Assembly: GCA_964234715.1 (NCBI GenBank)
Contig: OZ174276.1
Length of the DNA: 64,000 nt
DNA from: Podarcis melisellensis
Lineage: Eukaryota
Strand: one strand, 5' to 3'
Part shown: piece after piece, positions 1 through 64,000 of the stretch
How the letters are laid out: each line of letters starts with the position of its first letter
Position numbering within the stretch: position 1 is the first letter of the stretch
Notes under the pieces: model-generated
Seen by the model: only the letters and a program-made list of their open reading frames with translations
Database searches by the model: none
Told to the model about the DNA's origin: nothing
Made by a program: the position numbers and the translations under genes

Positions 1-71
1 CAAGCCCAGATTGAGGAGCTAAAAATCCAGCTTGCCAAGAAAGAAGAGGAGCTGCAGGCTGCTCTTGCCAG
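1..71 (+). CDS. MYH10: MYH10 rod exon (5' part outside window), QAQIEELKIQLAKKEEELQAALA(R)
   Basis: Frame 1 translation matches the NMHC-IIB rod; donor AG|GTAGAA after 71, phase 2. Confidence 0.93.
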
Positions 72-189
72 GTAGAATATGCAAAGATAGTGCTAGGTTA
101 TTTGGTATTGTAGGGTGCTATTAAGCTAATACTACATATTTCTGCTTTGTTGGTGCTGGGGTGCAGTGTAAATTGCACACTCCACAGCC

Positions 190-427
190 CACCCCAGTAG
201 TGGTTAAGAGCAGTAGACTCGTAATCTGGGGAACTGGGTTCGCTTCTCCGCTCCTCCACATGCAGCTGCTGGGTGACCTTGGGCTAGTCGCACTTCTTTG
301 AAGTCTCTCAGCCCTACTCACCTCACAGAGTGTTTGTTATGGGGGAGGAAGGTAAGGAGAATATTAGCCGCTTTGAGACTCCTTCGGGTAGTGATAAGGC
401 GGGATATCAAATCCAAACTCTTCTTCT
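190..427 (+). mobile_element. tRNA-head/CORE SINE with L2-like tail (Squam3-like)
   Basis: A-box (agtggttaagagc), B-box (gggttcgcttctcc), CORE-like gctgggtgaccttgggctagtc, (CTT)n tail; close copy at 33543-33789 (-). Confidence 0.85.
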
Positions 428-798
428 ATCACATGTGTTTTTTTCTGAGCACCACCAATTTCCTTTCATGACAAGGAAAAAATAAAATAAAAATCAGGAG
501 CAGCAGTGGACCTCTGCAGATGTCAAGGAGTGTGTGTTGTCTGTGGTGTCATGGCATCTGCAAGGACTCAAAATCTAGTCACTGTTGCTATCAACGCCAT
601 TTGATTTCCACCTCTTATTAGATCTCCTTCTGCGACTAGGTAGACAGAATCCAGTACACTGCCAAATTGCTCTTCACTGATAAGTTTTCTTGTGGAAGTC
701 TAGAACTCTTACTTGCACTCCCAACATTTGAATAGGCTTTTTGCAAAGCCCAGAGCCCGAGCTTCATTCTTATTCTAGAAATTGTGTTGTGTTTCCAG

Positions 799-1011
799 AG
801 GGGATGAGGAAGCCGTGCAGAAGAACAATGCGCTGAAATTAATACGAGAACTTCAGGCTCAAATTGCAGAACTGCAGGAGGACCTTGAATCAGAAAAGGC
901 TTCACGAAACAAGGCCGAAAAGCAGAAGAGAGATCTAAGTGAGGAGCTGGAGGCACTGAAGACTGAGCTGGAAGATACCTTGGATACCACAGCAGCTCAA
1001 CAAGAGCTCAG
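799..1011 (+). CDS. MYH10: MYH10 exon, [13 protein letters not shown]...[10 protein letters not shown] (213 nt)
   Basis: tttccag| acceptor, AG|GTTAGT donor, phase 2->2, myosin rod heptads. Confidence 0.97.
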
Positions 1012-1479
1012 GTTAGTAGAAGACTAGATACATAACAAGGAATGTGTTCATAATGCTTTGATTCCTCATAAAGAACAAGCCCTACTCTGGTAAATCTGAA
1101 GTGCTGGCTACAACTCTCTGGGAGATGTAACGAGGGCAGAGCATAGTTGAAACTTTTGTTGAATCAAAGCAACATTAATGACTTACATCTGTGTAAAAAT
1201 TCTCACACAGGAAGAGTTTCCAAAAGTAACTCAGCACTCCTTATATTGTAATAAACTTAGGACTGCCTCATGTCTTCTGACACAGATTAATCTCCAGTTT
1301 GGTGTTTTTTGTAACATTTAAATGGTGGCGGCTCTCCCTTGCTACAGAAATCTGCCTTTGGGGAATAAAAACTAAAACTAAAACTTGGTTATTCTATCCA
1401 AACTGGATTCTTCTTACTACTACTTCTGGGAAATGCTGGTAGATTGCTTGTTTCTGAAAACTATCTTAAATTTGCATAG

Positions 1480-1722
<243 letters not shown>

Positions 1723-1905
1723 TGAATGCACGGGAGACTGCCTCAGAGCCCTTCGTATATACTCTGTTGGGTTCAGTTGAAGGAGGGCAGGATAGTCATA
1801 TATTAAATAATACATTCAAACAGACATTAATACTCTTCTTTCATAATATAACTGCATGGTTGATATGGCTGCCATTTGTCTACTTAAGTCAGTTGATCTT
1901 GCAGA

Positions 1906-2051
1906 CAGTGGCGTAGCGTGGGGGGTGCAGGGGGGGCCGGCCGCACCGGGCGCAACATCTGGGGGTTAGGGTTGAGGGCGCAAATCCACGGGTTAAGGGG
2001 CGCAAATTACTTGCCTTGCCCCGGGTGCTGACAACCCACGCTACGCCACTG
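1906..2051. mobile_element. Non-autonomous DNA transposon (hAT-like MITE), 146 bp
   Basis: Perfect 17-bp TIRs CAGTGGCGTAGCGTGGG / CCCACGCTACGCCACTG; the 8-bp flanks match at only 5/8. Confidence 0.85.
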
Positions 2052-2615
2052 CCAACAGATTAAGGATGAAAATGCAGTAGTCTTTGCTACCTATCTCAGA
2101 AATGCAAGCTCATTTGACTTTGCTCATACAGGTGTTGCTCACAGATATGCACCTAAAAATTATAAAGTGTTAAGATTTGGGTCCTCTTGCATCCCCTGTG
2201 CAATTGTGGTCTACAGTGGCAGCTCCTGCTCCACCCTAGGTATATCACAACATTTCTGGCAAATGAGGCCACATGTTTATGATTTAATTGCTCACATAAC
2301 CATTGTTGCAACCACTGTTATGACTGTAGCCGGTAGCATACATGTCTGTGTCAAATTCATGCATTTGTAGACACTTCCGCAGTAAAGTGTTACAGTTGTG
2401 TTGCAATGCAATATCTAAAGCTGTTCAGTTTCAAAAACAAATTCATATGGAACTTGAAGCAGCTAAGAATTCAAATCAGATGGCCAAACTTGTGGTTCCT
2501 CAAATGAAGAAGCCAGTGAATTTTAGTCTGAATCTAGAAAAAAAGATTTTCGCCACAGGCGAAGCCTAGCTTTTATATTGCAGGTGAAGTGTGATTACCT
2601 TTCTTTTGCTTCTAG

Positions 2616-2822
2616 TTCAAATCAAATCTTGAAAAGAACAAGCAGTGCTTGGAAACAGATAACAAGGAGCTGGCCTGCGAGGTGAAGGTATTGCAGCAGG
2701 TTAGATCTGAATCGGAGCACAAGAGGAAGAAGCTGGATGGGCAGGTACAGGAATTGCTGGCCAAGGTTGCAGAAGGAGAGAGGCTGAGGACAGAACTTAC
2801 AGAAAAATCAAGCAAACTGCAG
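2616..2822 (+). CDS. MYH10: MYH10 exon, [24 protein letters not shown]...SSKLQ (207 nt)
   Basis: ttctag| acceptor, CAG|GTAAAG donor; [14 protein letters not shown] matches the IIB paralog as I recall it. Confidence 0.97.
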
Positions 2823-3794
2823 GTAAAGATTTGGAAGGGCTATTCTTTAGCTTTTTCTCATGAACTCTTGATCAGACTACACAATTTAGTGAACATCCTT
2901 CTAAAATGCTCCTGCTTGATACAGATGTAGTATTTTGAAAAAATGGTGTGGCATTAATGTCAGATAATAGGACAGGAGCTGCTGCTGGTAATACTTTGTG
3001 TTGCACTAGTTATCCTTTGGTGAGCACATGCAAAGCTTCTGCTTTGCATTGATATGGTTCTTGAAAGTTGAAATAGTTTTAAGCACCTGAAAAATGCAAC
3101 GTTACTGTTCCTCTTGTGACAAGGAGACTGTTTATAGAGCTCTTGTACCATTTCCCCTGTCTTGAAGTGCCCATTTCCCCCCATGCAAGCCACATCCTGC
3201 TCAGAGAAACATTTTTAATTTTGAGAAAGTTACTTAAAACATCAGAGTGAAAATTACTCCTCATTCTGCTCACTACAGATTGTTGAAACTTTTTGTGGAC
3301 GTTTTCAATAAAAGTATTCAGAAGTTCATAAGAAATGTAGGCCTTGGGTCAGGACTATTCTCCAGGGCCTTGCATCCTTTCTGGCCATTTAGTATATAAC
3401 CAACATAATGAGCAGTAAAAATGTCAGAGAGATGGTTCACGGGTGTAGAATACTTTGGGGAAAATCTGTACCACTCAGAAACTGCTGCAATAGACGGAGG
3501 AGAATAGTTTTAAAATTCTCTTACAGTTTATCATAACACTTTAGGACTTATCATGAAATATATTGGAAGTGTTAAAGGGCAGTATTTTATTTTATTTACT
3601 TTGCAGTCTAAGCTGCTTCAAGAAAATTCTACAGTAAAAATGTGCACAGGGTCAAACTTCTAAATAAATTTCGAGCCTTTCAACTGCCACTTTATTTTGA
3701 AGCTGTAAAAAAGCTTCACTCATGTAATACACAACTGCCCAGTCATGCAAAGAGAACTGAAATACTGTTTTCCAGCCAATTCCAGTTTACCATA

Positions 3795-3823
3795 CTAGAT
3801 TAGATTAGATTAGATTAGATTAG
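3795..3823. repeat. (TAGAT)n microsatellite
   Basis: tagattagattagat... visible directly. Confidence 0.9.
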
Positions 3824-4279
3824 GTCAGAGAACTAGAACCCTGTAGGAGTTCTGTTACCTCTGTTTGACATAGGACAGCGGTGATAATCTTACAGAACCT
3901 GAAGCAAGCATGTAATTAAAAGGTGGATTATTCAACTGCATTACTCTAAATGTCTTGCAAATGGTTCCACTTGGGCTACTTTTGGAATCAATAGAATGCA
4001 GTTGCTGTTATCAAAGTACTTATCAATGTCATGGAGGAAACAAATAGCAAGATTCTCCTTAGTTCCATTGAAGTTTCTCAAATCTACTGCGTTCTAAAGC
4101 GAAGTCTCATGTAAATAGTCACAGACATAGCAATGAGACATCAGAACAAAGATATTTCAAATATTGCCTTAGATGAATACTGTTATGAATATCCTTTACT
4201 GAGGATGTCACTTTGGAAAAACACATTTTCTCACAAGCAAGATGTGAGTACATTACCTCTAGATTCCTTTGCTTTACAG

Positions 4280-4384
4280 AATGAGCTGGAGAGCGTCTCA
4301 AGTCTCCTGGAAGAAGCAGAGAAAAAAGGCATTAAATTTGCCAAAGATGCTGCCAGTTTGGAGTCTCAGCTACAAGATACACAG
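4280..4384 (+). CDS. MYH10: MYH10 exon, [35 protein letters not shown] (105 nt)
   Basis: ttacag| acceptor, CAG|GTATGT donor. Confidence 0.97.
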
Positions 4385-5642
4385 GTATGTCTAAAATTCT
4401 AGAATGCACGTTTGTTTGAAATTCTTTTCTGCCGTTCTGTTCTCCCATAAGTCAGCAAAAAAACTATATATAAGCCAAGCACAAATTAAAATGGAAGTAC
4501 AAGGGGCTGGTTGTAGTTGTGCTCTCCTGCTCATCTAAGAAATTTTGATCCAGTGGACACCTCAGCTAACCGAAGAGGAGGGGAGACTTTTTTTGCTGCT
4601 GCTCACCCTGCTGAAATTTGCTCCGACATATTGGAGTCCTCTAGAACAATGTGGATAAAAGCTGCAGTGGGAATTGGTGAAAGTTGCCTCCCCTCCTCTT
4701 TCATTAATGGGGACCTCCACTAGATCAAAGGACTCCTGTTCATGGAAGGGCACAAGTAAATGCTGCCCTGAGTATAAATCAGTCATTATACATAAAACCA
4801 GAAGAAGAGAAGCAAATTAATTCCAGCTATGAATGCCCTGCAAAATGGAAAGGTGTTCACGGCAAGCTGGAATGCTAATAAGAGGGAAGCCAAGCTGGGC
4901 CTCCATGCAGCTGTTAGAACAGCGGCTGCTGTAGTACAGATAATACGACTCCTGTGAACTTACATGCCTGTTAAGTTAAGGCACTAGCATTTCTGAGCAG
5001 GTGACCCAAAGTGTTTACAGATCTAGAACATGGAGCAGCACCCTTTGATGTTCTTGGTTCATTCCTTATCTGCACAGTGGAAATAAAGGTATTCTGTCTC
5101 AAGAGTTGTGCTGAAGATGAACAAGACAAGGTTTTTAATTGCATGCTCACATTTAAAATAATGGATTCCCTTGCAAGGATTTGTTCAAACCTTTAACACA
5201 ACTTTGGACACTTTATGGCACAGGATTCCCTATGTTCTTTTGATGCTTACAATTGCTTCTGAGGAGCATGATGGGTAACGCTGCAGTGATAGCATCGCCC
5301 AGTTTCCACTGTAATGCATGACCAGCTCTGGCAATTCTGAAGTGCCCTTTTCCTGTTGTGCAATTAATGTCATTTTCCTAATGGCAGCAGTCTCATCCCG
5401 TTCCCTGACAATAAGATGCTGGGCTATTTCTTCATTTTAAAGGAGGGCTCTTTTTGGCTGGGTCCAGTCAACTGCTTTTAGATCTGTAATGATGCATCTC
5501 ATTACCAAATTGTATAACAATGAGTTAATGCTTTCAGATCACCCCAGCATAAACTTGACATCCTTACCCAGCCCTGTAAATATCCTCATTCCATACTGAA
5601 CACCACTGCGTCAGATTCTCTCAGGACAAGTGATAAACGTGA

Positions 5643-5885
<243 letters not shown>

Positions 5886-6401
5886 TAGACTAGTTTAAAC
5901 TGAATTGGCTTTTCCCAACTCTTCGTTACTGTATCTCAAGTACCGGAGCAGGGAAACGTCAGGAGCTATGAACTTTTGGCAAGGTGCACCGCTCCTGATT
6001 TCTTGCAAAGCATTTCAAGTTTATACCAGTCTTTTTACCTGTTAGCTTGGATAGTGGATGCAGCTGCTTTGGCGGGGGGTGTATTCCCACCAATTAAATA
6101 CAATAAATTCAGTAAAAATGGATCTAGTTCACACTGCAGTAAAAACAAATGTGCAGGTAGTCTGTACTACTGCAGGTGGCAACTGACCTGAATGAAGGAA
6201 TGTTTCTCCATGCTATCTGGTTCTAGCTTAGGCATCTGCTGCCCTTGTGTGTAAGCCCTCACCTGCACACAGCTTTGCATTGAAAACCTTGCCATCTCAA
6301 TGGAAATCAAGCCAACTTCCACCTGCACAACGCATGTCTGTCTCTTTGCCAAACACAGAAAGGTCATAACGACGTTATTTTCTGTTGCTCATTAAACTCA
6401 G

Positions 6402-6650
6402 CTCGCTGATGCCAAAAAGAAGGTTGATGATGACTTGGGGACAATTGAAGGATTGGAGGAGAACAAGAAGAAACTACTGAAGGACATGGAACTTCTGAGC
6501 CAGCGTCTTGAAGAAAAGGCAATGGCGTATGATAAGTTGGAGAAGACCAAGAACCGTCTTCAGCAGGAGCTTGATGACTTAATAGTGGACCTTGATCATC
6601 AGCGCCAAATTGTTTCCAACTTGGAGAAAAAGCAGAAGAAGTTTGATCAG
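6402..6650 (+). CDS. MYH10: MYH10 exon, [16 protein letters not shown]...KKQKKFDQ (249 nt)
   Basis: actcag| acceptor, CAG|GTATGC donor; conserved [10 protein letters not shown] myosin motif. Confidence 0.97.
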
Positions 6651-6805
6651 GTATGCCACTATATAAATCCTCTTGCTTTCTTCTTGATGATACATGTAGC
6701 TGTTAGCTATTATTTGCCCAGTAGATAATCTTGTTACATAGGTATTTTCATGGTCTACCTGTGACCTGTTGGAATATCTAAACTGGTTTTCAGCTGGCTT
6801 CTTAA

Positions 6806-7270
<465 letters not shown>

Positions 7271-7931
7271 TGACTGAGAATGGTGTAGTACAGTTTGAAC
7301 AAATGCTTAAATGGTTGTATTTCAAATTGAACTTTGGGCAGTTGGAGCACATTCATTCTAATGTTCTGAGAAGACTTCTGGAATTCTGTATGCTTCAACA
7401 GCTGCATGCACTGGAAGGTTCTTAAAACACAAACACTCATAGTCCTAGGGTTAAAGTTGCCTGTCTCTGTGCATTTTTGGCATTGTTGTAACTTCAGCTT
7501 TTACACTCCGCTGAACATAAGAGCGCTACGTTCTCTACTATGGTGGTGTCTTCCATCCCTGTGCTCTCCAAAGGCAGAAGCAAATGTGGCATGAGCACTT
7601 GTGTATGTGTTCTAGGTCGGTGGTTCCCAATATTTTTGGTAGGGCAACCCACAAGCCCAAATCCACTTGGTCTGATGACCCAACAGTATATTGTCGTGTG
7701 AATTTTGGACCTCAGGTCTTGGGCAGGCATCATTGGCATGTATTTTATCTGCAAGTTTGGCGATTTTATACCTATTACTTGAGGCATCCAAGCAAAAATC
7801 TTACTTAATGCCCCTATTAATGTAGGATTTGTTGAAATAATTATACTACTTAAGAAGCTATTCACAGGTGGTTGTTGTTGTTTTAAAAAAATGGGAATGT
7901 AAGAACACTAATCATTTGATTGTGGCTGTAG

Positions 7932-8195
<264 letters not shown>

Positions 8196-9578
8196 TGAGC
8201 AAGTGTCCCTCAAACTAAAGCGGTAGGTCGTTGGATTTTATTAAGCTTTGAAGATGGAATGTTAGTCACCTGACGCACAAGTCCTTCCAACCCCAAGAGC
8301 CAAACAAAATCTGTCTTCATTCATGACACTCTAGCAATTTCCATTCATGCTTGATTATTCCTTTGAAAAGGCAGTGGCTGCAGCATTCTCAAAATGCCAG
8401 ATTTTGTTTCATTTAGGCTCCCCCCCCCCCAGGTTTTGTAGGGTGCATAAAGCTGAAAATCTCTGGTAAATAAAGCAGAAAATCTTAATTTGTATTAAGT
8501 CCATAGTGATTTATCATAATCTTGCATACATGTGTAATGCCTATGGATTCAGTATTCACTGAACCAGTGTTAGAAAAATGCCAGGTTGGGGGGGGGGAGC
8601 AGTTTGCTGGCTCTACATGACGGAGGGCAGGTAGAGTGAACCTGGATCATGGAATTTATAGCTTCCTTTCTGCTGTTGTAATTAATGTACAGAGTGCTGA
8701 GCACCATGAATATGGAAACAGTCAAGGAGGACCTGTTGATTTATTAACTGTAAAGGAGGACTGTAAACTGCTGGCTTAGGAGTTTTGCTTAGTGCAGATG
8801 TCCTTCAACAGATCTCTTTCAATTCTAGTATGGGTGCTGCTGACTGGAGGTTCTTATTGAGGTAGAAATAGGTGTTGCTTTCTCCTGTATGCAAGCTGCT
8901 GTAAAGTCTGTTAAGAAAATGTCTTTCAAGTTCTGATTCAGGAAATGATGCCATATTCTTTGCCTCTTTCTTTTTTAATTTGGTTTTGCGGTAAAACACA
9001 TTAAGTTGTTTATGAGCTCTTCAGTAGGTTTTTAAGGGTTTTTTTTGCATAGTTGATCATAAATTACTTTCCATTTTGCTTTGAAGAATTAATGAGACTA
9101 TACAAAGCTTTTATTGTCTCCCATTTTGGGAACCAGTGTACCATGAACAAGTGTGCCCTTTTGGCCTTACTATGAGGTTAACAATTACGGTTGGCTTCAA
9201 TAACCTGTAATATTAAGCTTTTGCACAGGAGCTATGGATCAAAGGAGATAGAAGCTCTTGGTGAAAAACTGCTCATAAAATCACTGGACAAGTGAAAACA
9301 TAGCTGATTGTAGCCCATGTAGCTCTTCTGCATTTTTGTCTGCTTATATGCCCTTTGCTTGGCTTGTCTCCTGAACAGCTAATGCAGATTATCAGAGGGT
9401 TTCTTTACGGCATCCTCATAAGGGCATGTGGATCCTATAGTCTGTGTTTTTATTTAAATACTGCACAAATGTTTTCCCCGGACTTCATCCTTCCTTATAG
9501 GCAGCTCCAAACTGTGTGACTTTTTTGAATTCTTCTCTTTTGTCTTCCTGTTTTGCTTGTTACTGATTTGCCCTGTAG

Positions 9579-9767
<189 letters not shown>

Positions 9768-9984
9768 TAATCAAACCTTGCCCCCCAAAGTCCTTATCAG
9801 CTTCTGCTTACTGTAACAGAGAAAAAGACCTGGGTAACCTGAATATAATTGATCAACATTAATAGAAACAGGATCTAATCAAAACTGGATACCCTAGATG
9901 TGTAGAGTAAATTCTGGCCATGTGATTGGTTGGCCAAGTTCTCAGAATAAATGTCTTGGTCTTAAGATGTCTTTTAAATTTCAG

Positions 9985-10113
9985 GCTCAGATGAAAGATT
10001 ATCAGCGTGAACTAGAAGAGGCCCGGGCATCTAGAGATGAAATCTTTGCTCAGTCGAAGGAGAATGAGAAAAAGCTCAAAAGCCTTGAAGCAGAAATTCT
10101 TCAACTGCAAGAG
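9985..10113 (+). CDS. MYH10: MYH10 exon, [21 protein letters not shown]...LQLQE (129 nt)
   Basis: tttcag| acceptor, GAG|GTATGG donor. Confidence 0.97.
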
Positions 10114-10970
10114 GTATGGCACGGAAAGCTGCCTGAGATATACCCATGGCTTAAGGTGGAGATAGGAATGTTTTGACTCTTAACATTCTGCAAGTTGAGT
10201 GTGTATATTTTACAGATGCTTTGCAGAGTTGTGTGTGTGTGGTTTTGGCACAACTTTTAAAGCGTACACACTAAAATGGTTCATTTGTTTGAAGTAGTTG
10301 ATTTGAATACTTTTCAAGGATCTGGTAGAGTCAGGCTTCAGTATCAAACTCTCTTGGGCTAGGGCAATGCTACAAACAAAGTCCAATTTGAACAGAGTCC
10401 AAATACAAAAAGAAGAAAATGGGAGAAAACAGTGAGTGTGTGCTGAACAGTTGACCAGCTAAAACTAGGTGGGACTGTGAATCACCAAACATTGTGGCTC
10501 TTTTAGTTGCCCCAAGATTCATGAAGACTTTTTGGCTGTCACATGGAGGGGAGAAGCATTGATAATGTTTTTGAGGAGCTTGTGCTCCTCTAATCAAAAT
10601 GGCTGTCAATATCTAGGCCCCTTTGCATGTTGGCAGGGGTGCCTTACTTTTTGAGAACCAGGAGATTGGGGTCAAAAGGTGCCAGTTTTAAAAAAGAGAT
10701 TACTCAGCTATTTCTGGTAGACTTGAGTAGCTCAAAAGTGCCTCTGGTGTATACTAGAAAATGCCAGGTAATATGTGAGCTGGGGAACTTCACAACATGG
10801 TTAAACTAGGCTAGAAGCAAAGCATATTAATTTCTTAAAAGCAAAAGGCTGCTGATAGTGATGTTGGGCACAACATGGTAGCTTTCTCTTCCTCCCCCCC
10901 CCCCCCAATATGTTTGAAAATGGTTTTGCCTGCTGAAGCTAGTGAGATTCCCATGAATATATATTTTCAG

Positions 10971-11059
10971 GACCTTGCTGCCTCCGAGAGAGCCAGACGC
11001 CATGCAGAGCAAGAGAGAGATGAGCTGGCTGATGAAATTGCCAACAGTGCCTCTGGAAA
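10971..11059 (+). CDS. MYH10: MYH10 exon, [29 protein letters not shown](K) (89 nt)
   Basis: ttttcag| acceptor, |GTAAGT donor, phase 0->2. Confidence 0.97.
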
Positions 11060-11188
11060 GTAAGTAACTCCGGGTAGACTTCTCCACCTATGGCAGCCAT
11101 TATGTGGCAGAAGTGTTCTGTGTCTGCAGCAGTTGCTGCGCAAACCTCAATACATGTGACTGCAGCTAAATAGCTGAGTTTGTACTGA

Positions 11189-11630
<442 letters not shown>

Positions 11631-11877
11631 TAAGCACGGCACACTCTGAAAATAGTGTTTCCAGGAGGCTGAATCATGATTTGATATTTAAAAAGCACAA
11701 TTTATTCTGAAACACCTTTTCTGGTAGCTATTAATGAAACAAGATAGTCATCCAGCAAGAAGCTTGCAAGCCCAAGGAATAATAATCATCCAGTGCAGGC
11801 ATTTGTGTGATCTTACTCAAGTTTTATTTCTGATGGTGTGATTTATTGCTTTGATGTTAGCACTGCTTAATGCAGAT

Positions 11878-12010
11878 CAGTGGTGGCCAAACTTGGCCTT
11901 CCAGGTGTTTTGGGACTACAATTCCCATCCCTGACAACTGGTCCTGTTAGCTAGGGATGATGAGAGTTGTAGTCCCAAATCAGCTGGAGGGCCATGTCTG
12001 GCCACCAGTG
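11878..12010. mobile_element. hAT/Charlie-like palindromic MITE
   Basis: TIR-like cagtggtggccaaac...tctggccaccagtg; internal inverted gggactacaa / ttgtagtccc. Confidence 0.75.
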
Positions 12011-12039
12011 CTCTAGATGGTTATGCGTACCCACTTCAT

Positions 12040-12565
12040 CATCATCACCATTATTTTTTCTATTATTATTCATTTATGAATCTATTCTCATGCAACACCT
12101 CAAAGTGATTTCTTATAACATATATAAAACAATACATAAATAAAAACAGTTAAAACAATTGCATACATAATACAGTTTTAAAGATAACTGTAAATATAAA
12201 AACAGCAGCATACACATAAAACTCTGTTCAAATCCAAAACAAATACCAGCTGGGATACAGATTTTAGAAGGTTTGTTGAAAGTGGAATGATGCTAGCAGG
12301 TGCTGAAAAGGCAACAGAGATGGCACCTGACCGATATGCAATGGAAGGGAGTTCCAAATGGTAGCTGTTGCCACACTAAAGGCCTCATTCTGACATCATA
12401 TGGAACGATCTCCTAAATGAATGATAATTGCAGGTTGCCCACTTGTGCTGGAATCGGTGATCAGTTGGGTATGTAGGGAATGAGGCAAACTATCAAGTAT
12501 CCTGGTCCCAGGTTCTGTAGGGCTTCATACACTAATACCAGCACTTGAACCTAGCCTGGTAGCTA
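12040..12565 (-). mobile_element. Old L2-like LINE 3' fragment
   Basis: Degenerate similarity to the reverse complement of the L2 3' end at 53250-53620; limits approximate. Confidence 0.55.
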
Positions 12566-12714
12566 ATTATTCTCACTAGTGCTTTATTTTTCTGCTATGG
12601 GTTCATGGAGCCTTCACCTCTGGTTGGTATACATTTGGGCTCTGTTACACTAATGACTAGTCTGTTACCTTTTTGACGTAAGTTGAGTGATCCTGCTCTA
12701 TTGACTTACCTTAG

Positions 12715-12823
12715 GGAGAGAGCAGCAGCCAACAAGCTAGTACGTCGGACAGAGAAGAAGCTGAAGGAGGTGTTCATGCAGGTCGAGGATGAGCGCCGAC
12801 ATGCAGATCAGTACAAAGAACAG
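12715..12823 (+). CDS. MYH10: MYH10 exon, [18 protein letters not shown]...DQYKEQ (109 nt)
   Basis: ccttag| acceptor, CAG|GTGAGG donor. Confidence 0.97.
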
Positions 12824-13828
12824 GTGAGGAACTACCTGTGCCACTTAGAATCTCTGCTGTGCCTAGCTGACTATAGAAAATTTTCCCTGCTAATGCACAT
12901 CGGGAAGCATGGCAGGTTGTTTACAATGGCCTGTATTTTGGACGGGGAAGGAACCTCAGAACTGGAGGCTGAGAATACTCCCTGGTGACTTCCCTTCCTT
13001 GGCCACAACCTCTTTCTCCAGGCCAACCCCCCTCACTGGTCCTTCATCGCACTCTCCTTGAGTGTTTTTGCATGGCTGAAATGTGTCTGAACTCTGATAA
13101 TGCCTCCTGCTTGTCTGGATGAAGGAAAGAAATAGGTGTGTGAGAGTGGGTGCAGAAAGTAGCCTTAAAATCGAATTCAGCGTCCCACCCACTTTTGCTG
13201 CTGTTCCCCACCCACCACTGGAATGTACTCCCAGAAGGGTGTCCAGGAGGGAATGTTCCCCTTGGGCTGAAAAGGTTCTTCACCCTTGGCCAATAACCTC
13301 CATAAAGTTCTTTAAGTGAGCAGGCGTGTGCACATCCTGCAGCATCTCTGCTGCTATGGTTCCCATTCACTTGGGTGTGGAGTCAGGCGGGGGGGGGGGG
13401 GGCTTGTGCAAGCCTCTCCTGCAGCCCATTCAAATTTCTGCTTCTCTGATCTGGAGTAATTGCAAATGACTGAACTATACCTTCAGGAGAAGGGTATTTC
13501 TGGAGCATGCAACTTCTTGCCATAAGGTTTTAAAAAAACAAAACTCAGGTAGTGCATTAGAGAAGAGTTCAACCAAAGTTTTGCCAAATCCATGTGAGCA
13601 GCGCAGGCAGCCAAGGCAGCCAGCACTGTCTGCTTTGTGAAAGTGGATGAAGTCATCAGTGTGCTACATGGACATCCCACAGCATATGGAGACCGAAAGA
13701 TTGTTATGCTGCTGCCAGAGGTTCTCTGTCTCGAAAAGGGAGTGTAAGTGAAAGAGGATCTCTAATCTCCTCTGGAGTGTCGTGTGGATGTTTCTTTCAT
13801 GGGGCCTGTTTCTGATAATGCTCTGTAG

Positions 13829-14002
<174 letters not shown>

Positions 14003-14696
14003 TGAGTCATGTGGTGGAAGGAAGGTCAAGGCAGGTGTGGGCAAATGCTTCGGGGCGGGTCGCTTTTGAGTTGTTGTGTGGGGCTCATTTGATTCACCAT
14101 TTCCAGTTCTCTCCCTCCCCCAGTTTGTGATAGCTCAACTCTAATGTGGTCCAGAATTTAATGGGAAAGTGATGTTGAGTAGCCAGAATTGAGCATTATG
14201 CTTGAAATGTAATGTAGCACTAAGTAGGGGATGTGGCCCTCTCAACAACAGGACATTCCCCAACCCCCCAGAGCAGATTAAGGGGGGGTGAAGCAGGAGG
14301 GGAGTCCTGTTGTGTGTGCGCACACAACAATTTTGTTGAATCCCACCTCATGTCTACAGGGTCAGATCATTAGCTGATTGTGTGCCAAGTAGGCTGAGCA
14401 CAGGCTTCTTACGACAAATGGCCCTACTCAACTCCTATACCAACGAATGAGAGGGCAGAGTGATGTATCCTAAGCTATAGCCACACAGGTAGCAGTCATA
14501 GCTGTAGGCTTAAGTCTATCACTGGAAACATGATTTAAGTGGTATTGTGATCCTCATCTGTGAGCGCCATGGTCTCAATGAGGGGGACTCCTTTATGCTA
14601 ATGTGGGGCATGGTGGGTAGCTAGACATCCTTTCTCTGTGGAGCAAAGGTCTTATGTCCTTCCAACAACTCACTCCTTTCCCTCTTCCTCATATAG

Positions 14697-14841
14697 GAGG
14701 GGCGGCCCAATCACGTTTTCCTCCAGCCGATCCGGGAGGCGCCAGCTGCACATTGAAGGGGCTTCCCTGGAGCTTTCAGATGACGACGCAGAGAGTAAAG
14801 GCAGTGATATCAATGAGCCGCAGGCTGCCCAAACAGAGTAG
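14697..14841 (+). CDS. MYH10: MYH10 last coding exon, non-helical tailpiece [47 protein letters not shown]
   Basis: Pyrimidine tract plus atatag|; tailpiece distinguishes NMHC-IIB from MYH9/MYH11/MYH14; TAG at 14839-14841. Confidence 0.97.
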
Positions 14842-16310
14842 AGCTTCCCCCACACCGTATCTTACAGCGGGCATTCCCGCCAATGTGACTTTCGCTCCAT
14901 GCATTTGGAAGAGGAGGAAGAAGAGGCCCTTACTGGCCACCAAATTGCCTTGTGGCCCTAGACTTGCCTTAGGCAACACTGGCACACTACCTGGTCATGC
15001 AGGTCAGCCCCAGCATACTGCTGCCTGGCTTTGCCATGATGTAGCCTGCTTTGGATATAGGTACCACTGCTTATATGTATTAAAACTGTCTTCGTTCAGT
15101 GCTCTTTGTCTTCAAGGTATCCATTGTAAAGCCATTTTCTAAGGCACTGGGCGATAGGATTACCCCTCTGTCCCTTCTAATACACCATTCCCAAGCAGAA
15201 GTTTCTGACACCTGCCTCTTCCCCTTTTCTATGCATGTTTAGCTGTATAGCAATCACTTGCTTTTCTTTTGGTCTCCAAAGTTCTGCTTCTGTACCAGCC
15301 CCGACTGCGCCTTTTTCCTGATCATTTTACAATAGATTTAGGTCATTGACTGTGAAAACGCCCTGAGGGGCTTCAGGGGGTAACGTACAGCTGAGAGTAG
15401 CATCTCTACTAGCCAGCAGTTGGTGCTACATAATGAGCACTCTTCAACCATGGGACCTCCAAATTGGGTTGGTGCTATGTCCTGGCAGATTAGAGACCAA
15501 ATAAGATACTAACCACTTTCTTCAGTACAGTACTATTAATAGTGCTCAGTGCAAATTGGATAGTCTCAGCCTGGGAATTGGATTACCCCCCCCCAGCAGC
15601 TACCCAGCAACTGTTTCCTTGCTGGGGATAGAAGTGTTAAGATTAGAGCCGCTCTTGCCAGCTATCTTGATGCCTAAGATCAGTGTGTCTGCCAGAGGAT
15701 AGCACGAGGACATTGCCTGTAAATGGATACAGCCTGTGGAACTGCTCTCTCCCTTTCTTCGGCTTTCATTTGGACAGTGTTAACTACACCTAGCTTAGCA
15801 TCCTTATTGTTTCATAGCTGTGACCTGACATTTACAGAAAGTGCCTTAGACACTACAGTACTAAGACAATGTTACATATATAATTTGCCTATAACAATGA
15901 TTTAATGTATTAATTTTATCATATCATGTTACATACACATCTTCTCTAGTCCAAGTGGTATTGATATTCAGTGATGAGGAATCAGTGTTAACTATGAAAT
16001 CTTGATCTGTTGCAACATGCTTGAAAAAAAATTCTTTTTTTTTGGTTACAAGCTTTAACATCCGTTATAAAGCTTTTGTTTCTGTGCATTTGGGTATTTC
16101 TTAATCCTAACTGGCTGTTGACCACCAGGCATCTGACTGCAAATACCTTGTTTCTTTGTATCTCCATATTTCTAGACAATGATTTTTGTAAGACAATAAA
16201 TTTATTCATTCTAGAGACTCATTCATGCTTGGGCTGCTTACTTAGAAGAGATGCTCTCCCTCCCAAAATCAAGATAGAAATGAATAAATGAAACTTGCAG
16301 GTTTGTCCCT
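14842..16310 (+). other. MYH10: MYH10 3'UTR (end approximate)
   Basis: Follows the stop codon; no obvious repeats; AU-rich distal part; AATAAA at 16195-16200 and 16283-16288. Confidence 0.8.
16195..16288 (+). terminator. MYH10: Two candidate MYH10 polyadenylation signals (AATAAA 16195-16200 and 16283-16288)
   Basis: Canonical hexamers; the first is preceded by TTTTTGTA. Confidence 0.7.
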
Positions 16311-17334
16311 ATTGATAAACTGATGGTGCTATAAAAGTAAATGATGTTGATAATAATATTAAATACTGAATCATTTTTAAATTCAGTAATTCATTTTCTT
16401 GGGTTTTAAATTCTTTTAGCATTTGAGAAACAGGTGTGCTGAGTTCAGCAACCGATACGTAATGCAAGGAATACTAGTCACAATAACTTGGGGGGGGGGG
16501 GATGTTGCCTCCCCCATTCCTTAATTTAGAACAAGGGAACACCTTTTATCTGTAAGCCAAGGTTGACAGATGTGGCATCAACCTGTCAAAATACCTTTCC
16601 CTTTAGATTTTGTTTACTCTTGTAGCAGTGTGTAATGAAGATGATAAATAGCTTTGCAACTGGTGCATAACTTAAGGCAGTACCCACTCACCAGTTTACC
16701 AATGGTGACAGTACAGGAGTGGTGGATTGGTCCATTATTACGGATGTATTTACATCTAGGAGAAAAAGTCCTACCTGAAGCTTGGTCTTTTGGGTGTGTA
16801 CTTTCTTCAAGAAACTATGAAGAGGAATAGGAGCACATGCTACTGCCAATCATGGTGGATGTTGACAGTAGTGAAGCATCATGCAGAAAGTTTCAATTTT
16901 GGCTGGAAATCTTACTAGAGACCATCAAACCTGAATTTCAGCTGCTAGCTGTGCAAGACCTGAATCCTCTGTTCAGTTGCCATCTTGACATTAAACAAGT
17001 TTTAAGTACTCCTCTTAGTTCTTAGTGTTTCCTGGCACCTGTCATGTGCTGCAGGAATCCAACATAGGTTAGGCATGTAGGAGAAGAGAGCCCCCTCCCT
17101 GGCTCCCACAATTCCAAAACACATGAAAAAGGATTCTCTTTGATCAGACCACCTCCACATCCAGTTGTAGATGCACTCACTCCCGTATTTACCCTCTACT
17201 GACAGCTAGCCACAGCTGTGGAAGGGAACTTGTATCAACTTTATAAGGAGAAGAACCTGCTCCACAGCGACACCACCCACTCACCAAAACAACACACAAA
17301 GCATAGGCAGAAGCATCTTTTCTGCAAAAGCCAA

Positions 17335-18480
17335 TGTGTCCACATTAAAAGATCTTTATTTTTGGACCATCTCTCGTTGAACCACAGGATGGCAGTCACC
17401 ACAGAAATCTGATACACTGTCCTAGGGAAAACATGCCTCAGAGATTCTGAATAAATAAAGCTACAAAGCCCAAGTTATGTACAAATATCTTAGGCAAAGA
17501 TATTATGTTTACAAACCTATGTACAGTAAAACAAATGTAAACAGTAAATGCAGCAAAGGACACACAAGAAAAGGGCTGACAAAATCCAAGCTGTGAGTGG
17601 CAATTTGCCCCTAGCCTGCTCTGGCTTTTACTCCCTTCTCTTTCCCTTGCTCTTAGACAATTCCCACTAAATCTCACTAAGAAGCCAGAGCCCCAAACCA
17701 CTGGGTTTATTGAAATAAGATAGACAAAAGCCAGCAGCATACGATGAAGCTGACTAAAATTTAAAAAAAATAAACAGGGGTGTTGCTCTACTTTAAAAAT
17801 TACCAGCTTTGGTGAACAAGAGACATAATTGCACAACACACACATTTCTTGTGCTCCACAGAGGAGATACCACAGCTAGATCTTTAGCAGGGCTGCTCCA
17901 TCAGGTCTCAAGCCCATTGGATACATCATCATTTCATTGGGAGTATGGAAGGTTCATACAGGTTCATCCTGCATCCCAAGCGTATCAGCTGGCCAGAGAA
18001 GTTCTAGGCCTTCCCTGGCTTCCCTTGAATATGAGCTGTCTCATCCAGAAAGGGGGCAGGGTGGGGAAAAGAAATACAGCACTGGGATCCTGTGTGCCTA
18101 TGTGCAAAGTTTGGGGAGCAGTGGGAGGAGGTGGAGGAGTTGCTAAGGGGCCATCCAGCATCAAAGTAGGCCCAACTTAGCAGAGGTACAAAACTGGAGG
18201 GTGGGGCAGCAGGAGAAGGTGATTTAGGCAAGTGCAACTCCAGCATCCTGTGAGACAGACATCAGCGGTGACCACGTTAAAGAACGTCCACGATGGAAAT
18301 AGAAGAAAATAGACTGTATTGACATAAGGAGTGCTCTGTGTGTGCTGGGATCTTCTCCAGGCAGCTTCTGAGTGCTACAACCCACTCAGCTCCAGCAGGG
18401 GGCACTAACGGAAAAGTTTTGCAAGCAGCTCTTGTTCCTTCACGAACTAATTAGAGTCCCATCATGGCCTTGCAACCCAT
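17335..18480 (-). other. NDEL1: NDEL1 3'UTR (end approximate)
   Basis: Runs from the TGA at 18481-18483 to just past AATAAA (- strand) at 17355-17360; U-rich on the - strand. Confidence 0.8.
17355..17360 (-). terminator. NDEL1: NDEL1 polyadenylation signal AATAAA (a proximal alternative lies at 17706-17711)
   Basis: tttatt on the + strand, with U/GU-rich sequence downstream on the - strand (~17270-17330). Confidence 0.7.
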
Positions 18481-18571
18481 TCATACACTCAGAGGGAGCA
18501 TGCCTGGTGCTGATGATGGTCTGGACCCTCCTAGACCTGGTGGTGGGCCTTGGTCAAAGCCATTGACTGCC
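18481..18571 (-). CDS. NDEL1: NDEL1 last coding exon, [29 protein letters not shown]
   Basis: ttccacag| acceptor; the ...GMLPLSV C-terminus identifies NDEL1 rather than NDE1. Confidence 0.96.
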
Positions 18572-18984
18572 CTGTGGAACAGTAAGAGAAAATGGTCAAT
18601 AAGAAGTACCGACAGATAAAAACTGCACTTGCTGCGCCATGTCACAAACACATGCAATGCTGAACTGTTTGTCTTGCAAGGGCTAGCCAAGTGTGTAAAC
18701 TGAATTGTGAAAATCCAAAGGACTGTTAATCCTGCAAACTAAAGGCCAATAGTTCAGTTCCCAAAATGCATGCAGCAAGGGCAAGTCCCTTGATAGACAC
18801 TTCTGTCTCCTTTCAGAATAGTCTTCCATTTGTTTTCCATTTTGGTATGTTTGTTTATATTTTACAATTGTATAATTTTGGGGGCTAACTGCAAAAAGGC
18901 AAAGTACACATGTATTTTCTATATATTCAATAGAACCATCTGCCTTTGGGGTTGTCATCAGGGGTAACAGGGCTTTTTGCTTAT

Positions 18985-19250
18985 CTGGAAATACACCAAA
19001 TGCTTTGTAAGCATATTTGGGTATACGAAATGGGTATTTTAGTGTGGCAGCACCTATACTTTGGAACTCCCTGCCTACTGACACCAGACAGACACCTTTC
19101 GTGTATCCTGTTCTACACCCACCTGCTTAAAACATTTTTGTTTAGACAAGCCTGTTCAGTCACAGATGTTGACATTTTTTAATCTTTTAAACTGATAATT
19201 TTAATATTTCTTGTAAACTACTGTTTCACTACCATCAAGGTGTGCATAAA
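18985..19250 (+). mobile_element. Old L2-like LINE 3' fragment
   Basis: ttagtgtggcagcacctatactttggaactccctgcc...ctgcttaaaacatttttgttt resembles the L2 3' end; limits approximate. Confidence 0.5.
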
Positions 19251-22200
19251 TAATGCCTTAGCATTACCACACAACCAAACACAGAAATTATCATCCAAGT
19301 TTTCCGGTCTATCAGAAAGCTATGAGAAGTATAAAACGCACAATATGCATTGACCAAACATCACACCTCCATGTAGAGGTGCTCCCGGATGCCACACAAA
19401 TACCAAACCAACCCCTGTTTCTACCTCTTGCTCTTAGCCTAATCTCCAGTTGAAAAACTAGAGAAGGGGACTCATAATTTACCACAAGTCCCCAGAGCTA
19501 GGCTGCATGCAAATGTGGGACACACTCCTGCTGCTGCAACCCGGAAGAAAAGCAAAAATGAATTACATAAAGGACTAGGTGGCTCACAGAGCTAGTTAAA
19601 TCTTTGCTGTGGGCTGTGTTACAATAGCTAAGAAATAGGTCTCAAATTCAATTATTCAAAAGTTGCAGAAGTGTTTCAGAGTTAGTTAGTTTTGCCAATG
19701 AATTGGAATTCCCATTGGTTCAATCTATATAATTGTGCCCTACACCCACAGCAAACTCTTCATTTAAGTAGAGGTTTCAGTGAATGGAAGTCCTGTTTTG
19801 CAAATTCCCCTTTTCTCCTGTCAAGGCCCTCCCCCCCCCACACACACTTCAAGGGCTCCCCAACTCTCTGGAATGTGTGTGCACACAGTGGACTGCAGAG
19901 GCCAGGGGGAATTCATATAAGCCTCTGATAGATCAAGAAACCATTTATTAGCAGAATATAATTGGATGCAACCCCCTAGCTACTTTTAGTGTGGTAGAGA
20001 CAGAGAAGATGTTTATGATGCTAATGAACAGAAAAGTGTCAAGGGAGAATGGCCAGATCCATCGCATTGGACATTGAGACAGGGTGATAGAACATGTTGA
20101 ATGACCTAGCCATTATATGCTCCATCCAGGTCAAGTGGTTTTGCACAAATTGCCTGTGTTTTCAAAATTTGCAATCCAATCACCAAGAATTGGGGTGATG
20201 CCAGATTATGTACTAGAAGGTGGATTCAGAAAGTTCCAGCAAGGTCATGGTTATGCATAGTTCTAGGCTCCCAAACCTACAGGCAGGGGACAACACTTCT
20301 GGAATACAAACATTCACTGATGAGGAGTCCAACTCCTAAACAGACCTGAACTTGTTGACTAGTATTCCCAGATACACTAATGTGGTGTTACCCACAAAAT
20401 ATGTACACATCCCTTTGAATATACTGATGTTTATTTCCAATTTCAGGTTTTTAAATGTACTAGGCTTGGACACAAATTAAGCACACAGTGATGATGCTGA
20501 AGTGAAACCCAATATATATGTCCAAACTTTCTCCCACTACATAGCTTGTCCCATACTGGACAGAGACAATTCCTACACAGATTGCAGCTGGAGGCTGCAT
20601 CACAGCTATGGAAGTTCACTTAGCACTGAAAAGAGAGTGTCGTGGTCAATTGTACAATTCACTGATTAGCAGGCATCTAGTGGACTGCTAGGGCTTCCCA
20701 GGGCAAGCTAAATGATGGTGGTGTGAGCCCTACAGATAAGAAAAACTATTTCTAGGTCACAGATATTCTGAAGATGGCTTAAGGCAATTATAGGCTAACC
20801 TGTTCCTACAAAAACCACGCAAAGTGCTGGGGCTAGTCACACAAGGGATGTCATGGTAACAGCTGAGAACTGAGGTACAAGACTGTTCAAATTCAGGCCA
20901 TTCACTGAACTGTAGTTCTGATGCAATAAAGCCCTAGCGAACTGTCAGTCAGCCATTTCTAGCCTACTTATCTCCTTAGAACTGGCTGAGGCAGGAGGCC
21001 CATTAAAGCCTCCCTCTGCCTTCCTGATTCAACAGCAGATTGAGCTGGAGAAACGCTGCATCAATATGAGCAGGCAAAGCTTCTTGCCTGTGGCATACTT
21101 CTCACTCAAACAGCAGAAGTGACTACATTCAGCAGTGACTTCCTCTCCCCCTACTTAAGCTGAAATCTATTGACAAAGAATGAATAGGGAGGTAGGGGAA
21201 TGCCCTTCTCCCTTCAAGGCCTTTCCGCTCCATTTTTCAATGCAAAAGAAAAGACGCTGTGGAACAAAATCTAAAACTTATGAACTATTTTCACTTTTGG
21301 AATTATGGACAGGGCAAGCATCTGCTTTACCTGATGAAGGTCCCAGACTTAATCTCTAGGTAGAGCTGGGAGAAACTCCCTGACTGAAACCCTAGAGAGC
21401 CAATATATCAGTGTAGACAATAATGAGCTATAGGGACCAATGATTAGGCAGCTTTCTGTATTTGAGCAAAAGGACTTCACTTCCCCCTCCTCATCTGCAA
21501 CAGACTTCCACACAATCAGAATTTTCTCTGAAGGGTCTCTAAACCTTCTGGAGCAGATTTTGGAGGTCTGTTGGTGGCAGGGGCAGAATGGAAGAACAGG
21601 TGAAATCTTGTTGGGCGAGTGGAATTCCACTGCATTGGAGCCAACCTAATGTGAATGACACCTTTTAATACAGGGCTTTAAAATATTGTTTCATCTTTAT
21701 CGTACTTCCTTAATTTCTGATGTAAAGTGTTAGGTACTTTTTGAAGACATGCACAATTCTTAATGCCTACTCCAAATTCCTCCAATTGAAATTTGAGCAT
21801 GAAATAAAATGATGCAAATTAAGTACACACTGAATTAAGAAACAAGCTAACATGCAAATATTGTTTCAAGCAGCAAACCTTCAGTTCACAGATTATGGAG
21901 AAGGAAACAGAAAATTGGAATCCACTGATCTTTCAGAAATGATCATGATTAGAAACAAATTTCATTGTGGGTATTTTCAAGGGTGTGCTTTAGTGTTCAA
22001 TTAGGGTTTCATGTGGCTTATTTAGGGCATTTTTACCCTTGCCTTCCACACTTGCTGTGTGCTAATGACTAAAGAACTCAATCCTGTTATATAGGTGGAA
22101 CCATTTTAGGCACGTCCAACTGGCACGATTGCAGACGCACAGGTCCTGTTGGAACCGGATGAAGGCTTATATGCACTCCACTGACGCGTATGGGGGCTGG

Positions 22201-25200
22201 GTACAGAACCCCTGCATGAAAAGGTCACCATCTGAATATAAAGCAGATATATATGAATCTTGCTTGTGATATGTGGTATCAATCCACTATCCCCTCATGT
22301 GTCTCCAGATTTTTTTTTATTAATTTTTTTTTCCCATTTCTGGATAAATGCTATGGACGGTGGACTGTTTCAAGGCCTAATTGTTAAAAAACTTTCATTT
22401 TGCTTATCACGATACTGATTGTTCCTGCTTTATGTGATCATTCCCCCCCCCCCATATTTTTACAAAAATAAGTTATCTTTATGCAATGTAAGCTTCAGCA
22501 GGTAGTAACTCTATTTCTGGGCCTATTTGTAATTGATGCTCAAATACAACTAAGGCATTTGTTTTAAAAATTTCATTAAATTTTACTGTTTGCTAAAGTA
22601 CTAACTTTACACAATACATTTTATATTCAAGTTTGAAATTGATGAATAAGTACTTATATATATATTATTTTGTCTCAAAATTTCTAAGGGTTTGTTTTTC
22701 CATGGTTTGCAAATTTCCAGAAGTTTCATTTCTGTACACAGCGCACACCTCAAATCTGGCATGTATTTGTCCACTCAAATGGCATGCATGAAGAGGACAA
22801 GAGTTCAATAGAAGTATAGCATCCTGTTACGTAAAATCTATAAATCTAGTTACATGGCAATAAAAACCAAAAACCAATTCAGACACAAGATTAGTATCTC
22901 AGCCCCACACATCCCTGATAGGTGACACACACTCTCATCTCCACGCATCAGGCATCACACCAAAACAGTTGCAATTACCCATGAAATGTGCAGAGAATCT
23001 GACCTATCCAAAAAGGAGAGATGGAAACAATTCATATTGAAAACATCTGTTATGTCAAAAGACTTCCAGGCATCACTAATGAAATTGAGGTTCTTGAAGT
23101 CAATTTAGGAACTAGTATTAAAGCCAAAGGTGGGGAATTGCTTTCCAACTTCCACCAAGCATAGCACTAAAACAGCAAGATTAGAGTTGCCTAAAATCAA
23201 TCCAGTTTACCATCTCATGTGTACCTTGCTTTGGGAACACTTTGCTGTTAGGGGTTCTACCTGCACAACTGGCATTCATGTATATTGTATATATTTCTAA
23301 TAATATAGTCAGTGATCCTTAATGGCCTACCAGAGACCATTTTAAGTACGAGCTTGTACAACGTCAATACAGCTGTGTTTAGAATTTGATATCGCTGTAC
23401 ATTAATGCTAACATAAGGTACAAAGACACCAGCATGGAATTCTGGCTTGGGCTGGGATCTAAAGCGTGCTCTGCTGATGGTGCTCTCATTCTGCAATAGA
23501 AACGTGTGCTACTACAACGCAAGCAATTGTACTCTTGGCAATGAGATCTAAAGCAGGATGAGATATAAACCCTCCAAGGATTGCATATACACACCTGCCT
23601 TCATATCACATGCATTCACTCCCCCAGCCAACTTGGCTTGAAAAGAGTATTTTGGGGTTTTTGAAGCCCAGCTCCTGGAGGAGGGATGGATTTTCTGGAG
23701 ATTGCAAATGGGCTGTGACAGACCATCACAACAATTAGGCTTGAGAAAAACCTTCTACTGTGGGCAACAGAAGGCTATTTATCAAGTTTAATTGCAGAGC
23801 ACAGGAAGTTTTGGTGCAAAGGAAGTATTAACACTTTCCTTCCTAGGTGTGACAAACTGAAATGCTCTGGGAATAGCCTTTTTTTCATATTTAATTGTAG
23901 CAAGGAAGGGAACATTGTAGGCCAGATGGGGAGGTCTTAGGGATGACATATATCCCACAGGCCTATGGTTCCTCATCCCTAGTCTAACAAGCTCAAAAGA
24001 CGAGTTTGCATGAAGTAATCTCAGCCACTTATCAGCCACCACCAATTTTCAGCATTACAAGGACATGAACAACTGGTTTATTCTCTGGTTCAGTCACAAT
24101 TTCCAACTTCACTTAAGCTCCCTTGGCTTCAAGTTTCAACAAATGACTTAGTTAACTTTCCATATAAGCAGCCCTTAACAAGTTGTTCCTGCATGTCACT
24201 AGGTAGGACAGTACCCACCACACCCCAATTTAATATCCACTCAATTTCAATGCACCATAGAGAGTCAACAGTGTAAACAATTGCTACTAGCAGAACATTG
24301 GCAAAGCCAGCAATAGAGCAATGTGTGAGTTACCTCAATCAGTCCCACCACCCAACCATAGGCCATTCATAAGGCAGCAGCAGCAGCAGATTGGGTTGGG
24401 TCCATAAACATGCGTGGCTGTTTCAGGATCCAGCGACAATTGGGGGCAGGGAGAAGACTACAGGGGCTAGAGAAAGAGAGAGAGAGAAAGAAACAAACAA
24501 ACAGGGGAGAAGGAGAAAAAAGAGCATGCCTAAGCTCACTTTCCATGCCCTAGCCAGCATGGCAATAAGATGGTAGCCAATTCACAATTACTCAGAAGGG
24601 CTTAAAAATATGCAAAAAATAAATCGCAGGTGGACTGAAAGGGAGGGTGGGGGAGAGACAAGGAGAAGCAGCAAAGGAAGAGGGACAGGATGCAGGGCCA
24701 CAGAGTGTCAACATCGGGGCAAAAAGCAGAAGGAACTGAGAAAAGAAGAGTGGCCTTTGACTCTTCTATGCACGCTCCTGAACAACTTGAATACCTCCCT
24801 GCTTGCTGCTCAAGAAAACCCTGTGTATCTGCTTCATGAGATATAGCTCGTCGTTGTTATTTGTTCTACAGCACTACCTTGAAGACAGGATCACCAGATC
24901 TCTGTTAGACATATTCTTCAAGAGACAAGCTGCGAGAATCCCCTAACCACTGCCCAAAAGTAGGACTGCAGCTGCCTAACAGTACTGTTTACCAATTCTG
25001 TTGTTTCAGGTCTGTACTAGTTACTATAAACAACAGGGAGTTCTGCACTGAATGGGATATGGCATAGTGCAAGGTGAGGTCAGGGACTGGCAAAAAAAAA
25101 GGGGGACCAAACAGAAAGAAATTATTTCTGCAAAAGTGCAGAATGAGACTTGGGAAAACCTGAAGAGAATTTTGGAGAGAGATTTGTAAGAGGAAAACCA

Positions 25201-25774
25201 GGGTGTTCTAAAGGGATGAGCAGAAAGCAAAAAGAGGAGAGGGCAACAAAAACTAAGCCAATATAAGATGAGCTTAAGCAGATAAAAAGCACAAAGGACC
25301 TGAAAAGAGACACAAGACGAGGACTGATGCAGCAATAGAGGGATAACACAAAATATACACAAACCATGAATACTTCCAGCGGGTCAACTGCATGTTGCAT
25401 TACACAAACCAGCCCAGCATGCAGCCCAGCATGAAGTGACCCTTTCCTACCTTACAATCTGCTTACTGTTCACAGTATGGCTCAAGATAGCAAGCGTGGG
25501 TTTTAAGAGGCTTGCCTCTGGATTCATGACCATGAGAAGCAAATCACACATTGAAGGCACACCCAATTCACATTGAGACTAAGTGTATCCACAAGCAATT
25601 TCCTATCCCACCTTTGTGCAAATGGCAAAGATGCAGCTTGGTCTGTAAGCTATACAGAAAACATCATTAAGCCAGGCACAAAGGCAGCCAGCAGAGCTTC
25701 TACTTTCATTTCCCCTCCCAAACTTCTGCTTATGTGGATTTAGTTTTGCACATGAAAGATGTACCACACTTTGT

Positions 25775-26150
25775 CCTAATCACACTTAGTCACATCTAGG
25801 TTAGACTGCTGTCTTGAGGTCTGTCAGGGGCTGCCTTTGAAAAAGGTACTAGAAATGCAGCTGTTAAGATTGCAACTGGTGCAGGCTGAATGGAACATAA
25901 CACTTCAGTTTTGCAACAACTTCATTGCCTAACTCCCTGTTTATTTCACCTAAACAATCTCTGTGCAGGATAATTTAAGGATGACCCTGATCCTCCACAA
26001 GCCAAAGTATGGGGGAAGGTGGCATAGGGCAGGGCTTTCTTTGCAGTGGCTCCAAATCTCTGCAAAAAGAGTAGGAACATGGTTGACCATACACTATTTA
26101 AAACCTCACAAATGCTCAAGGCAGCATAGCTCCCGAAACTTTTCAAACAA
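25775..26150 (+). mobile_element. Old L2-like LINE fragment
   Basis: Degenerate ttagactgctg...ggggctgccttt...gcaactggtgca...gggctttctttgcagtggctcc, paralleling 53080-53460. Confidence 0.5.
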
Positions 26151-26532
26151 ACAGCTCTTAACTAGAGCTGGACCGATATTTTTGGCACAGCTCTTTTTGC
26201 CCATTTGCAGGGGAGGGGCATAAAAGGCTAGAATAATTTTTGCCCCAAATTGGGAAAGAGCAGAAGAAATTTCTGAGAAAGTTCTCTCAGTGAAAAGAGT
26301 GGAAGGGGCTTACCTTGCGTTCTATAATGAAATTACCAAGAGTGTGGATCATTTCAAACATTCTCAAGTTTGTCTTCCTGTACTTGATATGACAGAGGAA
26401 GAGAACCTCCTTCACATTCTCTATGGCAGTGGTTGAGAAAACTCCAGCCCACAGGCTAATTTGTTCTGCCAGGAGTCCTTAATATGGCCTGTGAGGCCAT
26501 TTATCCTAAGCCATGCCCACCTGCCATCATAG

Positions 26533-26805
26533 GGAAAGGGACCCCTGGCCATTAGGTCCAGTCGGGACTGACTTTGGGGTTGCGGTGCTCATCTTGCTTT
26601 ATTGGCCGAGGGAGCCAGCGTACAGCTTCCGGGTCATGTGGCCAGCATGACTAAGCCGCTTCTGGCGAACCAGAGCAGCGCATGGAAATGCCATTTACCT
26701 TCCCGCGGGAGCGGTACCTATTTATCTACTTGCACTTTGACGTGCTTTCGAACTGCTAGGTTGGCAGAAGCAGGGACCGAGCAACGGGAGCTCACCCCAC
26801 TGCGG
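26533..26805 (-). mobile_element. Sauria SINE (5'-truncated)
   Basis: Reverse complement of the 62574-62931 element (gggtcatgtggccagcatgact, ggtacctatttatctacttgcac). Confidence 0.88.
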
Positions 26806-27692
26806 ATGGGGGAGCTAAGGATCTGGCTTACCAACCAAATTCTATTTCCCACCACTGCCGTATAGTTTAAAAAAATAAAAATTTGGATCAGGACAACTTT
26901 GTGCAGGAATGGGTGAGTTAACCCAACCCTTCCCCTTCATGATCTTACCTAAATCAGCACATACACAACGGCATGACAGTTAACACGCAGGAAAAAAGGT
27001 CCTGTTGACCTTAAACCCTCTGCCTCCTCATTCTAAGAAGTAAAGTGAATCCAAGCCCACCACTACCCACAACATTTTCTTCTGTCCATCTTGAAATCTA
27101 ATGGAAAACATATTCATTTTCCCAGGGGGACAAATGGTCCAACAAATATGAGGGTGGGAGTTCAGCTCACCACCATTACTAACCAACATTCTGTTAGACA
27201 TACGTGGTAGCCATGATGGAATACTCCTGAGTTTCACTGATGGCATGTGAAGGCTAGGTTGTTTCTTACTTAACAAGCTTCACTTAACTCTTGGGAAGAA
27301 ACCAAAGCATGAAGTGTCACAGTAAGCCAAACAAATCTGACCTCATGATGCCTTGCTTATTTTGAGTGATGTTCCACTATTTGCTATTAACACCTTTCCC
27401 CAACTGTACAGAACACTCTAAAGGGCCCACTACAATTTCTTGAAGGTTGCCAAGCCAGCTTCCTAGCGCTACAGCTTAGGTGCCAAATTGGAGAACATGA
27501 AAGCTCAGATTCGCATCCACAGAGAGTCAATGTATCCTGTTCTCTGGCTTAACAAGAGGCCTGTAGATGATGGGCTTCCATAAGTTGCACCCTATAACCA
27601 CAGGAAATATGTCCATAGGCCAAAGGTTGGAAGCTTTTGTCTATTAGCATACAAACTACATCCCTGAAAGATTGAGCACAACGAGAACTTAC

Positions 27693-27844
27693 GCTTTGTC
27701 ATAGAATGTCGTGTGTCCTGAATGACAGAACTTCATGCCATTGCTGTTTATCATGCTGCTGTTTATGTTCCCTGAAATGTAAGATTTCCGCGATGCCTGG
27801 TCCTTCGCAAAGTTTCTACAAGCAGCTAATTTTGATTCCAAGGC
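27693..27844 (-). CDS. NDEL1: NDEL1 exon 8, ALESKLAACRNFAKDQASRKSYISGNINSSMINSNGMKFCHSGHTTFYDK (152 nt)
   Basis: ttctcag| acceptor, GC|GTAAGT donor; includes the Cys273-equivalent in LAACRN. Confidence 0.96.
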
Positions 27845-28081
27845 CTGAGAAAGAAGTAGATAACAGAGCTTTTTATTTAAAGTAATTTGCCTTAATGAGG
27901 GAATAGGAGAAATAGAATCAACATCAGCAGATTCAACAAAATATAAGATGGAGCAATGACTCAGAGCAGTCAGTCAATCTTCTGATTCCACTTATGTCAC
28001 ATTCTTAGTAAGAGAAGCTGATTTGAAAAGTCTGCTCTTGAATAGAACATGGATTCCCAAATGCAGGACAGGCCAGAATTC

Positions 28082-28239
28082 NNNNNNNNNNNNNNNNNNN
28101 NNNNNNNNNNNNNNNNNNNNNNNNNNNNNNNNNNNNNNNNNNNNNNNNNNNNNNNNNNNNNNNNNNNNNNNNNNNNNNNNNNNNNNNNNNNNNNNNNNNN
28201 NNNNNNNNNNNNNNNNNNNNNNNNNNNNNNNNNNNNNNN
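28082..28239. other. Assembly gap (158 N) in NDEL1 intron 7
   Basis: Run of N; the flanking exons are phase-compatible, so no constitutive exon is missing. Confidence 0.99.
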
Positions 28240-28434
28240 AGCAGATACCTCCATTCACAATGCTATTAACAATACATTTGTTTCACTTAGCATCCTTGTT
28301 TACATAACATAACAAAGAGTGTGACAGAATCAGTATGCAACAGTATCAATGAAAGGCCTAGGCTGCTTTAAACATAGCCTGGAACTCTGAAAGAGAGAAT
28401 AAATAAGTCATGCATAATAAAGAAAGGCTCTTAC

Positions 28435-28526
28435 CCCAACTTTCCTTAGGAGATCACCTACAATATTGAGCGCAGATATTCTGGCAGAGGGAGTAAGGGG
28501 ACTGGTACCAAAACCGTTGGGAAGAG
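28435..28526 (-). CDS. NDEL1: NDEL1 exon 7, (A)[30 protein letters not shown] (92 nt)
   Basis: tctgcag| acceptor, GGG|GTAAGA donor, phase 1->0. Confidence 0.96.
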
Positions 28527-29253
28527 CTGCAGATGGGAAAAGACAACAGACTAGTCACATGGATGTACATATGAACAAAAAAGGAAAATGAAGAGCATGC
28601 CTACTCATGTTCCCTGGCCCCAAGAACAGTTGCTCTCTGGGAAAATATCACCACTACACATATTTATGAAGACAAACTATCTCAGTGAGTTCCCTAAAAC
28701 CTTATCTCACAATCTTCAAATATCTACATTGCCATTATATGGGATAGGACTTGATAACGAAAACAAGAAGCAATGGAAAAATAATCAACCATTTTATTTG
28801 TATGCCACCTTTACAAAGTTAAAAACATGCTGAAGGCAGCTTATAAAAATGTAACAAAAGTAGTCCTAAAAAAGAAACAAAACATCAAAAAGTATACAAC
28901 CAAACTGAACGATTTCCACATAAATAAGATACAAAAAAACCCCCAGCAACAGCAGCAACACATACACACCACAAAAAGCCCGCTCAAGATTCTTTCAGCA
29001 GCCTCAGCTTTTGTAGCTGGAGTCAGTCAGGGTCATACACTCACAGGCCAGGTGGAAAAAATTAAGTCTTAATTAATACACAAATAAATCTTTGTTGCTT
29101 TATATGGCTCAAAATTTGTTCTTTAATTTCTACTCTGAGACTGGCCCACTATTTCTACATTACTACAGCTGTGCAAGAACTGTGCAAGTTCTACATTCAC
29201 ACACAATGTAAACAGTAGAACATTCAAAGCATAACATGTTTATTGTGTTCTAC

Positions 29254-29427
29254 CTTTTGGAGAGGGAAAGCTGTTCTCACAGCTTTTCCCAACAGGTGTT
29301 GCTGGCAGTGAGAGTGATGCTTGGACAGCTGAATCCATCTTCTCACAGTCCAGGGTTGGGGAACTAGGAGCTGACTTCCTGGTCACTTCCTGTTGCCTTT
29401 CCCGTACTGCTAATTCTTGTCTTAAAT
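29254..29427 (-). CDS. NDEL1: NDEL1 exon 6, [26 protein letters not shown]...FPSPK (174 nt)
   Basis: ttacag| acceptor, AAG|GTAGAA donor; CDK SP/TP sites (S198/T219/S231 equivalents) retained. Confidence 0.97.
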
Positions 29428-30948
29428 CTGTAAGTTTGAAGAAGAATATATTGCAGATGTGTCCCATAACACAGAGAACACATCCACCTTACCCTCCAAT
29501 TTCTGCTGTACTCATTTCTCTGGGGATTGCTACCATCTCTGAGTAGGTTGTGAAGACCGAATGAGACACAAACAGAACGTTGGCTGGAGCTGAATGACTT
29601 GATCTCAAAGCCTAACTTGGACAAGACTTCCTTTGAACTAAAGCTTGAAGTCAATAATGAACAATTTCCATTGTCTATCAATGCAAGTTACACAGAAGTA
29701 GCATTACTAATAACCCTTAAGCAAAGGCAAACTGCCCATCAGGTAAATTCACCTCCCTCCTCCCACTAGCTTTTATGAATGTACTCCTTAGCTATCAAGC
29801 ATCTGCTTGGCTGACACAGCATATTCATATTTACCTCACACTTCCATTGTGGAAAAGACACTTTTTGTTGAAACGTCAAAAGAACCCAAGTCTATAAAAT
29901 ATACACACTCTTATTTTATTTTACCAAATTATAAGTGCAGGCAGCACACTACAACAGGGAGAGACAAGAGGTCTGTGCAGAATGGCACAGCAAGGTCTTC
30001 TTAGTGTCTTGCCGGGTACTGGTTGCCAGGAGCTGAGGCTGCCTCAAATCAACCAAGCAAGCAGGCAAAAGAGCCCTGTCAGCCAGTCCACCAGCCCTTG
30101 ATGTTGGGAATGGACAGACAAGTCCCAGGACCTTGTGGGGCAGTGTGAAGAGGCACCTCTCTTTGTGGCAGGAGAGCAACTCAAGAGACCAGGGGCGGCA
30201 GCAGCGGCTGCCCAAATGACTCCCAAGGAGAGGAGGCTAAGGGAACACTCTACAAGGGAGCGTGTTTGAAAAACGGTGAGTGGCTGCCAGCTCTGCAGGC
30301 AAGGGGTGACATAACTGGGCTCCTGAGCCTCACAGGGGTGCCGCAGAAAGAATGTTGAAGGTGCCAGACATGCCTTTATCTATGTACTGCTGAAGCCTAT
30401 TCCGAGAAATGTTCCACAAGTCAGGGATTTCCAAAGGAGATTACATAAGTACAGATGGGTTTCAAAGCTACTTAATATGTATTTCCTCATCAAATCTGGT
30501 CTGCTGATGTCCAATAGATCGTTGATTCATGTTCTGAAATATGATAGCCACTACATAAAGCATGGCTGGGAAACCTATTTGCCTCCGCAGGTCAAATCCT
30601 TATCAGGATCAGCCTTGTAAGCCAAATATGACATGACATCACATGATTGATAGGTAGGCAACCCCACCCATCTCTCAAAATACCTTGTGTGAACTTTCCA
30701 GGCACCGACCTGGCTGTTTGGTGCTTGGAAACCAGTAGTAGTTCAAAGCCCTTTTACTGTTTCTATGAACCTATGGCTAGGCAATACCTGCTTTCCAACA
30801 TCCTAATATATCGCCAGCTAAACTTCACGATATGACAATATATTACGATTTGGCTTACATTTGTACCCACAGTTCATTCTAAAAGTTCCTATTTATTCCT
30901 TCACAACCAGATTCCATCTTCATTAACTAAGCATTAATTTAGCAATAC

Positions 30949-31085
30949 CTCTTGCTTCATCCTTCAGCCTTTGTACAGAAACTAGCAGAGATTCCTTGTC
31001 ATCTAACTCGCTTTCCAAAAAGGCATTTCTCTCAATGGCCTGATTCAGTCTTTGTTCAAAGTCTTCCAAGGAAACAATTGTGGCC
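30949..31085 (-). CDS. NDEL1: NDEL1 exon 5, [31 protein letters not shown]...KDEAR (137 nt)
   Basis: tctctag| acceptor, GAG|GTATTG donor; NudE coiled coil. Confidence 0.97.
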
Positions 31086-31774
31086 CTAGAGACACACAGA
31101 GAAAAACAGAGGATACAGCTCTTCAGTGCACATTCAACAGTAACTTCTAAAACTATCGTATTATAAGTCATGGTTAGGTTGTGGTCGGTAACTTTCTGAA
31201 TTTATTTGCAAGGATGCCCTAAATCCCTGAGAGCAGGATTTCATTTTAAAGGTGTTGGCGGCTCCTATTTGTGATATATATACTTAACTATAAATAAAAT
31301 AAATTAATTTTTTTGGCACAGTTGGTGCCAACCTGATGCTGTGGGCTGTAGATGTAGCAGAAATCATTGACCACTTTCCTCACAGCACATTCTGAATGCT
31401 AATTTATCATTCTGGAGAGAATCAGTCCAACCAGGCACAAACACTACACACATACATATATTTTTTTATGGGGACAGTGCAAAACAATTTGTTGTATAAA
31501 TTGAAATTATAGTCATTGCGTGTTTTACATTAATGCTTCAAAATTCAATCATATTTTTTGCTAACCCAAGAGGCTACCACATGAAAGAGGTTTTGGACAT
31601 ATGATAAGCACTGTAGATGTTTTAGTTACACAACTGCATCAGTATCAATTCACTATTTATAGCATACAAGGTTCTTTGGAAGCTACTGAAACAAAAACCT
31701 GAGCAGTAAGGCAATATAAGGAAGTATCTGTCTCAGGAAGGGAACAGACTACCACCCAACACCATGACCCTTAC

Positions 31775-31923
31775 CTCTTAGCACGCTCAAGGTCATCATT
31801 GGATTGCTCTAGCTCTCTCACATATTTATGCAGCTGGTCTTTAATTGCCCGGGTCTGACTCAAGTCATCCTCCAACAAAGACACTTGCTTGTAGCTTTGT
31901 GAATACTGGTGCTCAAGCTTTTC
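31775..31923 (-). CDS. NDEL1: NDEL1 exon 4, [13 protein letters not shown]...NDDLERAK(R) (149 nt)
   Basis: ctttcag| acceptor, GAG|GTAAGG donor; LIS1-binding coiled coil. Confidence 0.97.
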
Positions 31924-32850
31924 CTGAAAGCACAAGAGTATTAAGTATTCTGCTGCTTTGAAATTAACAAAGTGATTTAGAAGCATTCCTGCTATCCCCT
32001 GTGCTACTTCCTCAAACTCACATTCATATTTGCAGATACATTTACAGACTACCTAGCCTATATAAGCAGACCAAGTCACACCCAGCAGGACTTGACCAAT
32101 TTTCTTCTCTTTTTCTCCTCAATGCCTACCACATTTCTGAAAAGCAAATTCACATATGAGATGTGTAGCTACTAAAGAGCCCCTCAGATAAGAGACTCAT
32201 ATTGATAGGGACAGCTTGTCTTAAGGGGTGTGGTGGCTACAGTATGCTCAAGCCCTCATCTAAGACCACAAAGCAAGCATGTTTTTTCATTATACTGGAT
32301 GGTTGTAAGTAACCAAGTACTCTTAGTACAGAAGATCCAAGTTACAGTATCTTTAGGTTTATGGGAGAGAATGCAATTCTCCAGAAGCATGTCAGGGCAG
32401 TATGGCAGTTCACTGTGTCTTTGAACTGCAACTAAACTCTTATAGCCTTGCAACCAGAGTGCTGCCAACAGCAATGCATACACCTTTCAGATAGGATTCT
32501 GCCAAAACATCTTCTCTTCCCATAGTGTACTCATAGTACCAAGCAGTCCTTTCACGTGTAAAAGGCATTAGAATACACCAATGTTCACTCTTAAAAGCCC
32601 TTTAATAGACATTGAGCACTAGTTTTAAGCTCCAAGGCTTGTTAGGCTGCTCACTTTCCAGTGACTTTTGAAAATCTGGTGGGCTAAAAGACTATAAAAA
32701 TAAGAGAAAGGATAGGCCACAATTAACTGGCCTTGAAACCTAAGTGTAGCTTTAGAGCAATGTCTTGATAATGAAGTGAGCTATAAATGCAACAATAATT
32801 TCCTATTCCAGATTTGCCTCCACCAACACTGCTAACAGATGCAGTCGTAC

Positions 32851-33004
32851 CTTTAAAGTTTCCACTTCTTGCTTTAATCTTTGGTTGTCTGCTTGCAAGT
32901 CCCGGTTCCTCTGTTCAGCCTGTACCAGCTGAGCCTCCAACTCTGCTTCCAGTTCTCTGCTGCCCTCCTGAAATTCTGCCAGCTCGTCACGGGCCTCCTG
33001 GAAA
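32851..33004 (-). CDS. NDEL1: NDEL1 exon 3, (S)[23 protein letters not shown]...EVETLK (154 nt)
   Basis: cttacag| acceptor, AAG|GTACGA donor; [13 protein letters not shown] NudE motif. Confidence 0.96.
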
Positions 33005-33542
33005 CTGTAAGAAGAATGGTGATGATGAGTGAGGCGTTACTCCAACCATGCCTCCATCCTGTCAATATGGTATTAGCAAGCTCTTAACTACTTCTTCCCA
33101 CTGAACCTCAAAAGGACCAAAAGTATTTACTGCTGCATTATGTGAAGAATTATTGTGTGGAGGTTAACCACGATTCTTGCTGAAAGCCTACTGAAAGAAT
33201 TGCTGCACACTATCTATGTGCATACCCATAGAAAGAAAAAAATAGTCTTCCAAACAATAGAATCCTTTGTGTCACTTGAGACACATGCTCTTTCAAAATA
33301 CTGTGTTGCTTGTGATGCTATACTGTTTAAAGTTAATAATGAGATTAATAAACATGTTGTTTGGACACCAAGCAGTAGAAATCCCTGGGGCCCCAGAGAG
33401 CTGCTGTTTTCCCCTCCCCTTTAGTGCACTTCTCTTGCATCTAACTTACTCTCCAACCAGTGGAATATTTGTAATTTGCCCTTCCTTTTCCCCTAACAAC
33501 CAGAATCCATCTTTCCTGTGGTGAATTCACCTGAAATTAGGT

Positions 33543-33789
33543 GGAGGAGGAGGAGGAGTTTGGATTTGATATCCCGCTTTACCACTACCCTAAGGAGTCT
33601 CAAAACAGCTAACAATCTCCTTTCCCTTCCTCCCCCACAACAAACACTCTGTGAGGTGAGTGGGGCTGAGAGACTTCAAAGAAGTGTGACTAGCCCAAGG
33701 TCACCCAGCAGGTGCATGTGGGGGAGCGGAGGCAAGAACCCGGTTCACCAGATTACGAGTCCACTGCTCATAACCACTACACCAAACTG
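33543..33789 (-). mobile_element. tRNA-head/CORE SINE (Squam3-like), second copy
   Basis: Reverse complement closely matches 190-427; (CCT)n tail. Confidence 0.85.
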
Positions 33790-34409
33790 GTTCTCCCTAT
33801 AAGTTATTTTCTAAAAATATTACTACAGTAAGTGTGGCTGGATGTTAAAGAATCCTGTCCCTGCAAAAGGCAAAAGTGAAGGCTTTTCAAAGAGGCTTAG
33901 GCATGTCTCCTGCACTCATTCACAATTCACTGTATAGTTAATTTACTATACAATGGTCTACATGTTTACTCAGAAGCAAGTCTCTTCAAGTTTAATGAAG
34001 CAGCGTAGGCTTTGGTTTAGGGTTGACAATGTGGAAAATCAGGGTTTGTATTTATTTTATTTAAACAATTTATTTACACTTAACTACAATAGCATCCAAG
34101 TAGTTTGCTAATATATGCCTTTAACATCTATATGACAAGCTGAAATACAACAGGTTAAGCTGTTTCTAGTATGGAAATATAAATATGGGGAAAGCTTAAT
34201 CATGAATGTACTCTAATTTTGGATTATGCCATGCCATTTATGCAGGGTGCCCACAGCACTCTCAAAAATCAAAAACTGCACACTGCTCCAAAAAAGCTTG
34301 CAACCACTGGCCTGTGCCCACATCTGGGTAACCACTGAAAGGTATTTGTAAACTGCAGCCAGTGCAAAATTGAGCAGGTAGATTGTTAACTTGACTGGGA
34401 TCAGATGGT

Positions 34410-34900
34410 CTGAACATAGTAACACCGATCTGGCCTGACTACATTGGCTAACAGTTAGTTTCTGAGTGCAATTCAAAGTGTGGGTTTTGACCTATAGAGC
34501 CTTATGCTGCTCAGAACCCGCAATACTTTAGGGACCACTTCTCCTTGTATGAACTTACCCAAACCCAGGGATTTTCAGAGGCCCCTCTCTGTGTGCCTCT
34601 TCAGAGGGAGGTATAGAAGGTGACAACTTGAGAATGGGCTTTTTCAAGGGTTGCTATCCATTTGTGGAATCCTCTCCCTATGAAAACCTAGCACCATCAC
34701 TGTCAGCTTTCAGACACCAGGCTAAGACATTCCTATTTGCCCAGGCTTCTGATTAATTGGGATAATACTGTAGTATGTTTTCTGGCCTGTTTGTGGTGTT
34801 AATATTTTATTTGGGTACAATAGGCTTCAACCTTTTTACAATATTACTGGATGAGTGCCTTTAGATAAAAAACTGTAAGTCACTTGGAGACTCTTAAAAG
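34410..34900 (+). mobile_element. Old L2-like LINE 3' fragment
   Basis: ctacattggcta...caattcaaagtgtgggttttgacctatagagccct parallels 53215-53280. Confidence 0.6.
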
Positions 34901-35785
34901 TGATGAATAAACAAGGCACTAATAACCTGAGGATGCTGTTGAATCCTTTTTGCTATTGCTAAAAAAATAGAAATTGAAAACCACTGCCAATCCCCCGCAA
35001 ATTTCCCAATAGAGTAGTTTCTACCCATCCCTGTGTTAACTCCTTAAAAACTCACACCACACATCTTGTTTAGGAAGCCAACATCACTTTTTCCCCCTTT
35101 TATTTTTCAAACCATACTGATCTAGGCAAGAAGAAGCTAACAAAACTATACAAAAATTACCCACCAAGTCAGAACAATGAATCTACTATCTATCTAATCT
35201 CGGGGGGGGGGGGGTCCTGGTAGCCCATAATGGCTGTCTTTGTCTTTCATTCCATACCAGTATTCAGGCAGGAAACTGAATTCATTCAGATCACGCATGT
35301 GCTGGGCTGCTATCATTGCAAATATACAAGAATCAGAGGCTTAAACAGCATCCTAATCACTAGAGGGAGTCAGAAGCTCCTATAATCTCAGAACAACCTT
35401 ATTTACCAAAATTAGGCTGCACTGTACCTAAACTAAACTTCAGTAAAACTAGAACTTTTAAAGATATACAGTTTAACCCCACAGTGAAGCATGAGACAAT
35501 CTGCCAAGGGCAGCAGTCAGCAGCATTCTTGAGATGATAAAGGACCCCATTGTTTGCAAAGGCAGATTTCAAACAGTGCAAGGCCACTACTGACAAAGAA
35601 ATTCTATTCCTGCATCCCAGAGCACATAGCTCACAGCTTTGCTGAAGACATGTGGCTTCCAACCACTTGCTTCTTACTGCTGTGACAGACATTTAAAAGG
35701 TTACCGCAAAGAAAGCAATTTAAATGCATTTAAATTGAAATGCATTCTAGAAATGAAACTCAGTAAACTACTACTAGAACCATAC

Positions 35786-35871
35786 CTTTGTTTATATTTC
35801 AAAGATAACTCCTTCCAGTATGCAGTTTCTTCCTCTGGACATGAGAACTCAGGGATTTCTTCACAGTCCAT
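35786..35871 (-). CDS. NDEL1: NDEL1 first coding segment (exon 2 spans 35883-35786), [28 protein letters not shown]
   Basis: ttttgcag| acceptor at 35884, atcATGg start, AAG|GTATGG donor; the eight exons sum to 1035 nt = 344 aa + stop. Confidence 0.95.
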
Positions 35872-36068
35872 GATCATGGTCACCTGCAAAATCCAGAGTG
35901 TTTAACAGGAAGCTCCTGATATGGCCTACTGGTTTCAGACAAGCCCCAGGACTCTCAGGATTCCAAAGCAACAAGTAGAACTATACCTCACCTTCTATTC
36001 ATCTCAAAAGAAATGAGTATGGGTGATTGGCAAAAAAATTTATCAGCAGTTAAAATGTTTTAAGTCTG

Positions 36069-36197
36069 GGTCATGCTGGCCACATGACCCAGAAGCTGTA
36101 CGCCGGCTCCCTCAGCCAATAAAGCGAGATGAGCGCCGCAACCCCAGAGTCAGTCACGACTGGACCTAATGGCCAGGGGTCCCTTTACCTTTACCTT
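36069..36197 (+). mobile_element. Sauria SINE 3' fragment
   Basis: gtcatgctggccacatgacc...ggggtccctttacctttacctt; taagtctgggt occurs on both sides (probable TSD). Confidence 0.88.
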
Positions 36198-38250
36198 AAG
36201 TCTGGGTTGAACCAGGCCACCAAGAGTTCTCTGAAGATGCATGGTTGCATTTAAATTGAATACCACTTTAAATGTTTTGGGAAAACAAAATAAAAACACA
36301 CCCAAAATGTACCCTGCTATTCAAAGAAGGGTTAACGGAGTTGGAACAAATCCAGCTAAGGAATATGCAAATGACCACATTTTAAGACAGGCATTGGCTT
36401 TTCAGCCAGGTGGTAAGACCTGTAATTACTGGAACTAACAAGTCTATCACCCACTGAATAAGATCATAGAAGTAAAGTCTGGTCAGCCATTTAAGCAGAG
36501 CAAAGGTTTGTTCCTGCCCTACAGACAGTGAGAGGCTGAAAGGTTTCAAACTGCCCTTTCTTTAGCACCTGAATACAGTAATGAATAGAAATTGGCAGAG
36601 TGGCTCTACAACATTATCTGTTCAGAAGCACAAAGATAATGAACTGCTTTGACATGCCAACAAAAACATAGGGTAGCACTTCAAGAGTACATTGAAGGCA
36701 TAGACAAAGCACTATAGCTGATGGAGGCTAGAAGCTCTACTAGAGGTATGGGGAATCTCCAGACTGTGACCCAATTAGGCCCAGCATGGGTCCCAATTTA
36801 GCCTGCTATCTCCCTTATACTACACAAAACTTGTTCCAAATCTGACATGGTATGTGACATCAGCTGAGGGCAGGTGGAAACATGGTTGCCAGTGCACAAC
36901 CTTAAAGTAGACTCCTGGTTGTGCTGAGAGGTGCTCAGTTAAATCTTCCTGGTATCAACTGTGCTATTGATTTCTAGCAGAGAACTTGCACAAGTGACGC
37001 TGATACAAAACCCCACGCATATATTAAGTAAAATAGAATCATCACCACCCGATCCCACCCCCACCCACCATGGCCCCCTCCACCTCTTCCCCCTTTTCTT
37101 CCTAATATAACAGTCATGTCTCAACAAATGAAACTGATCTGTAGAAAATGTAACTTGAAAAAAGGCATTTCACATACTTTTATAAACCAAGAAATCTTTA
37201 ATAAAAAATACATTAAACAAAAAAACTGTGCTATTGATTTCCTCATGGGGAACTCCACAGTCAATCCTTGAAGCGACCTGCAAAGAATGCAGAAGCATTT
37301 TTTGCAAGCTCCTTGCAAAGAGCCCTGGTCAGCACTCCCCCTAGTGCTATGACCCACTCCAGATCACTGAAGCTTTTTAAAATGTTAAACATAGGCAATT
37401 TCTCATAATCCATCTAGTTTAGCCCTCTGTAGTGCACAATTCCAAGCAGCATTTGTTCCTCCTGTTTTATTTTTCTTATTTAACAGGATTTATATAGCAC
37501 TTGATCAAAACGTCTTAGCAAGTTACAATAAATATACATTAAGATTACCAATAAATTTAGATATCAAAAGCAAGTTCAATTTTTTTTAAGGCCAATAGGA
37601 CTCATTATATATAATTTTTACTGCCCTTAAATCATATTCCCACAAAAGTTTGAAAAATAAAATAATAATAATAATAATACAATTAAAATTTAGCCAGCTG
37701 CTTCCAGAGGACTGTTAAATCCCCCATTCCTTCAACAGATGATCACTGCTAGCATCTGAGTCAATGTTGCAGCCACTCAACTACAAAGAAGGCATTTGTT
37801 TTACTAACTTTTGAGGTGCCACACAGGAAGGAATGAACTGCATTCACGATAGCTTTTCATCCTCCGCATGTATATAGATTCTAATGTTGTTAACCAAAGA
37901 ATACTGCTGAATTCTGACAAGCATCAATAGCCATTTCTCCCTCCAGGGAAACAAACTGGCGCATCCCACATTTCTGTGACCCACATTTCTGACCTGAACA
38001 TTCAAAGCACACACATAGTATTCTACTTCATCTTACTGTACAAAACATGACAAAGAAAAAAATGTAACAGTTCTTAAATAGCAGTATCATCTGAGGCCAG
38101 TACTTTGAGAAAAGTATCATGAATAATGATAGTGGAGAAATATAAACACTGAGTAATCAAGAACAAGGTAAATGTATTTCCTGCCCAATACTTTATAGAT
38201 ACAAAAAAGTCAAGGTGACTTATAAGTTAAATATAAATCTACTCCATATA

Positions 38251-38492
38251 CAGTGGTACCTCAGGTTAAGTACTTAATTCGTTCCAGAGGTCCGTACTTA
38301 ACCTGAAACTGTTCTTAACCTGAAGCACCACTTTAGCTAATGGAGCCTCCTGCTGCTGCTGCACCTCCGGAGCACAATTTCTGTTCTCATCCTGAAGGAA
38401 AGTTCTTAACCTGAAGCACCATTTCTGGGTTAGTGGAGTCTGTAACCTGAAGCGTATGTAACCTGAAGCGTATGTAACCCGAGGTATCACTG
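38251..38492. mobile_element. Tc1/mariner-pogo (Tigger-like) MITE
   Basis: TA|CAGTGGTACCTC...GAGGTATCACTG|TA; internal taacctgaag repeats; further copies at 39473 and 49771. Confidence 0.9.
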
Positions 38493-39472
38493 TACAGGAC
38501 TTTTAAATGATAATTTTATAAAAACAGTATCATAGTCCAATGGACAACAGATTGGAGGTCATGGAGATGAATATTTTGGTCACTGGGCTATGATATTGTT
38601 TCAACTTATGGGTTACCTTATTAATTTATTATTTAATTATTATTACCTTGACTTTTTTGTGTCCATCTAGAATATAAATGCTGACCTATCATTTCTTACA
38701 TTCTGTTACCCCCATTCCAATCACACAACTGCACTGGATCATAACCAATGCACCTGATCCAGTATAGTCTCCCTGAACTGGGACAAAGAATCCTAGCATG
38801 TAAACAGACATCATTGCAATAAGTGACTCAAGGAACAGATCAAATTGCTAAGTGGCATTTTGGGACTTGGCAGACTCTGCCTTCTCAGTGTGGTAACATC
38901 AATGGTGTTTGTGCCAAGGTACTATTTAAAACAGTCTGCACCATTCCAGGAATGAACTATTTGTGGGTTCTTCCACCCAATAGTGTGCTGTTTTCAAATG
39001 ACTTCTTCCAAGGACTTCACTTGGATTTACAGTTTAAATTTAAAGCACCAAAATGGCAACATGAGACGCTTCAAACAAGCATGACTGAAGTAGTGCAACA
39101 GTAGTTTGCTCTCAGAGGCCTCTCAGAAATGAAACTCAACAGGTATGGAAAAATACCGTCTGTTACAAGCTGATTATGTTGTGCCTTAGGCCTAATAACA
39201 TGGATAGCACAATTTCTGCAAAGATGATAATTGGCAACCATTGTGGAGAAGGGATTTCAAATGTAGTACATCTTTGCTTGCAAGTTTCCAGGCAGCCTCT
39301 TCGCAAATCTGTCCTAAGCAAAAACACCACAGAAGTATGGAGGAAGTGAAAAACTAAGCAGATGAAGAGACTTCAAAAGCAGGCTATGGTCCTTAGAACA
39401 GGTAGTTTATGAAGCATGAAGTCAAATCCTCCAACAGCATTGACTGACATTTTGCAAAGTCTAATGCGAGTA

Positions 39473-39697
39473 CAGCTGTACCTCTGGTTACATACTTAAT
39501 TCGTTCTGGAGGTCCGTTCTTAACCTGAAACACCACTTTAGCTAATGGGGCCTCCTGCTGCTGCCAAACTGCCGGAGCACGATTTCTGTTCTCATCCTGA
39601 AGCAAAGTTCTTAACCCGAGGTACTAATTCTGGGTTAGCAGAGTCTGTAACCTGAAGAGTATGTAACCTGAAGCGCATGTAACCCGAGGTACCACTG
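39473..39697. mobile_element. Tc1/mariner-pogo MITE, same family as 38251
   Basis: TA|CAGCTGTACCTC...GAGGTACCACTG|TA. Confidence 0.9.
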
Positions 39698-42600
39698 TAT
39701 ATTGGATTTGTAAACTCTGTTTGGCCAATTAATGGAAAGGAAAGGAAATAAAATGTAAATGTGCAACTAAGAATGCAAAAAAGTCTTCAAGAATGGGGAG
39801 TCCTCAACAGATAACTCTCTTCTCCCCCTCCACTCTGCAGCTCTAATCTGAAATCTTCAGAAACTGCTCACACTAATGAAATTCCCTGTCGCAAAATGCA
39901 CCTAGAACAATAGCAGTTTCGAATGTGAGCCATACACCTAATATTAAAGAAAGTCTCTACTGCACTCCAGTCAAGTAATTAGCAGATTGAGAGCATCCCA
40001 AAAGAACTTTTCTACAGCTTTACATGCAGCCCCCGGAACATAACCCACACACAATACGTGAATCTACTATAACTGCTAACTATGGCTAGCTAATTTCAAT
40101 CTCTGATTTAAGGGCTAATCGTGGTTTCAATTTCCAAATTAAAGGCAACGTATGTCTAGTGGTAACTATGGTTACCCTGGAAATGCTTAATTATACTTAA
40201 CACTAATCTGGGGAAAGTGTGGGGAGCAGTTGGAGGGGGGATTGCCAGTTGGCCCAGCATAGTGTCTGAACAGAATTAGGAATAAAGCCCATCATCCAGA
40301 GGCATAGCCACAGCTTCTGTGTTGCCTTCAAAAAAGAAAAAGGATTTGCAAAGTAGAGGTTCAAACTGAAAAATAAGCTGGTGTGCATATGTACCACTAA
40401 GTACAATGTTCTTAAAAAAGTTATCAACAGTATTATTCCTTAATTGCATTCTTACAATCTATGTAGGAAAGCAACTAGAAAATGGCACAGACACACATCT
40501 TTGTGATGTGTAAGATTAGAGCACAAGTATGAGACAAATGGACAGCAGACAAGCTTGAATTCTGCCAGATACATCTCTAAGACCCCTCTCTGATCACATC
40601 CCAAAGACACATGTTTTGAGGTCACTTCATGTTCACTTCACTGCACATTTTAAAAAGCATGTAGGAAGCAGGCATAAATTTATGAGGGGGGACAAATACC
40701 AAATTCACATTTTAAGTGGTGATTACTCAAGCAAACAATTATTTATCTTCCTCAGAAGTGTGTTTTAGCATTATCATAAGATCTAACTCACTTCAGAACA
40801 CTGAATCATATGCTTCTGGCAACTGGCTGGGAGAGGATGTCAGCATTTCCTGAAACCTGTGTTTATCAGATGCTGCTCTGGAATCTACAGAGGCTAGTAA
40901 GGTCACATGATGATTACTCAATGAAAGGTCTCAGTACTACTACAAACAACCAGTTTCATCAAGGAAAGGAAGAATTTACAAACTGCAGCAGCTAATCACC
41001 TCTTCACTGATACCAGCTGCCCAGTAAGCTTACAAAAAAATGATGAATGAAGTTGTAGAGTACCAAAAGAAGAGAACAAAACTATATCCACCCATGGGGG
41101 CAGAGCAGCAGAATAAAGTGTGTGGCACATGTAGAGAACCAGGGCAAATCAGGGTTCAGAACAGGTCGCCTGTTCATTTCCTTTTTGTATCTGTTCAAAT
41201 AAAAGCAACACCTCTCAAGACTATATGATGGCAAATAAGAACTGTAAAGAGAATCTACACTGCAGTTGCATTTAGATGTACATGGTAAGCTATGGTTATG
41301 GCTTACCATGGATGCAGAGGTCATTCTCACTTTACTTGTCCCTACTAATGAGCAGCAGCAACAAACTATAATCCTTGGCTCAACAGAACAGGGGACTGAG
41401 ATGTATTTTTCTCCAAAGAAGCTGCTGTTTGGAGCAAAGCAAAACTTGATGCTCGGTTTGGACATTGGGTGAGAGCCAACATGTTAGTTGTGGGAGTGGT
41501 AATGTGGCATAGCTTAACTGCCACAAAGTACAATAAAGGTACTTTGTGCAAGGTACTTGAATGTGCAAGTCACTCAATGGATTTGGCTGTTGCTCTGAAC
41601 AAGATTCTGCTATCAGGACAGCCATTGGATGAGTGGTTGCTACAAGTGAGTATGAACCATAACACTTAGCCAAAGGTGATGGTTTGTACTTCTACTTGGA
41701 ATCAAAAACAATTTCTGCATTCAATGTGAACTAGTAACCATGGCTTACTGTGAATTACCCAAAGAGAGTTCTGCATTTATAATTTTTTAAAAGCCATCTG
41801 TAAGAACAAGGAAAGCAAATGTGTGGTGTGATAGTGGAAACTTAACATGATTCTTTATACGATGACCTAAGTTCTTCTGAGAAGGTTTATCAAAATTAAA
41901 GATAGCATTCATTCAATAGGACTCATGGAGGGGGTGGGAAGTCCAGAGATTCAGGGAAATATCTAAATATGGATATGTAATTTGTATTGTTATAACTCTA
42001 CATTTGTAAAATCAAATTAAAATTATTTCAAAAAAAGTGTAACATTCATTACATTACTCAGACAAAAACTACCACAATTGCAATAGCCTCAAATGCACAT
42101 TTATTTCCAGTTTCTAAACTTAGATACAAGAACGTCAGAGAACCACTGAGGGGGGGGCTATCAATCTATAGTCATTAGTCTACATTTAGAAACACAGCAT
42201 TTTGGTGCCAGACTTCAGTTTTTGAGACCAGTTAAATGCTCTCACTGAACTGGTTTACTAAAATGCATATATCCTTTAAATGGCATTAACAAAATAAACT
42301 CAATATTTGTCACAGACAGCACACAAACAACTTCCTTGCAGGAAATGAAAACAGAATGCATTTTAATTTGGAATCGGCTCTAGAAACTGATTCTAAAGTC
42401 TGAAATACCTCAATACTGCATACACAAATATAGTACTTTAACACAGATTAGTTCGTGAACACTGTGCTGTGTTTTACTTTCTTTTTCATAACACCTTATT
42501 AACCTTTCTAAGCCCCAAATATGAAAGAATGATGCACATACAAGTTTTATATACACCAGACCAATAGCTGAGTTGCATGGTCTCCTTTCCCTTCCTTGGA

Positions 42601-43769
42601 ATAGTAACAGATCGTGATACATCTAAATCGAGTGAAACTTTCATCAACTTATTTCTCCCTTAAAAGCTTGTTTGCTGTTGCCACATATCAAAGTTTGTAT
42701 TGGTCCCAGCATTAACTTGAAAAGCATGCACTTTGTAAATGATGCAATTTTAGGCAATCAGAGTTCACATGTCCTCAGAGCTGCAGAGTCTCACTCTCTC
42801 TACACTCAGTTGTGAATCAGCCACTCCCTCCCCTTTGCTCTTATTAAGGCCAAGCAGCAAGCCTCCTGGGCGCAGCTCTGACGCTCTCAAGTACTTATTA
42901 CAAAGCTCTACACTTTTAAAGAGAAGTCATCCTAAATCAGGCCCTAACTGCACACTGTGGCCAGAAGCCACACTGCATACACATAGTTCAATGTAAACTT
43001 CCCCTGACTTTTTAAAAAAAATGAAAAGTAGCAACTGGAGGCAGAAATAATAAATAAAGGCAGGAGAGGGCTCTTACCACTTTCCCTGCTAACCATTCTC
43101 TTTACAATGTCACCCATGCAAGACTGCACCCCACCCCTGCAACATAAGAGATACATGTTCACATATTTTCACCTGCAGTGAGAAAGGAAAGCTCGAGGTC
43201 AAATAATTTTGGAATTTCACCTACAATCACCTAAACAGCAGCAGTTTGATACCTGCAAGTCCATTGCAAAAAGCAATGCTGAAGACATATCTACATTTCA
43301 GTCTAATATATATTGTTGCAGATAATGTATCATAAAGACAAATTGACAAGAACCCTCCACAATAGAGTATTTGCCCATGTTATACTGTATTATGATGTTT
43401 CATCTTGACAGAAGACCAAGCAACAATGATCCACTACTGCTCCACATTCATTTTCAACCTCCAAGCTCCCAATAAACCCACAAAAGAACATAACCTACTG
43501 GTGTCCGGCTATTTCCCTACCTACCGATAAAACCTGCAGGATGTGTCCACTTTCTTCATGGGGCCCTAGGACTGAACTATACTGTAACCACACAAGGCTT
43601 TTAACTGAAGCTATACTGGAGTTCCATGTAATCTCTGGCTTTTAAGGTTTGGGTGGAACCAGAAAAATCAAGGGTCATGTTTTTAGCATACAGTACGAAC
43701 CATTAGGCAAAGAGGTCACCAGGCATTTGAGAAATCTGCACCAATAGTTATAATAATCATACTTATTAT

Positions 43770-44080
43770 TAACATTTATTCATCACCTACAGAAGAATGT
43801 CAAGTAGACTAGCCATGAAAAGACAAAATAAAAACATCAAAGTTACACATTTTAAAATATGTAACACAAGCCACCGTTAAGTATATTACAGCACAATTCA
43901 GAAACATCAGTATGTCTTGTCATCAGTATGTTCCCCAGAAAAAGTGACCAATGAAATAACAAGTTAAAATATACCCTCAAAAGCAGGAAAAGTTTGGTCT
44001 TTGCCTGGTGCCGAAAAGATGTTAATGTGGTTGCCAGGAAAGCCTCTTTGGGGACATCATGCCAAGACTCTGACATCAAA
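43770..44080 (-). mobile_element. Old L2-like LINE 3' fragment
   Basis: aaaagtttggtctttgcctggtgccgaaaagat...gccaggaaagcctctttggg is typical of a reversed L2 tail; limits approximate. Confidence 0.5.
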
Positions 44081-45699
44081 TCTATCTACATTGTGAAAGA
44101 TAAACTAAAGGCTTTCACCTCCTATCCTGTCTGAAGTAGCTGAACTCTCAATGAAGGCTTTACTTTCCTGAGTCTGAACCCCATCTCAAATGAATCTGCA
44201 AGGGCCAATACCATGAAAGCAGTTGTATCACCATAAATTTGAGTGTAAGATATGTCTAATACCAACAATGCAAAAATTGCCTCTGTGATTGCAGAACATG
44301 GTTTAAGACATACGTAGTAAGGGCAAAAAAAATGGATGGGTCAGGGAGCAACGAGAACAGCAACTAAGATTTTACTCTGCAGCTGTCTCAAACAAAAAGC
44401 CTTCAGCTCTTTGGGGCAGAAAACCATAATTAGGATTTGCTTTGCGTGATTTGGTGGGTAGGTGTTTTGTTGTTGTTGTTGTTGTTTACTTTTGATCTAG
44501 AATAGCCACCTTCCAACAACTTGATTATCTCCAAAATAAAATGCAGCATACCTGCCTCTTCCCTCCACTGAGCAAAAGAAAAATATTTTCAGTGACTCAT
44601 GGGAACTAAGTGCTCTGACATCATCAGTATATTTGTGTATCCTAGCAACCATCTGACAGCAAAACACCTAAGCTTTTCCCTTTCCCCAATTTGGCAGGCT
44701 AGTAGTTATAGATTCTACAGTGAAAATCAACATTAACAAAGGAGGAGTTGTTTGTATAAAACATCTGCTATTATCATTATTACAGTACTGGTGTACATGT
44801 AGAAGACAGACTATATCCAGTGTGATCAACTATTTGACACAGGAGAAGGGTGCAGAGGGAGTAGAGGGAAATGGAGTCAAGAGTAATAAGTTGGAGTAGG
44901 GGGAGATATGCTTTCAGTTCACTTCAGTTGCATATAATGGAAGCAACCTCATTTTTTGTTCTCATCCCTATTCACATGTAAGAAGAGGGTGGGGGCGGGG
45001 AGGTTACTGGTTTATATTGTTTTTGTTCTTTGTCTTGTATTTTTATGATGTGCACTGCCCTGAAATCTACAGGTGAGGGGTGGTATAAAATTTCATAAAT
45101 AATAATAATCTCATTTTCAGAGTAAAAGGAGACCCAAGGCAGTGGAGTTGAATCCTGACCCTTCCTCACCTTATCTGTCCATTTCCAATTACTGCAGGCT
45201 TTCTCCCCTGGATGAGGTGCAACACAAGAAGTGAGCCCAATGGGAATTAACAGAGGAAGACATTATTCACCTCACCTAGACAGCCTTCGGATGTAAACAT
45301 TAAAAACATACGCATTTAATATATACAGTGTGACATGTGACCAAGTAAGTGTCTCGGCATGTCCAGCTTAACCTTAAGGGGTTAAGCCAAATCCTTAAAG
45401 GGGGCAGTCATCTTTTTCCTATCACAACACACAAAGACTCAGAAGGAAGGTCATATACTCTTTGACACCTCCTCCTAATTTAAAAGCAGGGTTTACTCGC
45501 TTGGGAAATTCACAAACATCCCCAAAAAAGACCTTGCAAGAGACGGCCCTGAGTCACTCCTGGGAACAGACTTCAATACTGGAAGGAATCCAAGCCGCCC
45601 ATGATTTTACACACAGGGGGATTTGGGCCTCGCTTGTCGTAGAGCCTTATCAGCTGGAACAAAAGCTGCGGGAGGTACCTGGCGAAGATTGCCAGAGGC

Positions 45700-46850
45700 A
45701 GGAAGAGAAAGGAAAAGTCAGGGCGGCCACAGGGTTGGCCAGGAGCTGGAAGTCACTCACAGGCCAAACGCCGAAGCTCAACCGACTGGAGCCTGGAGCG
45801 CTTAAATGGAGGCCTGAGAAGCGGCAACAGGATGCCAGCTTCTTACGAAGCGCTGGGCTGGCACGAAAGGGAGTTGGTGCCGGCGGTGCAGAACCGGAGG
45901 CAGGCCTTCATCTGAGGCCTACCGGGCGGCGGCAGCGGCGGGCCGTGAGGTGAGTCACGAGGCCAGCAGCAGCAGCCGGAACCCTTCGGCGTTAACGGTC
46001 CAGGGCAAGGGAGGGCAGGTTCCGGGCGGGGCGCCGAGGCGTCACAGGGCGGCGCTGGCCGACAGCGTGGCGGGCGGCGGTGGCGCCACCAACAGAGGAG
46101 CGACAAACGGCCGCCTCCTCCCTGCCTGAGCGGTGGCAGGGAAAGGAGGGCAGCGAGTCCGGGGGGGGGGGTGAGGAGGGAGGCCGCCCGCCCGCCGCTC
46201 CCTGATGAATGAATGACACGGCTTCAAGCCAGTGACAGTCGGCCATGGCTCCCCTTCCGACTAATAGAAGGCCGTCAGGGGCGGAATCTGCCCCGTTGTC
46301 GCTTTGCAACCAATCCGGCACGAGCTCGCGACGAAGGAGTGAAGCAGTTGGGGGGAGGGGGGAGAGAGATAGGACCGGGGTGGGGTGGGGGCTCACCCGG
46401 CTTCGGCGGTACCTCAGCCCCGCTCGCGCACTTCAAAAAGTCCACCCACCCTCGCACACAACACACGCTCTCTCAGACACACACACTTGCTCCTCTAGAC
46501 GCACCCTTGTTCCTCCTCGCGCTCCTCAACCGTCCAGCGGCGCTCTCTTCCTACCACTGCCGACTCCGCTGCTGCTACCGCATCGCCTCAGTCGCTGACA
46601 CAGCTCTGAACCCTGCCTCATCCGGGCAACCCACCGCCTTGGCTACGTCACAGCAGAAGGCGAGGTCCGCCACGAGACAAGCACAACCCCGCTCGGGGGC
46701 GGAGCCAGCCAGCTTGAACGGCAGGCCGCGGGAGAGGGGGCGGGGCCGTGTAGATATGGTCACGCCCATCTCGAGCGCGCGCCGTGCCTATTCTGAGACT
46801 CGGGCGTGAAGCAGCAGCGCGGTTGGTGCTGCTGCTGCACGAAACATGAT
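45700..46850. promoter_or_regulatory. NDEL1: CpG island promoter of NDEL1
   Basis: Only extended CpG-dense non-repeat segment in the window; GGGCGG boxes at ~46024, 46278, 46697, 46738; TACGTCA 46644-46650; CCAAT 46310-46314; TGAGTCA 45951-45957; no obvious TATA. Confidence 0.9.
46397..46640 (-). other. NDEL1: Probable NDEL1 non-coding exon 1 (TSS approximate)
   Basis: Lies in the CpG island just downstream (- strand) of GC boxes and a CRE-like site; donor CGG|GTGAGC after 46397, alternative GAG|GTACCG after 46413. Confidence 0.6.
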
Positions 46851-47377
46851 ACTGTGGTAGTATCAAAATTAAAAGCAAAATTAAAACTTTAATGTTCCTG
46901 TAGTGGTTTTGCTGTTTTTGTTGCGACAAATCAACCCACTGGCGATCACACATGTAGCGCAATCCAAATACGTACATGCCAATGACGCTTATTACCCAGG
47001 TAAGTGTGTGCAGGATTGCAACTTAGTTTGTGCGTTCCAAATATTCAGTGTGGTCAATCTCTTCCTACCTGCATGGTTTCCAAGACCAATCAGAACGGAT
47101 TTTGTTCCATCTCTTCCCTATACCTATCCAGCAATGTGAAAAGAAAAGTCTTCCATTGTTAATACTGTATAATAAATAGTGGATTGTTGGGTCTGTTCTA
47201 TTTTTTTTCTTCCTTTTGCTCAAGTGATGCTTAGCTTCTTTCACTGGTAGATAGGATGCATATAGCAGGACCCAAGAAATAATACCTATCACTAGTACAG
47301 TATTTAGAAGAGCTACACAAGATGCCTGTTTGATTCCAGGTGTGATGCAAAGTGTGATTCTGACTTACAAAGCCTTA

Positions 47378-47498
47378 GGGTGGTATCTAACTAAGCTTTA
47401 CTCAGAGTAGGCCCATTTAAATTAATGAACATGGCTAAGATTAGACCACTGATTTCAGTAGGTCTGTTTCGAGGGAAAAGGTTAGTTGAATCCCACCC
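47378..47498. mobile_element. Old palindromic MITE-like element
   Basis: gggtggtatctaactaa...ttagttgaatcccaccc termini with imperfect internal inverted arms. Confidence 0.5.
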
Positions 47499-48509
47499 AT
47501 AAACTGCAATATTATGTACATTTACATGGGAAAAACACAGTGAGACATATTTTATTAGAGAACATGCATAGATGTATGTTACTAAACAGCCTGGGACTTC
47601 CTAGCTTGTAGGAAGAAACTGGTTTCTTAAAGATGAAGCCCTTCTACCAGTGCCCCTTTCTACACAAAAGAGGTATTTTCTGAACAGAACAGCGTTAGTG
47701 TTTCAGGAAGATGATGTAGTAGTTCATGCTAAGCTGTGTGAGACATTCTATCTTGTTCACAGGAAGTTAAAACAGGAAGGAGGACAGGAAGGAGACTTAG
47801 CTGAGATCTGCTTCCTAGATATGCCTGCCAGTATTGAGATCTTCCTGAGATAGTTTCAGAAACAGAAATAGCAAACATTGTGTGCTAAATTTGAAGAAGA
47901 GACAGGCAGAAAGTGGCTGGACATATCGCTAGTGTTTTTAATTTTCTTTCCTAGTTTCCTTAACTCTGTTCTGAGATGTCCACCACCTCTTGTTTTTCTC
48001 TCCATTCTCAGCCACCGCTTGAATTACAGAAAGGCCAGAGGGAGCAAAACTCCCTTAATTTTTCACTGATCCCCTTGGCTCCTGTTTTTAACATCACATC
48101 ACTGCTGGTGATGTGATTTGATTGAATTAGGCATGGAAGATCAATGGCTTGCTTGTGGATTTCATTGAGGGTCCCTGAAACCCTGCTCCCCTAATTTGAA
48201 CATCATTTCCAGCATTGGCAGGATCCATCTTCTGCTCTAGATGCATTTTTTTATTGCCCAAATTGATCCGGTACATGTTTGACAATTCCAACTTTTTCCT
48301 CTTTGGCTTTCCTGTATTGGATCTTGATCCTGCCCCCTACTCAAAACTCTACTGCTATGGCTCTCCATTGTTCTTAGATAATGCATTCAGCAGACATCCT
48401 TACCTAACTTACTCCCAGCGCACCAATATGTCTAAAACACCAGACAGGCAAATGCTGCTTTAGTGCCTGTTAATTTCTGATGATTTAAAGTTGCATTATA
48501 TGATGGAAG

Positions 48510-48757
48510 GAACATAAGAAGAGCCCTTCTGGATCTGATCAAGGACCCATCTAGTCCAGAAATCTATTCTCACAGTAGCCAACAAAGTGCCTTTTGGAAG
48601 CCTGTACGCAGACCCAGAGTGCAACAGCACTCACCCTCTTATGACCTCAAGCAACTGGTATTCAGAGGAATGCTGCCTCTAGTGCTGCAGATGGTATGTA
48701 GCCATCATCACTAGTAGCTGTTGATAGCCTTGTCCTCCCATTAATTTATCTAATCCC
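48510..48757 (-). mobile_element. CR1-like LINE 3' end; appears to resume at ~49225-49375 beyond the L2 insertion
   Basis: aacataagaagagccc...ggacccatctagtccag is shared with 59320-59900 and 63023-63368. Confidence 0.65.
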
Positions 48758-48794
<37 letters not shown>

Positions 48795-49180
48795 TGTACC
48801 CCGCCCATCTGGCTGAGTTTCCCCAGCCACTCTGGGCGGCTTCCAATCGAGTGTTAAAAACAATACAGCAGTAAATATTAAAAACTTCCCTAAACAGGGC
48901 TGCCTTCAGGTGTCTTTTAAAGATAAGATAGCTGCTTATTTCCTTCACATCTGAAGGGAAGGCGTTCCACAGGGCGGGCGCCACTACCAAGAAGGCCCTC
49001 TGTCTGGGTCCCTGTAACCTCACTTCTCGTAATGAGGGAACCGCCAGAAGGCCCTTGACGCTGGATCTCAGTGTCTGGGCTGAGCGATGGGGGTGGAGAC
49101 GCTCCTTCAAGTATACAGGACTGAGGCCGTTTAGGGCTTTAAAAGTCAGCACCAACACTTTGAATTGTGCTTGGAAACTT
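48758..49180 (-). mobile_element. Young L2-clade LINE 3' end with (TAA)n tail
   Basis: ORF 48790..49158 (VLTFKALNGL...RAFLVVAPALWN...FKRHLK) is the L2 ORF2 C-terminus; very similar to 53250-53620. Confidence 0.9.
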
Positions 49181-49770
49181 TGTGGTGGAGAGAGGGTGTG
49201 GTGTGTGTGGTGTGGTGTGGTGTGTGTAATATATTCCCACTTCCCATTTTTCTAAACTAAAAAGTTTAATATGTGGTAACTTTTCCTTCGTCTCTGAGCT
49301 GCTTCAGCTTCTTGATCATTTTGGTTGCTCTTCTTTGAAGTCTTTCCAGCTCTGCAATATCCTTTTTGAAAATATTCTAGGAGGCAGAACCATATAACTG
49401 CTTAACTGTGGCTGCATTGTGCCTAGTGCTTAACAGCACTGGACTCAGGACAGACCTTTAAAGAAGACCGCTTACTGCTTCCCAATCCATTAACTCCTGT
49501 CCTATGTTGGCCACTATTACTGATAAGAGCAAGACCAAAGTATAGTGTCTGGTTCAGACTGAATAAATGAAAGTAACTGGAGCACCTGCTATTTAGACTG
49601 CAGTCCCCCCAAAGGGACGAACCAGAGCCTTTCCTACAAGACTGAGAAGAATGAAGTAGGAACTACAGGTGCCTTGCTTTCATGTAAAAACTATCCCTAA
49701 TAGCTGCTTCCCCTTATGTGGTACTGGAAGTGACTTGGATGGTTTCCTTGCTTGCTATGGACTTCGTATA

Positions 49771-49991
49771 CAGTGGTACCTCGGGTTAAGATCTTCATTC
49801 ATTCTGGAGGTCCATTCTTAACCTGAAACTGTTCTTAACCTGAGGTACCACTTTAGCCAATATGGCCTCCCGCTGCCGCCGCCGCCGTGCAATTTCTGTT
49901 CTCATCCTGAAGCAAAGTTCTTAACCAGAGATACTATTTCTGGGTTAGTGGAGTCTGTAACCTGAAGCATCTGTAACCCGAGGTACTACTG
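49771..49991. mobile_element. Tc1/mariner-pogo MITE, same family as 38251
   Basis: TA|CAGTGGTACCTCGGGTT...AACCCGAGGTACTACTG|TA. Confidence 0.9.
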
Positions 49992-50154
49992 TATGTTGTC
50001 CAAGGTTGGTCTCAGTGGAGGACTCTGGGCTCTCAAATTTCAGCAGGGCACTGTGTGATGCTGATATTTGGCACCACTCACACCACAGCATTGTTGTGGC
50101 ACCCCCTGCAGCCCAGGGCCCAGTGCAACCACACCTGTCTCACCACTCTAAAAC

Positions 50155-50531
50155 CATCTGAAGGAGCGTCTCCACCCCCATCGTTAAGCCCAGACACTGA
50201 GATCCAGCGCTGAGGGCCTTCTGGTGGTTCCCTCATTGTGAGAAGTGAGGTTACAGGGAACCAGACAGAGGGCCTTCTCGATAGTGGTGCCCACCCTGTG
50301 GAACACCCTCCTTTCAGATGTGAAGGAAATAAGCAGCTATCCTATCTTTAAAAGACATCTGAAGGCAGCCCTGTTTAGGGAAGTTTTTAATATTTAATGC
50401 TGTACTGTTTTCAACACTTGATTGGGAGCTGCCCAGAGTGGCTGGGGAAACTCAACCAGATGGGCGGGGTATAAATAATAATATATCATCATCATCATCA
50501 TCATCATCATTATTATTATTATCATCATCAT
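50155..50531 (+). mobile_element. Young L2-clade LINE 3' end with (CAT)n/(TAT)n tail
   Basis: ctgaaggagcgtctccacc...ccagatgggcggggtataaat, same family as 48758 and 52633. Confidence 0.88.
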
Positions 50532-50786
50532 CTCTGCTGGCCCTACCATTAGGCCACGTGAGACAGTCACCTCAAGCAGATGCTCAGCGGCAGGTGGCCC
50601 CTGGCTGTTTCTCCTGAACCTCTGGCTGCACCCTTCAGTTGGAAGGCAGAGCTGTGTATTCTATGTGGCCTGCCCTACACCCCCATAAGTTGCAGGATGA
50701 TCTCTTGTTCCTGAAACTGAAGTAAGATTAAACTACCAGTCCAGTCAACTTCTGCATATGGAAAGGAGGGAGCAGTGTATCTCTAT

Positions 50787-51136
50787 CAGAGGTGCCAACT
50801 TCGAGAGAGAATGGGGCCCCCGATGTCACGTGTGTGGTGTCACATGTGACATCAGAACACTGGGCGGAGCCAGGGGCGGAGCTGAATGCAGTGGCAATGT
50901 GGCTTCAATGGCTGGTGGATCCTCCTCTTCCTGCCACCACCACTGGCCAGGGGCTGCTTCCCTCTTCCTTCCCCTCCATTTGGGGGGGAGGGGGAGGAGG
51001 AGGAGGAGGAGATGGCCACTGAAGACACACTGCACTAGGCTCCATCCTTGGCCTCCTCCTCTCCCTTTGAACATTGGGGGGCCATCCCCAAAAATAAGTG
51101 GGGGAAGGGTTCGGCCCGTAGGAGATGGTGCCCCTG
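50787..51136. mobile_element. hAT non-autonomous element with 8-bp TSD
   Basis: atctctat|CAGAGGTGCCAACT...AGATGGTGCCCCTG|atctctac (TSD 7/8). Confidence 0.8.
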
Positions 51137-52429
51137 ATCTCTACCATTGGCCTCAGGCATCAAAATGTCTTGGGCCAGTATTCCATAACAAGCCATCCGG
51201 ATTCTTGAAGCTCAATGGTCTGAAAATGCTGCTGTCAAAAGTCCAGGGAGATGTTTGTAAGGCTGTAGCGACATCCCTGCATTCTGCTTACAACATTTCT
51301 GCCCTTAACTGCCTCCCCGCCAGAGCTGAGATAGTCTGAAAGCCATCTCACACCGGGAGAGCGTGGCTGCAGATGGAACTATCTCTGAAGGATGGAGAGG
51401 TGCAATGGGCCTCTCCTCTGAGGCTCTGTTCTCTTCACTTCCCCTGCTTTCTCCTCCTTAGTTGCTGCACCTGACACATGGCAACATCCCTTGCACATTT
51501 GCCTTTGTCCGATACTGACGGGGCTTTCATAGAATTAACAAAGAGACAGTGTTGGGGCTCCTGTTTCCAAACTTGCATTTAGAGGGGGCTGCTTGTCTGG
51601 TTAACACTGATTTAAAGTCGATGTTTGTTTTCAGGGTGTGTGTGGGTTTTTTTTTTAAAAAAAACTTCTTTTGCTTGCACCCTGTTGTAATCTGCAGTTG
51701 TTCCCATGCATTCTCCACGGGCTCCGAGTCCCGAGGCTCACAAAGGCACAGTCACTTAGCATTAATTCTCTCCTACCCCGAACAGCCACTGCTCCTCTTT
51801 AGCCGTGGTGGGGCTGTGCTTCCCAGGCAGAACCAAGTCATCTATTGAAAAGCAGACCAAAGAAAAGAGACATAATGGATTCTATTGAAGTGGGCTCCGT
51901 CTCATGGGGTGGGGTGATGAGAGCACAGAGGGGCCTGAGAGCAGAGACTAAGGAGTGTCTCATGAAATCTGGGGTCAGGACTCTTGACAAGGCATGCTCT
52001 CTCTCTCTTATAGGAGTACACACAGGGTGGGCGTTATAGATTGAGTGTGGGAATGCAGAGACAGATGTCTTTCAGAGCCTGGGAATGCTTCAGTGAGCAC
52101 AGTCTATCCAACTATACCTGCCCAGGTGCGGTACAGTACCTGTTTTACATTCATTGCCCCAACTACACATGTATATCAGTTTTATCTGCAGCTACAGGAT
52201 CTTGCAGCTTCGCTACTACGGACTGAAATTGTTGGCAATTGGGGACTGTCTTTGGCATTAAACCCTGTGCCTATTTGTGAGCGGTCATTGTTTAGATGAT
52301 AATGTAAAAAGAAGAAGAAGGTTGGGCAAGCCTGGAGAACGCATGCAAGCAATTTGTACCTACTTGCCCTTCTCATCATCACATAAACCTCCCCACCCCC
52401 CATGAATTTATTTTCTTGTTAATTCTCAT

Positions 52430-53627
52430 CAGGGCTGTCTTTAGCATATGCACCGCCAGGGTGCAAAGATCCACCCAGCGCCCCCAAATTTAGTTAATTT
52501 TGCATGCACGGCACCTTTGAGAATGACAAGCGCCGCCATTGTGAATGACAAACGCCGCTGCTGGCACGGTGCATCTTTGGTAAATGAGTGCACAAAGTCA
52601 AATGACCTTTAGTGAAACAGTAGGTATACATTTCGGGTGCCTCAGGGTTCTGTCCTCTCCCCCATGCTTTTTAACATCTATATGAAGCTGCTGGGAGAGA
52701 TCATCAGGGCGGGGTATCCATCAATATGCTGATGATACCCAGCTCTACCTCTCTTTTAAACTGGAACCAGTGAAGGCAGTGAAGGTCCTGTGTGAGTGCC
52801 TGGAGGTGGTTGGAGGATGGATGGTGGCTAATGGATTGAGGTTGAATCCTGACAAGTACTGTTCTTGGGGGACAGGGGGTGGACTGGTGTGGAGGACTGC
52901 CTGGTCCTGAATGGGGTAACTGTGCCCCTGATGGACCAGGTGCGCAGCCTGGGAGTCATTTTGGACTCACAGCTGTCCATGGAGGTGCAGGTCAATTCTG
53001 TATCCAGGGCCAGCTCCATCTGGTATGCAGGCTGAGACCCTACCTGCCTGCGGACTGTCTCGCCAGAGTGGTGAATGCTTGGACTACTGCAATGTGCTCT
53101 ACGTGGGACTACCTTTTAAGGTGACCAGGAAACTACAATTAATCCAGAATGCAGCAGCTAGACTGGTGACTGGGAGCGGCTGCCAAGACAATATAACACT
53201 GGTCCTGAAAGACCTACATTAGCTCCCAGTATGTTTCCGAGCACAATTCAAAGTGTTGGTGCGGACCTTTAAAGCCCTAAACAGCCTCGGTCCAGTATAC
53301 CTGAAGGAGCGTCTCCACCTTCATCGTTCTGCCCGGACACTGAGGTCCAGCACCAAGGGCCTCCTTCTAGCAGTTCCCTCACTGTGAGAAACAAAGCTAC
53401 AGGGAACCAGGCAGAGGGCCTTCTTGATAGTGGCACCCACCCTGTGGAATGCCCTCCCACCAGATGTCAAAGAGATAAACAACTACCTGACATTTAGAAG
53501 ACATCTGAAGGCAGCCCTGTTTAGGGAAGTTTTTAATGTGTGACATTGTAATCTTTGTTGGAAGCTGCCCAGAGTGGCTGGGGAGACCCAGCCAGATGGG
53601 CGGGGTACAAATAAAAAATAATAATAA

Positions 53628-53681
<54 letters not shown>

Positions 53682-53849
53682 TCCTAGGCATATATGTATT
53701 TTGTTTTTCTAGCTTGATCAAAATTATTTATTATTTCACAACAGGTAGATAGAGCTTAGGCAGCTTCAGCGGTGGGTGCCTGGCACCCCCCCTAGAATTT
53801 GGCGCCCGAGTGCCCCACACCCCTTGTACCTCGGGTAAAGATGGCCCTG
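52430..53849. mobile_element. hAT non-autonomous element interrupted by an L2 LINE
   Basis: attctcat|CAGGGCTGTCTTTA...TAAAGATGGCCCTG|attcttat (TIR 12/14, TSD 7/8). Confidence 0.82.
52633..53680 (+). mobile_element. 5'-truncated L2-clade LINE, decayed reverse transcriptase plus (TAA)n tail
   Basis: Encodes VPQGSVLSPMLFNIYMK, YADDTQLY, LDYCNVLYVGLP and KLQLIQNAAARLV with frameshifts and stops. Confidence 0.93.
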
Positions 53850-54526
53850 ATTCTTATAATTCTTTATATGTTTGTATGGTAGGGCTTGCTAGCAATAGGC
53901 AAACCATATCTATGAAAATAGCTATTAAGGGTAGAATCTGTGGGCTTGCCTGTCTGCACTGTTCCCCCTCCCCACACAAATGCCCCTACCAGTTTCAGAT
54001 GTTCTCTTGTATGGTTTCCAAGTCATGTAATCATAAATAGCACATGGGAGGAATTGTGAGGAATGATACGCCTCACTCAAAGGAGTAAGGCGTATGTGAG
54101 GAATGATATGCCTTACTCAAAACACACACACACACCCATTCTCCTTTGTGTACTTCCAGTCGCTCAGGAAGGCACCTACATGTTTATGAAGATATATGCC
54201 TCTGTCTTGATAGCAGAGCCACATCTGACAATATGGTGATTGCTAGTACTTCCGTAACATCCTTCCAAATAAATCTCTTCTGTGGTCCATTGATCGGGAG
54301 TCAGGAAATGGAAATATTCCAGAATGTTTACATCTGTTCAACATAAGAGTATATAGAACCATTGCTGTGCACCTTAATTTGGTGACTGTACATACTCATT
54401 TCAGAGTTGCACAGCAGCATGAAGTGAGTAGTAGGGTCACACGTAGATATTTGATTGTGGTTGTGAGAATGCTGATATTGCAAGAATATGCGCTGGCTGT
54501 GCAAGGAACACATGGAGACAGTGACA

Positions 54527-54530
<4 letters not shown>

Positions 54531-54559
<29 letters not shown>
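54531..54559. repeat. (CA)n microsatellite
   Basis: Visible directly. Confidence 0.9.
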
Positions 54560-54561
<2 letters not shown>

Positions 54562-55689
54562 CAGAATCAGAAATGAACAACAGTGAGGCTTGGGCTCCTG
54601 TGCTTCCTCTGCCACTTCTGCTGTGCACAAGGGGAAGAGATTTACAACTTTCCACTTCTAGTTTGTAACAAATCATAGTTTGGTATTAATTTGCAAAATC
54701 CCAAATCAGGTCAATTTTTTATGTGAAAACCTTCAAAGTCAAAATGCATACTTGGATGAACGTCCCCTGTCAGTTCAGAAGCATAGAATACAAATGGATG
54801 GTTTGAAAGAAGGTGACACTCGTTTCCCCATTTCTGGCTATTTCGTTTCGTTTACAAAATTTCAGACTGTAACCAAAGCAAAACTCAGGTGCCATCATTC
54901 AGATTACAGAATTTGGATGTCAAGACTTTGAGATCTGCTTTAACCAACTTCTTCAAAAGCTCTCTTTGCAGCTGCCGAACAAATAAAGGTTTTGAATTCA
55001 AATGCATTTTCTCACATTTGTTCTAGCTCTGGTTGTTTTTTTTTTAATTAAGGTGATAATTTATTTCAAGGCATTAGTCAAGAATTATGGAAATAATGAA
55101 ATGTCTAACATGTATGAACTAATGGCCTAGCCAGGATTTTTGTTGGGGCAGGGGGAGGGGAGGCAGCCAAAGGTGTTAAGCTTTTTTTTAAAAGGAAATC
55201 ACAGGTAAAAAAAAATACCCTCCAAATAGGCAGGCAGCTAAGTTGTAGTATCTCACTGGTGGTGGTGGTGTTGCAGAGCAGGGCGGCACTTCCTGTTTTG
55301 CCTCAAGTGGCAAAATGGGACATACCACCCCTGACCTCAGGATTTCAGAACTAACAGCTGTCAGTTTGGAGGGAAGGAAGGCAAGGACCAACAGCCCAGA
55401 TGGGGCTCTCTAGCTTAGGGTGGAGGTGTGTGATTCCTCAGCTGGGGTAGGCTCAGGACAGGTGAGGCTCACATGCCTTGTTAACTCCAGAAGCTATAAC
55501 AGGAAAGCCGTCCTGGCCAGGCCTGCGTCTGCACAAAAGAGCAGTATTAAAACAAAAAGTTTGCCTTCCAGTTAGCTTTCCCTTTAAACTACTGTACATG
55601 TAAGCGGGAATCTGATCTTTTCCTACTTAACAACTTGTGTGTAATTTGAAGCAAAAAGTGGTGATCTTTGCGCATTAACCGGTTTATTA

Positions 55690-55880
55690 TTTACCCATAT
55701 ATATATTTATTACTACATTTATATCTCACCTTTTCTCCAGTGTAGCTTAAGGTAGCGTACACTTTCCCATTTTATCCTCACAACAACCCTGTGAGGGTGG
55801 CACTGACAGGCCCAAGGTCACCCAGAGAATTGCATGGCTGAGTAGGGGTTTGAATCCTAGTCCAACACCGTTAAGCCCTG
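55690..55880 (-). mobile_element. Degenerate MIR/CORE-type SINE
   Basis: cattttatcctcacaacaaccctgtgagg...gcccaaggtcacccag...ggtttgaatcc. Confidence 0.7.
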
Positions 55881-55888
55881 CACCCAGA

Positions 55889-56040
55889 TCCCCTGGCTCA
55901 GTAGGTAGAGCATGAGACTCTTAAGTCCAGGGTCGTGGATTCAAGATGTTGGGTGAAAGATTCCTGCATTGCAAGGGGTTGGTGACCCTGGTGACCCTTT
56001 CCTTCTTACAATTCTATGATTCTATAATTCTATTATTCTG
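55889..56040 (+). mobile_element. tRNA(Lys)-derived SINE with CR1-like tail
   Basis: ggctcagtaggtagagcatgagactcttaa...gggtcgtggattcaa head; (ttctatga)-type tail. Confidence 0.75.
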
Positions 56041-56102
56041 CCACGCTGGTAGGATGTTGACATACACATGTGTTTTGTACTGGGGTGTCTGTACCAGAGT
56101 GC

Positions 56103-56281
56103 TTTGTTGTTGTTGTTGTTTAGTCATGTCCGACCCTTCGTGACCCCATGGACCAGAGCATGCCAGGCACTCCTGTCTTCCACTGCCTCCCGCAGTTTGG
56201 TCAAACTCATGTTAGTAGCTTCGAGAACACTGTCCAACCATGTCGTCCTCCGTCATCCCCTTCTCCTTGTGCCCTCAATCT
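56103..56281 (-). mobile_element. BovB (RTE) LINE 3' fragment with perfect 13-bp TSD
   Basis: (CAA)n tail, agtcatgtccgacccttcgtgaccccatggac motif; TGTACCAGAGTGC at 56090-56102 and 56282-56294. Confidence 0.88.
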
Positions 56282-57656
56282 TGTACCAGAGTGCAACATA
56301 TCTAATAATGAGAAGCAGCCATTGAACACACACTTAATTAAGGAAAGTGCCCAGTTTCACAGGCAGTGCTCTGCTTCTGCCATAACAATTTGTATCGCTG
56401 TGCTTCCGGCCTGTGGTTTCTAATAAAGATGAGGACAGCTGCAGCAGCCTTCTCAATGCCTCTGGCTTAATGCCCGCTGGATATATGGTGTCTATGAGGA
56501 AGGAAGCTACTGCACACCTCTCTAAAGCCTTGCCATAAAGGAAGTGCCCATGGCATGCCCTCTCTGTTATGGTTCCTGTGCCACAATATGGCAGGACTGC
56601 TGCTGGCTATAAAGACCAATGAGAATAGGCCAACTCAGATCCACAGTGCATCAGTTCCCAGGCACTGCTTTCTCCCCGCCCCCTTCCCCATAATGGCCCA
56701 TGTAATGGATTCAAAGCCATTGATATTCCAGCAATGGAAGGAAACCCGCTTTTCAAATGCAAATCGCCCCACAGGAATGATCGTGGGATTTTGCCAGGGA
56801 GATGAGGCTCCCTGTTGCTGGGTAACAATTTTTTCAACAGAAGAGAGCAATTGCTCTTTGCAGCGCTGGGGGGTTAGTAATCAAGCCCAAGCCACCCCTG
56901 CAGTACAGGATCCATCACTGTGGATCCGGCAGGCAATCCACAATGACAAGAACTGCCTGCAGCAGCTGTAGGTAGTAAAACAATGGGCATTGCTTCAATT
57001 GTGCGCAGGTAGTAGGATCAGACCACTGATCCATCTTGGCTTTCAGGCATGAGTCTCCCCCAGCCCTATTCTAGAAATGTCAGAACCTGAGCCTGAGAGA
57101 AAACATGATGGGGGAAGGGGATCACAGATGGGGTCTCCCCTTACCTTTCTTTCAAGGTGGTCAAGGGTTGTTTGTAAGCATACCTCCTTTCATTGTACAA
57201 ATAATATCTCTGGTAGTCTGCACTTTGCAGCTTCCCTTTCCTGAAAAGCTTATGTTGTCCTCAGCAGGGCTTTCTAGGAATGCCCTAAGGAATGCCTTTT
57301 TTCTTCAGCTAGTTCCTTTTTAAAATGAACTTTCCAAGCTCTGTGAAAGACTCCAGATATTAAAGACACTTTCTGACGGTCACTATTTTCGGGTGAGACT
57401 CAATCACATACCAGCAAATTCAGGCCTTGCAATTATAGTAGACTGGGAAGTCTTACACGAGAACCTCACTTTCCCAAAATATCAGACTTTTGTGATAAGG
57501 AAAGTGATGGGGAGATGTGCTGGGTAGTGTAAGATAGCTCCTGCTTTGACACAAGGTCATCTCGCCTCCCCACAAACAAATCAACGAACAGGTAATCTGG
57601 AAGCACCTTTATTTGCTAAGAAGAAAGAAAGACAGAAGCTGACCTGAGAAACTGCT

Positions 57657-57952
57657 ATAGGTAAAGGACCCCTGGATGGTTAAGTCCAGTCAAAGGTGAC
57701 TCTGGGGTTGTGGCACTCACCTCGCTTTTCAGGCCGAGGGAGCTGGCGTTTGTCCACAGACAGCTTTTCCAGGTCATGTGGCCAGCATGACTAAACCGCT
57801 TCTGGCTCAACAGAGTACCATGATGGAAGCCAGAGTGCACGGAAACACAGTTTACCTCCCCGCCACAGCGGTACCTATTTATCTACTTGCGCTGGTGTGC
57901 TTTTGAACTGCTATGTTGGAAGGAGCTGGGGCAGAGCAACGGACGCTCACCC
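57657..57952 (-). mobile_element. Sauria SINE (5'-truncated, different subfamily)
   Basis: aggtaaaggacccctgg...ggtcatgtggccagcatgact...ggtacctatttatctacttgc. Confidence 0.85.
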
Positions 57953-58970
57953 TAGAAGCTCACCCTAGCTTTCCCTAGAAGCTGCTAGGAAACAGCAGCA
58001 ACCCCTACCCTGCTATTTAACATGGCAGAAAGAAGGCGAGGAAACCACTCAGTGCACTGTTGCTGGATTTAAAAGGACCCAAGAGAAGGCAGGCAGGGCC
58101 TCCAAGGAGCGCCTCTTGCTCAGACAAACTCCTCCACGGCCAGCAAGAATAATAATCCGATTTGCTCCTGCGCCTTAAAGAGCTGGAGCTGCTTGGAGAG
58201 TTCCCATCAGAGTTCAATTGGATACCGAGTTAAGCAGGAATTACCTCTCCTGGGTATATAATCAGGGATAAAACCATCTAAATCTTGAGGGAAGAAATTA
58301 GGTTTATTGGACATACTGGAGAAAATTACATTGTATGCACAGATGCAGAAAGGCACAGAGAGACAGCGAGTTTGGGGGTGGGGGACAGAAAGGAGGAGGG
58401 GGAAGATGGATAGTACTTAATCCCAATTGCCAGTTCTTCCTGTCTCCTTATTAACACCATCAGCATCTTTGCCGAGGTGCTGCTGAGCTGACACTCTAGA
58501 TTATGAAAGTAAATTAACCCCTAACCTCCTTTGCTTGTTGGTGGAAACTGCATGCTCATTCCCACTCCTGGGGAGAGAATACAAGGCTCTGGTGACTGGC
58601 CTGTTGTTTTGTAAATTAGAGAGAGGAGGAAGTTGGTGCCTTATCCCCCCTTTTAATGACAGGAAAGGGGAAAAAATTGAATGAGAAGCCCAAGGAACAG
58701 TGTGACTGCTGGGTTATATTCCCTTCCTGCTCATCTCCCATTACCTCACAATGCAGAAAACAGCTTCTCTCTCCTCCACTGTCACCTCCCTTGCCTAAAT
58801 AAGAAGATGCCACTGAGATCATTCAGGCTGACCCAGTGTAGGCTGTCAGGCCTCAAGGGCTCCCCCACCCCAAATGCACCCCCCAAATTTTCCTTTGTCA
58901 TAGGCCCTTATAAAAAGTACTCACAAGGGAAATGTGTTTGTGTGTGCAGTATTTGATATGTGTCTACATA

Positions 58971-59231
58971 TAGCAGAACCTCGGGTTGCGAACACGATCT
59001 GTGTGGGAGGCACGTTCGCAACCTGCAGCGTTCACTACCCACAGCGCTGCGTCTGCGCACGTGCCGGTCGCAATCCGGCGCTTCTGCGCATGTGCAAAGC
59101 ACAATTTAGCGCTTCTGTGCATGCACAAGCACCAGAACCCGGAAGTAACCTGTTCCTGTACTTCCGGGTTTGGCGCGGTGCGCAACCTGAAATCGTGTAA
59201 CCTGAAGCGTCTGTAACCCGAGGTACCACTG
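58971..59231. mobile_element. Tc1/mariner-pogo MITE with related TIRs but a different CpG-rich interior
   Basis: Right end AACCCGAGGTACCACTG|TA; left end degenerate ta|tagcagaacctcgggtt. Confidence 0.8.
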
Positions 59232-59319
59232 TATTATGCTTTGCCTGCCTTACTTTTCCACCACATACCTCCAGCAACTCTTCCTCCCTTACAATATCCC
59301 CGCCTAGGGAAAATAAAAC

Positions 59320-59900
59320 CCTCAAGAACCACCAGTGCTGCTGGATGAGGCCAAAATAAGATGTAGTCCAGCATCTCACAGTGGCCAGTTAGATGCCCTA
59401 ATGAGAAGCTCACAGGGAAGACCTGTGGTGGGAGGGGACCCTCTTCCTGTTGCTCCCCAGCAAATAGTATTCAGAGGCCTGCTATCTCTGATCTGGAAGG
59501 AAACATGTAAGTCATCATGACCAGTAACCACTGATAGCTGCATAACCTTCATGAATTTAACTTTGTCTTACAAGTGTCTGGGTTGGTCGCCATATCTAGT
59601 GGTAGCAAATTCCATAGTTTAACTGTACACTGTGAAGACATATGTCCTCCTGCCTGTCTTGAATCTTCTACTATTCATCTTAATTGGATGATCCTGAATT
59701 CTAGTATTATTGGGGGATGGGGCTTCTCTTTCTTCACTTTCTCCACACTTCTGTCATGTTTCCCCTCCCCCATCTACTGACCTCTTTTTTCCTAATCTAA
59801 GAAGCCCCAAACAGTGCCACTGTTGCTCCAGTCCCCTTCATCATTTTGCCTGCCCCTTTCTGCCCCTTTCCCAGCTCCAGAATATTCATGTTGAGCTGCA
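59320..59900 (-). mobile_element. Old CR1-like LINE 3' fragment
   Basis: Similar to 48510-48757 and 63023-63368 (gcaaattccatagtttaact...tgtgaag). Confidence 0.6.
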
Positions 59901-60702
59901 TACTGATGCTTCCTTCAGCTAAGATGCAGTACCAGTCAGATACCGAAACCATGAATGAAGGAGGGCAGCTAGTCTTCCTTCTGGGACACCAAAGGTTGAT
60001 TGATTCTGTTTCGTTTTGGCTGACTTACGACTTTTCCCTATTGTCTTCCTTCAGAGACAGTGTGGCGTCAGCAGTCCCTTTCATGGTGTGGTTGTTTTTT
60101 AATGTTATGCAATACATACTTAGTTATACGCACTGAGCCAGGTTAAAGGAATCTGCTAGATCACATTCTTGACCTCCCATTCTTAACCATATTCCTTAGC
60201 TGCTACAATGCTGGCCACAGAAAAGATGCATTCAGATTCACACACATGCACACATGTGCAGCCACCCATTCTCCCTCAATGATCTGCAAGCTCCTTTGGA
60301 GTATAGAGGGCATCCGGTTTCTCCTGACACCCTGAAGAGCCAAATATTTTAATTTACAGCAACTGGAAAAATCACCACTGCCTGCTGATTAGGATGGAAA
60401 GGGAAGTTGTCAGCATGAACTGCAGCAATTTTTTAACACCTTCCGAGTAGTGAGACAGATGGCTACATCCTTTTTATTGGGATGCTCCATATAATTATAC
60501 CATTCCGGAGACCCCAACTTGACCTGTACTGTAGCCCTTACTTTCATCATCAAAATGAGTCTGGTATTCATCCCAAAGTGGTAGCCTGACCTGTACCCCA
60601 CCATCTCCATCCCCACAAGCTCCACCAGATGGCCGGAGTTGGATTTCCATCCAGACAGTCTAAGCAAAGATAGGTCAGTCGGGAGCTAGCTTAGTGCTTC
60701 CT

Positions 60703-60839
60703 TGTTACGGATCTCAGACAGGCGGGGAAGGATAAAAAGCATCAGCTGGTGGCAGGTTTACTGAGGCCGAATAGTAAAGCAGACAGTTTGTGACTTTTAT
60801 GTCGATCCCTCTCTTCTGGACTGTACAAGCTGCGTAACA
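60703..60839 (+). mobile_element. Possible LTR remnant (left limit may extend to ~60408)
   Basis: TGTTACG...CGTAACA inverted ends, with GATAAAA then AGTAAA in LTR order; no TSD found. Confidence 0.4.
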
Positions 60840-62573
60840 CTGGGAGCAGAACATGAAACAGAATCAACTCCCCCCTTTCCCCCTACAGTGTACAAATCCA
60901 GTGTTTAAGTACAGCAGTTGAAAAAAGAAAAGGCTAAATTTGTCATGCTTTCCTCCTGACTGACTCCTCCACCTGGAATCCAGGATCCATCCACATTACA
61001 AACCTAAATCCACTTAAAAGCTGAGGGTCGCAGTTTTCTAGTTCTGAGAATACTCAGTTTGAGATCTTTTGTCTCCTCCTTCACAGAACTCTCATTCCCA
61101 GAATTCCTTCACAGGGGAAAGGTCGTAGCTCAGTGACAGAGCATCTGTTTTGAATTCCATCCCACAATACCTTCTTTCTTGTTTTGGTGCACTCTGATAT
61201 AGGCTGTAGGGCCCCTCTTGGCCTGGAGAAAGCACCTGCTCCTTTAACAGTTCCAAGGTGCGCTAATTGCCATTACTTAATAAAGGCTCACTGGTCAAAT
61301 AGCTGCATTTTCTGAGCATACAGAGAGTAGCACTGGAATACATCTGGACTAAGGGCTTATACAGAAATCGTTTCCCCAAGCCAAGCCTTCACTAATTGTC
61401 CTTCAGACAACACACAGACAGGCACAGTGCAAAGCCTTTCTCTCAACTCCCTTTGGAGTTCTCTCACCCCTTGAGCCCATCTTTCTTCCTGGAACATCAG
61501 TGTTGGTAGCTGCACCAGAAATTTCACATTCCGCCTGACCTCCTGCACACATTCTTAAACCAGCGGGTGTCTTCTTACCTCCTCCTGGATCTCAGCCTTC
61601 CTTTGGTGGCAAGCAAAGAAGAACTCTCTCCTAAGAGGCGCAGGGGCATGTGAATCGTCTGTTATCCTCTTTAGGCAAACAAAGGTGCTCATCCTACAAA
61701 AATGAAGGAGGAGGGTTGAGGCAATTGAAAGGATTGGGAAACACACCCTCATCACCAGATCTCCTCCTGTGGTTCATTATGCAGTTGTCCTAAGCCTTTG
61801 GGAAGTAGATAGTCGAGCTGTTAACTGCAGGCTTGGCCTGCTTACAATGAGGACAACTTGGAGCTACTGGCATCTTTAAGATATTAATTCCATCTTTGAA
61901 GTTCTCACTGTGAGGGGCCCTGGGGACTCATCATGCAAAGAGCAGCATGTATGAACTTCTCAAGAACTTGCCCATGCCATAGTTGCACAGGGCATTGCAA
62001 GGATGCAGTCCAAGTGTTAGCATGCCCTTGGCCCTGCAGCTGGGTTCTTTTTTTTCCTAAGCAAAGAATAAATGTCCTAAGAGAAGAACACCAGGCAAGC
62101 GTTGTTGATGCCTGCAGAAACAGATCTCTGCAGCACCTGGCTTTTCTGACCTGCTCCAGCATGGAGAGAGCCTGGGGTTCCCTTTTCCTGCCAGCGCCAA
62201 ATGCCAGCTGGCATCACCTGGGATTTGTGGGCGGAAGAAAATAGATGCCTCGAGAGATAGGGCCATAGTTCCCAGCTGATGTGTCCTTTTTGTTTTAAGA
62301 TGTCTTGGCATCCCACCTCACATAAAAGGAGGTTCAGCAGAGATGATTCTTGAAGCTGGTTCCCATCAAGGAGCTGCCAGGTTTCAACTCACTTTGAAAA
62401 TTGTTGTCCACACCATTAAACTATTTTAGAATATTGCATAGCAGATGCCACCACTTTTCACTTCACAGGAGACAAGAACTTTTTTCAGCTTAGTTCTAGG
62501 ATGATCTATGAGGTCTCAGCTTCTTCAGAAAGAAATGCCATTCTGACTTTTAGTAGCAGCTCTCTCTCTCTCA

Positions 62574-62931
62574 GGGGACATGGGTGGCACTGTGGGTTAA
62601 ACCACAGAGCTTAGGACTTGCCGATCAGAAGGTTGGTGGTTCGAATCCCCGCAACGGGGTGAGCTCCTGTTGCTTGGTCCCTGCTCCTGCTAACCTAGCA
62701 GTTTGAAAGCACATCAAAGTGCAAGTAGATAAATAGGTACCGCTCCTGTGGGAAGGTAAACAGCGTTTCTATGTGTTGCTCTGGTTTGCCAGAAGCGGCT
62801 TAGTCATGCTGGCCACATGACCTGGAAGCTGTACACTGGCTCCCTGGCCAATAAAGTGAGATGAGCGCCGCAACCCCAGAGTCGGTCACGACTGGACCTC
62901 ATGGTCAGGGGTCCCTTTACCTTTACCTTTA
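62574..62931 (+). mobile_element. Full-length Sauria SINE
   Basis: tRNA-like head with B-box ggttcgaatccc, (ACCTTT)n tail, ctctctctctcag on both sides (TSD-like). Confidence 0.92.
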
Positions 62932-63022
62932 CTCTCTCTCTCAGCATGAAACCACTTGGAACAACTTTTTGATTCATGGCTCTGGACTTACTTTCCCAAA
63001 CTTTTATAATAACCTCCAGTAA

Positions 63023-63368
63023 GAACATAAGACTGCAAGAAGAACCCTCTGGCATCAGGCCAGCATCCTGTTTCCACCATGGCCAACCAGATGCCTCTGA
63101 AAAGCCCATATGCAGACATGAATGCAATAACACTATTCCCATGCAAATTACCCAGCAGCTAGAATCTGATGTTGAAGTAGTATACAGCCCTTATGAATAG
63201 CAGCCACTGATAAGCCTTCTCCTCCATGGATTGGTCTAACTCCCTTTCAGTGTCATTCAAGGTGGGCTGTGGCAGCAAATTCCATAGTTTAGCTATGCAC
63301 TGTGTGAAGAAATACTTCCCTTTGTCATTTCCCAGTCTCTTACCGATTGGCTTCACTGGGTGATTCTA
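63023..63368 (-). mobile_element. Old CR1-like LINE 3' fragment
   Basis: aagaacataaga terminus; the minus ORF GKYFFTQCIAKLWNLLP resembles the CR1 ORF2 C-terminus. Confidence 0.7.
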
Positions 63369-63541
63369 GGCTGTGTATACACCATACATTTAAACACATA
63401 CGCCTCAAAGAATACTGGGAACTGTAGTTCACACCCCGCAGAGCTACAATTCTCAGCACCCTTAAAAAAACTGCAGTTCCCAGGATTCTTTGAAGGGGTG
63501 TGTGTTTGACTGTGCTTTCTATGTGTGGTGTGCACACAGAC
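63369..63541. mobile_element. Palindromic MITE
   Basis: ctgtgtatacaccatacat...atgtgtggtgtgcacacag termini; internal aaagaatactgggaactgtag / ctgcagttcccaggattcttt. Confidence 0.7.
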
Positions 63542-64000
63542 TCGGAGAGGGAAAAAAACTCTCTATCCAGTTTCTCCACACAACACACATGCATATCTTT
63601 CTTTACTTCTATAATCTCCACAATGCACTCTTGCTAAAAAGGCCCCCAACACTGTAAACGCTGTTCCTCGCGGCAGCGTTACTGCAGCCCCTGGTTATTC
63701 TTCTTGCCCTTTCCTGCTATTCAGAAGAAAGTATTTGATGAAAACGAATTTTAGGATTTGCACAAATAGCCTAAACTAGCACAAAGGCTTCAGATGTTCT
63801 GCATTGCCCTAATCTGAGAATATGCACTGCTTAGACTAGAAACAACACATTGTCCTTTCCAACTCAGAGCCCTATTTCACACCCAGTTGCATAAATCTAA
63901 GCATAAATCTTGTTTAAGGCATGAGAATAATCTGGCGAGGGAGTCTCAAACAGAGAGGCATAAGCACAGCCTCTTGAACCCCAAGGCAATGCATGCTGAA

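What the first reader, a model, noticed from the sequence alone, without database searches (positions are those of the whole stretch)
22979..23003. 25-nt microexon candidate in the last NDEL1 intron resembling the mammalian 'QEKVIFPTLFMGQ' isoform exon
Seen: the - strand reads ttgtttccatctctcctttttggatag|GTCAGATTCTCTGCACATTTCATGG|gtaatt, with a clean pyrimidine tract, AG and GT. Read in phase 0 it encodes VRFSAHFM+G. Downstream lie UG-rich sequence, ACTAAT (QKI motif, 22890-22895) and TGCATG (RBFOX motif, 22783-22788). Established (from memory): mammalian NDEL1 has a short isoform whose cassette exon in this intron encodes QEKVIFPTLFM(GQ*), the same V-x-F-x-x-x-F-M-G pattern. Inference: this is the reptile counterpart but lacks the first ~10 nt. 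Spliced straight to exon 8 it reads in another frame (ASDSLHISW, then GSQWL* in the last exon), so it needs a 3n+1 partner exon to give the mammal-like frame.
Basis: partly seen in the sequence, partly recalled or inferred. Interest (0 to 1): 0.72.

Follow-up and report, generated by a model that had tools for sequence, protein, structure and literature searches.

The report
Squamate 25-letter NDEL1 switch exon
The 25-letter candidate in this lizard's NDEL1 gene is very probably a real mini-exon: it is the lizard-and-snake version of a 35-letter switch exon found from fish to mammals, shortened by 10 letters at its front so that it writes a different 14-residue protein tail.

Summary
The sequence is exactly as described: AG | 25 nt | GT at 23003-22979 on the minus strand, between NDEL1 exon 8 (27844-27693) and the last exon (from 18571).

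It is orthologous to the vertebrate 35-nt NDEL1 cassette exon, which gives the "NDEL1-FMGQ" isoform. Marmot, finch and turtle carry that 35-nt exon at the same place, and the lizard's 25 nt align to its last 25 nt. Among five squamates the exon is the conservation peak of the intron (0.90 identity against 0.2-0.5).

In all five the ancestral acceptor AG is gone. The AG of the old Lys codon, 10 nt further in, now serves as the acceptor.

No partner exon is needed. RefSeq isoforms of Sceloporus, two Anolis species, Pituophis and Eublepharis end in (A/T)SDSL(H/Q)(I/M)SW plus G(S/N)Q(W/R)(L/F/V)*. That is this exon spliced straight between exon 8 and the last exon; the window gives ASDSLHISW + GSQWL*. 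Four of five variable sites are third codon positions in this new frame.

No junction was seen in contigs of four runs from related lizards, so use in this genome rests on orthology.

The isoform is annotated in other squamates, but I found no description of it in the papers I could search. The scan had not noted it on other DNA.

The parts
27693..27844 (-). NDEL1 exon 8 (ALESKLAACRNF...TTFYDK plus two spare bases GC); upstream splice partner of the microexon
   Evidence: A spliced contig of run X6 ends exactly at 27693 (record 30).
23004..23040 (-). 3' splice site of the microexon: pyrimidine tract, TAG acceptor, and no other AG in the 40 nt upstream. The ancestral acceptor position (23015-23014) reads CT.
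   Evidence: Conserved among squamates at 0.77 identity. Finch, turtle and marmot have their AG 10 nt further upstream.
22979..23003 (-). 25-nt cassette microexon. The first G completes the Ala codon GC|G; the rest reads SDSLHISW.
   Evidence: The tail is identical to RefSeq squamate isoforms P0168, P0188, P0186 and P0163.
22929..22978 (-). 5' splice site GTAATT and a conserved downstream intron block (GTAAnTG..TTTGG.GTGATG...TGC-rich). It contains YGCY-type motifs that could bind MBNL.
   Evidence: 0.75 and 0.62 identity. Its start is recognisable in turtle, finch and marmot. MBNL binding is inferred only.
22890..22895 (-). ACTAAT, a QKI-type motif
   Evidence: Kept in the window and Sphaerodactylus only; also present in finch.
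22783..22788 (-). TGCATG, an RBFOX-type motif, about 190 nt downstream of the exon inside a conserved block
   Evidence: Aligned and intact in all five squamates.
18554..18571 (-). Start of the last exon as read after the microexon: GSQWL then stop (TGA at 18556-18554)
18481..18571 (-). Coding part of the last exon in the canonical frame ([29 protein letters not shown], stop at 18483-18481)
24334..24466 (-). A second alternative exon in the same intron, 133 nt, with its own stop at 24369-24367. Tail PCSLLPAPNCRW...SAAAAAL, shared by sauropsids.
   Evidence: An X6 contig at 24332-24460 has depth 39.9 against 6-8 for the intron.

Best explanation
23003-22979 (minus strand) is a real, regulated 25-nt cassette exon of NDEL1. 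It is the squamate derivative of the ancient 35-nt cassette that produces the short NDEL1-FMGQ isoform in other bony vertebrates. In a common ancestor of geckos, iguanians and snakes the original acceptor AG was lost and became part of the pyrimidine tract. Splicing moved 10 nt inward to the AG of the old Lys codon (AAG|GTC in finch and turtle). The exon therefore shifts the frame by +1 instead of +2. When it is included between exon 8 and the last exon, the canonical 30-residue C-terminus (..MLPLSV) is replaced by a 14-residue tail. In this genome that tail is ASDSLHISW from the exon junction plus GSQWL and a stop in the last exon. Because the stop lies in the last exon, the mRNA should escape nonsense-mediated decay and make a protein. 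Shown here: orthology, the splice-site change, squamate-wide conservation, and the match to annotated isoforms. Inferred: that the exon is spliced in this species; that inclusion is promoted by factors bound downstream (conserved TGCATG for RBFOX, TGC-rich block for MBNL, as reported for the mammalian exon); and that the functional effect is removal of the canonical tail with its reported SH3 and 14-3-3 motifs, with or without a role for the new peptide.
For: The sequence is as described. The per-exon translations are SDSLHISW and GSQWL*. RefSeq 328/329-aa isoforms end in ASDSLHISWGNQRF (Sceloporus), ASDSLHISWGSQRL (Anolis carolinensis and A. sagrei), ASDSLHISWGSQRV (Pituophis) and TSDSLQMSWGSQWL (Eublepharis). 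Genomic DNA of Sceloporus, Anolis, Thamnophis and Sphaerodactylus has the same AG|25 nt|GTAA unit between the PCS exon and the last exon. In each, the last exon gives the annotated tail end in the +1 frame. Finch, leatherback turtle and marmot have a 35-nt exon there, with the acceptor 10 nt upstream and tails (R/Q)EKVIFPTL(V/F)MGQ*. The same tail type appears in frogs, coelacanth and ray-finned fishes. The lizard and finch blocks are reciprocal best matches. There is a conservation peak of 0.90 at the exon. Four of five variable sites are third positions in the squamate frame (hypergeometric P = 0.024). No other AG lies in -40..-3. Literature: the exon is 35 nt in human erythroblasts with delta-PSI +46 (PMC3973340); the mouse exon depends on MBNL1 (PMC10835012); NDEL1 is named among the genes with RBFOX/QKI co-target exons, although that text does not say which exon (PMC13751310); the NDEL1-FMGQ isoform is named in PMC2631193.
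Against: There is no direct RNA evidence in this genome. In Logan contigs of four runs from related lizards (RNA status only guessed, tissues unknown), contigs run unspliced through the exon at intron depth, and no joint 27693>23003 or 22979>18571 was listed. The loose-end table was crowded out by a repeat, so the fate of the exon 8 donor could not be read. The RefSeq XP_ proteins are predicted models whose transcript support I could not inspect. The close relatives differ at 2 of 25 exon bases, one of them a His>Arg change, so the constraint is not absolute. The codon-position test rests on five sites.
Confidence: 0.85

Rival explanations
1. It is a decaying relic. The block descends from the 35-nt cassette, but since the ancestral acceptor was lost it is no longer meaningfully spliced in this species. 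The annotated squamate isoforms would then reflect rare or noisy splicing.
For: No junction contig was found in four runs, and contigs pass straight through the exon. The ancestral-frame peptide has diverged (VRFSAHFM against VIFPTLVM). Two of 25 bases differ in close relatives, against a background of about 3.8%.
Against: A relic would not stay the most conserved 25 nt of the intron across geckos, iguanians and snakes. It would not keep AG, GTAA, a clean AG-free pyrimidine tract and a -3 pyrimidine in every species. It would not restrict change to third positions of the new frame. Five independent genome annotations call the isoform.
Confidence: 0.1
2. One reading: the exon is read in the mammal-like frame (VRFSAHFMG...), made possible by an upstream 3n+1 partner exon such as one ending at 26314.
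For: The V-x-F-x-x-x-F-M-G resemblance is real. In Eublepharis isoform X2 a 31-nt (3n+1) extension does put the last exon into the +2 frame.
Against: That gecko extension lies downstream of the exon (an alternative donor), and the exon is still read as SDSLQMSW. No retrieved isoform has a VRF..FMG tail. Variable sites are first codon positions in that frame. The window has an in-frame TGA 22-24 nt into the intron and no GT at +32, so even the gecko variant is not available here. No contig joint touches 26314.
Confidence: 0.02
3. It is a chance splice-site look-alike in a long intron.
For: AG...GT pairs with pyrimidine tracts are common in 9 kb of intron.
Against: Orthology, the conservation peak and the match to annotated isoforms all speak against it.
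Confidence: 0.01

Closest known systems
Vertebrate NDEL1 35-nt cassette exon (isoform NDEL1-FMGQ; human and mouse, raised in late erythroblasts, MBNL1-dependent; NDEL1 is among the genes with predicted RBFOX/QKI co-target exons)
   Same: Same gene, same intron and same order relative to exon 8 and the last exon. The 3' 25 nt, the donor and the start of the downstream intron are homologous. Both are frame-shifting cassettes that swap the 30-residue PLSV end for a 14-residue tail with the stop in the last exon. Both have a downstream GCATG motif.
   Different: It is 25 nt, not 35. The ancestral acceptor is lost and an internal AG is used. The frame shift is +1, not +2. The tail is SDSLHISWGSQWL instead of (Q/R)EKVIFPTLFMGQ. 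In all five squamates examined the CAG-TGA/TAA stop of the +2 frame in the last exon is also gone (Val or Ile codon GTC/ATC).
RefSeq predicted NDEL1 isoforms of other squamates (Sceloporus undulatus X3 XP_042305075.1, Anolis carolinensis X3 XP_008102476.1, Anolis sagrei X3, Pituophis catenifer X4, Eublepharis macularius X4)
   Same: They encode the same exon and the same junction logic. The 8 residues SDSLHISW are identical to the window's in four of the five.
   Different: They are other species. The last five residues vary with the last exon (GSQWL here and in Eublepharis). These are database models only, and I found no paper describing them.
Neuronal microexons (27 nt or shorter, SRRM4/nSR100-dependent)
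   Same: The size class (25 nt), the strong conservation of exon and flanking intron, and the RBFOX motif nearby.
   Different: It is not a multiple of three, so it shifts the frame rather than inserting a few residues. No UGC element lies between the pyrimidine tract and the AG. Tissue pattern is unknown.

Membership tests
NDEL1 FMGQ-type cassette exon (orthology group) | Lies between NDEL1 exon 8 and the last coding exon, same strand and order | tested here: met
NDEL1 FMGQ-type cassette exon (orthology group) | Sequence homology to the cassette of other vertebrates | tested here: met
   20 of 30 positions match finch, and the blocks are reciprocal best local hits.
NDEL1 FMGQ-type cassette exon (orthology group) | 35 nt long (3n+2), with the acceptor directly before G-(C)NN-GAR-AAR | tested here: not met
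   The exon is 25 nt. Positions 23015-23014 read CT, and no AG lies in -40..-3 in the window or in three of the four other squamates; Thamnophis has one at -40 only.
NDEL1 FMGQ-type cassette exon (orthology group) | Encodes the (Q/R/K)E(K/R)V(I/F)FP(T/A)..(M/L)GQ* tail | tested here: not met
   It reads SDSLHISW + GSQWL*. Squamate isoforms show the same.
NDEL1 FMGQ-type cassette exon (orthology group) | Frame-shifting inclusion that replaces the PLSV C-terminus by a short tail ending in the last exon | tested here: met
   The tail is 14 residues in both versions.
NDEL1 FMGQ-type cassette exon (orthology group) | Splice junctions seen in RNA of this organism | tested here: inconclusive
   No joints appeared in contigs of four runs from related lizards. 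Contigs drop rare forms, and RNA status and tissue are unknown.
NDEL1 FMGQ-type cassette exon (orthology group) | Regulation by MBNL1, RBFOX or QKI | not testable with these tools
   Motifs only. TGCATG is conserved in five squamates and ACTAAT in two. The regulation is known from mammal papers.
Squamate 25-nt NDEL1 microexon (RefSeq isoform X3/X4 type) | AG|25 nt|GTAA unit encoding SDSL(H/Q)(I/M)SW in the frame set by exon 8 | tested here: met
SRRM4-type neuronal microexon | Length a multiple of 3, and a UGC element close upstream of the acceptor | tested here: not met
   25 nt is not a multiple of 3, and there is no TGC in 23004-23040.

The most novel reading that the evidence does not exclude
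Squamates carry a natural frame swap of a cassette exon that is more than 400 million years old. The switch itself (a short frame-shifting exon, a 14-residue tail, a downstream RBFOX site) was kept, but the encoded peptide was replaced, and the new peptide has since been held under purifying selection. If so, the essential job of the FMGQ-type isoform is to remove the canonical NDEL1 C-terminus (SH3 and 14-3-3 motifs), and the particular tail peptide matters less. That would make squamates a ready-made test of which part of the isoform matters for cell migration and erythroid maturation.
Probability: 0.4. Interest if true: 0.55.

Novelty: new variant of a known kind. Interest (0 to 1): 0.45.

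Why it matters
NDEL1 is a dynein/LIS1 regulator needed for neuronal migration and mitosis. Its 35-nt cassette is one of the largest splicing switches in late erythroblasts, and according to a review that cites the mouse study (PMC10835012; the primary paper was not held) only the exon-containing isoform partly rescues Ndel1 loss. This work shows that the cassette dates back at least to bony vertebrates. It also shows that one large clade kept the switch while changing the exon's length, frame and peptide. That gives a clean comparative handle on what the alternative C-terminus is for. It is also a tidy example of how a splice-site shift can rewrite a conserved alternative tail without destroying the regulated exon. 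For annotation, it shows that the 25-nt exon should be called in this genome with direct junctions. It also shows that the same intron holds a second conserved alternative exon.

Tried and rejected
1. blastn of the lizard intron against the finch locus found only exon 8 and the last exon. The microexon needed a fuzzy search and Smith-Waterman alignment.

2. The word-index protein search with exon 8 alone returned only exon-sized genomic ORF fragments because of its length window. Fish contigs fetched from those hits end about 300 nt after exon 8 and were useless.

3. Because that left the isoform question open, I used the costly exhaustive search once, with exon 8 by reference. This gave full-length ids, which fed the region search and the cluster listing.

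4. Look-ups of the short isoforms themselves failed, because only the longest product of a gene is on record. The longest isoforms worked.

5. The primary MBNL1 paper (PMC4110662) is not held. I cite it only through reviews.

6. I first guessed that the extra tail of an Anolis Ensembl model came from the window's 22231 candidate. One search showed that it is read-through of the microexon donor, so I rejected that guess.

7. The Rhineura isoform X4 tail has no convincing counterpart in the window.

8. Rfam gave nothing for the 26.5-26.8 kb repeat.

9. I did not search with a joined exon 8 + microexon + last exon model. Each exon was translated or searched by reference on its own, and the tails were compared with stored proteins.

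Full report
**Observation.**
NDEL1 exon 8 is 27844-27693. It starts in phase 0 and ends with two spare bases, GC. The last exon starts at 18571 and carries the canonical end [29 protein letters not shown], with its stop at 18483-18481.

**What the mammalian exon is.**
The literature held here describes a 35-nt NDEL1 cassette exon.
- In human erythroblasts it is one of the biggest switches, with delta-PSI +46 from proerythroblast to orthochromatic stage (PMC3973340, Table 2).
- In mouse its inclusion depends on MBNL1, and only the exon-containing isoform partly rescues Ndel1 loss (review PMC10835012; the primary paper was not held).
- NDEL1 is named among the genes carrying the 20 human exons predicted to be co-regulated by RBFOX and QKI (PMC13751310). 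The text read there does not say which NDEL1 exon is meant.
- The protein product was named NDEL1-FMGQ, as opposed to the canonical NDEL1-PLSV. The PLSV tail alone carries a potential SH3-binding motif and a putative 14-3-3 site (PMC2631193).

**Orthology.**
I obtained comparison loci through protein look-ups.
- The finch Chloebia (L001) has, in the same intron, an acceptor AG, 35 nt and GTAAAT at 13629-13663. With its exon 8 and last exon this reads G-REKVIFPTLVMGQ-stop.
- The lizard's 25 nt plus donor match the last 25 nt plus donor of that exon at 20 of 30 positions. This was the best fuzzy hit in the 3.9-kb intron.
- The two blocks are reciprocal best local alignments. None of 200 shuffles and 1 of 100 shuffles reach the score.
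- The leatherback turtle (L008) and the marmot (L010, 17863-17897) have the same 35-nt exon in the same position.
- At protein level the tail (Q/R/K)E(K/R)V(I/F)FP(T/A)..(M/L)GQ* is annotated in mammals, birds, turtles, frogs, coelacanth and ray-finned fishes (Brienomyrus, Megalops, Conger).
- The cassette is therefore at least as old as bony vertebrates.

**The squamate change.**
- Genomic loci of Sceloporus, Anolis carolinensis, Thamnophis and Sphaerodactylus (L005, L009, L006, L007) all carry the same unit as the window: a TAG acceptor, 25 nt, then GTAA.
- None has an AG where the ancestral acceptor was, and no AG occurs from -40 to -3, except one at -40 in Thamnophis.
- The AG that squamates use aligns with the last two bases of the Lys codon AAG of finch and turtle. 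Marmot has AAA there.
- The exon thus lost its first 10 nt, which became pyrimidine tract.
- Among the five squamates the 25-nt bin holding the exon is the most conserved of a 1.8-kb alignment: 0.90 identity, neighbours 0.77 and 0.75, background mostly 0.2-0.5.

**Which frame is used.**
- Translated exon by exon and by reference, the window gives SDSLHISW for the exon (after GC|G = Ala) and GSQWL-stop at the start of the last exon.
- RefSeq isoforms of 328 or 329 residues end in ASDSLHISWGNQRF (Sceloporus undulatus X3), ASDSLHISWGSQRL (Anolis carolinensis X3 and A. sagrei X3), ASDSLHISWGSQRV (Pituophis X4) and TSDSLQMSWGSQWL (Eublepharis X4).
- The last five residues of each are what that lineage's last exon (the same species, or a snake or gecko relative) gives in the +1 frame.
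- The five variable sites of the exon are positions 10, 13, 15, 16 and 19. Four are third codon positions in the squamate frame and first positions in the mammal-like frame (hypergeometric P = 0.024).
- In the ancestral frame the peptide drifts (VRFSAHFM, VRFPTYFM, VRFPTNVM). In the new frame it stays SDSLHISW, or SDSLQMSW in geckos.
- A further trace of the frame switch lies in the last exon. In finch (GTG) and turtle (GTA) the Val codon creates the CAG-TGA or CAG-TAA stop that ends ..MGQ. All five squamates have GTC or ATC there, and the +2 frame then runs on to ..HHQV.

**The partner-exon idea.**
- Eublepharis isoform X2 does contain 31 extra nucleotides (3n+1) that put the last exon in the +2 frame. 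One search shows that they are an extension past the microexon's donor (an alternative donor downstream), and the exon is still read SDSLQMSW.
- An Anolis Ensembl model simply reads on into the intron.
- In the window, read-through hits TGA after seven codons and there is no GT at +32.
- No retrieved protein has a VRF..FMG-type tail.

**RNA evidence.**
It found eighteen small runs guessed to be RNA from four other organisms, and DNA-like runs. I laid four runs from four studies on 21960-27950.
- They come from relatives about 3-4% diverged.
- The intron is covered at depth 4-13 and exon 8 at 50-100.
- A spliced contig ends exactly at 27693.
- Contigs run unbroken through the microexon, and no joint to 23003 or from 22979 was listed.
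- A very high-copy repeat at 26531-26800 filled the loose-end table, so the partners of the exon 8 donor could not be read.
- Contigs drop rare forms, and contigs that resemble human DNA are removed silently.
- This is therefore weak negative evidence only.
- The relatives carry two changes in the exon: one synonymous and one His>Arg.

**Regulation (inferred).**
- TGCATG about 190 nt downstream sits in a block that aligns in all five squamates.
- Turtle and finch have GCATG copies 30-45 nt downstream.
- ACTAAT is kept only in the window and the gecko among squamates.
- The first 50 nt of the downstream intron are conserved and rich in TGC/YGCY.
- By established position rules for RBFOX and MBNL, downstream binding should promote inclusion. 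That was not tested here.

**Verdict.**
The feature is a squamate-specific 25-nt version of a known, ancient cassette exon.

The isoform already exists in RefSeq models of other squamates. I found no paper on it: a search for NDEL1 with squamate and alternative splicing gave none. The scan's only other NDEL1 note (s1-512595) concerns a different candidate, at 22037-22231 in this same window.

**Method notes.**
- I used the exhaustive protein search once. The word search is limited by query length and had returned only exon-sized fragments.
- I did not search with a joined spliced model; exons were handled one by one by reference.

Noticed in passing
window 24334-24466 (minus strand): A second alternative NDEL1 exon lies in the same intron. 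It is 133 nt, with a CT-rich tract and AG acceptor and a GAG|GTAACT donor. It encodes (A)PCSLLPAPNCRWILKQPRMFMDPTQSAAAAAL with a stop at 24369-24367, only 33 nt before the donor. The same tail is the RefSeq 'isoform X1' end in squamates, turtles and birds, and it was not seen in the mammal proteins listed. An X6 contig covers 24332-24460 at depth 39.9, against 6-8 for the intron.
   Followed up: partly
window 26531-26800: A very high-copy repeat. Depth is 10^4 to 4x10^5 in all four runs, with many loose ends carrying a tRNA-like GGGGATTCGAACC core. It is probably a tRNA-derived SINE. There was no Rfam match. It swamped the loose-end table of the reads tool.
   Followed up: partly
L007 25064-25094 (Sphaerodactylus) and protein P0160 (Eublepharis X2): Geckos appear to have an alternative donor 31 nt downstream of the microexon. 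That gives a 56-nt (3n+2) exon, which puts the last exon into the ancestral +2 frame (..[13 protein letters not shown]).
   Followed up: partly
window 18560-18571 and the last exons of L001, L005-L009: The residue-2 codon (Val or Ile) of the last exon is GTC or ATC in all five squamates but GTG in finch and GTA in turtle. Only the latter two create the stop that ends the ..MGQ tail. In squamates, loss of that stop goes together with the frame change of the cassette.
   Followed up: yes
window 24160-26560: In run X5 (organism B) the intron stretch between exon 8 and the 133-nt exon has about four times the depth of the stretch below it (about 23 against about 6). This may be intron retention or an unannotated transcript end.
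   Followed up: no
window 22037-22231: This is the neighbouring candidate exon noted earlier by the scan. None of the squamate isoform tails retrieved here maps to it, and the Anolis and gecko extra tails come from the microexon's donor region instead. No contig joint touches 22231.
   Followed up: partly
L001 (Chloebia) 10816-14742: tblastn did not find the PCS-type 133-nt exon in the finch intron, although chicken, kiwi and grouse proteins carry that tail. It may have been lost or have diverged in this passerine.
   Followed up: no
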